From positions 18,600,001 to 18,664,000 of the forward strand of contig OY740811.1 in assembly GCA_963514005.1 (NCBI GenBank): a stretch of DNA of 64,000 bases. The letters run 5' to 3'. Shown here piece by piece: positions 1 through 64,000 of the stretch. Each line of letters begins with the position of its first letter. The first letter of the stretch is position 1. The position numbers and the translations under genes are program-made. Source of the stretch: Raja brachyura (taxonomy: Eukaryota). Below the pieces are notes generated by a model that was given only the letters and a program-made list of their open reading frames with translations, made no database searches and was not told where the DNA came from.

Positions 1-1187
1 CCTCTCCCATAGAGTCTCCTCATTTTGAGACTATCATCGGGGCAAACAAGCATCTGCTGATCCTTTGTACACATTTGGTCTAGTAGACCTGATAGATTTG
101 CTAACCTTGTTATGCACAACTTACATGAACAATATTTCTCTTCAGAACGCATCACATACTCAAGTAGATGAGACCTGGTTCCAGCTCCCTCCATCTTGTT
201 CACTGTTCTGCCCATCACTTCACTTATTTCCTCTTGCCCCATATTTGCTGATGTAGGTTTCCTCTCACTGCTGTCATTGGTCCTGATCCCTTCACATGAA
301 TCGCCATCACTCTCTCCTCAATAAAATCCCAACTTTGTAAAATACCAGCCTGATACCAAGTGACAGAATTACTACAAAATCCATGTCTATATTTCCTGGT
401 CCTCCTCATGACAATCCCTCCTCCTGAAATCCTGAATCATGTCTGGCAGAATACGCGAATGACTCTTAAGTGAGTCACTTAAGTGCTGTCAGAGGACCGG
501 AGAAAGGCAGAAGTTACTCCTTTGTTGAAAAGAGGTCCAAAGATGATCCGAAACATGACAGGCCTTTACGATGAATCAACACCACACATGAAGTTGATAA
601 GAGTACTTTAGTTGCCTTCTAACACAATCAGTTCAATCAGAACATCAGTATAGAAAGTAAGAATTAGGAGCAGGAGTCAGAGATGTGGCCATTTGAACTA
701 GCAATCTTCAGGTCCATTTACCAGCACTATCAACATATTGTGGAATGTCCCGTAGAAAGGTTGGTTCTAGTACGAAGAATGGTCCCGACAAGAAACATCA
801 CCGATTCATGATTCCCAGAGATGATGCCTGACACGATCAGTTACTCAAGCACTATGTTTCTAATATTTGTAATCCAATATCCGCTGTACTTTGTATTCCT
901 AGTCTTTGCAATTTCTTCTCATGCGGCTAAATCACAATTTCTGCTGTCTTTCCCGTGAATCTGTTTCGCATTCCCTCCATGGCATGGACATATTTTGTTT
1001 CTTTAATAAGCTGATAACTACAAGCAACTCTCGAGGTTCAGTCGCACTGAAGTGCCTATAATCTGTTGTGGCAGTTTTTTTAACTTGGTTATTATGTAGC
1101 GGACATTAAAACATACTGGATGACGCTCGTAAGAGCTTTTATATTGCTGTTAACATTGCCTTCTTATAATGGGAGTGATGTACTCAC

Positions 1188-1931
1188 CAGGAGGTTCGGT
1201 AACTTGACCTGAAAGGAGAAACAAACAATTCAGTTAATTATCATTTGAAACATGTTGAGCTCAAATGATTGGCGGCAAATATCTGCCCCATCTGTGCAAA
1301 AGTCTGCGCACCACACGTTGAGCTCATCAATCACAACAGAAGTCATAGACCCTGAGAAGAGTTAGCCACCCTCCATCTAAATGTGAAAGAAGGAAGAGTG
1401 TTTAAAGTGGGGACGATTTTACTATTGGAACGTCTGAAAACAGAGGGACAGGGAGAAGGTGGCTAAGCAAAAGGTGAGTGTTATTACAGCCAGTTTTATA
1501 AGCTCCACTCGTAATTCAGTAGCTAATAATCACAAATGTTTTTTACAATTGTCTCATACTCACAAAAGGAATCGGGGCAGGTGAATCGTATTCTGTAATC
1601 TTGACATGCCCGATCAGGTTGGTTGCTGTTCATACAAAAGAATCCAGTAGAAACGTTGCAACTGTTGAGTAGAATGTAGGGAGGTGTGAAACCACTGATG
1701 CACTTTGAATGAAATAACAGAAGTGCTATAATATGGCTGGCTCTATTTTGTACCTGGCAATGTTCTCTCCAGTCTGTGAGGCTGGAATCCCTGACGTTGT
1801 CTCCACCTCACAGGCAATTGGATCCGTGCAGATCTGACCAGGATTCTCATTTCGCAGATGGGGGAAGACTTCATAATCTCCAAATCCTGATGGGTTATCA
1901 CGGTCAAACCACGCAGTTTTGCAATCCCCTA
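1188..1931 (-). CDS. CysD module 1: exons A 1754-1931, B 1564-1661, C 1188-1208
   Basis: GT-AG exons; translation VGDCKTAW...ENIA/SCNVS...NSNQPDRAC...SF/CQVTEPP. Confidence 0.88.
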
Positions 1932-4900
1932 CTGAAGAGCAGAAAGAGAAAGTAGATTCAATGTGAACATTGGGTCTGATGGATTGACAAAATGTTGTAG
2001 CAAATTAGCTCGGCAGGTCGCATCTCTAGAGGAATGAAATAGGTGACGGTTCATGTCGAGACCATTCATCAAACTGAGAGACAGGTGAGAGAGAAATCAG
2101 AGGTTTGAAAATGTACAGAACAAATCAGAGCCTGCACTAATGGCCAAAGAGCCCACATGGTTCTTTGTTGACTTTGGAGGAGATAATAACGAGTGGATAC
2201 AAACAGTAAAACTAGCAGGGTTACACAAAAAGGTGGAGAAACTCAGCGGGTGAGCGGCATCTAAGGGGCGAAGGAGATAGGCGACGTTTCGGGTCGAGAC
2301 CCTTCTTCAGACTGGTCAGGCATCAGGGAAACGAGAGATATAAACAGTGATGTGGAGAGATAAAGAGAGTTGGAGGGAAGGGGGTATCACAGAGGGCGAG
2401 CAGTTAGAGAGGAGGTTGTGAAACAGTCTTCGTAGGGAGGAGGAGAACTTCTTCAAAGTAGGCATACCTTGAGGAGATATCGCAGTGGAGTGGACAAAGT
2501 GTTAAAGAAGGAACTGCAGATGCTGGAGAATCGAGGGATACACAAAAAGCTGGAGAAACTCAGCGGGTGCAGCAGCATCTAAGGGGCGAAGGAGATAGGC
2601 GATGTTTCGGGTCGAGACCCTTCTTCAGACTGGTCAGGGATCAGGGAAACGAGAGATATAAACAGTGATGTGGAGAGATAAAGAGAGTTGGAGGGAAGGA
2701 TGATTGTGGCACGTGAGGGATGAAGGGAGAACGAATGCAAGGGTTACTTTAATTTAAAATAACCAATATTCATAATGCTGGGTTGTAAGCTGAGCAAGCG
2801 AAATATGAGGTGCTGTTCCTCTAATTTGCGTGTGTCCAAACTCTGACAGTGGAGGTGGACCAGGACAGAACGAGTCTGTCTCCACTATATGAATGCTTTT
2901 CTGTCCTGTGCTGCTTCCACTGTGAGAGTAAGGCCTTATGCAAAAAGGAGTAACAGCGCCTCATATTTCAGTTGTGTATCTTACAATCCAATGGTATGCA
3001 TATTAATATTTCTAATTTCATGCAATCTTCGCCTTCCACCTCTCTCCGTCTCTTCTCCTCCTTACTTGACCGATGAGGTTTATTATTGTGGGCTCTTTTG
3101 CCATCGGTGCCAGATCTGATTTGTTCTGTACCTTTTCATACCTCTAGTTTCCCTCTCCCCTGTCTCTCGGAATAAAGACAGGTTTTGAACCTAAACGCCA
3201 TCTATTCCAGCTCCTTCCACCTTGTTCACTGTCCTCCCATAACTTCACTTATTTTTTCTTGCCCAATATTTGCTGATGTAGGTGACTGTTTCCTCTCACT
3301 GCTGTCATTGGTCCTGACACCTTCAGATGAATCGCCATCACTCTCTCCTCAATAAAATCCCAACTTTCTAAAATATCAGCCTGACACCAAGTCACAGAAT
3401 TACAACAAAATCCATGTCTATTTTTTCTGGTCCTCCTCATGACAATCCCACCTGCACTCCTGAATCATGCCTGGCAGATTACTCAAATGAGTCTTAAGTG
3501 AGTCTCTTTCCTCACATGAACAAGTGCTGTCAGTGGACCGGAGAAACGCAGACGTTACTCCTTTGTTGAAGAGAGGGGAAAAGGTGATGGCAAAACCGAC
3601 AGGCCTTTACGATAAATTAACACCACACATGAAGTTGATAAGAGTACTTTAGTTGCCTTCTAACACATAAATCAGAACATCAGTAAAGAAAGTAAGAATT
3701 AGGAGCAGGAGTCACAGATATGGCGATTTGAATTAGCAATCTTCGACTTCAGGTCCATTTACCAGCACTATCAACATATTGTTGAATGTCCAGTAGAAAC
3801 ATTGGTTCTAGTCTGAAGAATGGTCCTCACTAGAAACATCACCTATTCAAGATTCCCAGAGATGATGCCTGACACGATCAGTTACTCAAGCACTTTGTTT
3901 CTTATATTTGTAATCCAATATCCGCTGTACTTTGTATTCCTAGTCTTTGCAATTTCTTCTCATGCGGCTAAATCACAATTTCTGCTGTCTTTCCCGTGAA
4001 TCTGTGTCGCATTCCCTCCATGGCATGGACATATTTTGTTTCCTTAATAAGCTGATAACTACAAGCAACTCTCGAGGTTCAGTCGCACTGAAGTGCCTAT
4101 AGTCTGTTGTGGCAATTTTTTTAACTTGGTTATTATGTAGCGGACATTAAAACATACTGGATGACGCTCGTAAGAGCTTTTATATTGCTGTTAACATTGC
4201 CTTCTTATAATGGGAGTGATGTACTCACCAGGAGGTTCGGTAACTTGACCTGAAAGGAGAAACAAACAATTCAGTTAATAATCATTTGAAACATGTTGAG
4301 CTCAAATGATTGGCGGCAAATATCTGCCCCATCTGTGCAAAAGTCTGCGCACCACACGTTGAGCTCATCAATCACAACAGAAGTCATAGACCCTGAGAAG
4401 AGGCAGCCACCCTCCATCTAAATGGACTGTGAAAAAAGGAAGAGTGTTTAAAGTGGGGACGATTTTACTATTGGAAAGTCTGGAAACAGAGGGACAGGAA
4501 GAAGGTGGCTAAGCAAAAGGTGAGTGTTATAACAGCCAGTGTTATAAGCTCCACTCATAATTCAGTAGCTAATATTCACAAATGATTTTTTACAATTGTC
4601 TCATACTCACAAAAGGAATCGGGGCAGGTGAATCGTATTCTGTAATCTTGACATGCGCGATCAGGTTGGTTGCTGTTCATACAAAAGAATCCAGTAGAAA
4701 CGTTGCAACTGTTGAGTAGAATGTAGGGAGGTGTGATAAAGTAGTTGATAAAACCACTGATGCACTTTGAATGAAATAATAGAAGTGCTATAATATGGCT
4801 GGCTCTATTTTGTACCTGGCAATGTTCTCTCCAGTCTGTGAGGCTGGAATCCCTGACGTTGTCTCCACCTCACAGGCAATTGGATCCGTGCAGATCTGAC

Positions 4901-7900
4901 CAGGATTCTCATTTCGCAGATGGGGGAAGACTTCATAATCTCCAAATCCTGATGGGTTATCACGGTCAAACCACGCAGTTTTGCAATCCCCTGCTGAAGA
5001 GCAGAAAGAGAAAGTAGATTCAATGTGAACATTGGGTCTGATGGATTGACAAAATGTTGTAGCAAATTAGCTCGGCAGGTCGCATCTCTAGGGGAATGAA
5101 ATAGGTGACGGTTCATGTCGAGACCATTCATCAAACTGAGAGACAGGTGAGAGAGAAATTAGAGGTTTGAAAATGTACAGAACAAATCAGAGCCTGCACT
5201 AATGGCCAAAGAGCCCACATGGTTCTTTGTTGACTTTGGAGGAGGTAATAACGAGGGGATACAAACAGTAAAACTAGCAGGATGATTGTGGCAGGTGAGG
5301 GATGAAGAGAGAAGGAATGCAAGGGTTACTTTAATTTAAAATAATCAATATTCATAATGCTGGGTTGTAAGCTGAGCAAGCGAAATATGAGGTGCTGTTC
5401 CTCTAATTTGCGTGTGTCCGAACTCTGACAGTGGAGGTGGCCCAGGACAGAACGAGTCTGTCTCCACTATATGAATGCTTTTCTCTCCTGTGCCGCTTCC
5501 ACTGTGAGAGTAAGGCCTTATGCAAATTGGAGTAACAGCACCTCATATTTCAGTTGTGTATCTTACAACCCAATGGTATGCATATTAATATTTCTAATTT
5601 CATGTAATCTTCGCCTTCCACCTCTCTCCGTCTCTTCTCCTCCTTACTTGACCGATGAGGTTTATTATTGTGGGCTCTTTTGTCATCGGTGCCAGATCTG
5701 ATTTGTTCTGTACCTTTTCATACCTCCAGTTTCCCTCTCCCCTGTCTCTCGGAATAAAGACAGGTTTCGAACCTAAACGCCATCTATTCCAGCTCCCTCC
5801 ACCTTGTTCACTGTCCTCCCATAACTTCACTTATTTCCTCTTGCCCAATATTTGCTGATGTAGGTGACTGTTTCCTCTCACTGCTGTCATTGGTCCTGAC
5901 CCCTTCAGATGAATCGCCATCACTCTCTCCTCAATAAAATCCCAACTTTCTAAAATATCAGCCTGATACCAAGTCACAGAATTACAACAAAATCCATGTC
6001 TATTTTTTCTGGTCCTCCTCATGACAATCCCACCTGCACTCCTGAATCATGCCTGGCAGATTACTCAAATCAGTCTTAAGTGAATCTCTTTCCTCACATG
6101 AACAAGTGCAGTCAGAGGACCGGAGAAACGCAGAAGTTGCTCTTTGCAATTTCCTAGTCTTTGCAATTTCTTCTCATGCGGCTAAATCACAATTTCTGCT
6201 GTCTTTCCCGTGAATCTTTCGCATTCCCTCCATGGCATGGACATATTTTGTTTCCTTAATAAGCTGATAACTACAAGCAACTCTCGAGGTTCAGTTGCAC
6301 TGAAGTGCCTATAATCTGTTGTGGCAGTTTTTTTAACTTGGTTATTATGTAGCGGACATTAAAACATACTGGATGACGCTCGTAAGAGCTTTTATATTGC
6401 TGTTAACATTGCCTTCTTATAATGGGAGTGATGTACTCACCAGGAGGTTCGGTAACTTGACCTGAAAGGAGAAACAAACAATTCAGTTAACTATCATTTG
6501 AAACATGTTGAGCTCAAATGATTGGCGGCAAATATCTGCCCCATCTGTGCAAAAGTCTGCGCACCACACGTTGAGCTCATCAATCACAACAGAAGTCATA
6601 GACCCTGAGAAGAGGCAGCCACCCTCCATCTAAATGGACTGTGAAAGAAGGAAGAGTGTTTAAAGTGGGGACGATTTTACTATTGGAAAGTCTGGAAACA
6701 GAGGGACAGGAAGAAGGTGGCTAAGCAAAAGGTGAGTGTTATTACAGCCAGTGTTATAAGCTCCACTCATAATTCAGTAGCTAATATTCACAAATGATTT
6801 TGTACAATTGTGTCATACTCACAAAAGGAATCGGGGCAGGTGAATCGTATTCTGTAATCTTGACATGCGCGATCAGGTTGGATGCTGTTCATACAAAAGA
6901 ATCCAGTAGAAACGTTGCAACTGTTGAGTAGAATGTAGGGAGGTGTGATAAAGTAGTTGATAAAACCACTTTGAATGAAATAATAGAAGTGCTATAATAT
7001 GGCTGGCTCTATTTTGTACCTGGCAATGTTCTCTCCAGTCTGTGAGGCTGGAATCCCTGACGTTGTCTCCACCTCACAGGCAATTGGATCCGTGCAGATC
7101 TGACCAGGATTCTCATTTCGCAGATGGGGGAAGACTTCATAATCTCCAAATCCTGATGGGTTATCACGGTCAAACCACGCAGTTTTGCAATCCCCTACTG
7201 AAGAGCAGAAAGAGAAAGTAGATTCAATGTGAACATTGGGTCTGATGGATTGACAAAATGTTGTAGCAAATTAGCTCGGCAGGTCGCATCTCTAGGGGAA
7301 TGAAATAGGTGACGGTTCATGTCGAGACCATTCATCAAACTGAGAGACAGGTGAGAGAGAAATCAGAGGTTTGAAAATGTACAGAACAAATCAGAGCCTG
7401 CACTAATGGCCAAAGAGCCCACATGGTTCTTTGCTGACTTTGGAGGAGGGAATTACGAGGGGATACAAACAGTAAAACTAGCAGGATGATTGTGGCAGGT
7501 GAGGGATGAAGAAAGAAGGAATGCAATGGTTACTTTAATTTAAAATTATGTATATTCATAATGCTGGGTTGTAAGCTGAGCAAGCGAAATATGAGGCTGT
7601 TCCTCTAATTTGCGTGTATCCGAACTCTGACAGTGGAGGTGGCCCAGGACAGAACGAGTCTGTCTCCACTATTTGAATGCTTTTCTGTCCTGTGCCCCTT
7701 CCACCGTGAGAGTAAGGCCTTATGCAAATTGGAGTAACAGCACCTCATATTTCAGTTGTGTATCTTACAACCCAATGGTATGCATATTAATATTTCTAAT
7801 TTCATGTAATCTTCGCCTTCCACCTCTCTCCGTCTCTTCTCCTCCTTACTTGACCGATGAGGTTTATTATTGTGGGCTCTTTTGTCATCGGTGCCAGATC

Positions 7901-10900
7901 TGATTTGTTCTGTACCTTTTCACACCTCCAGTTTCCCTCTCCCCTGTCTCTCGGAATAAAGACAGGTTTCGAACCTAAACGCCATCTATTCCAGCTCCCT
8001 CCACCTTGTTCACTGTCCTCCCATAACTTCACTTATTTCCTCTTGCCCAATATTTGCTGATGTAGGTGACTGTTTCCTCTCACTGCTGTCATTGGTCCTG
8101 ACCCCTTCAGATGAATCGCCATCACTCTCTCCTCAATAAAATCCCAACTTTGTAAAATATCAGCCTGATACCAAGTCACAGAATTACAACAATATCCATG
8201 TCTATTTTTTCTGGGCCTCCTCATGACAATCCCACCTGCACTCCTGAATCATGCCTGGCAGATTACTCAAATAAGTCTTAAGTGAGTCTCTTTCCTCACA
8301 TGAACAAGTGCTGTCAGAGGACCGGAGAAACGCAGAAGTTACTCCTTTGTTGAAGAGAAGGGCAAAGGTGATTGCAAAATCGACAGGCCTTTACATAAAT
8401 TAACACCACACATGAAGTTGATAAGAGTACTTTAGTTGCCTTCTAACACATAAATCAGAACATCAGTAAAGAAACTAAGAATTAGGAGCAGGAGTCAAAG
8501 ATATGGCCATTTGAATTAGCAATCTTCGACTTCAGGTCCATTTACCAGCACTATCAACATATTGTTGAATATTCAATAGAAACGTTGGTTCTAGTCCGAA
8601 GAATGGTCCCGACTAGAAACATCACCTATTCAAGATTCCCAGAGATGATGCCTGACACGATCAGTTACTCAAGCACTTTGTTTCTTATATTTGTAATCCA
8701 ATATCCGCTGTACTTTGTATTCCTAGTCTTTGCAATTTCTTCTCATGCTGCTAAATCACAATTTCTGCTGTCTTTCCCGTGAATCTGTGTCGCATTCCCT
8801 CCATGGCATGGACATATTTTGTTTCCTTAATAAGCTGATAACTACAAGCAACTCTCGAGGTTCAGTCGCACTGAAGTGCCTATAGTCTGTTGTGGCAATT
8901 TTTTTAACTTGGTTATTATGTATCGGACATTAAAACATACTGGATGACGCTCGTAAGAGCTTTTATATTGCTGTTAACATTGCCTTCTTATAATGGGAGT
9001 GATGTACTCACCAGGAGGTTCGGTAACTTGACCTGAAAGGAGAAACAAACAATTCAGTTAATAATCATTTGAAACATGTTGAGCTCAAATGATTGGCGGC
9101 AAATATCTGCCCCATCTGTGCAAAAGTCTGCGCACCACACGTTGAGCTCATCAATCACAACAGAAGTCATAGACCCTGAGAAGAGGCAGCCACCCTCCAT
9201 CTAAATGGACTGTGAAAGAAGGAAGAGTGTTTAAAGTGGGGACGATTTTACTATTGGAAAGTCTGGAAACAGAGGGACAGGAAGAAGGTGGCTAAGCAAA
9301 AGGTGAGTGTTATTACAGCCAGTGTTATAAGCTCCACTCATAATTCAGTAGCTAATATTCACAAATGATTTTGTACAATTGTGTCATACTCACAAAAGGA
9401 ATCGGGGCAGGTGAATCGTATTCTGTAATCTTGACATGCGCGATCAGGTTGGATGCTGTTCATACAAAAGAATCCAGTAGAAACGTTGCAACTGTTGAGT
9501 AGAATGTAGGGAGGTGTGATAAAGTAGTTGATAAAACCACTTTGAATGAAATAATAGAAGTGCTATAATATGGCTGGCTCTATTTTGTACCTGGCAATGT
9601 TCTCTCCAGTCTGTGAGGCTGGAATCCCTGACGTTGTCTCCACCTCACAGGCAATTGGATCCGTGCAGATCTGACCAGGATTCTCATTTCGCAGATGGGG
9701 GAAGACTTCATAATCTCCAAATCCTGATGGGTTATCACGGTCAAACCACGCAGTTTTGCAATCCCCTACTGAAGAGCAGAAAGAGAAAGTAGATTCAATG
9801 TGAACATTGGGTCTGATGGATTGACAAAATGTTGTAGCAAATTAGCTCGGCAGGTCGCATCTCTAGGGGAATGAAATAGGTGACGGTTCATGTCGAGACC
9901 ATTCATCAAACTGAGAGACAGGTGAGAGAGAAATCAGAGGTTTGAAAATGTACAGAACAAATCAGAGCCTGCACTAATGGCCAAAGAGCCCACATGGTTC
10001 TTTGCTGACTTTGGAGGAGGGAATTACGAGGGGATACAAACAGTAAAACTAGCAGGATGATTGTGGCAGGTGAGGGATGAAGAAAGAAGGAATGCAATGG
10101 TTACTTTAATTTAAAATTATGTATATTCATAATGCTGGGTTGTAAGCTGAGCAAGCGAAATATGAGGCTGTTCCTCTAATTTGCGTGTATCCGAACTCTG
10201 ACAGTGGAGGTGGCCCAGGACAGAACGAGTCTGTCTCCACTATTTGAATGCTTTTCTGTCCTGTGCCCCTTCCACCGTGAGAGTAAGGCCTTATGCAAAT
10301 TGGAGTAACAGCACCTCATATTTCAGTTGTGTATCTTACAACCCAATGGTATGCATATTAATATTTCTAATTTCATGTAATCTTCGCCTTCCACCTCTCT
10401 CCGTCTCTTCTCCTCCTTACTTGACCGATGAGGTTTATTATTGTGGGCTCTTTTGTCATCGGTGCCAGATCTGATTTGTTCTGTACCTTTTCACACCTCC
10501 AGTTTCCCTCTCCCCTGTCTCTCGGAATAAAGACAGGTTTCGAACCTAAACGCCATCTATTCCAGCTCCCTCCACCTTGTTCACTGTCCTCCCATAACTT
10601 CACTTATTTCCTCTTGCCCAATATTTGCTGATGTAGGTGACTGTTTCCTCTCACTGCTGTCATTGGTCCTGACCCCTTCAGATGAATCGCCATCACTCTC
10701 TCCTCAATAAAATCCCAACTTTGTAAAATATCAGCCTGATACCAAGTCACAGAATTACAACAATATCCATGTCTATTTTTTCTGGGCCTCCTCATGACAA
10801 TCCCACCTGCACTCCTGAATCATGCCTGGCAGATTACTCAAATAAGTCTTAAGTGAGTCTCTTTCCTCACATGAACAAGTGCTGTCAGAGGACCGGAGAA

Positions 10901-13900
10901 ACGCAGAAGTTACTCCTTTGTTGAAGAGAAGGGCAAAGGTGATTGCAAAATCGACAGGCCTTTACATAAATTAACACCACACATGAAGTTGATAAGAGTA
11001 CTTTAGTTGCCTTCTAACACATAAATCAGAACATCAGTAAAGAAACTAAGAATTAGGAGCAGGAGTCAAAGATATGGCCATTTGAATTAGCAATCTTCGA
11101 CTTCAGGTCCATTTACCAGCACTATCAACATATTGTTGAATATTCAATAGAAACGTTGGTTCTAGTCCGAAGAATGGTCCCGACTAGAAACATCACCTAT
11201 TCAAGATTCCCAGAGATGATGCCTGACACGATCAGTTACTCAAGCACTTTGTTTCTTATATTTGTAATCCAATATCCGCTGTACTTTGTATTCCTAGTCT
11301 TTGCAATTTCTTCTCATGCTGCTAAATCACAATTTCTGCTGTCTTTCCCGTGAATCTGTGTCGCATTCCCTCCATGGCATGGACATATTTTGTTTCCTTA
11401 ATAAGCTGATAACTACAAGCAACTCTCGAGGTTCAGTCGCACTGAAGTGCCTATAGTCTGTTGTGGCAATTTTTTTAACTTGGTTATTATGTAGCGGACA
11501 TTAAAACATACTGGATGACGCTCGTAAGAGCTTTTATATTGCTGTTAACATTGCCTTCTTATAATGGGAGTGATGTACTCACCAGGAGGTTCGGTAACTT
11601 GACCTGAAAGGAGAAACAAACAATTCAGTTAATAATCATTTGAAACATGTTAAGCTCAAATGATTGGCGGCAAATATCTGCCCCATCTGTGCAAAAGTCT
11701 GCGCACCACACGTTGAGCTCATCAATCACAACAGAAGTCATAGACCCTGAGAAGAGGCAGCCACCCTCCATCTAAATGGACTGTGAAAGAAGGAAGAGTG
11801 TTTAAAGTGGGGACGATTTTACTATTGGAAAGTCTGGAAACAGAGGGACAGGAAGAAGGTGGCTAAGCAAAAGGTGAGTGTTATTACAGCCAGTGTTATA
11901 AGCTCCACTCATAATTCAGTAGCTAATATTCACAAATGATTTTTTACAATTGTCTCATACTCACAAAAGGAATCGGGGCAGGTGAATCGTATTCTGTAAT
12001 CTTGACATGCCCGATCAGGTTGGTTGCTGTTCATACAAAAGAATCCAGTAGAAACGTTGCAACTGTTGAGTAGAATGTAGGGAGGTGTGAAACCACTGAT
12101 GCACTTTGAATGAAATAACAGAAGTGCTATAATATGGCTGGCTCTATTTTGTACCTGGCAATGTTCTCTCCAGTCTGTGAGGCTGGAATCCCTGACGTTG
12201 TCTCCACCTCACAGGCAATTGGATCCGTGCAGATCTGACCAGGATTCTCATTTCGCAGATGGGGGAAGACTTCATAATCTCCAAATCCTGATGGGTTATC
12301 ACGGTCAAACCACGCAGTTTTGCAATCCCCTACTGAAGAGCAGAAAGAGAAAGTAGATTCAATGTGAACATTGGGTCTGATGGATTGACAAAATGTTGTA
12401 GCAAATTAGCTCGGCAGGTCGCATCTCTAGAGGAATGAAATAGGTGACGGTTCATGTCGAGACCATTCATCAAACTGAGAGACAGGTGAGAGAGAAATCA
12501 GAGGTTTGAAAATGTACAGAACAAATCAGAGCCTGCACTAATGGCCAAAGAGCCCACATGGTTCTTTGTTGACTTTGGAGGAGATAATAACGAGTGGATA
12601 CAAACAGTAAAACTAGCAGGGTTACACAAAAAGCTGGAGAAACTCAGCGGGTGAGCAGCATCTAAGGGGCGAAGGAGATAGGTGACGTTTCGGGTCGAGA
12701 CCCTTTTTCAGACTGGTCAGGCATCAGGGAAACGAGAGATATAAACAGTGATGTGGAGAGATAAAGAGAGTTGGAAGGAAGGGGGTATCACAGAGGGCGA
12801 GCAGTTAGAGAGGAGGTTGTGAAACAGTCTTCGTAGGGAGGAGGAGAACTTCTTCAAAGTAGGCATACCTTGAGGAGATATCGCAGTGGAGTGGACAAAG
12901 TGTTAAAGAAGGAACTGCAGATGCTGGAGAATCGAGGGATACACAAAAAGCTGGAGAAACTCAGCGGGTGCAGCAGCATCTAAGGGGCGAAGGAGATAGG
13001 CGATGTTTCGGGTCGAGACCCTTCTTCAGACTGGTCAGGGATCAGGGAAACGAGATATATAAACAATGATGTGGAGAGATTAAGAGAGTTGGAGGGAAGG
13101 ATGATTGTGGCACGTGAGGGATGAAGAGAGAAGGAATGCAAGGGTTACTTTAATTTAAAATAATCAATATTCATAATGCTGGGTTGTAAGCTGAGCAAGC
13201 GAAATATGAGGTGCTGTTCCTCTAATTTGCATATGTCCGAACTCTGACAGTGGAGGTGGCCCAGGACAGAACGAGTCTGTCTCCACTATATGAATGCTTT
13301 TCTCTCCTGTGCCGCTTCCACTGTGAGAGTAAGGCCTTATGCAAATTGGAGTAACAGCACCTCATATTTCAGTTGTGTATCTTACAACCCAATGGTATGC
13401 ATATTAATATTTCTAATTTCATGTAATCTTCGCCTTCCACCTCTCTCCGTCTCTTCTCCTCCTTACTTGACCGATGAGGTTTATTATTGTGGGCTCTTTT
13501 GCCATCGGTGCCAGATCTGATTTGTTCTGTACCTTTTCATACCTCTAGTTTCCCTCTCCCCTGTCTCTCGGAATAAAGACAGGTTTCGAACCTAAACGTC
13601 ATCTATTCCAGCTCCCTCCATCTTGTTCACTGTCCTCCCATAACTTCACTTATTTCTTCTTGCCACATATTTGCTGATGTAGGTGACTGTTTCCTCTCAC
13701 TGCTGTCATTGGTCCTGACCCCTTCAGATGAATCGCCATCACTCTCTCCTCAATAAAATCCCAACTTTCTAAAATATCAGCCTGATACCAAGTCACAGAA
13801 TTACAACAAAATCCATGTCTATTTTCTCTGGTCCTCCTCATGACAATCCCACCTGCACTCCTGAATCATGCCTGGCAGATTACTCAAATCAGTCTTAAGT

Positions 13901-16900
13901 GAATCTCTTTCCTCACATGAACAAGTGCTGTCAGAGGACCGGAGAAACGCAGAAGTTGCTCTTAGCAATTTCCTAGTCTTTGCAATTTCTTCTCATGCGG
14001 CTAAATCACAATTTCTGCTGTCTTTCCCGTGAATCTGTTTCGCATTCCCTCCATGGCATGGACATATTTTGTTTCCTTAATAAGCTGATAACTACAAGCA
14101 ACTCTCGAGGTTCAGTCGCACTGAAGTGCCTATAATCTGTTGTGGCAGTTTTTTTAACTTGGTTATTATGTAGCGGACATTAAAACATACTGGATGACGC
14201 TCGTAAGAGCTTTTATATTGCTGTTAACATTGCCTTCTTATAATGGGAGTGATGTACTCACCAGGAGGTTCGGTAACTTGACCTGAAAGGAGAAACAAAC
14301 AATTCAGTTAACTATCATTTGAAACATGTTGAGCTCAAATGATTGGCGGCAAATATCTGCCCCATCTGTGTAAAAGTCTGCGCACCACACGTTGAGCTCA
14401 TCAATCACAACAGAAGTCATAGACCCTGAGAAGAGGCAGCCACCCTCCATCTAAATGGACTGTGAAAGAAGGAAGAATGTTTAAAGTGGGGACGATTTTA
14501 CTCTTGGAAAGTCTGGAAACAGAAGGACAGGAAGAAGGTGGCTAAGCAAAAGGTGAGTGTTATTACAGCCAGTGTTATAAGCTCCACTCATAATTCAGTA
14601 GCTAATATTCACAAATGATTTTGTACAATTGTGTCATACTCACAAAAGGAATCGGGGCAGGTGAATCGTATTCTGTAATCTTGACATGCGCGATCAGGTT
14701 GGATGCTGTTCATACAAAAGAATCCAGTAGAAACGTTGCAACTGTTGAGTAGAATGTAGGGAGGTGTGATAAAGTAGTTGATAAAACCACTTTGAATGAA
14801 ATAATAGAAGTGCTATAATATGGCTGGCTCTATTTTGTACCTGGCAATGTTCTCTCCAGTCTGTGAGGCTGGAATCCCTGACGTTGTCTCCACCTCACAG
14901 GCAATTGGATCCGTGCAGATCTGACCAGGATTCTCATTTCGCAGATGGGGGAAGACTTCATAATCTCCAAATCCTGATGGGTTATCACGGTCAAACCACG
15001 CAGTTTTGCAATCCCCTACTGAAGAGCAGAAAGAGAAAGTAGATTCAATGTGAACATTGGGTCTGATGGATTGACAAAATGTTGTAGCAAATTAGCTCGG
15101 CAGGTCGCATCTCTAGAGGAATGAAATAGGTGACGGTTCATGTCGAGACCATTCATCAAACTGAGAGACAGGTGAGAGAGAAATCAGAGGTTTGAAAATG
15201 TACAGAACAAATCAGAGCCTGCACTAATGGCCAAAGAGCCCACATGGTTCTTTGCTGACTTTGGAGGAGGGAATTACGAGGGGATACAAACAGTAAAACT
15301 AGCAGGATGATTGTGGCAGGTGAGGGATGAAGAAAGAAGGAATGCAATGGTTACTTTAATTTAAAATAATGTATATTCATAATGCTGGGTTGTAAGCTGA
15401 GCAAGCGAAATATGAGGCTGTCCCTGTAATTTGCGTGTATCCGAACTCTGACAGTGGAGGTGGCCCAGGACAGAACGAGTCTGTCTCCACTATATGAATG
15501 CTTTTCTGTCCTGTGCCCCTTCCACTGTGAGAGTAAGGCCTTATGCAAATTGGAGTAACAGCACCTCATATTTCAGTTGTGTATCTTACAACCCAATGGT
15601 ATGCATATTAATATTTCTAATTTCATGTAATCTTCGCCTTCCACCTCTCTCCGTCTCTTCTCCTCCTTACTTGACCGATGAGGTTTATTATTGTGGGCTC
15701 TTTTGCCATCGGTGCCAGATCTGATTTGTTCTGTACCTTTTCATACCTCTAGTTTCCCTCTCCCCTGTCTCTCGGAATAAAGACAGGTTTCAAACCTAAA
15801 CGCCATCTATTCCAGCTCCCTCCACCTTGTTCACTGTCCTCCCATAACTTCACTTATTTCCTCTTGCCCAATATTTGCTGATGTTGGTGACTGTTTCCTC
15901 TCACTGCTGTCATTGGTCCTGACCCCTTCAGATGAATCGCCATCACTCTCTCCTCAATAAAATCCCAACTTTGTAAAATATCAGCCTGATACCAAGTCAC
16001 AGAATTACAACAAAATCCATGTCTATTTTTTCTGGTCCTCCTCATGACAATCCCACCTGCACTCCTGAATCATGCCTGGCAGATTACTCAAATGAGTCTT
16101 AAGTGAGTCTCTTTCCTCACATGAACAAGTGCTGTCAGAGGACCGGAGAAACGCAGAAGTTACTCCTTTGTTGAAGAGAGGGGCAAAGGTGATTGCAAAA
16201 AAGGCAGGCCTTTAGGATAAATTAACACCACACATGAAGTTGATAAGAGTACTTTAGTTGCCTTCTAACACATTAATCAGAACATCAGTAAAGAAAGTAA
16301 GAATTAGGAGCAGGAGTCAAAGATATGGCCATTTGAATTAGCAATCTTCGACTTCAGATCCATTTACCCGCACTATCAACATATTGTTGAATGTCCAGTA
16401 GAAACGTTGGTTCTAGTCCGAAGAATGGTCCCGACTAGAAACATCACCTATTCAAGATTCCCAGAGATGATGCCTGACACGATCAGTTACTCAAGCACTT
16501 TGTTTCTTATATTTGTAATCCAATATCCGCTGTACTTTGTATTCCTAGTCTTTGCAATTTCTTCTCATGCGGCTAAATCACAATTTCTGCTGTCTTTCCC
16601 GTGAATCTGTGTCGCATTCCCTCCATAGCATGGACATATTTTGTTTCCTTAATAAGCTGATAACTACAAGCAACTCTCGAGGTTCAGTCGCACTGAAGTG
16701 CCTATAATCTGCTGTGGCAATTTTTTTAACTTGGTTATTATGTCGCGGACATTAAAACATACTGGATGACGCTCGTAAGAGCTTTTATATTGCTGTTAAC
16801 ATTGCCTTCTTATAATGGGAGTGATGTACTCACCAGGAGGTTCGGTAACTTGACCTGAAAGGAGAAACAAACAATTCAATTAATAATAATTTTAAACATG

Positions 16901-19900
16901 TTGAGCTCAAATGATTGGCAGTAAATATCTGCCCCATCTGTGAAAAAGTCTGCACACCACACGTTGACCTCAGCAACTACAACAGAACTCATAGAACCAG
17001 AAAAGAGGCATGACACCCTCCATCTAAATGGACAGTGAAAGAAGGAGGAGTGTTTAAGGTGGGGATGCATTTACTATTGGAAAGTCTGGAAATCAGCAAA
17101 AGGAGGGACAGGAAGAAGGTGGATAAGCTAAATGTGAGTAGTTATTACAATGTTATAATCAGCTTAACTCATAATTCAGTAGCTAATATTCACAAATGAT
17201 TTTTTATGATTGCCTTATACTTACAAAAGGAATCGGGGCAGGTGAATCGTATTCTGTAATCTTGACATGAGAGATCACGTTGGTTGATGTTCAGACAAAA
17301 GAATCCAGTAGAAACGTTGCAACTGTTGAGTAGAATGTAGGGAGGTGTGATAAAGCAGTTGATAAAATTACTGATGCTCTTTGAATGAAATAATAAAAGT
17401 GCAATAATATGGCCGGCCATATTTTGTACCTGGCAATGTTCTCTCCAGTCTGTGAGGCAGGAAGCCCTGACGTTGTCTCCACCTCACAGGCGAGTGGATC
17501 CGTGCAGATCTGACCGGGATTCTCATTTCGCAGATGGGGGAAGGTTTCATAATCTCCAAATCCTGATGGGTTATCACGGTCAAACCACGGAGTTTTGCAA
17601 TTCCCTACTGAAGAGCAGAAAGAGAAAGTAGATTGAAAGTGAACATTGGGTCTGACATATTGACACAAAATGATGGAGTAAATTAGCACCAAGTAGCGTC
17701 TCTAAAGGTAATTAGGAGCAGGAGTCAAAGATATGGCCATTTGAATTAGCAATATTCGACTTCAGGTCCATTTACCAGCACTATCAACATATTGTTGAAT
17801 GTCCAGTAGAAACGTTGGTTCCAGTCCGAAGAATGGTCCCGACTAGAAACATCACCTATTCAAGATTCCCAGAGATGATGCCTGACACGATCAGTTACTC
17901 AAGCACTTTGTTTCTTATATTTGTAATCCAATATCCGCTGTACTTTGTATTCCTAGTCTTTGCAATTTCTTTTCATGCGGCTAAATCACAATTTCTGCTG
18001 TCTTTCCCGTGAATCTGTTTCGCATTCCCTCTATGGCATGGACATATTTTGTTTCCTTCATAAGCTGATAACTACAAGCAACTCTCGAGGTTCAGTCGCA
18101 CTGAAGTGCCTATAATCTGTTGTGGCAGTTTTTTTAACTTGGTTATTATGTAGCGGACATTAAAACATACTGGATGACGCTCGTAAGAGCTTTTATATTG
18201 CTGTTAACATTGCCTTCTTATAATGGGAGTGATGTACTCACCAGGGGGTTCGGTAACTTGACCTGAAAGGAGAAACAAACAATTCAGTTAACTATCATTT
18301 GAAACATGTTGAGCTCAAATGATTGGCAGCAAATATCTGCCCCATCTGTGCAAAAGTCTGCGCACCACACGTTGAGCTCATCAATCACAACAGAAGTCAT
18401 AGACCCTGAGAAGAGGCAGCCACCCTCCATCTAAATGGACTGTGAAAGAAGGAAGAGTGTTTAAAGTGGGGACGATTTTACTCTTGGAAAGTCTGGAAAC
18501 AGAAGGACAGGAAGAAGGTGGCTAAGCAAAAGGTGAGTGTTATTACAGCCAGTGTTATAAGCTCCACTCATAATTCAGTAGCTAATATTCACAAATGATT
18601 TTGTACAATTGTGTCACACTCACAAAAGGAATCGGGGCAGGTGAATCGTATTCTGTAATCTTGACATGCGCGATCAGGTTGGATGCTGTTCATACAAAAG
18701 AATCCAGTAGAAACGTTGCAACTGTTGAGTAGAATGTAGGGAGGTGTGATAAAGTAGTTGATAAAACCACTTTGAATGAAATAATAGAAGTGCTATAATA
18801 TGGCTGGCTCTATTTTGTACCTGGCAATGTTCTCTCCAGTCTGTGAGGCTGGAATCCCTGACGTTGTCTCCACCTCACAGGCAATTGGATCCGTGCAGAT
18901 CTGACCAGGATTCTCATTTCGCAGATGGGGGAAGACTTCATAATCTCCAAATCCTGATGGGTTATCACGGTCAAACCACGCAGTTTTGCAATCCCCTACT
19001 GAAGAGCAGAAAGAGAAAGTAGATTCAATGTGAACATTGGGTCTGATGGATTGACAAAATGTTGTAGCAAATTAGCTCGGCAGGTCGCATCTCTAGGGGA
19101 ATGAAATAGGTGACGGTTCATGTCGAGACCATTCATCAAACTGAGAGACAGGTGAGAGAGAAATCAGAGGTTTGAAAATGTACAGAACAAATCAGAGCCT
19201 GCACTAATGGCCAAAGAGCCCACATGGTTCTTTGCTGACTTTGGAGGAGGGAATTACGAGGGGATACAAACAGTAAAACTAGCAGGATGATTGTGGCAGG
19301 TGAGGGATGAAGAAAGAAGGAATGCAATGGTTACTTTAATTTAAAATAACGTATATTCATAATGCTGGGTTGTAAGCTGAGCAAGCGAAATATGACGTGT
19401 TGTTCCTCTAATTTGCATGTGTCCGAACTCTGACAGTGGAGGTGGCCCAGGACAGAACGAGTCTGTCTCCACTATATGAATGCTTTTCTCTCCTGTGCCC
19501 CTTCCACTGTGAGAGTAAGGCCTTATGCAAATTGGAGTAACAGCACCTCATATTTCAGTTGTGTATCTTACAACCCAATGGTATGCATATTAATATTTCT
19601 AATTTCATGTAATCTTCGCCTTCCACCTCTCTCCGTCTCTTCTCCTCCTTACTTGACCGATGAGGTTTATTATTGTGGGCTCTTTTGCCATCGGTGCCAG
19701 ATCTGATTTGTTCTGTACCTTTTCATACCTCTAGTTTCCCTCTCCCCTGTCTCTCGGAATAAAGACAGGTTTCGAACCTAAACGCCATCTATTCCAGCTC
19801 CCTCCACCTTGTTCACAGTCCTCCCATAACTTCACTAATTTCCTCTTGCCCAATATTTGCTGATGTAGGTGACTGTTTCCTCTCACTGCTGTCATTGGTC

Positions 19901-22900
19901 CTGACCCCTTCAGATGAATCGCCATCACTCTCTCCTCAATAAAATCCCAACTTTGTAAAATATCAGCCTGATACCAAGTCACAGAATTACAACAATATCC
20001 ATGTCTATTTTTTCTGGGCCTCCTCATGACAATCCCACCTGCACTCCTGAATCATGCCTGGCAGATTACTCAAATGAGTCTTAAGTGAGTCTCTTTCCTC
20101 ACATGAACAAGTGCTGTCAGAGGACCGGAGAAACGCAGAAGTTACTCCTTTGTTGAAGAGAGGGGCAAAGGTGATTGCAAAAACGACAGGCCTTTAGGAT
20201 AAATTAACACCACACATGAAGTTGATAAGAGTACTTTAGTTGCCTTCTAACACATTAATCAGAACATCAGTAAAGAAAGTAAGAATTAGGAGCAGGAGTC
20301 AAAGATATGGCCATTTGAATTAGCAATCTTCGACTTCAGATCCATTTACCAGCACTATCAACATATTGTTGAATGTCCAGTAGAAACGTTGGTTCTAGTC
20401 CGAAGAATGGTCCCGACTAGAAACATCACCTATTCAAGATTCCCAGAGATGATGCCTGACACGATCAGTTGCTCAAGCACTTTGTTTCTTATATTTGTAA
20501 TCCAATATCCGCTGTACTTTGTATTCCTAGTCTTTGCAATTTCTTCTCATGCGGCTAAATCACAATTTCTGCTGTCTTTCCCGTGAATCTGTTTCGCATT
20601 CCCTCCATAGCATGGGCATATTTTGTTTCCTTAATAAGCTGATAACTACAAGCAACTCTCGACGTTCAGTCGCACTGAAGTGCCTATAATCTGCTGTGGC
20701 AATTTTTTAAACTTGGTTATTATGTAGCGGACATTAAAACATACTGGATGACGCTCGTAAGAGCTTTTATATTGCTGTTAACATTGCCTTCTTATAATGG
20801 GAGTGATGTACTCACCAGGGGGTTCGGTAACTTGACCTGAAAGGAGAAACAAACAATTCAGTTAACTATCATTTGAAACATGTTGAGCTCAAATGATTGG
20901 CAGCAAATATCTGCCCCATCTGTGCAAAAGTCTGCGCACCACACGTTGAGCTCATCAATCACAACAGAAGTCATAGACCCTGAGAAGAGGCAGCCACCCT
21001 CCATCTAAATGGACTGTGAAAGAAGGAAGAGTGTTTAAAGTGGGGACGATTTTACTCTTGGAAAGTCTGGAAACAGAAGGACAGGAAGAAGGTGGCTAAG
21101 CAAAAGGTGAGTGTTATTACAGCCAGTGTTATAAGCTCCACTCATAATTCAGTAGCTAATATTCACAAATGATTTTGTACAATTGTGTCATACTCACAAA
21201 AGGAATCGGGGCAGGTGAATCGTATTCTGTAATCTTGACATGCGCGATCAGGTTGGATGCTGTTCATACAAAAGAATCCAGTAGAAACGTTGCAACTGTT
21301 GAGTAGAATGTAGGGAGGTGTGATAAAGTAGTTGATAAAACCACTTTGAATGAAATAATAGAAGTGCTATAATATGGCTGGCTCTATTTTGTACCTGGCA
21401 ATGTTCTCTCCAGTCTGTGAGGCTGGAATCCCTGACGTTGTCTCCACCTCACAGGCAATTGGATCCGTGCAGATCTGACCAGGATTCTCATTTCGCAGAT
21501 GGGGGAAGACTTCATAATCTCCAAATCCTGATGGGTTATCACGGTCAAACCACGCAGTTTTGCAATCCCCTACTGAAGAGCAGAAAGAGAAAGTAGATTC
21601 AATGTGAACATTGGGTCTGATGGATTGACAAAATGTTGTAGCAAATTAGCTCGGCAGGTCGCATCTCTAGGGGAATGAAATAGGTGACGGTTCATGTCGA
21701 GACCATTCATCAAACTGAGAGACAGGTGAGAGAGAAATCAGAGGTTTGAAAATGTACAGAACAAATCAGAGCCTGCACTAATGGCCAAAGAGCCCACATG
21801 GTTCTTTGCTGACTTTGGAGGAGGGAATTACGAGGGGATACAAACAGTAAAACTAGCAGGATGATTGTGGCAGGTGAGGGATGAAGAAAGAAGGAATGCA
21901 ATGGTTACTTTAATTTAAAATAATGTATATTCATAATGCTGGGTTGTAAGCTGAGCAAGCGAAATATGAGGTGTTGTTCCTCTTATTTGCATGTGTCCGA
22001 ACTCTGACAGTGGAGGTGGCCCAGGACAGAACGAGTCTGTCTCCACTATATGAATGCTTTTCTCTCCTGTGCCCCTTCCACTGTGAGAGTAAGGCCTTAT
22101 GCAAATTGGAGTAACAGCACCTCATATTTCAGTTGTGTATCTTACAACCCAATGGTATGCATATTAATATTTCTAATTTCATGTAATCTTCGCCTTCCAC
22201 CTCTCTCCGTCTCTTCTCCTCCTTACTTGACCGATGAGGTTTATTATTGTGGGCTCTTTTGCCATCGGTGCCAGATCTGATTTGTTCTGTACCTTTTCAT
22301 ACCTCTAGTTTCCCTCTCCCCTGTCTCTCGGAATAAAGACAGGTTTCGAACCTAAACGCCATCTATTCCAGCTCCCTCCACCTTGTTCACTGTCCTCCCA
22401 TAACTTCACTAATTTCCTCTTGCCCAATATTTGCTGATGTAGGTGACTGTTTCCTCTCACTGCTGTCATTGGTCCTGACCCCTTCAGATGAATCGCCATC
22501 ACTCTCTCCTCAATAAAATCCCAACTTTGTAAAATATCAGCCTGATACCAAGTCACAGAATTACAACAATATCCATGTCTATTTTTTCTGGGCCTCCTCA
22601 TGACAATCCCACCTGCACTCCTGAATCATGCCTGGCAGATTACTCAAATGAGTCTTAAGTGAGTCTCTTTCCTCACATGAACAAGTGCTGTCAGAGGACC
22701 GGAGAAACGCAGAAGTTACTCCTTTGTTGAAGAGAGGGGCAAAGGTGATTGCAAAAACGACAGGCCTTTACGATAAATTAACACCACACATGAAGTTGAT
22801 AAGAGTACTTTAGTTGCCTTCTAACACATTAATCAGAACATCAGTAAAGAAAGTAAGAATTAGGAGCAGGAGTCAAAGATATGGCCATTTGAATTAGCAA

Positions 22901-25900
22901 TCTTCGATTTCAGATCCATTTACCAGCACTATCAACATATTGTTGAATGTCCAGTAGAAACGTTGGTTCTAGTCCGAAGAATGGTCCCGACTAGAAACAT
23001 CACCTATTCAAGATTCCCAGAGATGATGCCTGACACGATCAGTTGCTCAAGCACTTTGTTTCTTATATTTGTAATCCAATATCCGCTGCACTTTGTATTC
23101 CTAGTCTTTGCAATTTCTTCTCATGCGGCTAAATCACAATTTCTGCTGTCTTTCCCGTGAATCTGTTTCGCATTCCCTCCATAGCATGGGCATATTTTGT
23201 TTCCTTAATAAGCTGATAACTACAAGCAACTCTCGACGTTCAGTCGCACTGAAGTGCCTATAATCTGCTGTGGCAATTTTTTTAACTTGGTTATTATGTA
23301 GCGGACATTAAAACATACTGGATGACGCTCGTAAGAGCTTTTATATTGCTGTTAACATTGCCTTCTTATAATGGAGTGATGTACTCACCAGGAGGTTCGG
23401 TAACTTGACCTGAAAGGAGAAACAAACAATTCAATTAATAATATTTTTTAAACATGTTGAGCTCAAATGATTGGCAGTAAATATCTGCCCCATCTGTGAA
23501 AGAGTCTGCACACCACACGTTGACCTCATCAACCACAACAGAACTCATGGAACCAGAAAAGAGGCATGACACCCTCCATCTAAATGGACAGTGAAAGAAG
23601 GAGGAGTGTTTAAGGTGGGGATGAATTTACTATTGGAAAGTCTGGAAATCAGCAAAAGGAGGGACAGGAAGAAGGTGGATAAGCTAAATGTGAGTAGTTA
23701 TTACAATGTTATAATCAGCTTAACTCATAATTCAGTAGCTAATATTCACAAATGATTTTTTATGATTGCCTTATACTTACAAAAGGAATCGGGGCAGGTG
23801 AATCGTATTCTGTAATCTTGACATGAGAGATCACGTTGGTTGATGTTCAGACAAAAGAATCCAGTAGAAACGTTGCAACTGTTGAGTAGAATGTAGGGAG
23901 GTGTGATAAAGCAGTTGATAAAATTACTGATGCTCTTTGAATGAAATAATAAAAGTGCAATAATATGGCCGGCCATATTTTGTACCTGGCAATGTTCTCT
24001 CCAGTCTGTGAGGCAGGAAGCCCTGACGTTGTCTCCACCTCACAGGCGAGTGGATCCGTGCAGATCTGACCGGGATTCTCATTTCGCAGATGGGGGAAGG
24101 TTTCATAATCTCCAAATCCTGATGGGTTATCACGGTCAAACCACGGAGTTTTGCAATTCCCTACTGAAGAGCAGAAAGAGAAAGTAGATTGAAAGTGAAC
24201 ATTGGGTCTGACATATTGACACAAAATGATGGAGAAAATTAGCACCAAGTAGCGTCTCTAAAGGTAATTAGGAGCAGGAGTCAAAGATATGGCCATTTGA
24301 ATTAGCAATCTTCGACTTCAGGTCCATTTACCAGCACTATCAACATATTGTTGAATGTCCAGTAGAAACGTTGGTTCTAGTCCGAAGAATGGTCCCGACT
24401 AGAAACATCACCTATTCAAGATTCCCAGAGATGATGCCTGACACGATCAGTTACTCAAGCACTTTGTTTCTTATATTTGTAATCCAATATCCGCTGTACT
24501 TTGTATTCCTAGTCTTTGCAATTTCTTCTCATGCGGCTAAATCACAATTTCTGCTGTCTTTCCCGTAAATCTGTTTCGCATTCCCTCTATGGCATGGACA
24601 TATTTTGTTTCCTTAATAAGCTGATAACTACAAGCAACTCTCGAGGTTCAGTCGCACTGAAGTGCCTATAATCTGTTGTGGCAGTTTTTTTAACTTGGTT
24701 ATTATGTAGCGGACATTAAAACATACTGGACGACGCTCGTAAGAGCTTTTATATTGCTGTTAACATTGCCTTCTTATAATGGGAGTGATGTACTCACCAG
24801 GAGGTTCGGTAACTTGACCTGAAAGGAGAAACAAACAATTCAATTAATAATAATTTTAAACATGTTGAGCTCAAATGATTGGCAGTAAATATCTGCCCCA
24901 TCTGTGAAAGAGTCTGCACACCACACGTTGACCTCATCAACCACAACAGAACTCATGGAACCAGAAAAGAGGCATGACACCCTCCATCTAAATGGACAGT
25001 GAAAGAAGGAGGAGTGTTTAAGGTGGGGATGAATTTACTATTGGAAAGTCTGGAAATCAGCAAAAGGAGGGACAGGAAGAAGGTGGATAAGCTAAATATG
25101 AGTAGTTATTACAATGTTATAATCAGCTTAACTCATAATTCAGTAGCTAATATTCACAAATGATTTTTTATTATTGCCTTATACTCACAAAAGGAATCGG
25201 GGCAGGTGAATCGTATTCTGTAATCTTGACATGAGAGATCACGTTGGTTGATGTTCAGACAAAAGAATCCAGTAGAAACGTTGCAACTGTTGAGTAGAAT
25301 GTAGGGAGGTATGATAAAGCAGTTGATAAAATTACTGATGCTCTTTGAATGAAATAATAAAAGTGCAATAATATGGCCGGCCATATTTTGTACCTGGCAA
25401 TGTTCTCTCCAGTCTGTGAGGCAGGAAGCCCTGACGTTGTCTCCACCTCACAGGCGAGTGGATCCGTGCAGATCTGACCGGGATTCTCATTTCGCAGATG
25501 GGGGAAGGTTTCATAATCTCCAAATCCTGATGGGTTATCACGGTCAAACCACGGAGTTTTGCAATTCCCTACTGAAGAGCAGAAAGAGAAAGTAGATTGA
25601 AAGTGAACATTGGGTCTGACATATTGACACAAAATGATGGAGAAAATTAGCACCAAGTAGCGTCTCTAAAGGTAAGTTCCTGGAAAGTCATGTTTGATAA
25701 ACCTTCTTGAATTTTTTGAAGAGGTTACTAGGGAAATTGATGAGGGTAAAGCAGTGGATGTTGTCTATGTGGATTTCAGTAAGGCCTTTGACAAGGTTCC
25801 CCATGGAAGGTTGGTTAAGAAGGTTCAATCTTTGGGTGTTAATGGCGGAGTAGCAAGATGGATTCAACAGTGGCTGAATGGGAGATGTCAGAGAGTAATG

Positions 25901-28900
25901 GTGGATGGCTGTTTGTCAGGTTGGAAGCCGGTGACCAGTGGGGTGCCTCAGGGATCTGTGTTGGGTCCACTGTTGTTTGTCATGTACATCAATGATCTAG
26001 ATGATGGGGTGGAAAATTGGATAAGTAAGTATGCAGATGATACTAAGATAGGGGGTGCTGTGGATAATGAAGTAGATTTTCAAAGTCTACCGAGAGATTT
26101 GGGCCATTTGGAAGAGTGGGCTGAAAGATGGCAGATGGTGTTTAATGCTGATAAGTGTGAGGTGCTACATCTTGGCAGGACAAATCAAAATAGGACGTAC
26201 ATGGTAAATGGTAGGGAATTGAGGAATGCTGTGGAACAGAGGGATCTGGGAATAACTGTGCATAGTTCCCTGAAGGTGGAATCGCATGCAGATAGGGTGG
26301 TAAAGAAAGCTTTTAGTATGCTGGCCTTTATAAATCAGAGCATTGAATATAGGAGTAGGGAAGTAATGTTAAAATTGTACAAGGCATTGGTAAGACCAAT
26401 TCTGGAGTATGGTGTACAATTTTGGTCGCCAAATTATAGGAAGGATGTCAACAAAATAGAGAGAGTACAGAGGAGATTTACTAGAATGTTGCCTGGGTTC
26501 CAGCAACTAAGTTACAGAGAAAGGTTGAATAAGTTAGGTCTTTATTCTTTGGAGTGCAGAAGGGTAAGGGGGGACTTGATTGAGGTCTTTAAAATGATGA
26601 AAGGGATTGACAGAGTTGACGTGGATAAGCTTTTCCCATTGAGAGTAGGAAAGATTCAAACAAGAGGGCATGACATGAGAATTAAGGGACAGAAGTTTAG
26701 GGGTAACATGAGGGGGAACTTCTTTTCTCAGAGAGTGGTGGCTGTGTGGAATGATCTTCCTGCAGAAGTGGTGGAGGCAGGATCGATTTTAACATTTCAA
26801 AGTAAAGTGGATAGGTATATGGACGGGAAAGGAATGGAGGGGTATGGTCTGAGTGCAGGCAGATGGGACTAGGGGAAAATAAATGGTCGGCATGGACCGG
26901 AAGGGCCGGGAAGGCCTGTTTCCGTGCTGTAATTGTTATATGGTTATATCGTTATATGGTAAGGAATAGGTGACGTTTCATGTTGAGACCCTTCTTCAGA
27001 CTGAGAGTCAGTGGAGAGCGATATTAGGGGTATGGAAAGGTTCAGAACAATTCAAAGCCTGCACTAATGGCCAAAGAGCCCACATGGTTCATTGTTGGCT
27101 ATGGAGAAGGTGATAATGAGGGGATACAAACAGTAAAACTAGCAGGATGATAAGGGGTGGTGAGGGAAGAAGAAAGAGGGAATGCAAGGGTTACTTTAAT
27201 TTAAAATAATCAATATTCATAATGCTGGGTTGTAAGCTGCGCAAGCGAAATATGAGGTGCTGTTCCTCTAATTTGCGTGTGTCCGAACTCTGACAGTGGA
27301 GGTGGCCCAGGACAGAACGAGTCTGTCTCCACTATATGAATGCTTTTCTGTCCTGTGCCCCTTCCACTGTGAGAGTAAGGCCTTATGCAAATTGGAGTAA
27401 CAGCACCTCATATTTCAGTTGTGTATCTTACAACCCAATGGTATGCATATTAATATTTCTAATTTCATGTAATCTTCGCCTTCCACCTCTCTCCGTCTCT
27501 TCTCCTCCTTACTTGACCGATGAGGTTTATTATTGTGGGCTCTTTTGCCATCGGTGCCAGATCTGATTTGTTCTGTACCTTTTCATGCCTCTAGTTTCCC
27601 TCTCCCCTGTCTCTCGGAATAAAGACAGGTTTCGAACCTAAACGCCATCTATTCCAGCTCCCTCCACCTTGTTCACTGTCCTTCCATAACTTCACTTATT
27701 TCTTCTTGCCCAATATTTGCTGATGTAGGTGACTGTTTCCTCTCACTGCTGTCATTGGTCCTGACCCCTTCAGATGAATCGCCATCACTCTCTCCTCAAT
27801 AAAATCCCAACTTTGTAAAATATCAGCCTGATACCAAGTCACAGAATTACAACAAAATCCATGTCTATTTTTTCTGGTCCTCCTCATGACAATCCCACCT
27901 GCACTCCTGAATCATGCCTGGCAGATTACTCAAATGAGTCTTAAGTGAGTCTCTTTCCTCACATGGACAAGTGCTGTCAGAGGACCGGAGAAACGCAGAA
28001 GTTACTCCTTTGTTGAAGAGAGGGGCAAAGGTGATTGCAAAAACGACAGGCCTTTACGATAAATTAACACCACACATGAAGTTGATAAGAGTACTTTAGT
28101 TGCCTTCTAACACATTAATCAGAACATCAGTAAAGAAAGTAAGAATTAGGAGCAGGAGTCAAAGATATGGCCATTTGAATTAGCAATCTTCGACTTCAGA
28201 TCCATTTACCAGCACTATCAACATATTGTTGAATGTCCAGTAGAAACATTGGTTCTAGTCCGAAGAATGGTCCCGACTAGAAACATCACCTATTCAAGAT
28301 TCCCAGAGATGATGCCTGACACGATCAGTTACTCAAGCACTTTGTTTCTTATATTTGTAATCCAATATCCGCTGTACTTTGTATTCCTAGTCTTTGAATT
28401 TCTTCTCATGCGGCTAAATCACAATTTCTGCTGTCTTTCCCGTAAATCTGTTTTGCATTCCCTCCATGGCATGGACATATTTTGTTTCCTTAATAAGCTG
28501 ATAACTACAAGCAACTCTCGAGGTTCAGTCGCACTGAAGTGCCTATAATCTGTTGTGGCAGTTTTTTTAACTTGGTTATTATGTAGCGGACATTAAAACA
28601 TACTGTATGTCGCTCGTAAGAGCTTTTATATTGCTGTTAACATTGCCTTCTTATAATGGGAGTGATGTACTCACCAGGAGGTTCGGTAACTTGACCTGAA
28701 AGGAGAAACAAACAATTCAATTAATAATAATTTTAAACATGTTGAGCTCAAATGATGGGCAGTAAATATCTGCCCCATCTGTGAAAGAGTCTGCACACCA
28801 CACGTTGACCTCATCAACCACAACAGAACTCATGGAACCAGAAAAGAGGCATGACACCCTCCATCTAAATGGACAGTGAAAGAAGGAGGAGTGTTTAAGG

Positions 28901-31900
28901 TGGGGATGAATTTACTATTGGAAAGTCTGGAAATCAGCAAAAGGAGGGACAGGAAGAAGGTGGATAAGCTAAATATGAGTAGTTATTACAATGTTATAAT
29001 CAGCTTAACTCATAATTCAGTAGCTAATATTCACAAATGATTTTTTACGATTGCCTTATACTCACAAAAGGAATCGGGGCAGGTGAATCGTATTCTGTAA
29101 TCTTGACATGAGAGATCACGTTGGTTGATGTTCAGACAAAAGAATCCAGTAGAAACGTTGCAACTGTTGAGTAGAATGTAGGGAGGTGTGATAAAGCAGT
29201 TGATAAAATTACTGATGCTCTTTGAATGAAATAATAAAAGTGCAATAATATGGCCGGCCATATTTTGTACCTGGCAATGTTCTCTCCAGTCTGTGAGGCA
29301 GGAAGCCCTGATGTTGTCTCCACCTCACAGGCGAGTGGATCTGTGCAGATCTGACCGGGATTCTCATTTCGCAGATGGGGGAAGGTTTCATAATCTCCAA
29401 ATCCTGATGGGTTATCACGGTCAAACCACGCAGTTTTGCAATTCCCTACTGAAGAGCAGAAAGAGAAAGTAGATTGAAAGTGAACATTGGGTCTGATATA
29501 TTGACACAAAATGATGGAGAAAATTAGCACCAAGTAGCATTTCTAAAGGTAAGGAATAGGCGACGTTTCATGTTGAGTCCCTTCTTCAGACTGAGAGTCA
29601 GTGGAGAGTGATATTAGGGGTATGGAAAAGTTCAGAACAATTCAAAGCCTGCACTAATGGCCAAAGAGCCCACATGGTTCATTGTTGGCTATGGAGAAGG
29701 TGATAATGAGGGGATACAAACAATACATTTTTCAGGATGATAAGGGGTGGTGAGGGAAGAAGAGAGAGGGAATGCAACGGTTGAATTTAAAATAATGTAT
29801 ATTCATAATGCTGGGTTGTAAACTGAGCAAGCGAAATATGAGGTTCTGTTCCTCCAATTTGCATGTGGCAGGACTCTGACATTGGAGGGTGCCCAGGACA
29901 GAACGAGTCTGCCTGCACTGTCATCGTGCTTTTCTGTCCTGCACCACCTTCACTGTCAGAGTAAGGCCTTATGCAAATTGGAGTAACAGCACCTCATATT
30001 TTGGTTGGGAAGCTGACAACCCAATAGTTTGCATATTAATTTCTCTAATTTCATGTAATCTTTGCCTTCCAACTCTCTCCTTCTCTTCTCCACCTTAGTC
30101 GTCCGACAAGGTTTATTATTGTGGGCTCTTTGGCCATCGGTGCCAGCTCTACTTTGTTCTGTTCGTTTTCATACCTCTAGTTTCCCTCGCCCGTGTCTCT
30201 CAGACTGAAGACTGGTCTTGAAATAAAACAACATCTATTCATTTTCCCCAGAGATGCTGACCGACCCGCTGAGTAGCTCCAGCATTTTGAGAATATCATC
30301 GGAGTAAACAAGCATCTGTTGATCCGTTGTACACATTTGGTCTAGCAGACCTGATAGATTTGCTAACCTTGTTCGGCACAACTTACATGAACAATATTTC
30401 TCTTCAGAAAGCATCACATACTCAAGTACATCACATACTCAATATTGTTGAATATCTGGTAGAAACTTTGGTTCTAGTCCGAAGAAGGGTCCCGACTAGA
30501 AACATCACCTACTCATGAATCCCAGAGACGATGTCTGACGTGATCAGTTACTCCAGCACTTTGTTTCTTATTTTGTAATCCAATATCCGCTGTACTTTGT
30601 ATTCCTAGTCTTTGTAATTTCTTTGCAGTTTCTTCTCATGCGGCTAAATCACAATTTCTGCTACCTTTCCCGTGAATTTGTTTTGCATTGCCTCCATGAC
30701 ATGGACATATTTTGTTTCCTTAATAAGCTGATAACTACAAACAACCCTTGAGGTTCAGTCGCACTGTTGCGTCTATAATCTGTTGTGGAAGTTTTTTTAA
30801 CTTGGTTATTATGTAGCTGATATTAAAACATACTGGATGACGCTCATAAGAGCTTTCATATTGCTGTTAACATTGCCCTCTTTATAATGGGAGGGATATA
30901 CTCACCAGGAGGTTCGGTAACTTCACCTAAAAGGAGAAACAAACAATTCAGTTAAAAACATGTCTTTGAAACATGTTCAGATTTAATGATTGTCAGCAAA
31001 TATCTGCCCCATCTGTGCAAGAGTCTGCACATCACATGTTCTTGGTTCTTGGTTCTCGTAAAGAATTCGCACGTACACAGAGAAATCTTTACTACTACTT
31101 TATTGATTAAACACACACATCACTGCCCTAGCTGTATGTGGTCTGTCACGAATACTAGAGAGTGAGCTAAGGGTGGGAAGGTCACAATTATATTAAATGA
31201 TAAGGGAAGTGCTTAGAAAGGGCTAGGTCACCACTACTAAAGGTGTACACACATATCATCTACAGTTCTTGGTCGTCCAAAATATTCCAAATGGAATTTA
31301 AACTGGAGGTGGCGGAGGGTGGATTTAAGCAAAAAAGGATTCTTGGAGAAGAAGCGCTAACTTAAATTTGGTTGCGTCTGGTTGAGTAACTATGGTAGGG
31401 TGAAGACTATTCCATGCTTTAATTGTGCAGGGGAAAAATGAATTTCTGCACACATCTGTCTTGGTAGCTGGTATCTCAAATAGGGTTGAATGTCCTTGTC
31501 TGCTCCAGATAGATTTGGGTTTGGTGTAGGTTTGATAATCTCTGTCAAGTTGACCATTTTGTAAAAACAAGTCAAACTGTGAGCTTTACGTCTGTCTTGG
31601 ACAGGGTTCCACCCCAGTGATTTCAGAAGTTTGGTAACACTCGCTTCTCTCTCATAGGTATTCGTAACAAATCGAACTACCTGTCTTTGGACACGTTCGA
31701 TGCAAGAAAGGGACTGTCAATAAGGAGGAGTGTTTAAGGTGGGGTTGAAGTTACTATTGGAAAGTCTGGAAATCAGCAAACAACGGACAAGGAAGAGGGT
31801 GGCTAAGCAAAAGGTGAGTATTTATTACAGCCTGTGTTATAATCAGCTCCACTCATAATTCAGTAGCTAATATTCACAAATGATTTTTTACAATTGTCTC

Positions 31901-34900
31901 ATACTCACAAAAGGAATCGGGGCAGGTGAATCGTATTCTGTAATCTTGACATGTGCTATCAGGTTGGTTGCTGTTCATACAAAAGAATCCAGTAGAAACG
32001 TTGCAACTGTTGAGTAGAATGTAGGGAGGTGTGATAAAGTAGTTGATAAAACTACTGATGCTCTTTGAATGAAATAATAGAAGTGCAATAATATAGCCGG
32101 CTATAATTTGTACCTGGTAATGTTCTCTCCAGTCTGAGATGCCGGAATCCCTGACGTTGTTTCCACCTCACAGGCGATTGGATCCGTGCAGATCTGACCG
32201 GGGTTCTCATTTCGCAGATTGGGGAAGACTTCATAATCTCCAAATCCTGATGGGTTATCACGGTCAAACCACGCAGTTTTGCAATTCCCTACTGAAGAGC
32301 AGAAAGAGAAAGTAGATTCAAAGTGAACATTGGTTCTGATGGATTGACACAAAATGATGGAACAAATTAGCTAGGCAGGTCGCATCGCTAGAGTAAAGGA
32401 ATAGGTGATGTTTAATGACGAGACCTTTCTTCGGACTGACAGTCAGGGGAGAGAGAAATTAAAGGTGTGAAATGGTAGAGAACAAATCAGACCCTGACCT
32501 AATGGCCGACGAGCCCACATGGTCCATTGTTGGCTTTGGAGGAGGTGATAACAAGGGGATACAAACAGTAAAAGAAGCAGGATGATTAGGGCAGATGAGG
32601 GATGGAGAGAGAGGGCATGCAAGGATACACATGAAATAATGCTGGTTTGTAAGCTGAGCAAGTGAAATATGAGGTGCTGTTCCTTCAATTTGTATGTGGC
32701 CAGACTCTGACAGTGGAGGTGGCCCAGGACAGAACGGGTCTGCACTGTCAGAGTACTTTTCTGTCCTGAGCCACCTCCACGGTGAGTGTAAGGCCACAAG
32801 CATATTGGAGTAAGAACACCTCATACTTTGGGTGGGAAGCTTAAACCCAAAGTTGTGCATATTAATTTCTCTAATTTCATGTAATCTTTGCCTTCCACCT
32901 CTCTCCTTCTCCAACTGAGTCGTCCGATGAGGTTTATTATTGTAGGCTCTTTTGCCATCGGTGCCAGCTCTGATTTGTTCTCTGCCTTTTCATAGCTCTA
33001 GTTTTCCTCCCCCCTGACTCGCAGACTGAAAACAAGTCTCTAGCCGCAACACCATCTATTCCTTTTCTACAGAGATGCTGAGTAGCTCCAGCATTTTGTG
33101 TCTAACTTCAGAGTAAACCAGCATCTGCAGATCCTTTGTACACATTTGGTCTAATAGACCTGATAGTTTTGTTAACCATGTTGGGCACAACTTACATGAA
33201 CAATATTTCTCTTCAGAACGCATCACATACTCAAGCACATGAGACCTGGTCCCAGCTCCCTCCACCTTCTTCACTGTTCTGTCCATCACTTCATTTTCTT
33301 CTTCTTGCCCCATATTTGCTGATGATGGTGACTGTTTCTCTCACTGCTACCATTGGTCCTGACCCCTTCACATCAATCACCATCATTCTCTCCTCAATAA
33401 TATCCCAACTTTGTAAAATACCAAGTCACAGAATCAGTACGTAATCCATGTCTAGGTTTTCTGGTCCTCCTCGTGTCAATCCCACCTCCTGTGATCCTGA
33501 ATCATGCCTGGCAGAATACTCAAATGGCTCTTATTTGAGTCTCTTTCCTCATGTGAACAAGTGCTGTCAGAGGACCGGAGAAACGCAGAAGTTACTCCTT
33601 TGTTCAAGAGAGGGACAAAGATGATCCCAAAAAATGACAGGCCTTTACGATTAATCAACATCACACATGAAGTTGATGTGAGTACTCTAGTTGACTTCTA
33701 ACACATAAATCAGAACATCAATAAAGAAAGTAAGAATTAGGAGCAGGAGACAGAGATATGGCCATTTCAACCAGCAATCTTTGACTTCAGGTCCATTTAC
33801 CAACACTATCAACATATTGTTTAACATCCAGAAAACTAACAATCACTTCTGAATAACCTCGAATGCTCTCTGGAATGAAGAATGACAAAAATACACCACC
33901 TTCCGAGTGAAACAATTTATCGTATTTCAGTCCCAAAATATCATCCTCTCATTCTGAGACAGTGGTGCATGTAACTGGAGTCCAAAGCGACAGGTATGAT
34001 TTCCATTCTACAATCCCTAGAGAAAAAGGTTCTAGTCTGAAGAAGGATCCCGACTAGAAACATCGCCTATTCATGATCTCAGAGATGATGCCTGACACGA
34101 TCAGTTACTCCACACTTTGTTTCTTATTTTGTATTCGAATATCTGCTGTACTTTGTATTCCTATTTTTTGCAATTTCTTTTATGTGGCTAAATCACAACT
34201 TCTGCTACCTTTCCCGTGAATCTGTTTCGCATTCCTTCCATGGCATGGACACCTTTCACTTTCTTAATAAGCTGCTAACTACAAGCAACTGTTGAGGTTC
34301 AGTTGCACTGTTGCGTCTATAATCTGTTGTGGCAGTATTTTAACTTGGTTATTATGTCGCGTATATTAAAACATACTGGATGAAGCTCATAAGAGCTTTC
34401 ATATTGCTGTTAACATTGCCCTCTTTATAATGGGAGGGGTATACTCACCAGGAGGTTCGGTAACTTCACCTAAAAGGAGAAACAAACAATTCAAGTTCAA
34501 GTTCAAGTGAGTTTATTGTCATGTGTCCCTGATGTGACAATGAAATTCTTGCTTTGCTTCAGCACAACAGAACATAGTAGACAGTGACTACAAAACAGAT
34601 CAGTGAGTTCATATACCATTATATAAATGTATACACACATGAATAAATAAACTGATAAAGTGCAAATAACAGATAATGGGTTATTAGTTTAGTTAATTCG
34701 GATAATTCAGTTAATTATCCTTTGCAACATGTTCAGATTTAATGATTGTCAGCAAATATCTGCCCCATCTGTGCACGAGTCTGCACACCACACGTTGGCC
34801 TCATCAACCACATCAGAACTCATAGAACCAGAGATGAAGCATGCCACCCTCCAACCAACGGTTCTTGGTTCATGGTCGTCCAAAATATTCCAAATGGAAT

Positions 34901-37900
34901 TTAAACTGGAGGTGGCGGAGGGTGGACTTAAGCAAAAAAACGTATTATTGGAAAAGAAGCGCTACCTTAAATTTAGTTGCGTCAGGTTGAGTAACTATGG
35001 TAGGGTGAAGACTATTCCATGCTTTAATTGTGCAGGGGAAGAATGAATTGCTGTACACATCTGTCTTGACAGCTGGTATCTCAAATTGGATCGTATGCCC
35101 TAATCTGATCCTAATAGAGTTGGGTTTGGTGTAGGTTTGATAATCTCTGTCGAGTTGACCATTTAACATTTTGTAAAAACAAATCAAACAGTGAGCTTGC
35201 TTCTCTCTCATAGGTATTCGTAACAAATTGAGCTACCTGTCTTTGGACACGTTCGATTGAAGAAAGGGACTGTCAATAAGGAGGAGTTTTTAAGGTGGGG
35301 TTGAATTTATTATTGGAAAGTCTGGAAATCATCAAACAAGGAAGAGGGTGACTATGCAAAATGTGAGTCTTTATTACAGCCTGTGTTATAATCAGCTCCA
35401 CTCATAATTCAGTAGCTAATATTCACAAATGATTTTTTACAATTGTCCCATACTCACAAAAGGAATCGGGGCAGGTGAATCGTATTCTGTAATCTTGACA
35501 TGAGCCATCAGGTTGGTTGCTGTTCATACAAAAGAATCCAGTAGAAACGTTGCAACTGTTGAGTGAAATGTAGGGAGGTGTGATAAAGTAGTTGATAAAA
35601 CTACTGATGCTCTTTGAATGAATTAATAGAAGTGCAATAATATAGTCAGCTATATTTTGTACCTGGTAATGTTCTCTCCAGTCTGAGATGCCGGAATCCC
35701 TGACGTTGTTTCCACCTCACAGGCGATTGGATCCGTGCAGATCTGACCGGGATTCTCATTTCGCAGATTGGGGAAGACTTCATAATCTCCAAATCCTGAT
35801 GGGTTATCACGGTCAAACCACACAGTTTTGCAATTCCCTACTGAAGAGCAGAAAGAGAAAGTAGATTCAAAGTGAACATTGGTTCTGATGGATTGACACA
35901 AAATGATGGAGCAAATTAGCTAGGCAGGTCGCATCTCTAGAGGAAAGGAATAGGTGATGTTTAATGACGAGACCTTTCTTCGGACTGACAGTCGGGGGAG
36001 AGAGAAATTAGAGGTGTGAAAAGGTAGAGAACAAATCAGACCCTGACCTAATGGCCTAAGAGCCCACATGGTCCATTGTTGGCTTTGGAGGAGGTGATAA
36101 CAAGGGGATACAAACAGTAAAAAAGCAGGATGATTAGGGCAGGTAAGGGATGGAGAGGGAGGGAATGCAAGGGTTACATGAATTTAAAATAATCAATATA
36201 CATAATGCTGGTTTGTAAGCTGAGCAAGTGAAATATGAGTTGCTATTCCTTCAATTTGTATGTGACCACACTCTGACAGTGGAGGTGGCCCAGGACAGAA
36301 CGGGTCTGCACTGTCAGAGTACTTTTCTGTCCTGAGCCACCTCCACGGTGAGAGTAAGGCCATAAGCATATTGGAGTAAGAACACCTCATATTTTGGTTG
36401 GGAAGCTTAAACCCAAAGTTATGCATATTAATTTCTCTAATTTCATGTAATCTTTGCCTTCCACCTCTCTCCTTCTCCAACATAGTCGTCCGATGAGGTT
36501 TATTATTGTAGGCTCTTTTGCCATCGGTGCCAGCTCTGATTTGTTCTCTGCCTTTTCATAGCTCTAGATTCCCTACCCCTGAATCGCAGACTGAAGACAG
36601 GTCTCGAGCCGCAACGCCATCTATTCCTTTTCTACAGAGATGCTGAGTAGCTCCAGCATTTTGTGTCTATCTTCGGAGTAAAACCAGCATCTGCAGATCC
36701 TTTGTACACATTTGGTCTAATGGACCTGATAGTTTTGTTAATCTTGTTGGGCACAACTTACACAAATACTATTTCTCTTCAGACCGCATCACATACTCAA
36801 GCACATGAGACCTGGTCCCAGCTCCCTCCACCTTCTTCACTGTTCTGTCCATCACTTCATTTTCTTCTTCTTGCCCCATATTTGCTGATGTTGGTGACTG
36901 TTTCTCTCACTGCTACCATTGGTCCTGACCCCTTCACAGCAATCACCATCATTCTCTCCTCAATAATATCCCAACTTTGTAAAATACCAAGTCACAGAAT
37001 CAGTACGTAATCCATGTCTAGGTTTTCTGGTCCTCCTCGTGTCAATCCCACCTCCTGCGATCCTGAATCATGCCTGGCAGAATACTCAAATGGCTCTTAT
37101 TTGAGTCTCTTTCCTCATGTGAACAAGTGCTGTCAGAGGACCGGAGAAACGCAGAAGTTACTCCTTTGTTCAAGAGAGGGACAAAGATGATCCAAAAAAT
37201 GACAGGCCTTTACGATGAATCAACACCACACATGAAGTTGATGTGAGTACTCTAGTTGACTTCTAACACATAAATCAGATCAATCAAGAAAGTAAGAATT
37301 AGGAGCAGGAGACAGAGATATGGCCATTTCAACCAGCAATCTTTGACTTCAGGTCCATTTACCAGCACTATCAACATATTGTTTAACATCCAGAAAACTA
37401 ACAATCACTTCTGAATAACCTCGAATGCTCTCTGGAATGAAGAATGACAAAAATACACCACCTTCCGAGTGAAACAATTTATCGTATTTCAGTCCCAAAA
37501 TATCATCCACTCATTCTGAGACAGTGGTGCATGTGCCTGGAGTCCAAAGTGACAGATATGATTTTCCATTCTACAATCCCTAGAGAAAAAGGTTCTAGTC
37601 TGAAGAAGGATCCCGACTAGAAACATCGCCTATGCATGATCTCAGAGATGATGCCTGACACGATCAGTTACTCCACACTTTGTTTCTTATTTTGTATTCA
37701 AATATCTGCTGTACTTTGTATTCCTATTTTTTGCAATTTCTTCTCATGTGGCTAAATCCCAATTTCCGCTACCTTTCCCGTGAATCTGTTTCGCATTCCT
37801 TCCATGGCATGGACACCTTTCGTTTTCTTAATAAGCTGATAACTACAAGCAACTGTTGAGGTTCAGTTGCGCTGTTGCGTCTATAATCTGCTGTGGCAGT

Positions 37901-40900
37901 ATTTTAATTTGGTTATTATGTAGTGTATATTAAAACATACTGGATGAAGCTCATAAGAGCTTTCGTATTGCTGTTAACATTGCCCTCTTTATAATGGGAG
38001 GGGTATACTCACCAGGAGGTTCTGTAACTTCACCTAAAAGGAGAAACAAACAATTCAAGTTCAAGTTCAAGTGAGTTTATTGTCATCTGTCCCTGATGAG
38101 ACAATGAAATTCTCTCTTTGCTTCAGCACAACAGAACGTAGTCGGCATTGACTACAAAATAGATCTGTGTGTTCATAACCATTATATAAATATATACACA
38201 CATGAATAAATAAACTGATAAAGTGCAAATAATAGATAATGGGTTATTAGTTTAGTTAATTCGGATAATTCAGTTAATTATCCTTTGAAACATGTTCAGA
38301 TTTAATGATTGTCAGCAAATATCTGCCCCATCTGTGCACGAGTCTGCACACCACACGTTGGCCTCATCAACCACATCAGAACTCATAGAACCAGAGATGA
38401 AGCATGCCACCCTCCAACCAACGGTTCTTGGTTCATGGTCGTCCATAATATTCCAAATGGAATTTAAACTGGAGGTGGCGGAGGGTGGACTTAAGCAAAA
38501 AAGTATTATTGGAAAAGAAGCGCTACCTTAAATTTAGTTGCATCAGGTTGAGTAACTATGGTAGGGTGAAGACTATTCCATGCTTTGATTGTGCAGGGGA
38601 AGAATGAATTGCTGTACACATCTGTCTTGATAGCTGGTATCTCAAATTGGATCGTATGCCCTAATATGGTCCTGATAGAGTTGGGTTTGGTGTAGGTTTG
38701 ATAATCTCTGTCGAGTTGACCATTTAACATTTTGTAACAAGAAGTCAAACAGTGAGCTTGCTTCTCTCTCATAGGTATTCGTAACAAATTGAGCTACCTG
38801 TCTTTGGACACTTTCGATGGAAGAAAGGGACTGTCAATAAGGAGGAGTTTTTAAGGTGGGGTTGAATTTATTATTGGAAAGTCTGGAAATCAGCAAACCG
38901 AGGACAAGGAAGAGGGTGACTAAGCAAAATGTGAGTCTTTATTACAGCCTGTGTTATAATCAGCTCCACTCATAATTCAGTAGATAATATTCACAAATGA
39001 TTTTTTACAATTGTCCCATACTCACAAAAGGAATCGGGGCAGGTGAATCGTATTCTGTAATCTTGACATGAGCCATCAGGTTGGTAGCTGTTCATACAAA
39101 AGAATCCAATAGAAACGTTGCAACTGTTGAGTGAAATGTAGGGAGGTGTGATAAAGTAGTTGATAAAACTACTGATGCTCTTTGAATGAATTAATAGAAG
39201 TGCAATAATATAGTCAGCTATATTTTGTACCTGGTAATGTTCTCTCCAGTCTGAGATGCCGGAATCCCTGACGTTGTTTCCACCTCACAGGCGATTGGAT
39301 CCGTGCAGATCTGACCGGGATTCTCATTTCGCAGATTGGGGAAGACTTCATAATCTCCAAATCCTGATGGGTTATCACGGTCAAACCACACAGTTTTGCA
39401 ATTCCCTACTGAAGAGCAGAAAGAGAAAGTAGATTCAAAGTGAACATTGGTTCTGATGGATTGACACAAAATGATGGAGCAAATTAGCTATGCAGGTCGC
39501 ATCGCTAGAGGAAAGGAATAGGTGATGGTTAATGACGAGACATTTCTTCAGACTGACAGTCAGGGGAGAGAGAAATTAGAGGTGTGAAAAAGTACAGAAC
39601 AAATCAGACTCTGACCTAATGGCATAAGAGCCCACATGGTCCATTGTTGGCTTTGGAGGAGGTGATAACAAGGGGATACAAACAGTAAAAAAAGCAGGAT
39701 GATTAGGGCAGGTAAGGGATGGAGAGGGAGGGAATGCAAGGGTTACATGAATTTAAAATAATCACTATACATAATGCTGGTTTGTAAGCTGAACAAGTGA
39801 AATATGAGGTGCTATTCCTTCAATTTGCATGTGACCACACTCTGACAGTGGAGGTGGCCCAGGACAGAACGGGTCTGCACTGTCAGAGTACTTTTCTGTC
39901 CTGGGCCACCTCCACGGTGAGAGTAAGGCCATAAGCATATTGGAGTAAGAGCAGCTCATATTTTGGTTGGGAAGCTTAAACCCAATGTTATGCATATCAA
40001 TTTCTCTAATTTCATGTAATCTTTGCCTTCCACCTTCTCTAACATAGTCGTCCGATGAGGCTTATTATTGTAGGCTCTTTTGCCATCGGTGCCAGCTCTG
40101 ATTTGTTCTCTGCCTTTTCGTAGCTCTAGTTTTCCTCTCCCCTGACTCGCAGACTGAAGACAGGTCTCGAGCCGCAACGCCATCTATTCCTTTTCTAGAG
40201 AGATGCTGAGTAGCTCCAGCATTTTCTTTCTATCTTCAGAGTAAACCAGCATCTGCAGATCCTTTGTACACGTTTGGTCTAATGGACCTGATAGTTTTGT
40301 TAATCTTGTTGGGCACAACTTGCACAAATACTATTTCTCTTCAGACCGCATCACATACTCAAGCACATGAGACCTGGTCCCAGCTCCCTCCACCTTCTTC
40401 ACTGTTCTGTCCATCTCTTCACTTATTTCTTCTTGCCCCATATATTCTGATGTAGATGAATGTTTCCTCTCACTGCTGCCATTGGTCCTGACCCCTTCAC
40501 ATCAATCACCATCACTCTCTCCTCAATAATATCCCAACTTTGTAAAATACCAAGTCACAGAATCAGTACGTAATCCATGTCTAGGTTTTCTGGTCCTCCT
40601 CGTGTCAATCCCACCTCCTGTAATCCTGAATCATGCCTGGCAGAATACTCAAATGGCTCTTATTTGAGTCCCTTTCCTCACGTGAACAAGAGTTGTCAGA
40701 GGACCGGAAAAACGCAGATGGTACTCCTTTGTTCAAGAGAGGGGCAAAGATGATCCCAAAAAATGACAGGCCTTTACGATTAATCAACATCACACATGAA
40801 GTTGATGTGAGTACTCTAGTTGACTTCTAACACATAAATCAGAACATCAATAAAGAAAGTTAGAATTAGGAGCAGGAGACAGAGATATGGCCATTTCAAC

Positions 40901-43900
40901 CAGCAATCTTTGACTTCAGGTCCATTTACCAGCGCTATCAACATATTGTTTAACATCCAGAAAACTAACAATCACTTCTGAATAACCTCGAATGCTCTCT
41001 GGAATGAAGAATGACAAAAATACACCACCTTCCGAGTGGAACAATTCATCGTATTTCAGTCCCAAAATATCATCCTCTCATTCTGAGACAGTGGTGCATG
41101 TAACTGGAGTCCAAAGCGACAGGTTTGACTTTCCATTCTACAATCCCTAGAGAAAAAGGTTCTAGTCTGAAGAAGGATCCCGACTAGAAACATCGTCTAT
41201 TCATGATCTCAGAGATGATGCCTGACACGATCAGTTACTCCACACTTTATTTCTTATTTTGTATTCGAATATCTGCTGTACTTTGTATTCCTATGTTTTG
41301 CAATTTCTTCTCATGTGGCGAAATCACAATTTGTGCTACCTTTCCCGTGAATCTGTTTCGCATTCCTTCCATGGCATGGACACCTTTCGTTTTCTTAATA
41401 AGCTGATAACTACAAGCAACTGTTAACGTTCAGGTGCACTGTTGCGTCTATAATCTGTTGTGGCAGTATTTTAATTTGGTTATTATGTAGTGTATATTAA
41501 AACATACAGGATGAAGCTGATAAGAGCTTTCATATTGCTGTTAACATTGCCCTCTTTATAATGGGAGGGGTATACTCACCAGGAGGTTCGGTAACTTCAC
41601 CTAAAAGGAGAAACAGACAATTCAATTTCAAGTTCAAGTGAGTTTATTGTCATCTGTCCCTGATGAGACAATGAAATTCTCTCTTTGCTTCAGCAGAACA
41701 GAACATGGTCGGCATTGACTACAAAACAGATCAGTGTGTTCATAACCATTATATAAATATATACACACATGAATAAATAAACTGATAAAGTGCAAATAAT
41801 AGATAATGGGTTATTAGTTTAGCTAATTCGGATAAGTCAGTTAATTATCCTTTGAAACATGTTCAGATTTAATGATTGTCAGCAAATATCTGCCCCATCT
41901 GTGCACGAGTCTGCACACCACACGTTGGCCTCATCAACCACATCAGAACTCATAGAACCCTAGATAAAGCATGCCACCCTCCAACCAAAGGTTCGTGGTT
42001 CATGGTCGTCCAAAATATTCCAAATGGAATTTAAACTGGAGGTGGCGGAGGGTGGACTTAAGCAAAAAAGGATTATTGGAGAAGAAGCGCTGCCTTAAAT
42101 TTAGTTGCGTCAGTTTGAGTAACTATGGTAGGGTGAAGACTATTCCATGCTTTAATTGTGCAGGGGAAGAATGAATTGCTGTACACATCTGTCTTGATAG
42201 CTGGTATCTCAAATTGGATCGTATGCCCTAATCTGGTCCTGATAGAGTTGGGTTTGGTGTAGGTTTGATAATCTCTGTCGAGTTGACCATTTAACATTTT
42301 GTAACAAGAAGTCAAACAGTGAGCTTGCTTCTCTCTCATAGGTATTCATAACAAATTGAGCTACCTGTCTTTGGACACGTTCGATGGAAGAAAGGGACTG
42401 TCAATAAGGAGGAGATTTTAAGGTGGGGTTGAATTTATTATTGGAAAGTCTGGAAATCATCAAACAAGGAAGAGGGTGACTATGCAAAATGTGAGTCTTT
42501 ATTACAGCCTGTGTTATAATCAGCTCCACTCATAATTCAGTAGCTAATATTCACAAATGATTTTTTACAATTGTCCCATACTCACAAAAGGAATCGGGGC
42601 AGGTGAATCGTATTCTGTAATCTTGACATGCGCGATCAGGTTGGTTGCTGTTCATACAAAAGAATCCAGTAGAAACGTTGCAACTGTTGAGTGAAATGTA
42701 GGGAGGTGTGATAAAGTAGTTGATAAAACTACTGATGCTCTTTGAATGAAATAATAGAAGTGCAATAATATAGTCAGCTATATTTTGTACCTGGCAAAGT
42801 TCTCTCCAGTCTGAGATGCCGGAATCCCTGACGTTGTCTCCACCTCACAGGCGATTGGATCCGTGCAGATCTGGCCGGGATTCTCATTTCGCAGATCTGG
42901 GAAGACTTCATAATCTCCAAATCCTGATGGGTTATCACGGTCAAACCACGGAGTTTTGCAATTTCCTACTGAAGAGCAGAAAGAGAAAGTAGATTGAAAT
43001 TGAACATTGGGTCTGACGGATTGACACAAAATGATGGCGCAAATTAGCACCAGGTAGCATCTCTCGAGGAAAGGAATAGGTGATGTTTCATGTTGAGACG
43101 CTTCTTCAGATTTCAGTCAGGGGAGAGAGATATTAGGGGTATGGAAAGTTTCAGAACAATTAAGAGCCTGCACTAACGGCCAAAGTTGATAATGAGGGGA
43201 TACAAACAATAAAATTTGCAGGATGATAAGGGGAGGTGAGCGATGGAGAGAGAGGGACGTGTTGAATTTCAAATAATGAATATACATAATGCTGGGTTGT
43301 AAGCTGAGCAAGTGAAATATGAGGGGCTGGTCCTCCAATTTCAATGTGGAGAACTCTGGCATTGGAGGTGTCCCAGGACAGAACGAGTCTGTCTCCACTG
43401 TCATTGTGCTTTTCTGTCCTGCACCACCTTCACTATCAGAGTAAGGCCTTTTGCAAATTGGAGTAACAGCACCTCATATTTTGGTTGGGTAGCTCACAAC
43501 CCAATAGTTTGCACATTAATTTCTCTAATTTCATGTCATCTTTATCTTCCAACTCTCTCCTTCTCTTCTCCACCTTAGTCGTCCGATAAGGTTTATTATT
43601 GTGGGCTCTTTGGCCATCGGTGCCAGCACTACTTTGTTTAGTACGTTTTCATACCTCTAGTTTCCCTCTTCCGTGTCTCTCAGACTGAAGACTGGTCTTG
43701 AAATAAAACGACATCTATTCATTTTCCCCAGAGATGCTGACCGACCCGCTGAGTAGCTCCAGCATTTTGAGAATATCATCGGAGTAAACAAGCATCTGCT
43801 GATCCGTTGTACACATTTGGTCTAGCAGACCTGATAGATTTGCTAACCTTGTTCGGCACAACTTACATGAACAATATTTCTCTTCAGAAAGCATCACATA

Positions 43901-46900
43901 CTCAAGTACATCACATACTCAATATTGTTGAATATCTGGTAGAAACTTTGGTTCTAGTCCGAAGAAGGGTCCCGACTAGAAACATCACCTACTCATGAAT
44001 CCCAGAGACGATGTCTGACGTGATCAGTTACTCCAGCACTTTGTTTCTTATTTTGTAATCCAATATCCGCTGTACTTTGTATTCCTAGTCTTTGTAATTT
44101 CTTTGCAGTTTCTTCTCATGCGGCTAAATCACAATTTCTGCTACCTTTCCCGTGAATTTGTTTTGCATTGCCTCCATGACATGGACATATTTTGTTTCCT
44201 TAATAAGCTGATAACTACAAACAACCCTTGAGGTTCAGTCGCACTGTTGCGTCTATAATCTGTTGTGGAAGTTTTTTTAACTTGGTTATTATGTAGCTGA
44301 TATTAAAACATACTGGATGAAGCTCATAAGAGCTTTCATATTGCTGTTAACATTGCCCTCTTTATAATGGGAGGGATATACTCACCAGGAGGTTTGGTAA
44401 CTTCACCTAAAAGGAGAAACAAACAATTCAGTTAAAAACATGTCTTTGAAACATGTTCAGATTTAATGATTGTCAGCAAATATCTGCCCCATCTGTGCAA
44501 GAGTCTGCACATCACATGTTGACCTCATCAACCACATCAGAACTCATAGAACCCTAGATGAAGCATGCTACCCTCCAACCAAAGGTTCTTGGTTCTTGGT
44601 TCTCGTAAAGAATTCGCACGTACACAGAGAAATCTTTACTACTACTTTATTAATTAAACACACACATCACTGCCCTAGCTGTATGTGGTCTGTCACGGAT
44701 ACTAGAGAGTGAGCTAAGGGTGAGAAGGTCACAATTATATTGAATGATAAGGGAAGTGCTTAGAAAGGGCTAGGTCACCACTACTAAAGGTGTACACACA
44801 TATCATCTACAGTTCTTGGTCGTCCAAAATATTCCAAATGGAATTTAAACTGGAGGTGGCGGAGGGTGGACTTAAGCAAAAAAGGATTCTTGGAGAAGAA
44901 GCGCTAACTTAAATTTGGTTGCGTCTGGTTGAGTAACTATGGTAGGCTGAAGACTATTCCATGCTTTAATTATGCAGGGGAAAAATGAATTTCTGTACAC
45001 ATCTGTCTTGGTAGCTGGTATCTCAAATAGGGTCGAATGTCCTTGTCTGCTCCAGATAGATTTGGGTTTGGTGTAGGTTTGATAATCTCTGTCGAGTTGA
45101 CCATTTTGTGAAAACAAGTCAAACTGAGAGCTTTACGTCTGTCTTGGACAGGGTTCCACCCCAGTGAATTCAGAAGTTTGGTAACACTCGCTTCTCTCTC
45201 ATAGGTATTCGTAACAAATCGAACGACCTGTCTTTGGACACGTTCGATGCAAGAAAGGGACTGTCAATAAGGAGGAGTGTTTAAGGTGGGGTTGAAGTTA
45301 CTATTGGAAAGTCTGGAAATCAGCAAACAACGGACAAGGAAGAGGGTGGCTAAGGAAAAGGTGAGTATTTATTACAGCCTGTGTTATAATCAGCTCCACT
45401 CATAATTCAGTAGCTAGTATTCACAAATGATTTTTTACAATTGTCTCATACTCACAAAAGGAATCGGGGCAGGTGAATCGTATTCTGTAATCTTGACATG
45501 TGCTATCAGGTTGGTTGCTGTTCATACAAAAGAATCCAGTAGAAACGTTGCAACTGTTGAGTAGAATGTAGGGAGGTGTGATAAAGTAGTTGATAAAACT
45601 ACTGATGCTCTTTGAATGAAATAATAGAAGTGCAATAATATGGCCGGCTATAATTTGTACCTGGTAATGTTCTCTCCAGTCTGAGAGGCCGGAATCCCTG
45701 ACGTTGTTTCCACCTCACAGGCGATTGGATCCGTGCAGATCTGACCGGGGTTCTCATTTCGCAGATTGGGGAAGACTTCATAATCTCCAAATCCTGATGG
45801 GTTATCACGGTCAAACCACGCAGTTTTGCAATTCCCTACTGAAGAGCAGAAAGAGAAAGTAGATTCAAAGTGAACATTGGTTCTGATGGATTGACACAAA
45901 ATGATGGAACAAATTAGCTAGGCAGGTCGCATCGCTAGAGGAAAGGAATAGGTGATGTTTAATGACGAGACCTTTCTTCGGACTGACAGTCAGGGGAGAG
46001 AGAAATTAAAGGTGTGAAATGGTAGAGAACAAATCAGACCCTGACCTAATGGCCGACGAGCCCACATGGTCCATTGTTGGCTTTGGAGGAGGTGATAACA
46101 AGGGGATACAAACAGTAAAAGAAGCAGGATGATTAGGGCAGGTGAGGGATGGAGAGAGAGGGCCTGCAAGGATACACATGAAATAATGCTGGTTTGTAAG
46201 CTGAGCAAGTGAAATATGAGGTGCTGTTCCTTCAATTTGTATGTGGCCAGACTCTGACAGTGGAGGTGGCCCAGGACAGAACGGGTCTGCACTGTCAGAG
46301 TACTTTTCTGTCCTGAGCCACCTCCACGGTGAGTGTAAGGCCATAAGCATATTGGAGTAAGAGCACCTCATACTTTGGTTGGGAAGCTTAAACCCAATGT
46401 TGTGCATATTAATTTCTCTAATTTCATGTAATCTTTGCCTTCCACCTCTCTCCTTCTCCAACTGAGTCGTCCGATGAGGTTTATTATTGTAGGCTCTTTT
46501 GCCATCGGTGCCAGCTCTGATTTGTTCTCTGCCTTTTCATAGCTCTAGTTTTCCTCCCCCCTGACTCGCAGACTGAAAACAAGTCTCTAGCCGCAACACC
46601 ATCTATTCCTTTTCTACAGAGATGCTGAGTAGCTCCAGCATTTTGTGTCTAACTTCAGAGTAAACCAGCATCTGCAGATCCTTTGTACACATTTGGTCTA
46701 ATAGACCTGATAGTTTTGTTAACCATGTTGGGCACAACTTACATGAACAATATTTCTCTTCAGAACGCATCACATACTCAAGCACATGAGACCTGGTCCC
46801 AGCTCCCTCCACCTTCTTCACTGTTCTGTCCATCACTTCATTTTCTTCTTCTTGCCCCATATTTGCTGATGATGGTGACTGTTTCTCTCACTGCTACCAT

Positions 46901-49900
46901 TGGTCCTGACCCCTTCACATCAATCACCATCATTCTCTCCTCAATAATATCCCAACTTTGTAAAATACCAAGTCACAGAATCAGTACGTAATCCATGTCT
47001 AGGTTTTCTGGTCCTCCTCGTGTCAATCCCACCTCCTGTGATCCTGAATCATGCCTGGCAGAATACTCAAATGGCTCTTATTTGAGTCTCTTTCCTCATG
47101 TGAACAAGTGCTGTCAGAGGACCGGAGAAACGCAGAAGTTACTCCTTTGTTCAAGAGAGGGACAAAGATGATCCCAAAAAATGACAGGCCTTTGCGATTA
47201 ATCAACATCACACATGAAGTTGATGTGAGTACTCTAGTTGACTTCTAACACATAAATCAGAACATCAATCAAGAAAGTAAGAATTAGGAGCAGGAGACAG
47301 AGATATGGCCATTTCAACCAGCAATCTTTGACTTCAGGTCCATTTACCAGCACTATGAACATATTGTTTAACATCCAGAAAACTAACAATCACTTCTGAA
47401 TAACCTCGAATGCTCTCTGGAATGAAGAATGACAAAAATACACCACCTTCCGAGTGAAACAATTTATCGTATTTCAGTCCCAAAATATCATCCTCTCATT
47501 CTGAGACAGTGGTGCATGTAACTGGAGTCCAAAGCGACAGGTATGATTTCCATTCTACAATCCCTAGAGAAAAAGGTTCTAGTCTGAAGAAGGATCCCGA
47601 CTAGAAACATCGCCTATTCATGATCTCAGAGATGATGCCTGACACGATCAGTTACTCCACACTTTATTTCTTATTTTGTATTCGAATATCTGCTGTACTT
47701 TGTATTCCTATTTTTTGCAATTTCTTTTATGTGGCTAAATCACAACTTCTGCTACCTTTCCCGTGAATCTGTTTCGCATTCCTTCCATGGCATGGACACC
47801 TTTCACTTTCTTAATAAGCTGCTAACTACAAGCAACTGTTGAGGTTCAGTTGCACTGTTGCGTCTATAATCTGTTGTGGCAGTATTTTAACTTGGTTATT
47901 ATGTCGCGTATATTAAAACATACTGGATGAAGCTCATAAGAGCTTTCATATTGCTGTTAACATTGCCCTCTTTATAATGGGAGGGGTATACTCACCAGGA
48001 GGTTCGGTAACTTCACCTAAAAGGAGAAACAAACAATTCAAGTTCAAGTTCAAGTGAGTTTATTGTCATGTGTCCCTGATGTGACAATGAAATTCTTGCT
48101 TTGCTTCAGCACAACAGAACATAGTAGACAGTGACTACAAAACAGATCAGTGAGTTCATATACCATTATATAAATGTATACACACATGAATAAATAAACT
48201 GATAAAGTGCAAATAACAGATAATGGGTTATTAGTTTAGTTAATTCGGATAATTCAGTTAATTATCCTTTGAAACATGTTCAGATTTAATGATTGTCAGC
48301 AAATATCTGCCCCATCTGTGCACGAGTCTGCACACCACACGTTGGCCTCATCAACCACATCAGAACTCATAGAACCAGAGATGAAGCATGCCACCCTCCA
48401 ACCAAAGGTTCTTGGTTCATGGTCGTCCAAAATATTCCAAATGGAATTTAAACTGGAGGTGGCGGAGGGTGGACTTAAGCAAAAAAACGTATTATTGGAA
48501 AAGAAGCGCTACCTTAAATTTAGTTGCGTCAGGTTGAGTAACTATGGTAGGGTGAAGACTATTCCATGCTTTAATTGTGCAGGGGAAGAATGAATTGCTG
48601 TACACATCTGTCTTCATAGCTGGTATCTCAAATTGGATCGTATGCCCTAATCTGGTCCTAATAGAGTTGGGTTTGGTGTAGGTTTGATAATCTCTGTCGA
48701 GTTGACCATTTAACATTTTGTAAAAACAAATCAAACAGTGAGCTTGCTTCTCTCTCATAGGTATTCGTAACAAATTGAGCTACCTGTCTTTGGACACGTT
48801 CGATTGAAGAAAGGGACTGTCAATAAGGAGGAGTTTTTAAGGTGGGGTTGAATTTATTATTGGAAAGTCTGGAAATCATCAAACAAGGAAGAGGGTGACT
48901 ATGCAAAATGTGAGTCTTTATTACAGCCTGTGTTATAATCAGCTCCACTCATAATTCAGTAGCTAATATTCACAAATGATTTTTTACAATTGTCCCATAC
49001 TCACAAAAGGAATCGGGGCAGGTGAATCGTATTCTGTAATCTTGACATGAGCCATCAGGTTGGTTGCTGTTCATACAAAAGAATCCAGTAGAAACGTTGC
49101 AACTGTTGAGTGAAATGTAGGGAGGTGTGATAAAGTAGTTGATAAAACTACTGATGCTCTTTGAATGAATTAATAGAAGTGCAATAATATAGTCAGCTAT
49201 AATTTGTACCTGGTAATGTTCTCTCCAGTCTGAGATGCCGGAATCCCTGACGTTGTTTCCACCTCACAGGCGATTGGATCCGTGCAGATCTGACCGGGAT
49301 TCTCATTTCGCAGATTGGGGAAGACTTCATAATCTCCAAATCCTGATGGGTTATCACGGTCAAACCACACAGTTTTGCAATTCCCTACTGAAGAGCAGAA
49401 AGAGAAAGTAGATTCAAAGTGAACATTGGTTCTGATGGATTGACACAAAATGATGGAGCAAATTAGCTAGGCAGGTCGCATCTCTAGAGGAAAGGAATAG
49501 GTGATGTTTAATGACGAGACCTTTCTTCGGACTGACAGTCGGGGGAGAGAGAAATTAGAGGTGTGAAAAGGTAGAGAACAAATCAGACCCTGACCTAATG
49601 GCCTAAGAGCCCACATGGTCCATTGTTGGCTTTGGAGGAGGTGATAACAAGGGGATACAAACAGTAAAAAAGCAGGATGATTAGGGCAGGTGAGGGATGG
49701 AGAGGGAGGGAATGCAAGGGTTACATGAATTTAAAATAATCAATATACATAATGCTGGTTTGTAAGCTGAGCAAGTGAAATATGAGGTGCTATTCCTTCA
49801 ATTTGTATGTGACCACACTCTGACAGTGGAGGTGGCCCAGGACAGAACGGGTCTGCACTGTCAGAGTACTTTTCTGTCCTGAGCCACCTCCACGGTGAGT

Positions 49901-52900
49901 GTAAGGCCATAAGCATATTGGAGTAAGAACACCTCATATTTTGGTTGGGAAGCTTAAACCCAAAGTTATGCATATTAATTTCTCTAATTTCATGTAATCT
50001 TTGCCTTCCACCTCTCTCCTTCTCCAACATAGTCGTCCGATGAGGTTTATTATTGTAGGCTCTTTTGCCATCGGTGCCAGCTCTGATTTGTTCTCTGCCT
50101 TTTCATAGCTCTAGATTCCCTACCCCTGAATCGCAGAGTGAAGACAGGTCTCGAGCCGCAACGCCATCTATTCCTTTTCTACAGAGATGCTGAGTAGCTC
50201 CAGCATTTTGTGTCTATCTTCGGAGTAAAACCAGCATCTGCAGATCCTTTGTACATATTTGGTCTAATGGACCTGATAGTTTTGTTAATCTTGTTGGGCA
50301 CAACTTACACAAATACTATTTCTCTTCAGACCGCATCACATACTCAAGCACATGAGACCTGGTCCCAGCTCCCTCCACCTTCTTCACTGTTCTGTCCATC
50401 ACTTCATTTTCTTCTTCTTGCCCCATATTTGCTGATGTTGGTGACTGTTTCTCTCACTGCTACCATTGGTCCTGACCCCTTCACAGCAATCACCATCATT
50501 CTCTCCTCAATAATATCCCAACTTTGTAAAATACCAAGTCACAGAATCAGTACGTAATCCATGTCTAGGTTTTCTGGTCCTCCTCGTGTCAATCCCACCT
50601 CCTGTGATCCTGAATCATGCCTGGCAGAATACTCAAATGGCTCTTATTTGAGTCTCTTTCCTCATGTGAACAAGTGCTGTCAGAGGACCGGAGAAACGCA
50701 GAAGTTACTCCTTTGTTCAAGAGAGGGACAAAGATGATCCAAAAAATGACAGGCCTTTACGATGAATCAACACCACACATGAAGTTGATGTGAGTACTCT
50801 AGTTGACTTCTAACACATAAATCAGATCAATCAAGAAAGTAAGAATTAGGAGCAGGAGACAGAGATATGGCCATTTCAACCAGCAATCTTTGACTTCAGG
50901 TCCATTTACCAGCACTATCAACATATTGTTTAACATCCAGAAAACTAACAATCACTTCTGAATAACCTCGAATGCTCTCTGGAATGAAGAATGACAAAAA
51001 TACACCACCTTCCGAGTGAAACAATTTATCGTATTTCAGTCCCAAAATATCATCCTCTCATTCTGAGACAGTGGTGCATGTAACTGGAGTCCAAAGCGAC
51101 AGATATGACTTTCCATTCTACAATCCCTAGAGAAAAAGGTTCTGGTCTGAAGAAGGATCCCGACTAGAAACATCGCCTATGTATGATCTCAGAGATGATG
51201 CCTGACACGATCAGTTACTCCACACTTTGTTTCTTATTTTGTATTTGAATATCTGCTGTACTTTGTATTCCTATGTTTTGCAATTTCTTCTCATGTGGCT
51301 AAATCCCAATTTCCGCTACCTTTCCCGTGAATCTGTTTCGCATTCCTTCCATGGCATGGACACCTTTCGTTTTCTTAATAAGCTGATAACTACAAGCAAC
51401 TGTTGAGGTTCAGTTGCACTGTTGCGTCTATAATCTGTTGTGGCAGTATTTTAACTTGGTTATTATGTAGCGTATATTAAAACATACTGGACGAAGCTGA
51501 TAAGAGCTTTCATATTGCTGTTAACATTGCCCTCTTTATAATGGGAGGGGTATACTCACCAGGAGGTTCGGTAACTTCACCTAAAAGGAGAAACAAACAA
51601 TTCAAGTTCAAGTTCAAGTGAGTTTATTGTCATCTGTCCCTGATGAGACAATGAAATTCTCTCTTTGCTTCAGCACAACAGAACGTAGTCGGCATTGACT
51701 ACAAAACAGATCAGTGTGTTCATAACCATTATATAAATATATACACACATGAATAAATAAACTGATCAAGTGCAAATAATAGATAATGGGTTATTAGTTT
51801 AGCTAATTTGGACAATTCAGTTAATTATCCTTTGAAACATGTTCAGATTTAATGATTGTCAGCAAATATCTGCCCCATCTGTGCACGAGTCTGCACACCA
51901 CACGTTGGCCTCATCAACCACATCAGAACTCATAGAACCAGAGATGAAGCATGCCACCCTCCAACCAACGGTTCTTCGTTCATGGTCGTCCATAATATTC
52001 CAAATGGAATTTAAACTGGAGGTGGCGGAGGGTGGACTTAAGCAAAAAAGGATTATTGGAAAAGAAGCGCTACCTTAAATTTAGTTGCGTCAGGTTGAGT
52101 AACTATGGTAGGGTGAAGACTATTCCATGCTTTAATTGTGCAGGGAAAGAATGAATTGCTGTGCACATCTGTCTTGATAGCTGGTATCTCAAATTGGATC
52201 GTATGCCCTAATCTGGTCCTGATAGAGTTGGGTTTGGTGTAGGTTTGATAATCTCTGTCGAGTTGACGATTTAACATTTTGTAAAAACAAATCAAACAGT
52301 GAGCTTGCTTCTCTCTCATAGGCATTCGTAACAAATTGAGCTACCTGTCTTTGGACACGTTCGATGGAAGAAAGGGACTGTCAATAAGGAGGAGTTTTTA
52401 AGGTGGGGTTGAATTTATTATTGGAAAGTCTGGAAATCAGCAAACCGAGGACAAGGAAGAGGGTGACTAAGCAAAATGTGAGTCTTTATTACAGCCTGTG
52501 TTATAATCAGCTCCACTCATAATTCAGTAGCTAATATTCACAAATGATTTTTTACAAGTGTCTCATACTCACAAAAGGAATCGGGGCAGGTGAATCGTAT
52601 TCTGTAATCTTGACATGAGCCATCAGGTTGGTTGCTGTTCATACAAAAGAATCCAGTAGAAACGTTGCAACTGTTGAGTGAAATGTAGGGAGGTGTGATA
52701 AAGTAGTTGATAAAACTACTGATGCTCTTTGAATGAATTAATAGAAGTGCAATAATATAGTCAGCTATATTTTGTACCTGGTAATGTTCTCTCCAGTCTG
52801 AGATGCCGGAATCCCTGACGTTGTTTCCACCTCACAGGCGATTGGATCCATGCAGATCTGACCGGGATTCTCATTTCGCAGATTGGGGAAGACTTCATAA

Positions 52901-55900
52901 TCTCCAAATCCTGATGGGTTATCACGGTCAAACCACACAGTTTTGCAATTCCCTACTGAAGAGCAGAAAGAGAAAGTAGATTCAAAGTGAACATTGGTTC
53001 TGATGGATTGACACAAAATGATGGAGCAAATTAGCTAGGCAGGTCGCATCGCTAGAGTAAAGGAATAGGTGATGGTTAATGACGAGACATTTCTTCAGAC
53101 TGACAGTCAGGGGAGAGTGAAATTAGTGGTGTGAAAAAGTACAGAACAAATCAGACTCTGACCTAATGGCCTAAGAGCCCACATGGTCCATTGATGGCTT
53201 TGGAGGAGGTGATAACAAGGGGATACAAACAGGAAAAGAAGCAGGATGATTAGGGCAGGTGAGGGATGGAGAGGGAGGGAATGCAAGGGTTACATGAATT
53301 TAAAATAATCAATATACATAATGCTGGTTTGAAAGCTGAGCAAGTGAAATATGAGGTGCTATTCCTTCAATTTGTATGTGACTACACTCTGACAGTGGAG
53401 GTGACCCAGGACAGAACGGGTCTGCACTGTCAGAGTACTTTTCTGTCCTGGGCCACCTCCACGGTGAGAGTAAGGCCATAAGCATATTGGAGTAAGAGCA
53501 CCTCATATTTTGGTTGGGAAGCTTAAACCCAATGTTATGCATATCAATTTCTCTAATTTCATGTAATCTTTGCCTTCCACCTCTCTCCTTCTCCAACATA
53601 GTCGTCCGATGAGGCTTATTATTGTAGGCTCTTTTGCCATCGGTGCCAGCTCTGATTTGTTCTCTGCCTTTTCGTAGCTCTAGTTTTCCTCTCCCCTGAC
53701 TCGCAGACTGAAGACAGGTCTCGAGCCGCAACGCCATCTATTCCTTTTCTACAGAGATGCTGAGTAGCTCCAGCATTTTCTTTCAATCTTCAGAGTAAAC
53801 CAGCATCTGCAGATCCTTTGTACACGTTTGGTCTAATGGACCTGATAGTTTTGTTAATCTTGTTGGGCACAACTTTCATGAATAATATTTCTCTTCAGAC
53901 CGCATCACATGCTCAAGCACATGAGACCTGGTTCCAGCTCCCTCCACCTTCTTCACTGTTCTGTCCATCTCTTCACTTTTTTCTGCTTGCCCCATATTTG
54001 CTGATATAGGTGAATGTTTCCTCTCATTGCTGCCATTGGTCCTGACCCCTTCACATCAATCACCATCACCCTCACCTCAATAATATCCCAACTTTGTAAA
54101 ATACCAGCCTGATACCAAGTCACAGAATCAGTACGTAATCCATGTCTAGGTTTTCTGGTCCTCCTCGTGTCAATTCCACCTCCTGCAATCATGAATCATG
54201 CCTGGCGGAATACTCAAATGACTCTTAAGTGAGTCACTTTCCTCACGTGAACAAGTGTTGTCAGAGGACCGGAAAAACGCAGATGGTACTCCTTTGTTCA
54301 AGATAGGGGCAAAGATGATCCCAAAAAATGACAGGCCTTTACGATGAATCAACACCACACATGAAGTTGATGTGAGTACTCTAGTTGACTTCTAACACAT
54401 AAATCAGATCAATCAAGAAAGTAAGAATTAGGAGCAGGAGACAGAGATATGGCCATTTGAACCAGCAATCTTTGACTTCAGGTCCATTTACCAGCACTAT
54501 CAACATATTGTTTAACATCCAGAAAACTAACAATCACTTCTGAATAACCTCGAATGCTCTCTGGAATGAAGAATGACAAAAATACACCACCTTCCGAGTG
54601 AAACAATTTATCGTATTTCAGTCCCAAAATATCATCCTCTCATTCTGAGACAGTGGTGCATGTAACTGGAGTCCAAAGCGACAGATATGACTTTCCATTC
54701 TACAATCCCTAGAGAAAAAGGTTCTGGTCTGAAGAAGGATCCCGACTAGAAACATCGCCTATGTATGATCTCAGAGATGATGCCTGACACGATCAGTTAC
54801 TCCACACTTTGTTTCTTATTTTGTATTTGAATATCTGCTGTACTTTGTATTCCTATGTTTTGCAATTTCTTCTCATGTGGCTAAATCCCAATTTCCGCTA
54901 CCTTTCCCGTGAATCTGTTTCGCATTCCTTCCATGGCATGGACACCTTTCGTTTTCTTAATAAGCTGATAACTACAAGCAACTGTTGAGGTTCAGTTGCA
55001 CTGTTGCGTCTATAATCTGTTGTGGCAGTATTTTAACTTGGTTATTATGTAGCGTATATTAAAACATACTGGACGAAGCTGATAAGAGCTTTCATATTGC
55101 TGTTAACATTGCCCTCTTTATAATGGGAGGGGTATACTCACCAGGAGGTTCGGTAACTTCACCTAAAAGGAGAAACAAACAATTCAAGTTCAAGTTCAAG
55201 TGAGTTTATTGTCATCTGTCCCTGATGAGACAATGAAATTCTCTCTTTGCTTCAGCACAACAGAACGTAGTCGGCATTGACTACAAAACAGATCAGTGTG
55301 TTCATAACCATTATATAAATATATACACACATGAATAAATAAACTGATCAAGTGCAAATAATAGATAATGGGTTATTAGTTTAGCTAATTTGGACAATTC
55401 AGTTAATTATCCTTTGAAACATGTTCAGATTTAATGATTGTCAGCAAATATCTGCCCCATCTGTGCACGAGTCTGCACACCACACGTTGGCCTCATCAAC
55501 CACATCAGAACTCATAGAACCAGAGATGAAGCATGCCACCCTCCAACCAACGGTTCTTCGTTCATGGTCGTCCATAATATTCCAAATGGAATTTAAACTG
55601 GAGGTGGCGGAGGGTGGACTTAAGCAAAAAAGGATTATTGGAAAAGAAGCGCTACCTTAAATTTAGTTGCGTCAGGTTGAGTAACTATGGTAGGGTGAAG
55701 ACTATTCCATGCTTTAATTGTGCAGGGAAAGAATGAATTGCTGTGCACATCTGTCTTGATAGCTGGTATCTCAAATTGGATCGTATGCCCTAATCTGGTC
55801 CTGATAGAGTTGGGTTTGGTGTAGGTTTGATAATCTCTGTCGAGTTGACGATTTAACATTTTGTAAAAACAAATCAAACAGTGAGCTTGCTTCTCTCTCA

Positions 55901-58900
55901 TAGGCATTCGTAACAAATTGAGCTACCTGTCTTTGGACACGTTCGATGGAAGAAAGGGACTGTCAATAAGGAGGAGTTTTTAAGGTGGGGTTGAATTTAT
56001 TATTGGAAAGTCTGGAAATCAGCAAACCGAGGACAAGGAAGAGGGTGACTAAGCAAAATGTGAGTCTTTATTACAGCCTGTGTTATAATCAGCTCCACTC
56101 ATAATTCAGTAGCTAATATTCACAAATGATTTTTTACAAGTGTCTCATACTCACAAAAGGAATCGGGGCAGGTGAATCGTATTCTGTAATCTTGACATGA
56201 GCCATCAGGTTGGTTGCTGTTCATACAAAAGAATCCAGTAGAAACGTTGCAACTGTTGAGTGAAATGTAGGGAGGTGTGATAAAGTAGTTGATAAAACTA
56301 CTGATGCTCTTTGAATGAATTAATAGAAGTGCAATAATATAGTCAGCTATATTTTGTACCTGGTAATGTTCTCTCCAGTCTGAGATGCCGGAATCCCTGA
56401 CGTTGTTTCCACCTCACAGGCGATTGGATCCATGCAGATCTGACCGGGATTCTCATTTCGCAGATTGGGGAAGACTTCATAATCTCCAAATCCTGATGGG
56501 TTATCACGGTCAAACCACACAGTTTTGCAATTCCCTACTGAAGAGCAGAAAGAGAAAGTAGATTCAAAGTGAACATTGGTTCTGATGGATTGACACAAAA
56601 TGATGGAGCAAATTAGCTAGGCAGGTCGCATCGCTAGAGTAAAGGAATAGGTGATGGTTAATGACGAGACATTTCTTCAGACTGACAGTCAGGGGAGAGT
56701 GAAATTAGTGGTGTGAAAAAGTACAGAACAAATCAGACTCTGACCTAATGGCCTAAGAGCCCACATGGTCCATTGATGGCTTTGGAGGAGGTGATAACAA
56801 GGGGATACAAACAGGAAAAGAAGCAGGATGATTAGGGCAGGTGAGGGATGGAGAGGGAGGGAATGCAAGGGTTACATGAATTTAAAATAATCAATATACA
56901 TAATGCTGGTTTGAAAGCTGAGCAAGTGAAATATGAGGTGCTATTCCTTCAATTTGTATGTGACTACACTCTGACAGTGGAGGTGACCCAGGACAGAACG
57001 GGTCTGCACTGTCAGAGTACTTTTCTGTCCTGGGCCACCTCCACGGTGAGAGTAAGGCCATAAGCATATTGGAGTAAGAGCACCTCATATTTTGGTTGGG
57101 AAGCTTAAACCCAATGTTATGCATATCAATTTCTCTAATTTCATGTAATCTTTGCCTTCCACCTCTCTCCTTCTCCAACATAGTCGTCCGATGAGGCTTA
57201 TTATTGTAGGCTCTTTTGCCATCGGTGCCAGCTCTGATTTGTTCTCTGCCTTTTCGTAGCTCTAGTTTTCCTCTCCCCTGACTCGCAGACTGAAGACAGG
57301 TCTCGAGCCGCAACGCCATCTATTCCTTTTCTACAGAGATGCTGAGTAGCTCCAGCATTTTCTTTCAATCTTCAGAGTAAACCAGCATCTGCAGATCCTT
57401 TGTACACGTTTGGTCTAATGGACCTGATAGTTTTGTTAATCTTGTTGGGCACAACTTTCATGAATAATATTTCTCTTCAGACCGCATCACATGCTCAAGC
57501 ACATGAGACCTGGTTCCAGCTCCCTCCACCTTCTTCACTGTTCTGTCCATCTCTTCACTTTTTTCTGCTTGCCCCATATTTGCTGATATAGGTGAATGTT
57601 TCCTCTCATTGCTGCCATTGGTCCTGACCCCTTCACATCAATCACCATCACCCTCACCTCAATAATATCCCAACTTTGTAAAATACCAGCCTGATACCAA
57701 GTCACAGAATCAGTACGTAATCCATGTCTAGGTTTTCTGGTCCTCCTCGTGTCAATTCCACCTCCTGCAATCATGAATCATGCCTGGCGGAATACTCAAA
57801 TGACTCTTAAGTGAGTCACTTTCCTCACGTGAACAAGTGTTGTCAGAGGACCGGAAAAACGCAGATGGTACTCCTTTGTTCAAGATAGGGGCAAAGATGA
57901 TCCCAAAAAATGACAGGCCTTTACGATGAATCAACACCACACATGAAGTTGATGTGAGTACTCTAGTTGACTTCTAACACATAAATCAGATCAATCAAGA
58001 AAGTAAGAATTAGGAGCAGGAGACAGAGATATGGCCATTTGAACCAGCAATCTTTGACTTCAGGTCCATTTACCAGCACTATCAACATATTGTTTAACAT
58101 CCAGAAAACTAACAATCACTTCTGAATAACCTCGAATGCTCTCTGGAATGAAGAATGACAAAAATACACCACCTTCCGAGTGGAACAATTTATCGTATTT
58201 CAGTCCCAAAATATCATCCTCTCATTCTGAGACAGTGGTGCATGCAACTGGAGTCCAAAGCGACAGGTTTGACTTTCCATTCTACAATCCCTAGAGAAAA
58301 AGGTTCTAGTCTGAAGAAGGATCCCGACTAGAAACATCGCCTATTCATGATCTCAGAGATGATGCCTGACACGATCAGTTACTCCACACTTTATTTCTTA
58401 TTTTGTATTCGAATATCTGCTGTACTTTGTATTCCTATGTTTTGCAATTTCTTCTCATGTGGCTAAATCACAATTTGTGCTACCTTTCCCGTGAATCTGT
58501 TTCGCATTCCCTCCATGGCATGGACACCTTTCGCTTTCTTAATAAGCTGATAACTACAAGCAACTGTTAACGTTCAGGTGCGCTGTTGCGTCTATAATCT
58601 GTTGTGGCAGTATTTTAATTTGGTTATTATGTAGTGTATATTAAAACATACAGGATGAAGCTGATAAGAGCTTTCATATTGCTGTTAACATTGCCCTCTT
58701 TATAATGGGAGGGGTATACTCACCAGGAGGTTCGGTAACTTCACCTAAAAGGAGAAACAAACAATTCAAGTTCAAGTTCAAGTGAGTTTATTGTCATCTG
58801 TCCCTGATGAGACAATGAAATTCTCTCTTTACTTCAGCAGAACAGAACATAGTCGGCATTGACTACAAAACAGATCAGTGTGTTCATATACCATTATATA

Positions 58901-61900
58901 AATATATACACACATGAATAAATAAACTGATAAAGTGCAAATAATAGATAATGGGTTATTAGTTTAGTTAATTCGAATAATTCAGTTAATTATCCTTTGA
59001 AACATGTTCAGATTTAATGATTGTCAGCAAATATCTGCCCCATCTGTGCACGAGTCTGCACACCACACGTTGGCCTCATCAACCACATCAGAACTCATAG
59101 AACCAGAGATTAAGCATGCCACCCTCCAACCAAAGGTTCGTGGTTCATGGTCGTCCAAAATATTCCAAATGGAATTTAAACTGGAGGTGGCGGAGGGTGG
59201 ACTTAAGCAAAAAAGGATTATTGGAGAAGAAGCGCTGCCTTAAATTTAGTTGCATCAGGTTGAGTAACTATGGTAGGGTGAAGACTATTCCATGCTTTAA
59301 TTGTGCAGGGGAAGAATGAATTGCTGTACACATCTGTCTTGATAGCTGGTATCTCAAATTGGATCGTATGCCGTAATATGGTCCTGATAGAGTTGGGTTT
59401 GGTGTAGGTTTGATAATCTCTGTCGAGTTGACCATTTAACATTTTGTAACAAGAAGTCAAACAGTGAGCTTGCTTCTCTCTCATAGGTATTCGTAACAAA
59501 TTGAGCTACCTGTCTTTGGACACGTTCGATGGAAGAAAGGGACTGTCAATAAGGAGGAGTTTTTAAGGTGGGGTTGAATTTATTATTGGAAAGTCTGGAA
59601 ATCAGCAAACCGAGGACAAGGAAGAGGGTGACTATGCAAAATGTGAGTCTTTATTACAGCCTGTGTTGTAATCAGCTCCACTCATAATTCAGGAGCTAAT
59701 ATTCACAAATGATTTTTTACAATTGTCCCATACTCACAAAAGGAATCGGGGCAGGTGAATCGTATTCTGTAATCTTGACATGAGCCATCAGGTTGGTTGC
59801 TGTTCATACAAAAGAATCCAGTAGAAACGTTGCAACTGTTGAGTAGAATGTAGGGAGGTGTGATAAAGTAGTTGATAAAACTACTGATGCTCTTTGAATG
59901 AAATAATAGAAGTGCAATAATATAGTCAGCTATATTTTGTACCTGGCAACGTTCTCTCCAGTCTGAGATGCCGGAATCCCTGACGTTGTCTCCACCTCAC
60001 AGGCGATTGGATCCGTGCAGATCTGGCCGGGATTCTCATTTCGCAGATCTGGGAAGACTTCATAATCTCCAAATCCTGATGGGTTATCACGGTCAAACCA
60101 CGGAGTTTTGCAATTTCCTACTGAAGAGCAGAAAGAGAAAGTAGATTGAAATTGAACATTGGGTCTGACGGATTGACACAAAATGATGGCGCAAATTAGC
60201 ACCAGGTAGCATCTCTAGAGGAAAGGAATAGGTGACGTTTCATTTTGAGACGCTTCTTCAGATTTCAGTCAGGGGAGAGAGATATTAGGGGTATGGAAAG
60301 GTTCAGAACAATTAAGAGCCTGCACTAACGGCCAAAGGTGATAATGAGGGGATACCAACAATAAAATTCGCAGGATGCTGGGGAGGTGAGTGATGGAGAG
60401 AGAGGGACGTGTTGAATTTCAAATAATGAATATTCATAATGCTGGGTTGTTAGCTGAGCAAGTGAAATATGAGGTGCTGGTCCTCCAATTTGCATGTGGC
60501 AGAACTCTGACATTGGAGGTGGCCCAGGACAGAACGAGTCTGTCTCCACTGTCATCGTGCTTTTCTATCCGGCACCACCTTCACTGTCAGAGTAAGGCCT
60601 TTTGCAAATTGGAGTAACAGCACCTCATATTTTGGTTGGGTAGCTCACAACCCAATAGTTTGCACATTAATTTCTCTAATTTCAGGTCACCTTTATCTTC
60701 CAACTCTCTCCTTCTCTTCTCCACCTTAGTCGTCCGATAAGGTTTATTATTGTGGGCTCTTTGGCCATCGGTGCCAGCTCTACTTTGTTCTGTACGTTTT
60801 CATACCTCTAGTTTCCCTCTTCCGTGTCTCTCAGACTGAAGACTGGTCTTGAAATAAAACGACATCTATTCATTTTCCCCAGAGATGCTGACCGACCCGC
60901 TGAGTAGCTCCAGCATTTTGAGAATATCATCGGAGTAAATAAGCATCTGCTGATCCGTTGTACACATTTGGTCTAGCAGACCTGATAGATTTGCTAACCT
61001 TGTTCGGCACAACTTACATGAACAATATTTCTCTTCAGAAAGCATCACATACTCAAGTATATCACATACTCAATATTGTTGAATATCTGGTAGAAACTTT
61101 GGTTCTAGTCCGAAGAAGGGTCCCGACTAGAAACATCACCTACTCATGAATCCCAGAGACGATGTCTGACGTGATCAGTTACTCCAGCACTTTGTTTCTT
61201 ATTTTGTAATCCAATATCCGCTGTACTTTGTATTCCTAGTCTTTGTAATTTCTTTGCAGTTTCTTCTCATGCGGCTAAATCACAATTTCTGCTACCTTTC
61301 CCGTGAATTTGTTTTGCATTGCCTCCATGACATGGACATATTTTGTTTCCTTAATAAGCTGATAACTACAAACAACCCTTGAGGTTCAGTCGCACTCTTG
61401 CGTCTATAATCTGTTGTGGAAGTTTTTTTAACTTGGTTATTATGTAGCTGATATTAAAACATACTGGATGAAGCTCATAAGAGCTTTCATATTGCTGTTA
61501 ACATTGCCCTCTTTATAATGGGAGGGATATACTCACCAGGAGGTTCGGTAACTTCACCTAAAAGGAGAAACAAACAATTCAGTTAAAAACATGTCTTTGA
61601 AACATGTTCAGATTTAATGATTGTCAGCAAATATCTGCCCGATCTGTGCAAGAGTCTGCACATCACATGTTGACCTCATCAACCACATCAGAACTCATAG
61701 AACCCTAGATGAATCATGCTACCCTCCAACCAAAGGTTCTTGTTTCTTGGTTCTCGTAAAGAATTCGCACGTACACAGAGAAATCTTTACTACTACTTTA
61801 TTAATTAAACACACACATCACTGCCCTAGCTGTATGTGGTCTGTCACGGATACTAGAGAGTGAGCTAAGGTTGGGAAGGTCACAATTATATTGAATGATA

Positions 61901-62991
61901 AGGGAAGTGCTTAGAAAGGGCTAGGTCACCACTACTAAAGGTGTACACACATATCATCTACAGTTCTTGGTTGTCCAAAATATTCCAAATGGAATTTAAA
62001 CTGGAGGTGGCGGAGGGTGGAGAGGTGAGCAAAAAAGGATTCTTGGAGAAGAAGCGCTAACTTAAATTTAGTTGCGTCTGGTTGAGTAACTATGGTAGGC
62101 TGAAGACTATTCCATGCTTTAATTGTGCAGGGGAAAAATGAATTTCTGTACACATCTGTCTTGGTAGCCGGTATCTCAAATAGGGTCGAATGTCCTTGTC
62201 TGCTCCAGATAGATTTGGGTTTGGTGTCGGTTTGATAATCTCTGTCGAGTTGACCATTTTGTAAAAACAAGTCAAACTGTGAGCTTTACGTCTGTCTTGG
62301 ACAGGGTTCCACCCCAGTGAATTCAGAAGTTTAGTAACACTCGCTTCTCTCTCATAGGTATTCGTAACAAATCGAACTACCTGTCTTTGGACACGTTCGA
62401 TGCAAGAAAGGGACTGTCAATAAGGAGGAGTGTTTAAGGTGGGGTTGAAGTTACTATTGGAAAGTCTGGAAATCAGCAAACAACGGACAAGGAAGAGGGT
62501 GGCTAAGGAAAAGGTGAGTATTTATTACAGCCTGTGTTATAATCAGCTCCACTCATAATTCAGTAGCTAGTATTCACAAATGATTTTTTACAATTGTCTC
62601 ATACTCACAAAAGGAATCGGGGCAGGTGAATCGTATTCTGTAATCTTGACATGTGCTATCAGGTTGGTTGCTGTTCATACAAAAGAATCCAGTAGAAACG
62701 TTGCAACTGTTGAGTAGAATGTAGGGAGGTGTGATAAAGTAGTTGATAAAACTACTGATGCTCTTTGAATGAAATAATAGAAGTGCAATAATATAGTCGG
62801 CTATATTTTGTACCTGGCAAAGTTCTCTCCAGTCTGAGATGCCGGAATTCCTGACGTTGTCTCCACCTCACAGGCGATTGGATCCGTGCAGATCTGACCG
62901 GGGTTCTCATTTCGCAGATGGGGGAAGGTTTCATAATCTCCAAATCCTGATGGGTTATCACGGTCAAACCACACAGTTTTGCAATTCCCTA
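1188..62991 (-). CDS. Internal part of a giant multi-exon gene encoding at least 22 tandem WxxW/CysD (mucin/CILP-type) domains; 66 exons in the window, gene open at both window ends
   Basis: Recurrent exon trio with polypyrimidine-AG acceptors and GTAC/GTGAGT/GTAAGT donors. Phases join in frame: G|TA=Val, AG|T=Ser, T|GT=Cys. The motif C[17 protein letters not shown]...IC..P...E......PA..TG......C....GF.C.N..Q....C.DY.IRF.CP matches the Mucin2_WxxW/CysD family by recognition; no database search was run. Confidence 0.9.
2283..2310 (-). ncRNA. Minimal type I hammerhead ribozyme motif
   Basis: Minus strand reads CUGAAGA-A-GGGUC(UC)GACCC-GAAACGUC: conserved core, perfect 5-bp stem II, palindromic ACGU stem III, weak stem I. 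Confidence 0.65.
2601..2628 (-). ncRNA. Hammerhead motif, second repeat (GAAACAUC variant)
   Basis: CUGAAGAAGGGUCUCGACCCGAAACAUC; the same variant occurs at 13002-13029. Confidence 0.55.
4229..4993 (-). CDS. CysD module 2: exons A 4816-4993, B 4611-4708, C 4229-4249
   Basis: As module 1; acceptor reads CAGCAG so the first residue is Ala. Confidence 0.88.
5048..5790. mobile_element. Inverted pair of decayed Penelope-like 3' fragments (GIY-YIG C-terminus, UTR, decayed hammerhead); present in the long intron of most units (example shown)
   Basis: Minus arm ~5048-5452 translates [36 protein letters not shown]; plus arm ~5479-5790 translates [29 protein letters not shown]. Both arms end in a ctgaagaagggtctcgacccgaaacgtc-like remnant. 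Confidence 0.7.
6441..7197 (-). CDS. CysD module 3: exons A 7020-7197, B 6823-6920, C 6441-6461
   Basis: Intact exons, NSIQPDRAC variant. Confidence 0.88.
9012..9768 (-). CDS. CysD module 4: exons A 9591-9768, B 9394-9491, C 9012-9032
   Basis: Copy of module 3 at +2571 bp. Confidence 0.88.
11583..12332 (-). CDS. CysD module 5: exons A 12155-12332, B 11965-12062, C 11583-11603
   Basis: Intact; module 1-like, with the 92-nt A/B intron. Confidence 0.88.
12621..13097 (-). mobile_element. Second copy of the 477-bp hammerhead-bearing insertion, co-duplicated with its unit
   Basis: Same insertion site and structure as 2220-2696. Confidence 0.75.
14262..15018 (-). CDS. CysD module 6: exons A 14841-15018, B 14644-14741, C 14262-14282
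   Basis: Intact, NSIQ variant. Confidence 0.88.
16834..17607 (-). CDS. CysD module 7: exons A 17430-17607, B 17225-17322, C 16834-16854
   Basis: Variant [24 protein letters not shown] / [10 protein letters not shown], visible in track ORFs 17291..17692 and 17190..17420. Confidence 0.88.
18242..18998 (-). CDS. CysD module 8: exons A 18821-18998, B 18624-18721, C 18242-18262
   Basis: Intact, NSIQ variant; synonymous CCT>CCC change in the micro-exon. Confidence 0.88.
20816..21572 (-). CDS. CysD module 9: exons A 21395-21572, B 21198-21295, C 20816-20836
   Basis: Like module 8. Confidence 0.88.
23389..24163 (-). CDS. CysD module 10: exons A 23986-24163, B 23781-23878, C 23389-23409
   Basis: Module 7-type (KTPW, QRDLSC). 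Confidence 0.88.
24798..25571 (-). CDS. CysD module 11: exons A 25394-25571, B 25189-25286, C 24798-24818
   Basis: Module 7-type. Confidence 0.88.
25677..26957 (+). mobile_element. 5'-truncated young CR1-clade LINE (HER1-like), antisense to the host gene
   Basis: Open 392-aa RT frame at 25694-26872 ([25 protein letters not shown]). The 3' UTR GGCCTGTTTCCGTGCTGTAA is followed by a (GTTATATG)-like tail. TSD GGTAAG at 25671-25676 and 26958-26963; an empty site is seen at ~29541-29560. Confidence 0.95.
25694..26872 (+). CDS. CR1 ORF2 reverse transcriptase, C-terminal fragment (no endonuclease domain)
   Basis: ORF track translation shows the non-LTR RT motifs; 5'-truncated, so non-autonomous. 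Confidence 0.85.
   Translation: MINLLEFFEEVTREIDEGKAVDVVYVDFSKAFDKVPHGRLVKKVQSLGVNGGVARWIQQWLNGRCQRVMVDGCLSGWKPVTSGVPQGSVLGPLLFVMYINDLDDGVENWISKYADDTKIGGAVDNEVDFQSLPRDLGHLEEWAERWQMVFNADKCEVLHLGRTNQNRTYMVNGRELRNAVEQRDLGITVHSSLKVESHADRVVKKAFSMLAFINQSIEYRSREVMLKLYKALVRPILEYGVQFWSPNYRKDVNKIERVQRRFTRMLPGFQQLSYRERLNKLGLYSLECRRVRGDLIEVFKMMKGIDRVDVDKLFPLRVGKIQTRGHDMRIKGQKFRGNMRGNFFSQRVVAVWNDLPAEVVEAGSILTFQSKVDRYMDGKGMEGYGLSAGRWD
28675..29448 (-). CDS. CysD module 12: exons A 29271-29448, B 29066-29163, C 28675-28695
   Basis: Module 7-type but with KTAW. Confidence 0.88.
30906..32291 (-). CDS. CysD module 13: exons A 32114-32291, B 31909-32006, C 30906-30926
   Basis: KTAW..EVFPNL..ENIT / PDSTC / CEVTEPP. 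Confidence 0.88.
31057..31264 (-). mobile_element. 208-bp solo LTR nested in the LINE tail
   Basis: Termini (c/t)gta...taca, 5-bp TSD GTTCT at 31052-31056 and 31265-31269, AATAAA near the minus-strand 3' end. Confidence 0.7.
33504..33665 (+). mobile_element. Old CR1 ORF2 fragment, repeated in most long introns (example shown)
   Basis: Translation [24 protein letters not shown] resembles the CR1 motif EDWRxAxVTPLFKKG..PGNYRPVSL. Confidence 0.65.
33728..33970 (-). mobile_element. Decayed CR1/HER1-type 3' end (example shown; shortened in left-block units)
   Basis: taagaattaggagcaggag...ggccatt is the reverse complement of the usual elasmobranch CR1/HE1 3' tail (recognised by eye). Confidence 0.5.
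34449..35840 (-). CDS. CysD module 14: exons A 35663-35840, B 35458-35555, C 34449-34469
   Basis: KTVW..ENIT / PDGSC. Confidence 0.88.
34494..34703 (-). mobile_element. ~210-bp LINE 3' end (Rex1/Babar-like) just upstream of the micro-exon acceptor in units 14-16 and 18-21 (example shown)
   Basis: Minus strand ends ...TGACAATAAACTCA(CTTGAA)3; candidate TSD AATTCA; absent from units 1-13, 17 and 22. Confidence 0.6.
35895..36700. mobile_element. Inverted Penelope-like fragment pair, right-block example with a more complete plus arm
   Basis: Same two arms; the plus arm continues through agagatgctgagtagctccagcattttgtgtct...ccagcatctgcag. Confidence 0.65.
38013..39408 (-). CDS. CysD module 15: exons A 39231-39408, B 39026-39123, C 38013-38033
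   Basis: KTVW; exon B reads [14 protein letters not shown]. Confidence 0.88.
41580..42968 (-). CDS. CysD module 16: exons A 42791-42968, B 42586-42683, C 41580-41600
   Basis: KTPW..EVFPDL..ENFA / PDRAC. Confidence 0.88.
44386..45838 (-). CDS. CysD module 17: exons A 45661-45838, B 45456-45553, C 44386-44406
   Basis: Module 13-type; linker CEVTKPP. Confidence 0.88.
44477..44578 (+). mobile_element. RTE-like LINE 3' remnant with a C2H2 zinc finger, in the B/C intron of the units (example shown)
   Basis: [23 protein letters not shown] resembles the RTE/BovB ORF C-terminal CPxCxRxxxSxIGLxSHxRTH. Confidence 0.55.
44586..45253 (-). mobile_element. 5'-truncated CR1/L2-group LINE 3' fragment in the B/C intron of all right-block units 13-22 (longest copy shown)
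   Basis: Translation ...CFYKMLNG...[19 protein letters not shown]..., a (AAGAACC)n tail and candidate TSD AAAGG. Absent from units 1-12. Other copies at ~31040-31706, 34862-35262, 38424-38822, 41991-42390, 48409-48809, 51972-52370, 55554-55952, 59137-59535 and 61737-62406. Confidence 0.75.
44604..44811 (-). mobile_element. Solo LTR, copy 2
   Basis: Same element and GTTCT TSD. Confidence 0.7.
47996..49387 (-). CDS. CysD module 18: exons A 49210-49387, B 49005-49102, C 47996-48016
   Basis: Module 14-type at +13547 bp. Confidence 0.88.
51560..52955 (-). CDS. CysD module 19: exons A 52778-52955, B 52573-52670, C 51560-51580
   Basis: KTVW, ICMDP variant. Confidence 0.88.
55142..56537 (-). CDS. 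CysD module 20: exons A 56360-56537, B 56155-56252, C 55142-55162
   Basis: Copy of module 19 at +3582 bp. Confidence 0.88.
58724..60120 (-). CDS. CysD module 21: exons A 59943-60120, B 59738-59835, C 58724-58744
   Basis: KTPW..EVFPDL..ENVA / PDGSC. Confidence 0.88.
61537..62991 (-). CDS. CysD module 22: exons A 62814-62991, B 62609-62706, C 61537-61557
   Basis: KTVW..ETFPHL..ENFA / PDSTC. Confidence 0.88.
61755..61962 (-). mobile_element. Solo LTR, copy 3
   Basis: Same element and GTTCT TSD. Confidence 0.7.
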
Positions 62992-64000
62992 CTGAAGAGC
63001 AGAAAGAGAAAGTAGATTCAAAGTGATGGATTGACAGAAAATGATGGAGGAAATTAGCTAGGCAGGTCGCATCTCTAGAGGAAAGGAATAGGTGATGTTT
63101 AATGACGAGACCTTTCTTCGGAATGACAGTCAGGGGAGAGAGAAATTAGAGGTGTGAAAAGGTACAGAACAAATCAGACCCTGACCTAATGGCCTAAGAG
63201 CCCACATGGTCCATTGTTGGCTTTGGAGGAGGTGATAACAAGGGGATACAAACAGTAAACCAAGAAGGATGATTAGGGCAGGTGAGGGATGGAGAGGGAG
63301 GGAATGCAAGGGTTACATGAATTTAAAATAATCAATATACATAATGCTGGTTTGTAAGCTGAGCAAGTGAAATATGAGGTGCTATTCCTTCAATTTGTAT
63401 GTGACCACACTCTGACAGTGGAGGTGGCCCAGGACAGAACGGGTCTGCACTGTCAGAGTACTTTTCTGTCCTGGGACACCTCCACGGTGAGAGTAAGGCC
63501 ATAAGCATATTGGAGTAAGAGCACCTCATATTTTGGCTGGGAAGCTTAAACCCAATGTTATGCATATTAATTTCTCTAATTTCATGTAATCTTTGCCTTC
63601 CATCTCTCTCCTTCTCCAACATAGTCGTCCGATGAGGCTTATTATTGTAGGCTCTTTTGCCATCGGTGCCAGCTCTGATTTGTTCTCTGCCTTTTCGTAG
63701 CTCTAGTTTTCCTCTCCCCTGACTCGCAGACTGAAGACAGGTCTCGAGCCGCAACGCCATCTATTCCTTTTCTACAGAGATGCTGAGTAGCTCCAGCATT
63801 TTCTTTCTATCTTCAGAGTAAACCAGCATCTGCAGATCCTTTGTACACGTTTGGTCTAATGGACCTGATAGTTTTGTTAATCTTGTTGGGCACAACTTAC
63901 ATGAATAATATTTCTCTTCGGACCGCATCACATACTCAAGCACATGAGACCTGGTTCCAGCTCCCTCCACCTTCTTCACTGTTCTGTCCATCTCTTCACT

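What the first reader, a model, noticed from the sequence alone, without database searches (positions are those of the whole stretch)
2220..2696. Retrozyme-like 1.5-mer element with two hammerhead ribozyme motifs, in sense orientation within the host intron
Seen: a 477-bp insertion made of one ~318-nt monomer plus a ~160-nt partial repeat. Each repeat carries CUGAAGA-A-GGGUC-UC-GACCC-GAAAC(G/A)UC on the minus strand, the two motifs are 318 nt apart, and no ORF is called there. Established: Penelope-like elements and animal non-LTR retrozymes carry minimal type I hammerheads with palindromic stem III that act as dimers, and an extra A after A9 is tolerated in natural hammerheads. Inference: the insert is a reverse-transcribed copy of a ~318-nt circular or tandem RNA. 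Host transcription could cleave the intron or release a monomer RNA. Stem I is only about 2 bp and the second motif has lost the ACGU palindrome, so activity is uncertain.
Basis: partly seen in the sequence, partly recalled or inferred. Interest (0 to 1): 0.7.

Follow-up and report, generated by a model that had tools for sequence, protein, structure and literature searches.

The report
Deleted Penelope element in tandem, decaying
This is a short, decaying copy of a common fish jumping gene that has lost almost all of its coding part and was pasted in as one and a half head-to-tail units, each with a self-cutting RNA motif; it is a tidy example of a known kind of element and probably no longer does anything.

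Summary
In detail: a 480-bp insert (2220-2696 plus a 3-bp AGG overlap) with a 318-nt period and two minimal type I hammerhead cores, in sense orientation in an intron of a tandem WxxW-domain gene. Every part of the unit maps to a Penelope-like element (PLE): 3' UTR end, hammerhead, ~35-nt tail, leader, and the first 33 codons of a PLE RT/GIY-YIG ORF (1 of 5000 shuffles scored as well). These are fused back to the 3' UTR by a deletion of about 2.6 kb. The fusion point occurs twice, so the template was multimeric or circular. The 3' end lies where many family copies end. The insert sits inside an older PLE relic. A second copy at 12620-13099 came from host-unit duplication. Only 1 of 4 cores is intact, changes look neutral, stem I is 2 bp, and the circle is not unusually structured. 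Verdict: a non-autonomous, retrozyme-like PLE derivative of a described kind, probably inactive now. Whether the template was a circle, and whether the unit is a dispersed family, remain open.

The parts
2217..2699 (-). Whole insertion: 480 bp plus the 3-bp AGG ambiguity; 1.5 units of a 318-nt deleted PLE
   Evidence: filled versus empty paralogous sites; period
2685..2699 (-). Lead-in of the first repeat: last 15 nt of the ORF remnant (codons 29-33); 5' truncation point; shows the fusion point is present twice
   Evidence: identical to 2381-2367; family copies diverge at 2366 (table 7)
2629..2684 (-). End of PLE 3' UTR (pseudo-LTR), first copy
   Evidence: aligns with the 3' UTR of older PLE relics in the window; common family sequence up to the 2366 equivalent
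2601..2628 (-). Minimal type I hammerhead core, upstream copy; stem III palindrome lost (ACAU); predicted cut after 2601
2534..2600 (-). Pseudo-LTR segment from the cut site to the common 3' end zone
   Evidence: loose ends at 2534-2549 in 4 of 4 runs
2500..2533 (-). ~35-nt PLE 'tail', present after the first repeat only
   Evidence: depth falls after ~2500; tail described in 10.1101/2021.04.23.441226 and PMC11167929
2466..2499 (-). 5' leader before the PLE start codon
   Evidence: position between tail and ATG; inference
2367..2465 (-). First 33 codons of a PLE RT/GIY-YIG ORF; fused at 2367/2366 to the 3' UTR (internal deletion of about 2.6 kb, inferred from ~900-aa relatives)
2311..2366 (-). 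End of PLE 3' UTR, second copy
2283..2310 (-). Minimal type I hammerhead core, downstream copy; the only one of four with intact core and ACGU palindrome; predicted cut after 2283
2217..2282 (-). 3' end of the insertion, stopping just before the tail; AGG at 2217-2219 is shared by target and element
   Evidence: (D3)
12618..13100 (-). Second copy of the whole insertion, made by duplication of the host unit; downstream core reads CUGAAAA (G8 lost), upstream core ACAU
   Evidence: same junctions in a paralogous site; cores
2744..2884 (-). Older PLE relic hosting the insertion: C-terminus of the GIY-YIG domain; stop codon 44 nt before the insert
2031..2216 (-). Rest of the older relic's 3' UTR with its decayed hammerhead (about 2075-2045)
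   Evidence: (D2)
2954..3209 (+). Inverted second PLE relic (head-to-head with the first)
   Evidence: (I1)
4229..4249 (-). Host 21-nt microexon upstream of the intron
   Evidence: GT/AG borders, 22 copies in the window
1754..1931 (-). Host exon downstream of the intron, first half of a WxxW (CysD) domain
   Evidence: Pfam PF13330 E 1.4e-09

Best explanation
The insert is a non-autonomous deletion derivative of a very abundant cartilaginous-fish Penelope-like element. Step 1 (shown by anatomy): a PLE lost nearly all of its ORF, leaving a 318-nt unit of 3' UTR end, minimal hammerhead, tail, leader and 33 codons. Step 2 (shown): the template carried this fusion point at least twice, so it was a head-to-tail multimer or a circle. 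Step 3 (inferred): a PLE RT/GIY-YIG protein acting in trans started cDNA synthesis at the usual internal site just before the tail, copied 480 nt and stopped 15 nt past the second fusion point. Step 4 (shown): it landed in the 3' UTR of an older PLE relic in a mucin-like gene intron, with a 3-bp overlap at both ends, and was later duplicated once with the host unit. Step 5 (inferred): it is decaying neutrally and releases no monomer RNA today. Linear multimer versus ribozyme-made circle cannot be told apart; I put them at about 60:40.
For: ORF start: best 2 of 305 distinct Met-started open 33-mers in the window are the two insert copies; 1 of 5000 shuffles matched the profile score; 11 of 33 ungapped identities from residue 1 with P0109, 0 of 2000 shuffles; P0109 has RT and GIY-YIG. 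The repeat aligns with relics whose upstream sequence encodes a GIY-YIG C-terminus. Family copies leave the unit at 2366 (loose ends listed in 3 of 4 runs), at 2437 (2 of 4) and at 2534-2549 (4 of 4) (1016 further rows not shown). Fusion point twice. Abundance: about 61,000 and 57,000 contigs laid in two runs, about 5,300 in each of two others; words held in 20 of 23 listed runs, 10 studies. Neutral decay: 2 of 12 changes in the repeats fall in the cores, 2.0 expected. Literature: partial tandems, 30-40 bp tail, inverted truncated neighbours; internal RT initiation bounding the tail and a cis-acting region in the ORF start; PLEs insert into or next to older copies; retrozymes derive from PLEs.
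Against: No autonomous parent was retrieved: the ORF remnant itself found no protein, and the link rests on N-termini of distant PLE proteins with an anchor motif I chose after seeing them (34 of 83 proteins had it); a plain HMM of those N-termini gave only E 0.028 over six frames. No genome was held, so other copies of the fused unit were not seen; none of the 32 listed contig pieces bridges the fusion point with 31 nt each side. The target is not AT-rich, unlike the ATT preference reported for PAc. If the two repeats were identical at birth the insert (about 2-2.4% change per copy) looks slightly older than the split of filled and empty host units (1.4-3.8% pairwise); CpG decay and conversion could explain this, untested.
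Confidence: 0.7

Rival explanations
1. One-off product of the PLE reverse transcriptase: a short linear PLE RNA running from the 2366 position to codon 33 was copied with repeated end-to-end template jumps (known for R2 RT, recalled), mimicking a rolling circle. No master unit and no family exist.
For: The bin next to the fusion point has the lowest depth in 4 of 4 runs, 0.009-0.21% of the hammerhead bin (summed contig depth is not copy number). No listed contig piece bridges the fusion point. The four pre-duplication differences between the repeats look like later changes from a common sequence, as far as one search covers them (2321 and 2538 window alleles are rare).
Against: Needs the same precise jump twice. 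Low depth near a boundary is expected with short contigs, and the runs may not be the window's species.
Confidence: 0.15
2. Composite made in place: ordinary 5'-truncated copies of an autonomous PLE inserted into one another, or a local 318-bp duplication, with no deleted template.
For: PLEs form partial tandems and insert next to older copies. One search lists many low-depth joints of tail end to hammerhead start (2311-2314 to 2500-2508), so head-to-tail composites are common. The window holds 52 older relic hits besides the 4 young repeats.
Against: The first repeat starts with 12-15 nt of ORF-derived sequence identical to the internal fusion, which independent insertions would not give twice. 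No partially filled site among 9 paralogous sites.
Confidence: 0.08
3. Active retrozyme at this locus: host transcription folds a double hammerhead, cuts the intron at 2601 and 2283 and releases a 318-nt RNA that is ligated into a circle and may affect the host gene.
For: Two cores 318 nt apart in sense orientation. Unit length is near the 363-bp chondrichthyan average in 10.64898/2026.07.22.740005. A PLE hammerhead can be protein-assisted (PMC11167929).
Against: A-C mismatch in the dimer stem III in 2 of 2 copies; G8 lost in one core. Stem I 2 bp; stem II probability 0.03 in the full RNA; local folds no better than shuffles (197 and 185 of 200 fold as well). Forcing the double hammerhead costs 26-27 kcal/mol (no active control was folded, so weak). 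Circle z -0.92. 8 of 9 Xenopus dimers did not cleave in vitro. The ORF-start bins are relatively lower in the two RNA-guess runs than in the other two (weak).
Confidence: 0.07

Closest known systems
Minimal hammerheads in PLE pseudo-LTRs (Cervera and de la Pena 2014, PMC4209133; parts 1-2 of 4 read)
   Same: Type I core, extra nucleotide after A9, G10.1-C11.1 pair, palindromic 15.2-16.2 without loop 3, found genome-wide as pieces of truncated PLEs.
   Different: Helix I only 2 bp (as in their Drosophila virilis variant) and helix II 4 bp; cartilaginous fish are not named in the parts I read; here two motifs flank a deleted ORF 318 nt apart, not a 3-kb ORF.
Animal non-LTR retrozymes as non-autonomous PLE derivatives (Li, Clavereau, Pollet 2026, 10.64898/2026.07.22.740005; parts 1-3 of 5 read; supplements closed)
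   Same: Tandem unit of a few hundred bases with a type I hammerhead, homologous to a PLE pseudo-LTR, found in a chondrichthyan, often intronic (about 43% in Xenopus).
   Different: Only 1.5 units and one intact core, so it misses their 'active' criterion; Tandem Repeats Finder does not call it. They report similarity to PLE termini; a retained ORF start and a mapped deletion point are not in the text I read.
Classical non-LTR retrozymes of coral, mussel and axolotl (Cervera and de la Pena 2020, PMC7229834; parts 2-4 of 6 read)
   Same: Unit size in the 150-450 bp range, non-coding, more-than-unit insertion as predicted by their circular-template model.
   Different: They carry canonical hammerheads, form highly self-paired circles and are abundantly expressed. 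This unit has a minimal motif and a circle that folds no better than shuffles.
Canonical EN+ PLEs, probably Neptune/Nematis type; PAc of Anolis as the mechanistic model (PMC11167929, parts 1-2 of 4 read)
   Same: Order hammerhead, internal RT start, tail, ORF start; 5' truncation; tail at one end only; insertion into a PLE 3' end.
   Different: No RT or endonuclease. In PAc the ORF starts inside the hammerhead; here the ATG lies 136 nt after the cut site. Clade not tested with a tree.
Non-autonomous Chlamys PLEs such as MRC1 (10.1101/2021.04.23.441226; passages read)
   Same: [quoted passage not shown]
   Different: Algal, N-terminal-EN clade, mostly without hammerheads.

Membership tests
Minimal PLE hammerhead (PMC4209133) | Conserved core CUGANGA / GAAA / UH in type I order | tested here: met
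   3 of 4 copies; the fourth lacks G8
Minimal PLE hammerhead (PMC4209133) | Extra nucleotide after A9 and G10.1-C11.1 pair | tested here: met
   4 of 4 copies
Minimal PLE hammerhead (PMC4209133) | Palindromic 15.2-16.2 allowing a dimer stem III | tested here: inconclusive
   ACGU in 2 downstream copies, ACAU in 2 upstream copies
Minimal PLE hammerhead (PMC4209133) | Helix I of 4-5 bp (2 bp in the D. virilis variant) | tested here: inconclusive
   2 bp, no stable extension found
Minimal PLE hammerhead (PMC4209133) | Self-cleavage as a dimer | not testable with these tools
   needs in vitro assay
Non-LTR retrozyme | Head-to-tail unit of about 150-450 bp with a type I hammerhead in each unit | tested here: met
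   318-nt period, 1.5 units, two cores
Non-LTR retrozyme | [quoted passage not shown] | tested here: not met
   1.5 units; 1 of 2 cores intact in the first copy, 0 of 2 in the second
Non-LTR retrozyme | Canonical hammerhead with a long helix I and loop 1-loop 2 contacts (classical type) | tested here: not met
   minimal motif, no Rfam match
Non-LTR retrozyme | Stable, highly self-paired circle | tested here: not met
   -45.5 kcal/mol against shuffles -41.8 +/- 4.0, z -0.92, 45% paired
Non-LTR retrozyme | No protein-coding capacity | tested here: met
   only a 33-codon remnant
Non-LTR retrozyme | Dispersed multi-copy family of the same unit | tested here: inconclusive
   no genome; no listed contig piece bridges the fusion point; the second copy is a host duplication
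Non-LTR retrozyme | Expressed as linear and circular monomer RNA | not testable with these tools
   only contigs were available
Non-LTR retrozyme | Target-site duplication longer than 4 bp when present | tested here: not met
   3-bp AGG that is also element sequence at both ends
Non-autonomous PLE derivative | Pseudo-LTR homologous to the 3' UTR following a GIY-YIG ORF end | tested here: met
   (shown through the older family in the window)
Non-autonomous PLE derivative | Partial tandem, 5' truncation, 30-40 bp tail at one end only | tested here: met
Non-autonomous PLE derivative | Sequence derived from the PLE body | tested here: met
   33-codon ORF start
Autonomous PLE | ORF with RT and GIY-YIG endonuclease between the pseudo-LTRs | tested here: not met
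   no such ORF in the insert
Neptune/Nematis clade | CX2-5CxxC linker between RT and EN, and RT phylogeny | tested here: inconclusive
   linker seen in relatives P0027 and P0109 (feature); parent protein not retrieved, no tree built

The most novel reading that the evidence does not exclude
The insert is the fossil of a rolling-circle reverse transcription: a hammerhead-processed 318-nt circle, cut down to just the cis signals a Penelope protein needs (ribozyme, RT start site, tail, leader, first 33 codons), was copied 1.5 times round and belongs to an undescribed dispersed family in skates and rays. It would be a natural minimal substrate for a Neptune-type PLE and a snapshot of a retrozyme being born from a PLE.
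Probability: 0.22. Interest if true: 0.55.

Novelty: new member of a known kind. Interest (0 to 1): 0.3.

Why it matters
As found, modestly. It is a clean single-locus example, with empty sites beside it, of how a retrozyme-sized tandem unit can be built from a Penelope-like element: each piece can be named and the deletion point is seen twice. That fits the 2026 proposal that animal retrozymes are non-autonomous PLE derivatives and adds that the ORF start can be kept, which in the Anolis element holds the protein-binding region (PMC11167929). If a dispersed family and a circle were shown, the 318-nt unit would be a ready-made minimal template for testing whether PLE proteins copy circular RNA, an open question. 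An effect on the host mucin-like gene is unlikely.

Tried and rejected
Rfam: 0 matches in the window at gathering score; 1 chance snoRNA match at E 0.24 in 1900-2900. Tandem Repeats Finder: 0 rows. No genome held. DNA pattern scans: 0 in viral contigs, 0 and 1 in metagenome contigs, 0 in prokaryote genomes; these collections do not hold the host, so the blanks mean nothing. The one hit, L001, has a similar core with a different stem III and no shared flanks or PLE ORF on inspection; dropped. Direct protein searches with the ORF remnant found nothing (Pfam). The ESM Atlas gave only weak leads for the relic peptide; Pfam did not recognise that 46-aa piece. A consensus structure for the tail region across 12 young and old copies gave 0 pairs; the single-sequence tail hairpin is only z -1.94, 6 of 200 shuffles, so I claim no conserved structure. 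'Go-back' joints at 2594-2600 to 2283 are not evidence of a circle: any hammerhead-spanning contig gives them because the laid stretch starts and ends at the cut site. The lack of changes in the middle 152 nt between the two copies (0 of 8, P 0.048) was not taken as selection. Back-splicing as the origin of the fusion point was considered and left unsupported: the family's upstream letters at 2366 do not end in AG (read by eye). Lunse et al. 2017 could not be read; I know it only through a review passage. Paper searches were made; none listed a paper describing this family, but Repbase, Dfam and the preprint's supplements were not available, so it may well be catalogued.
Full report
Setting. 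The window is an array of 2.2-3.6-kb units of one gene on the minus strand. Each unit has a 21-nt microexon and two exons that together encode a WxxW (CysD) domain: 22 copies of each exon motif, Pfam Mucin2_WxxW at E 1.4e-09 and 1.4e-07. The host is probably a skate or ray; this is an inference from named protein hits to a relic in the window (Rhinoraja, Leucoraja, Amblyraja, Narcine). No whole genome was held.

The observation. Of 9 sites with the same left anchor, 2 are filled and 7 are empty. AGG is also the element's own sequence at both ends (2534-2536 and 2379-2381), so a 3-bp duplication and microhomology cannot be told apart. The period is 318 nt. The core pattern is far above chance in the window, 15 against 0.97, though the copies are not independent. 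The insert lies in sense orientation in a 2.3-kb intron. A second copy at 12620-13099 has the same junctions in a paralogous unit and differs at 8 of 481 positions, so it is a host duplication.

What the unit is made of. I laid contigs of 4 of the 23 listed runs on the predicted monomer 2283-2600. About 61,000, 57,000, 5,300 and 5,400 contigs were laid, so this is a very abundant repeat in several organisms. Summed depth is in the millions or hundreds of thousands over the hammerhead and its downstream 100 nt, 20 to 1000 times lower over the middle, and lowest next to position 2366 (the tool warns that this is no copy number). Loose ends show where other copies leave the unit: at 2366 (listed in 3 of 4 runs), at 2437 (2 of 4) and at 2534-2549 (4 of 4); 1016 further rows were not shown. 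So most family members have other sequence upstream of 2366.

The middle segment holds an ATG at 2465 and 33 codons up to 2367. Direct searches with this peptide found nothing. I reached relatives indirectly. The insertion site lies in an older relic whose upstream part encodes 46 residues matching 105 proteins at E<=0.01. Of 14 of these scanned, 4 have GIY-YIG at or above Pfam's cut-off and 2 more below it. An alignment of 7 of them retrieved 83 long proteins, among them RT plus GIY-YIG proteins of about 900 aa. 34 of the 83 carry an early KT-x-x-x-SH motif, usually 35-40 residues after a Met. Against a profile of the preceding 42 columns the insert peptide scores best with its Met 39 residues before the motif; 1 of 5000 shuffles did as well, and the two insert copies rank first and second of 305 distinct Met-started open 33-mers in the window, more than 11 points above the third. 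It shares 11 of 33 ungapped identities with P0109 from residue 1; 0 of 2000 shuffles reached that score against any Met start. I chose the anchor motif after seeing the proteins, and a cruder HMM gave only E 0.028. The loose-end consensus at 2437, translated by hand, continues in the same frame with a similar peptide in two runs, but agreement is only about 0.6. I conclude that the middle segment is the start of a PLE ORF.

The repeat itself aligns with the 3' UTRs and decayed hammerheads of the older relics; 52 such relic hits lie in the window besides the 4 young repeats. So the unit reads: last 56 nt of 3' UTR, hammerhead, 67 nt, tail of about 35 nt, leader, 33 codons, then fusion back to the 3' UTR. 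The first repeat begins with 15 nt identical to codons 29-33, 3 of them shared with the target. The fusion point is therefore present twice, and the template was a multimer or a circle.

Mechanism. PLE insertions are described as 5'-truncated partial tandems with a 30-40 bp tail at one end and often an inverted truncated neighbour (10.1101/2021.04.23.441226, passages). In the Anolis element reverse transcription starts at two internal sites that bound the tail, the cis-acting region lies in the ORF start, and hammerhead cleavage is protein-assisted and not needed for insertion in vitro (PMC11167929, parts 1-2 of 4). The insert stops just before the tail, in the zone of family loose ends, and carries the tail only internally. 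It sits 44 nt after the stop codon of an older PLE relic, next to an inverted relic; a review states that PLEs tend to insert into or beside older copies (PMC6765202, passages). The simplest reading is mobilisation in trans by a PLE protein (inferred). The target is not AT-rich, which differs from the Anolis preference.

Is it active? Probably not. Four differences between the repeats predate the duplication and eight follow it. Two of the 12 fall in the cores, as expected by chance. Both upstream cores read ACAU, giving an A-C mismatch in the dimer stem III; the second copy's downstream core has lost G8. Only 2310-2283 is intact. Stem I is 2 bp, stem II has probability 0.03 in the full RNA, and the predicted circle folds no better than shuffles, z -0.92. 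Forcing the double hammerhead costs 26-27 kcal/mol, without an active control for scale. Minimal PLE hammerheads cleave poorly even as dimers (PMC4209133), and 8 of 9 Xenopus dimers did not cleave. Release of a monomer needs both cuts. A weak single cut at 2283 is not excluded.

Against my reading. The parent element was not retrieved. No second independent locus with the fusion point was seen, and none of the 32 listed contig pieces bridges it, so a one-off template-jumping product remains possible. The implied age slightly exceeds the divergence of filled and empty host units. Circle versus linear multimer is undecided; the go-back joints are an artefact of where the laid stretch ends.

Comparison. 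It works like a non-autonomous PLE and is built like a non-LTR retrozyme. It fails several retrozyme criteria: two complete units with intact motifs, canonical hammerhead, self-paired circle, long target duplication. A 2026 preprint reports retrozymes in a chondrichthyan (mean unit 363 bp) and derives them from PLE pseudo-LTRs (10.64898/2026.07.22.740005, parts 1-3 of 5; supplements closed and may list this family). Classical retrozymes are in PMC7229834 (parts 2-4 of 6) and PMC7761336 (passages). A retained ORF start with a mapped, repeated deletion point was not in the text I read. Earlier notes of this scan held nothing for this sequence or genome; two notes from other genomes describe analogous PLE mini-elements, unchecked.

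Verdict. Real, correctly described, and a new member of a known kind. Interest 0.3.

Noticed in passing
window 1-64000, minus strand: One gene with 22 tandem units, each a 21-nt microexon plus two exons of a WxxW (CysD) domain; a NAGNAG-type acceptor (1931/1928 and paralogues). A mucin-like protein made almost only of CysD domains with very short linkers, if all exons are spliced together.
   Followed up: partly
window 2031-2884 (-) and 2954-3209 (+), and paralogous units: Head-to-head pair of old 5'-truncated PLE 3' ends carried in the host units; the GIY-YIG C-terminal frame is still open for 46 codons in several copies.
   Followed up: partly
window 1932-2030 (-): The 3' end of the old sense-strand PLE relic runs into the polypyrimidine tract and acceptor of the WxxW exon; the relic may supply part of the splice signal in the units. 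Not tested.
   Followed up: no
window 25676-26872 (+): 398-aa open frame with an RT domain (Pfam RVT_1 E 3.8e-23), a 5'-truncated LINE (CR1/L2-like by recall) inserted just downstream of a decayed hammerhead core at 26999-26972 (-), with loss of the adjacent host exon region in that unit.
   Followed up: partly
window 2473-2462 (-): The PLE start codon overlaps a splice-donor-like sequence (AG/GTATGC) in sense orientation within the host intron; PLEs are reported to have 5' introns near this boundary. Use not tested.
   Followed up: no
window 2490-2600 (-): The tail can pair with the sequence just after the hammerhead to enclose the common 3' end zone in a loop (z -1.94); no consensus support across old copies.
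   Followed up: partly
window 2382-2533 versus 12783-12934: 0 of the 8 differences between the two copies fall in the middle 152 nt (P 0.048); probably chance or gene conversion.
   Followed up: partly
L001 14-38 (-): A similar hammerhead core with a longer palindromic stem III in an unrelated, apparently animal, metagenome contig.
   Followed up: no
window 31040-31707, 34860-35260 and paralogues: Another repeat inserted in several units between the microexon and the second WxxW exon, possibly the 3' end of a different retroelement; not identified.
   Followed up: no
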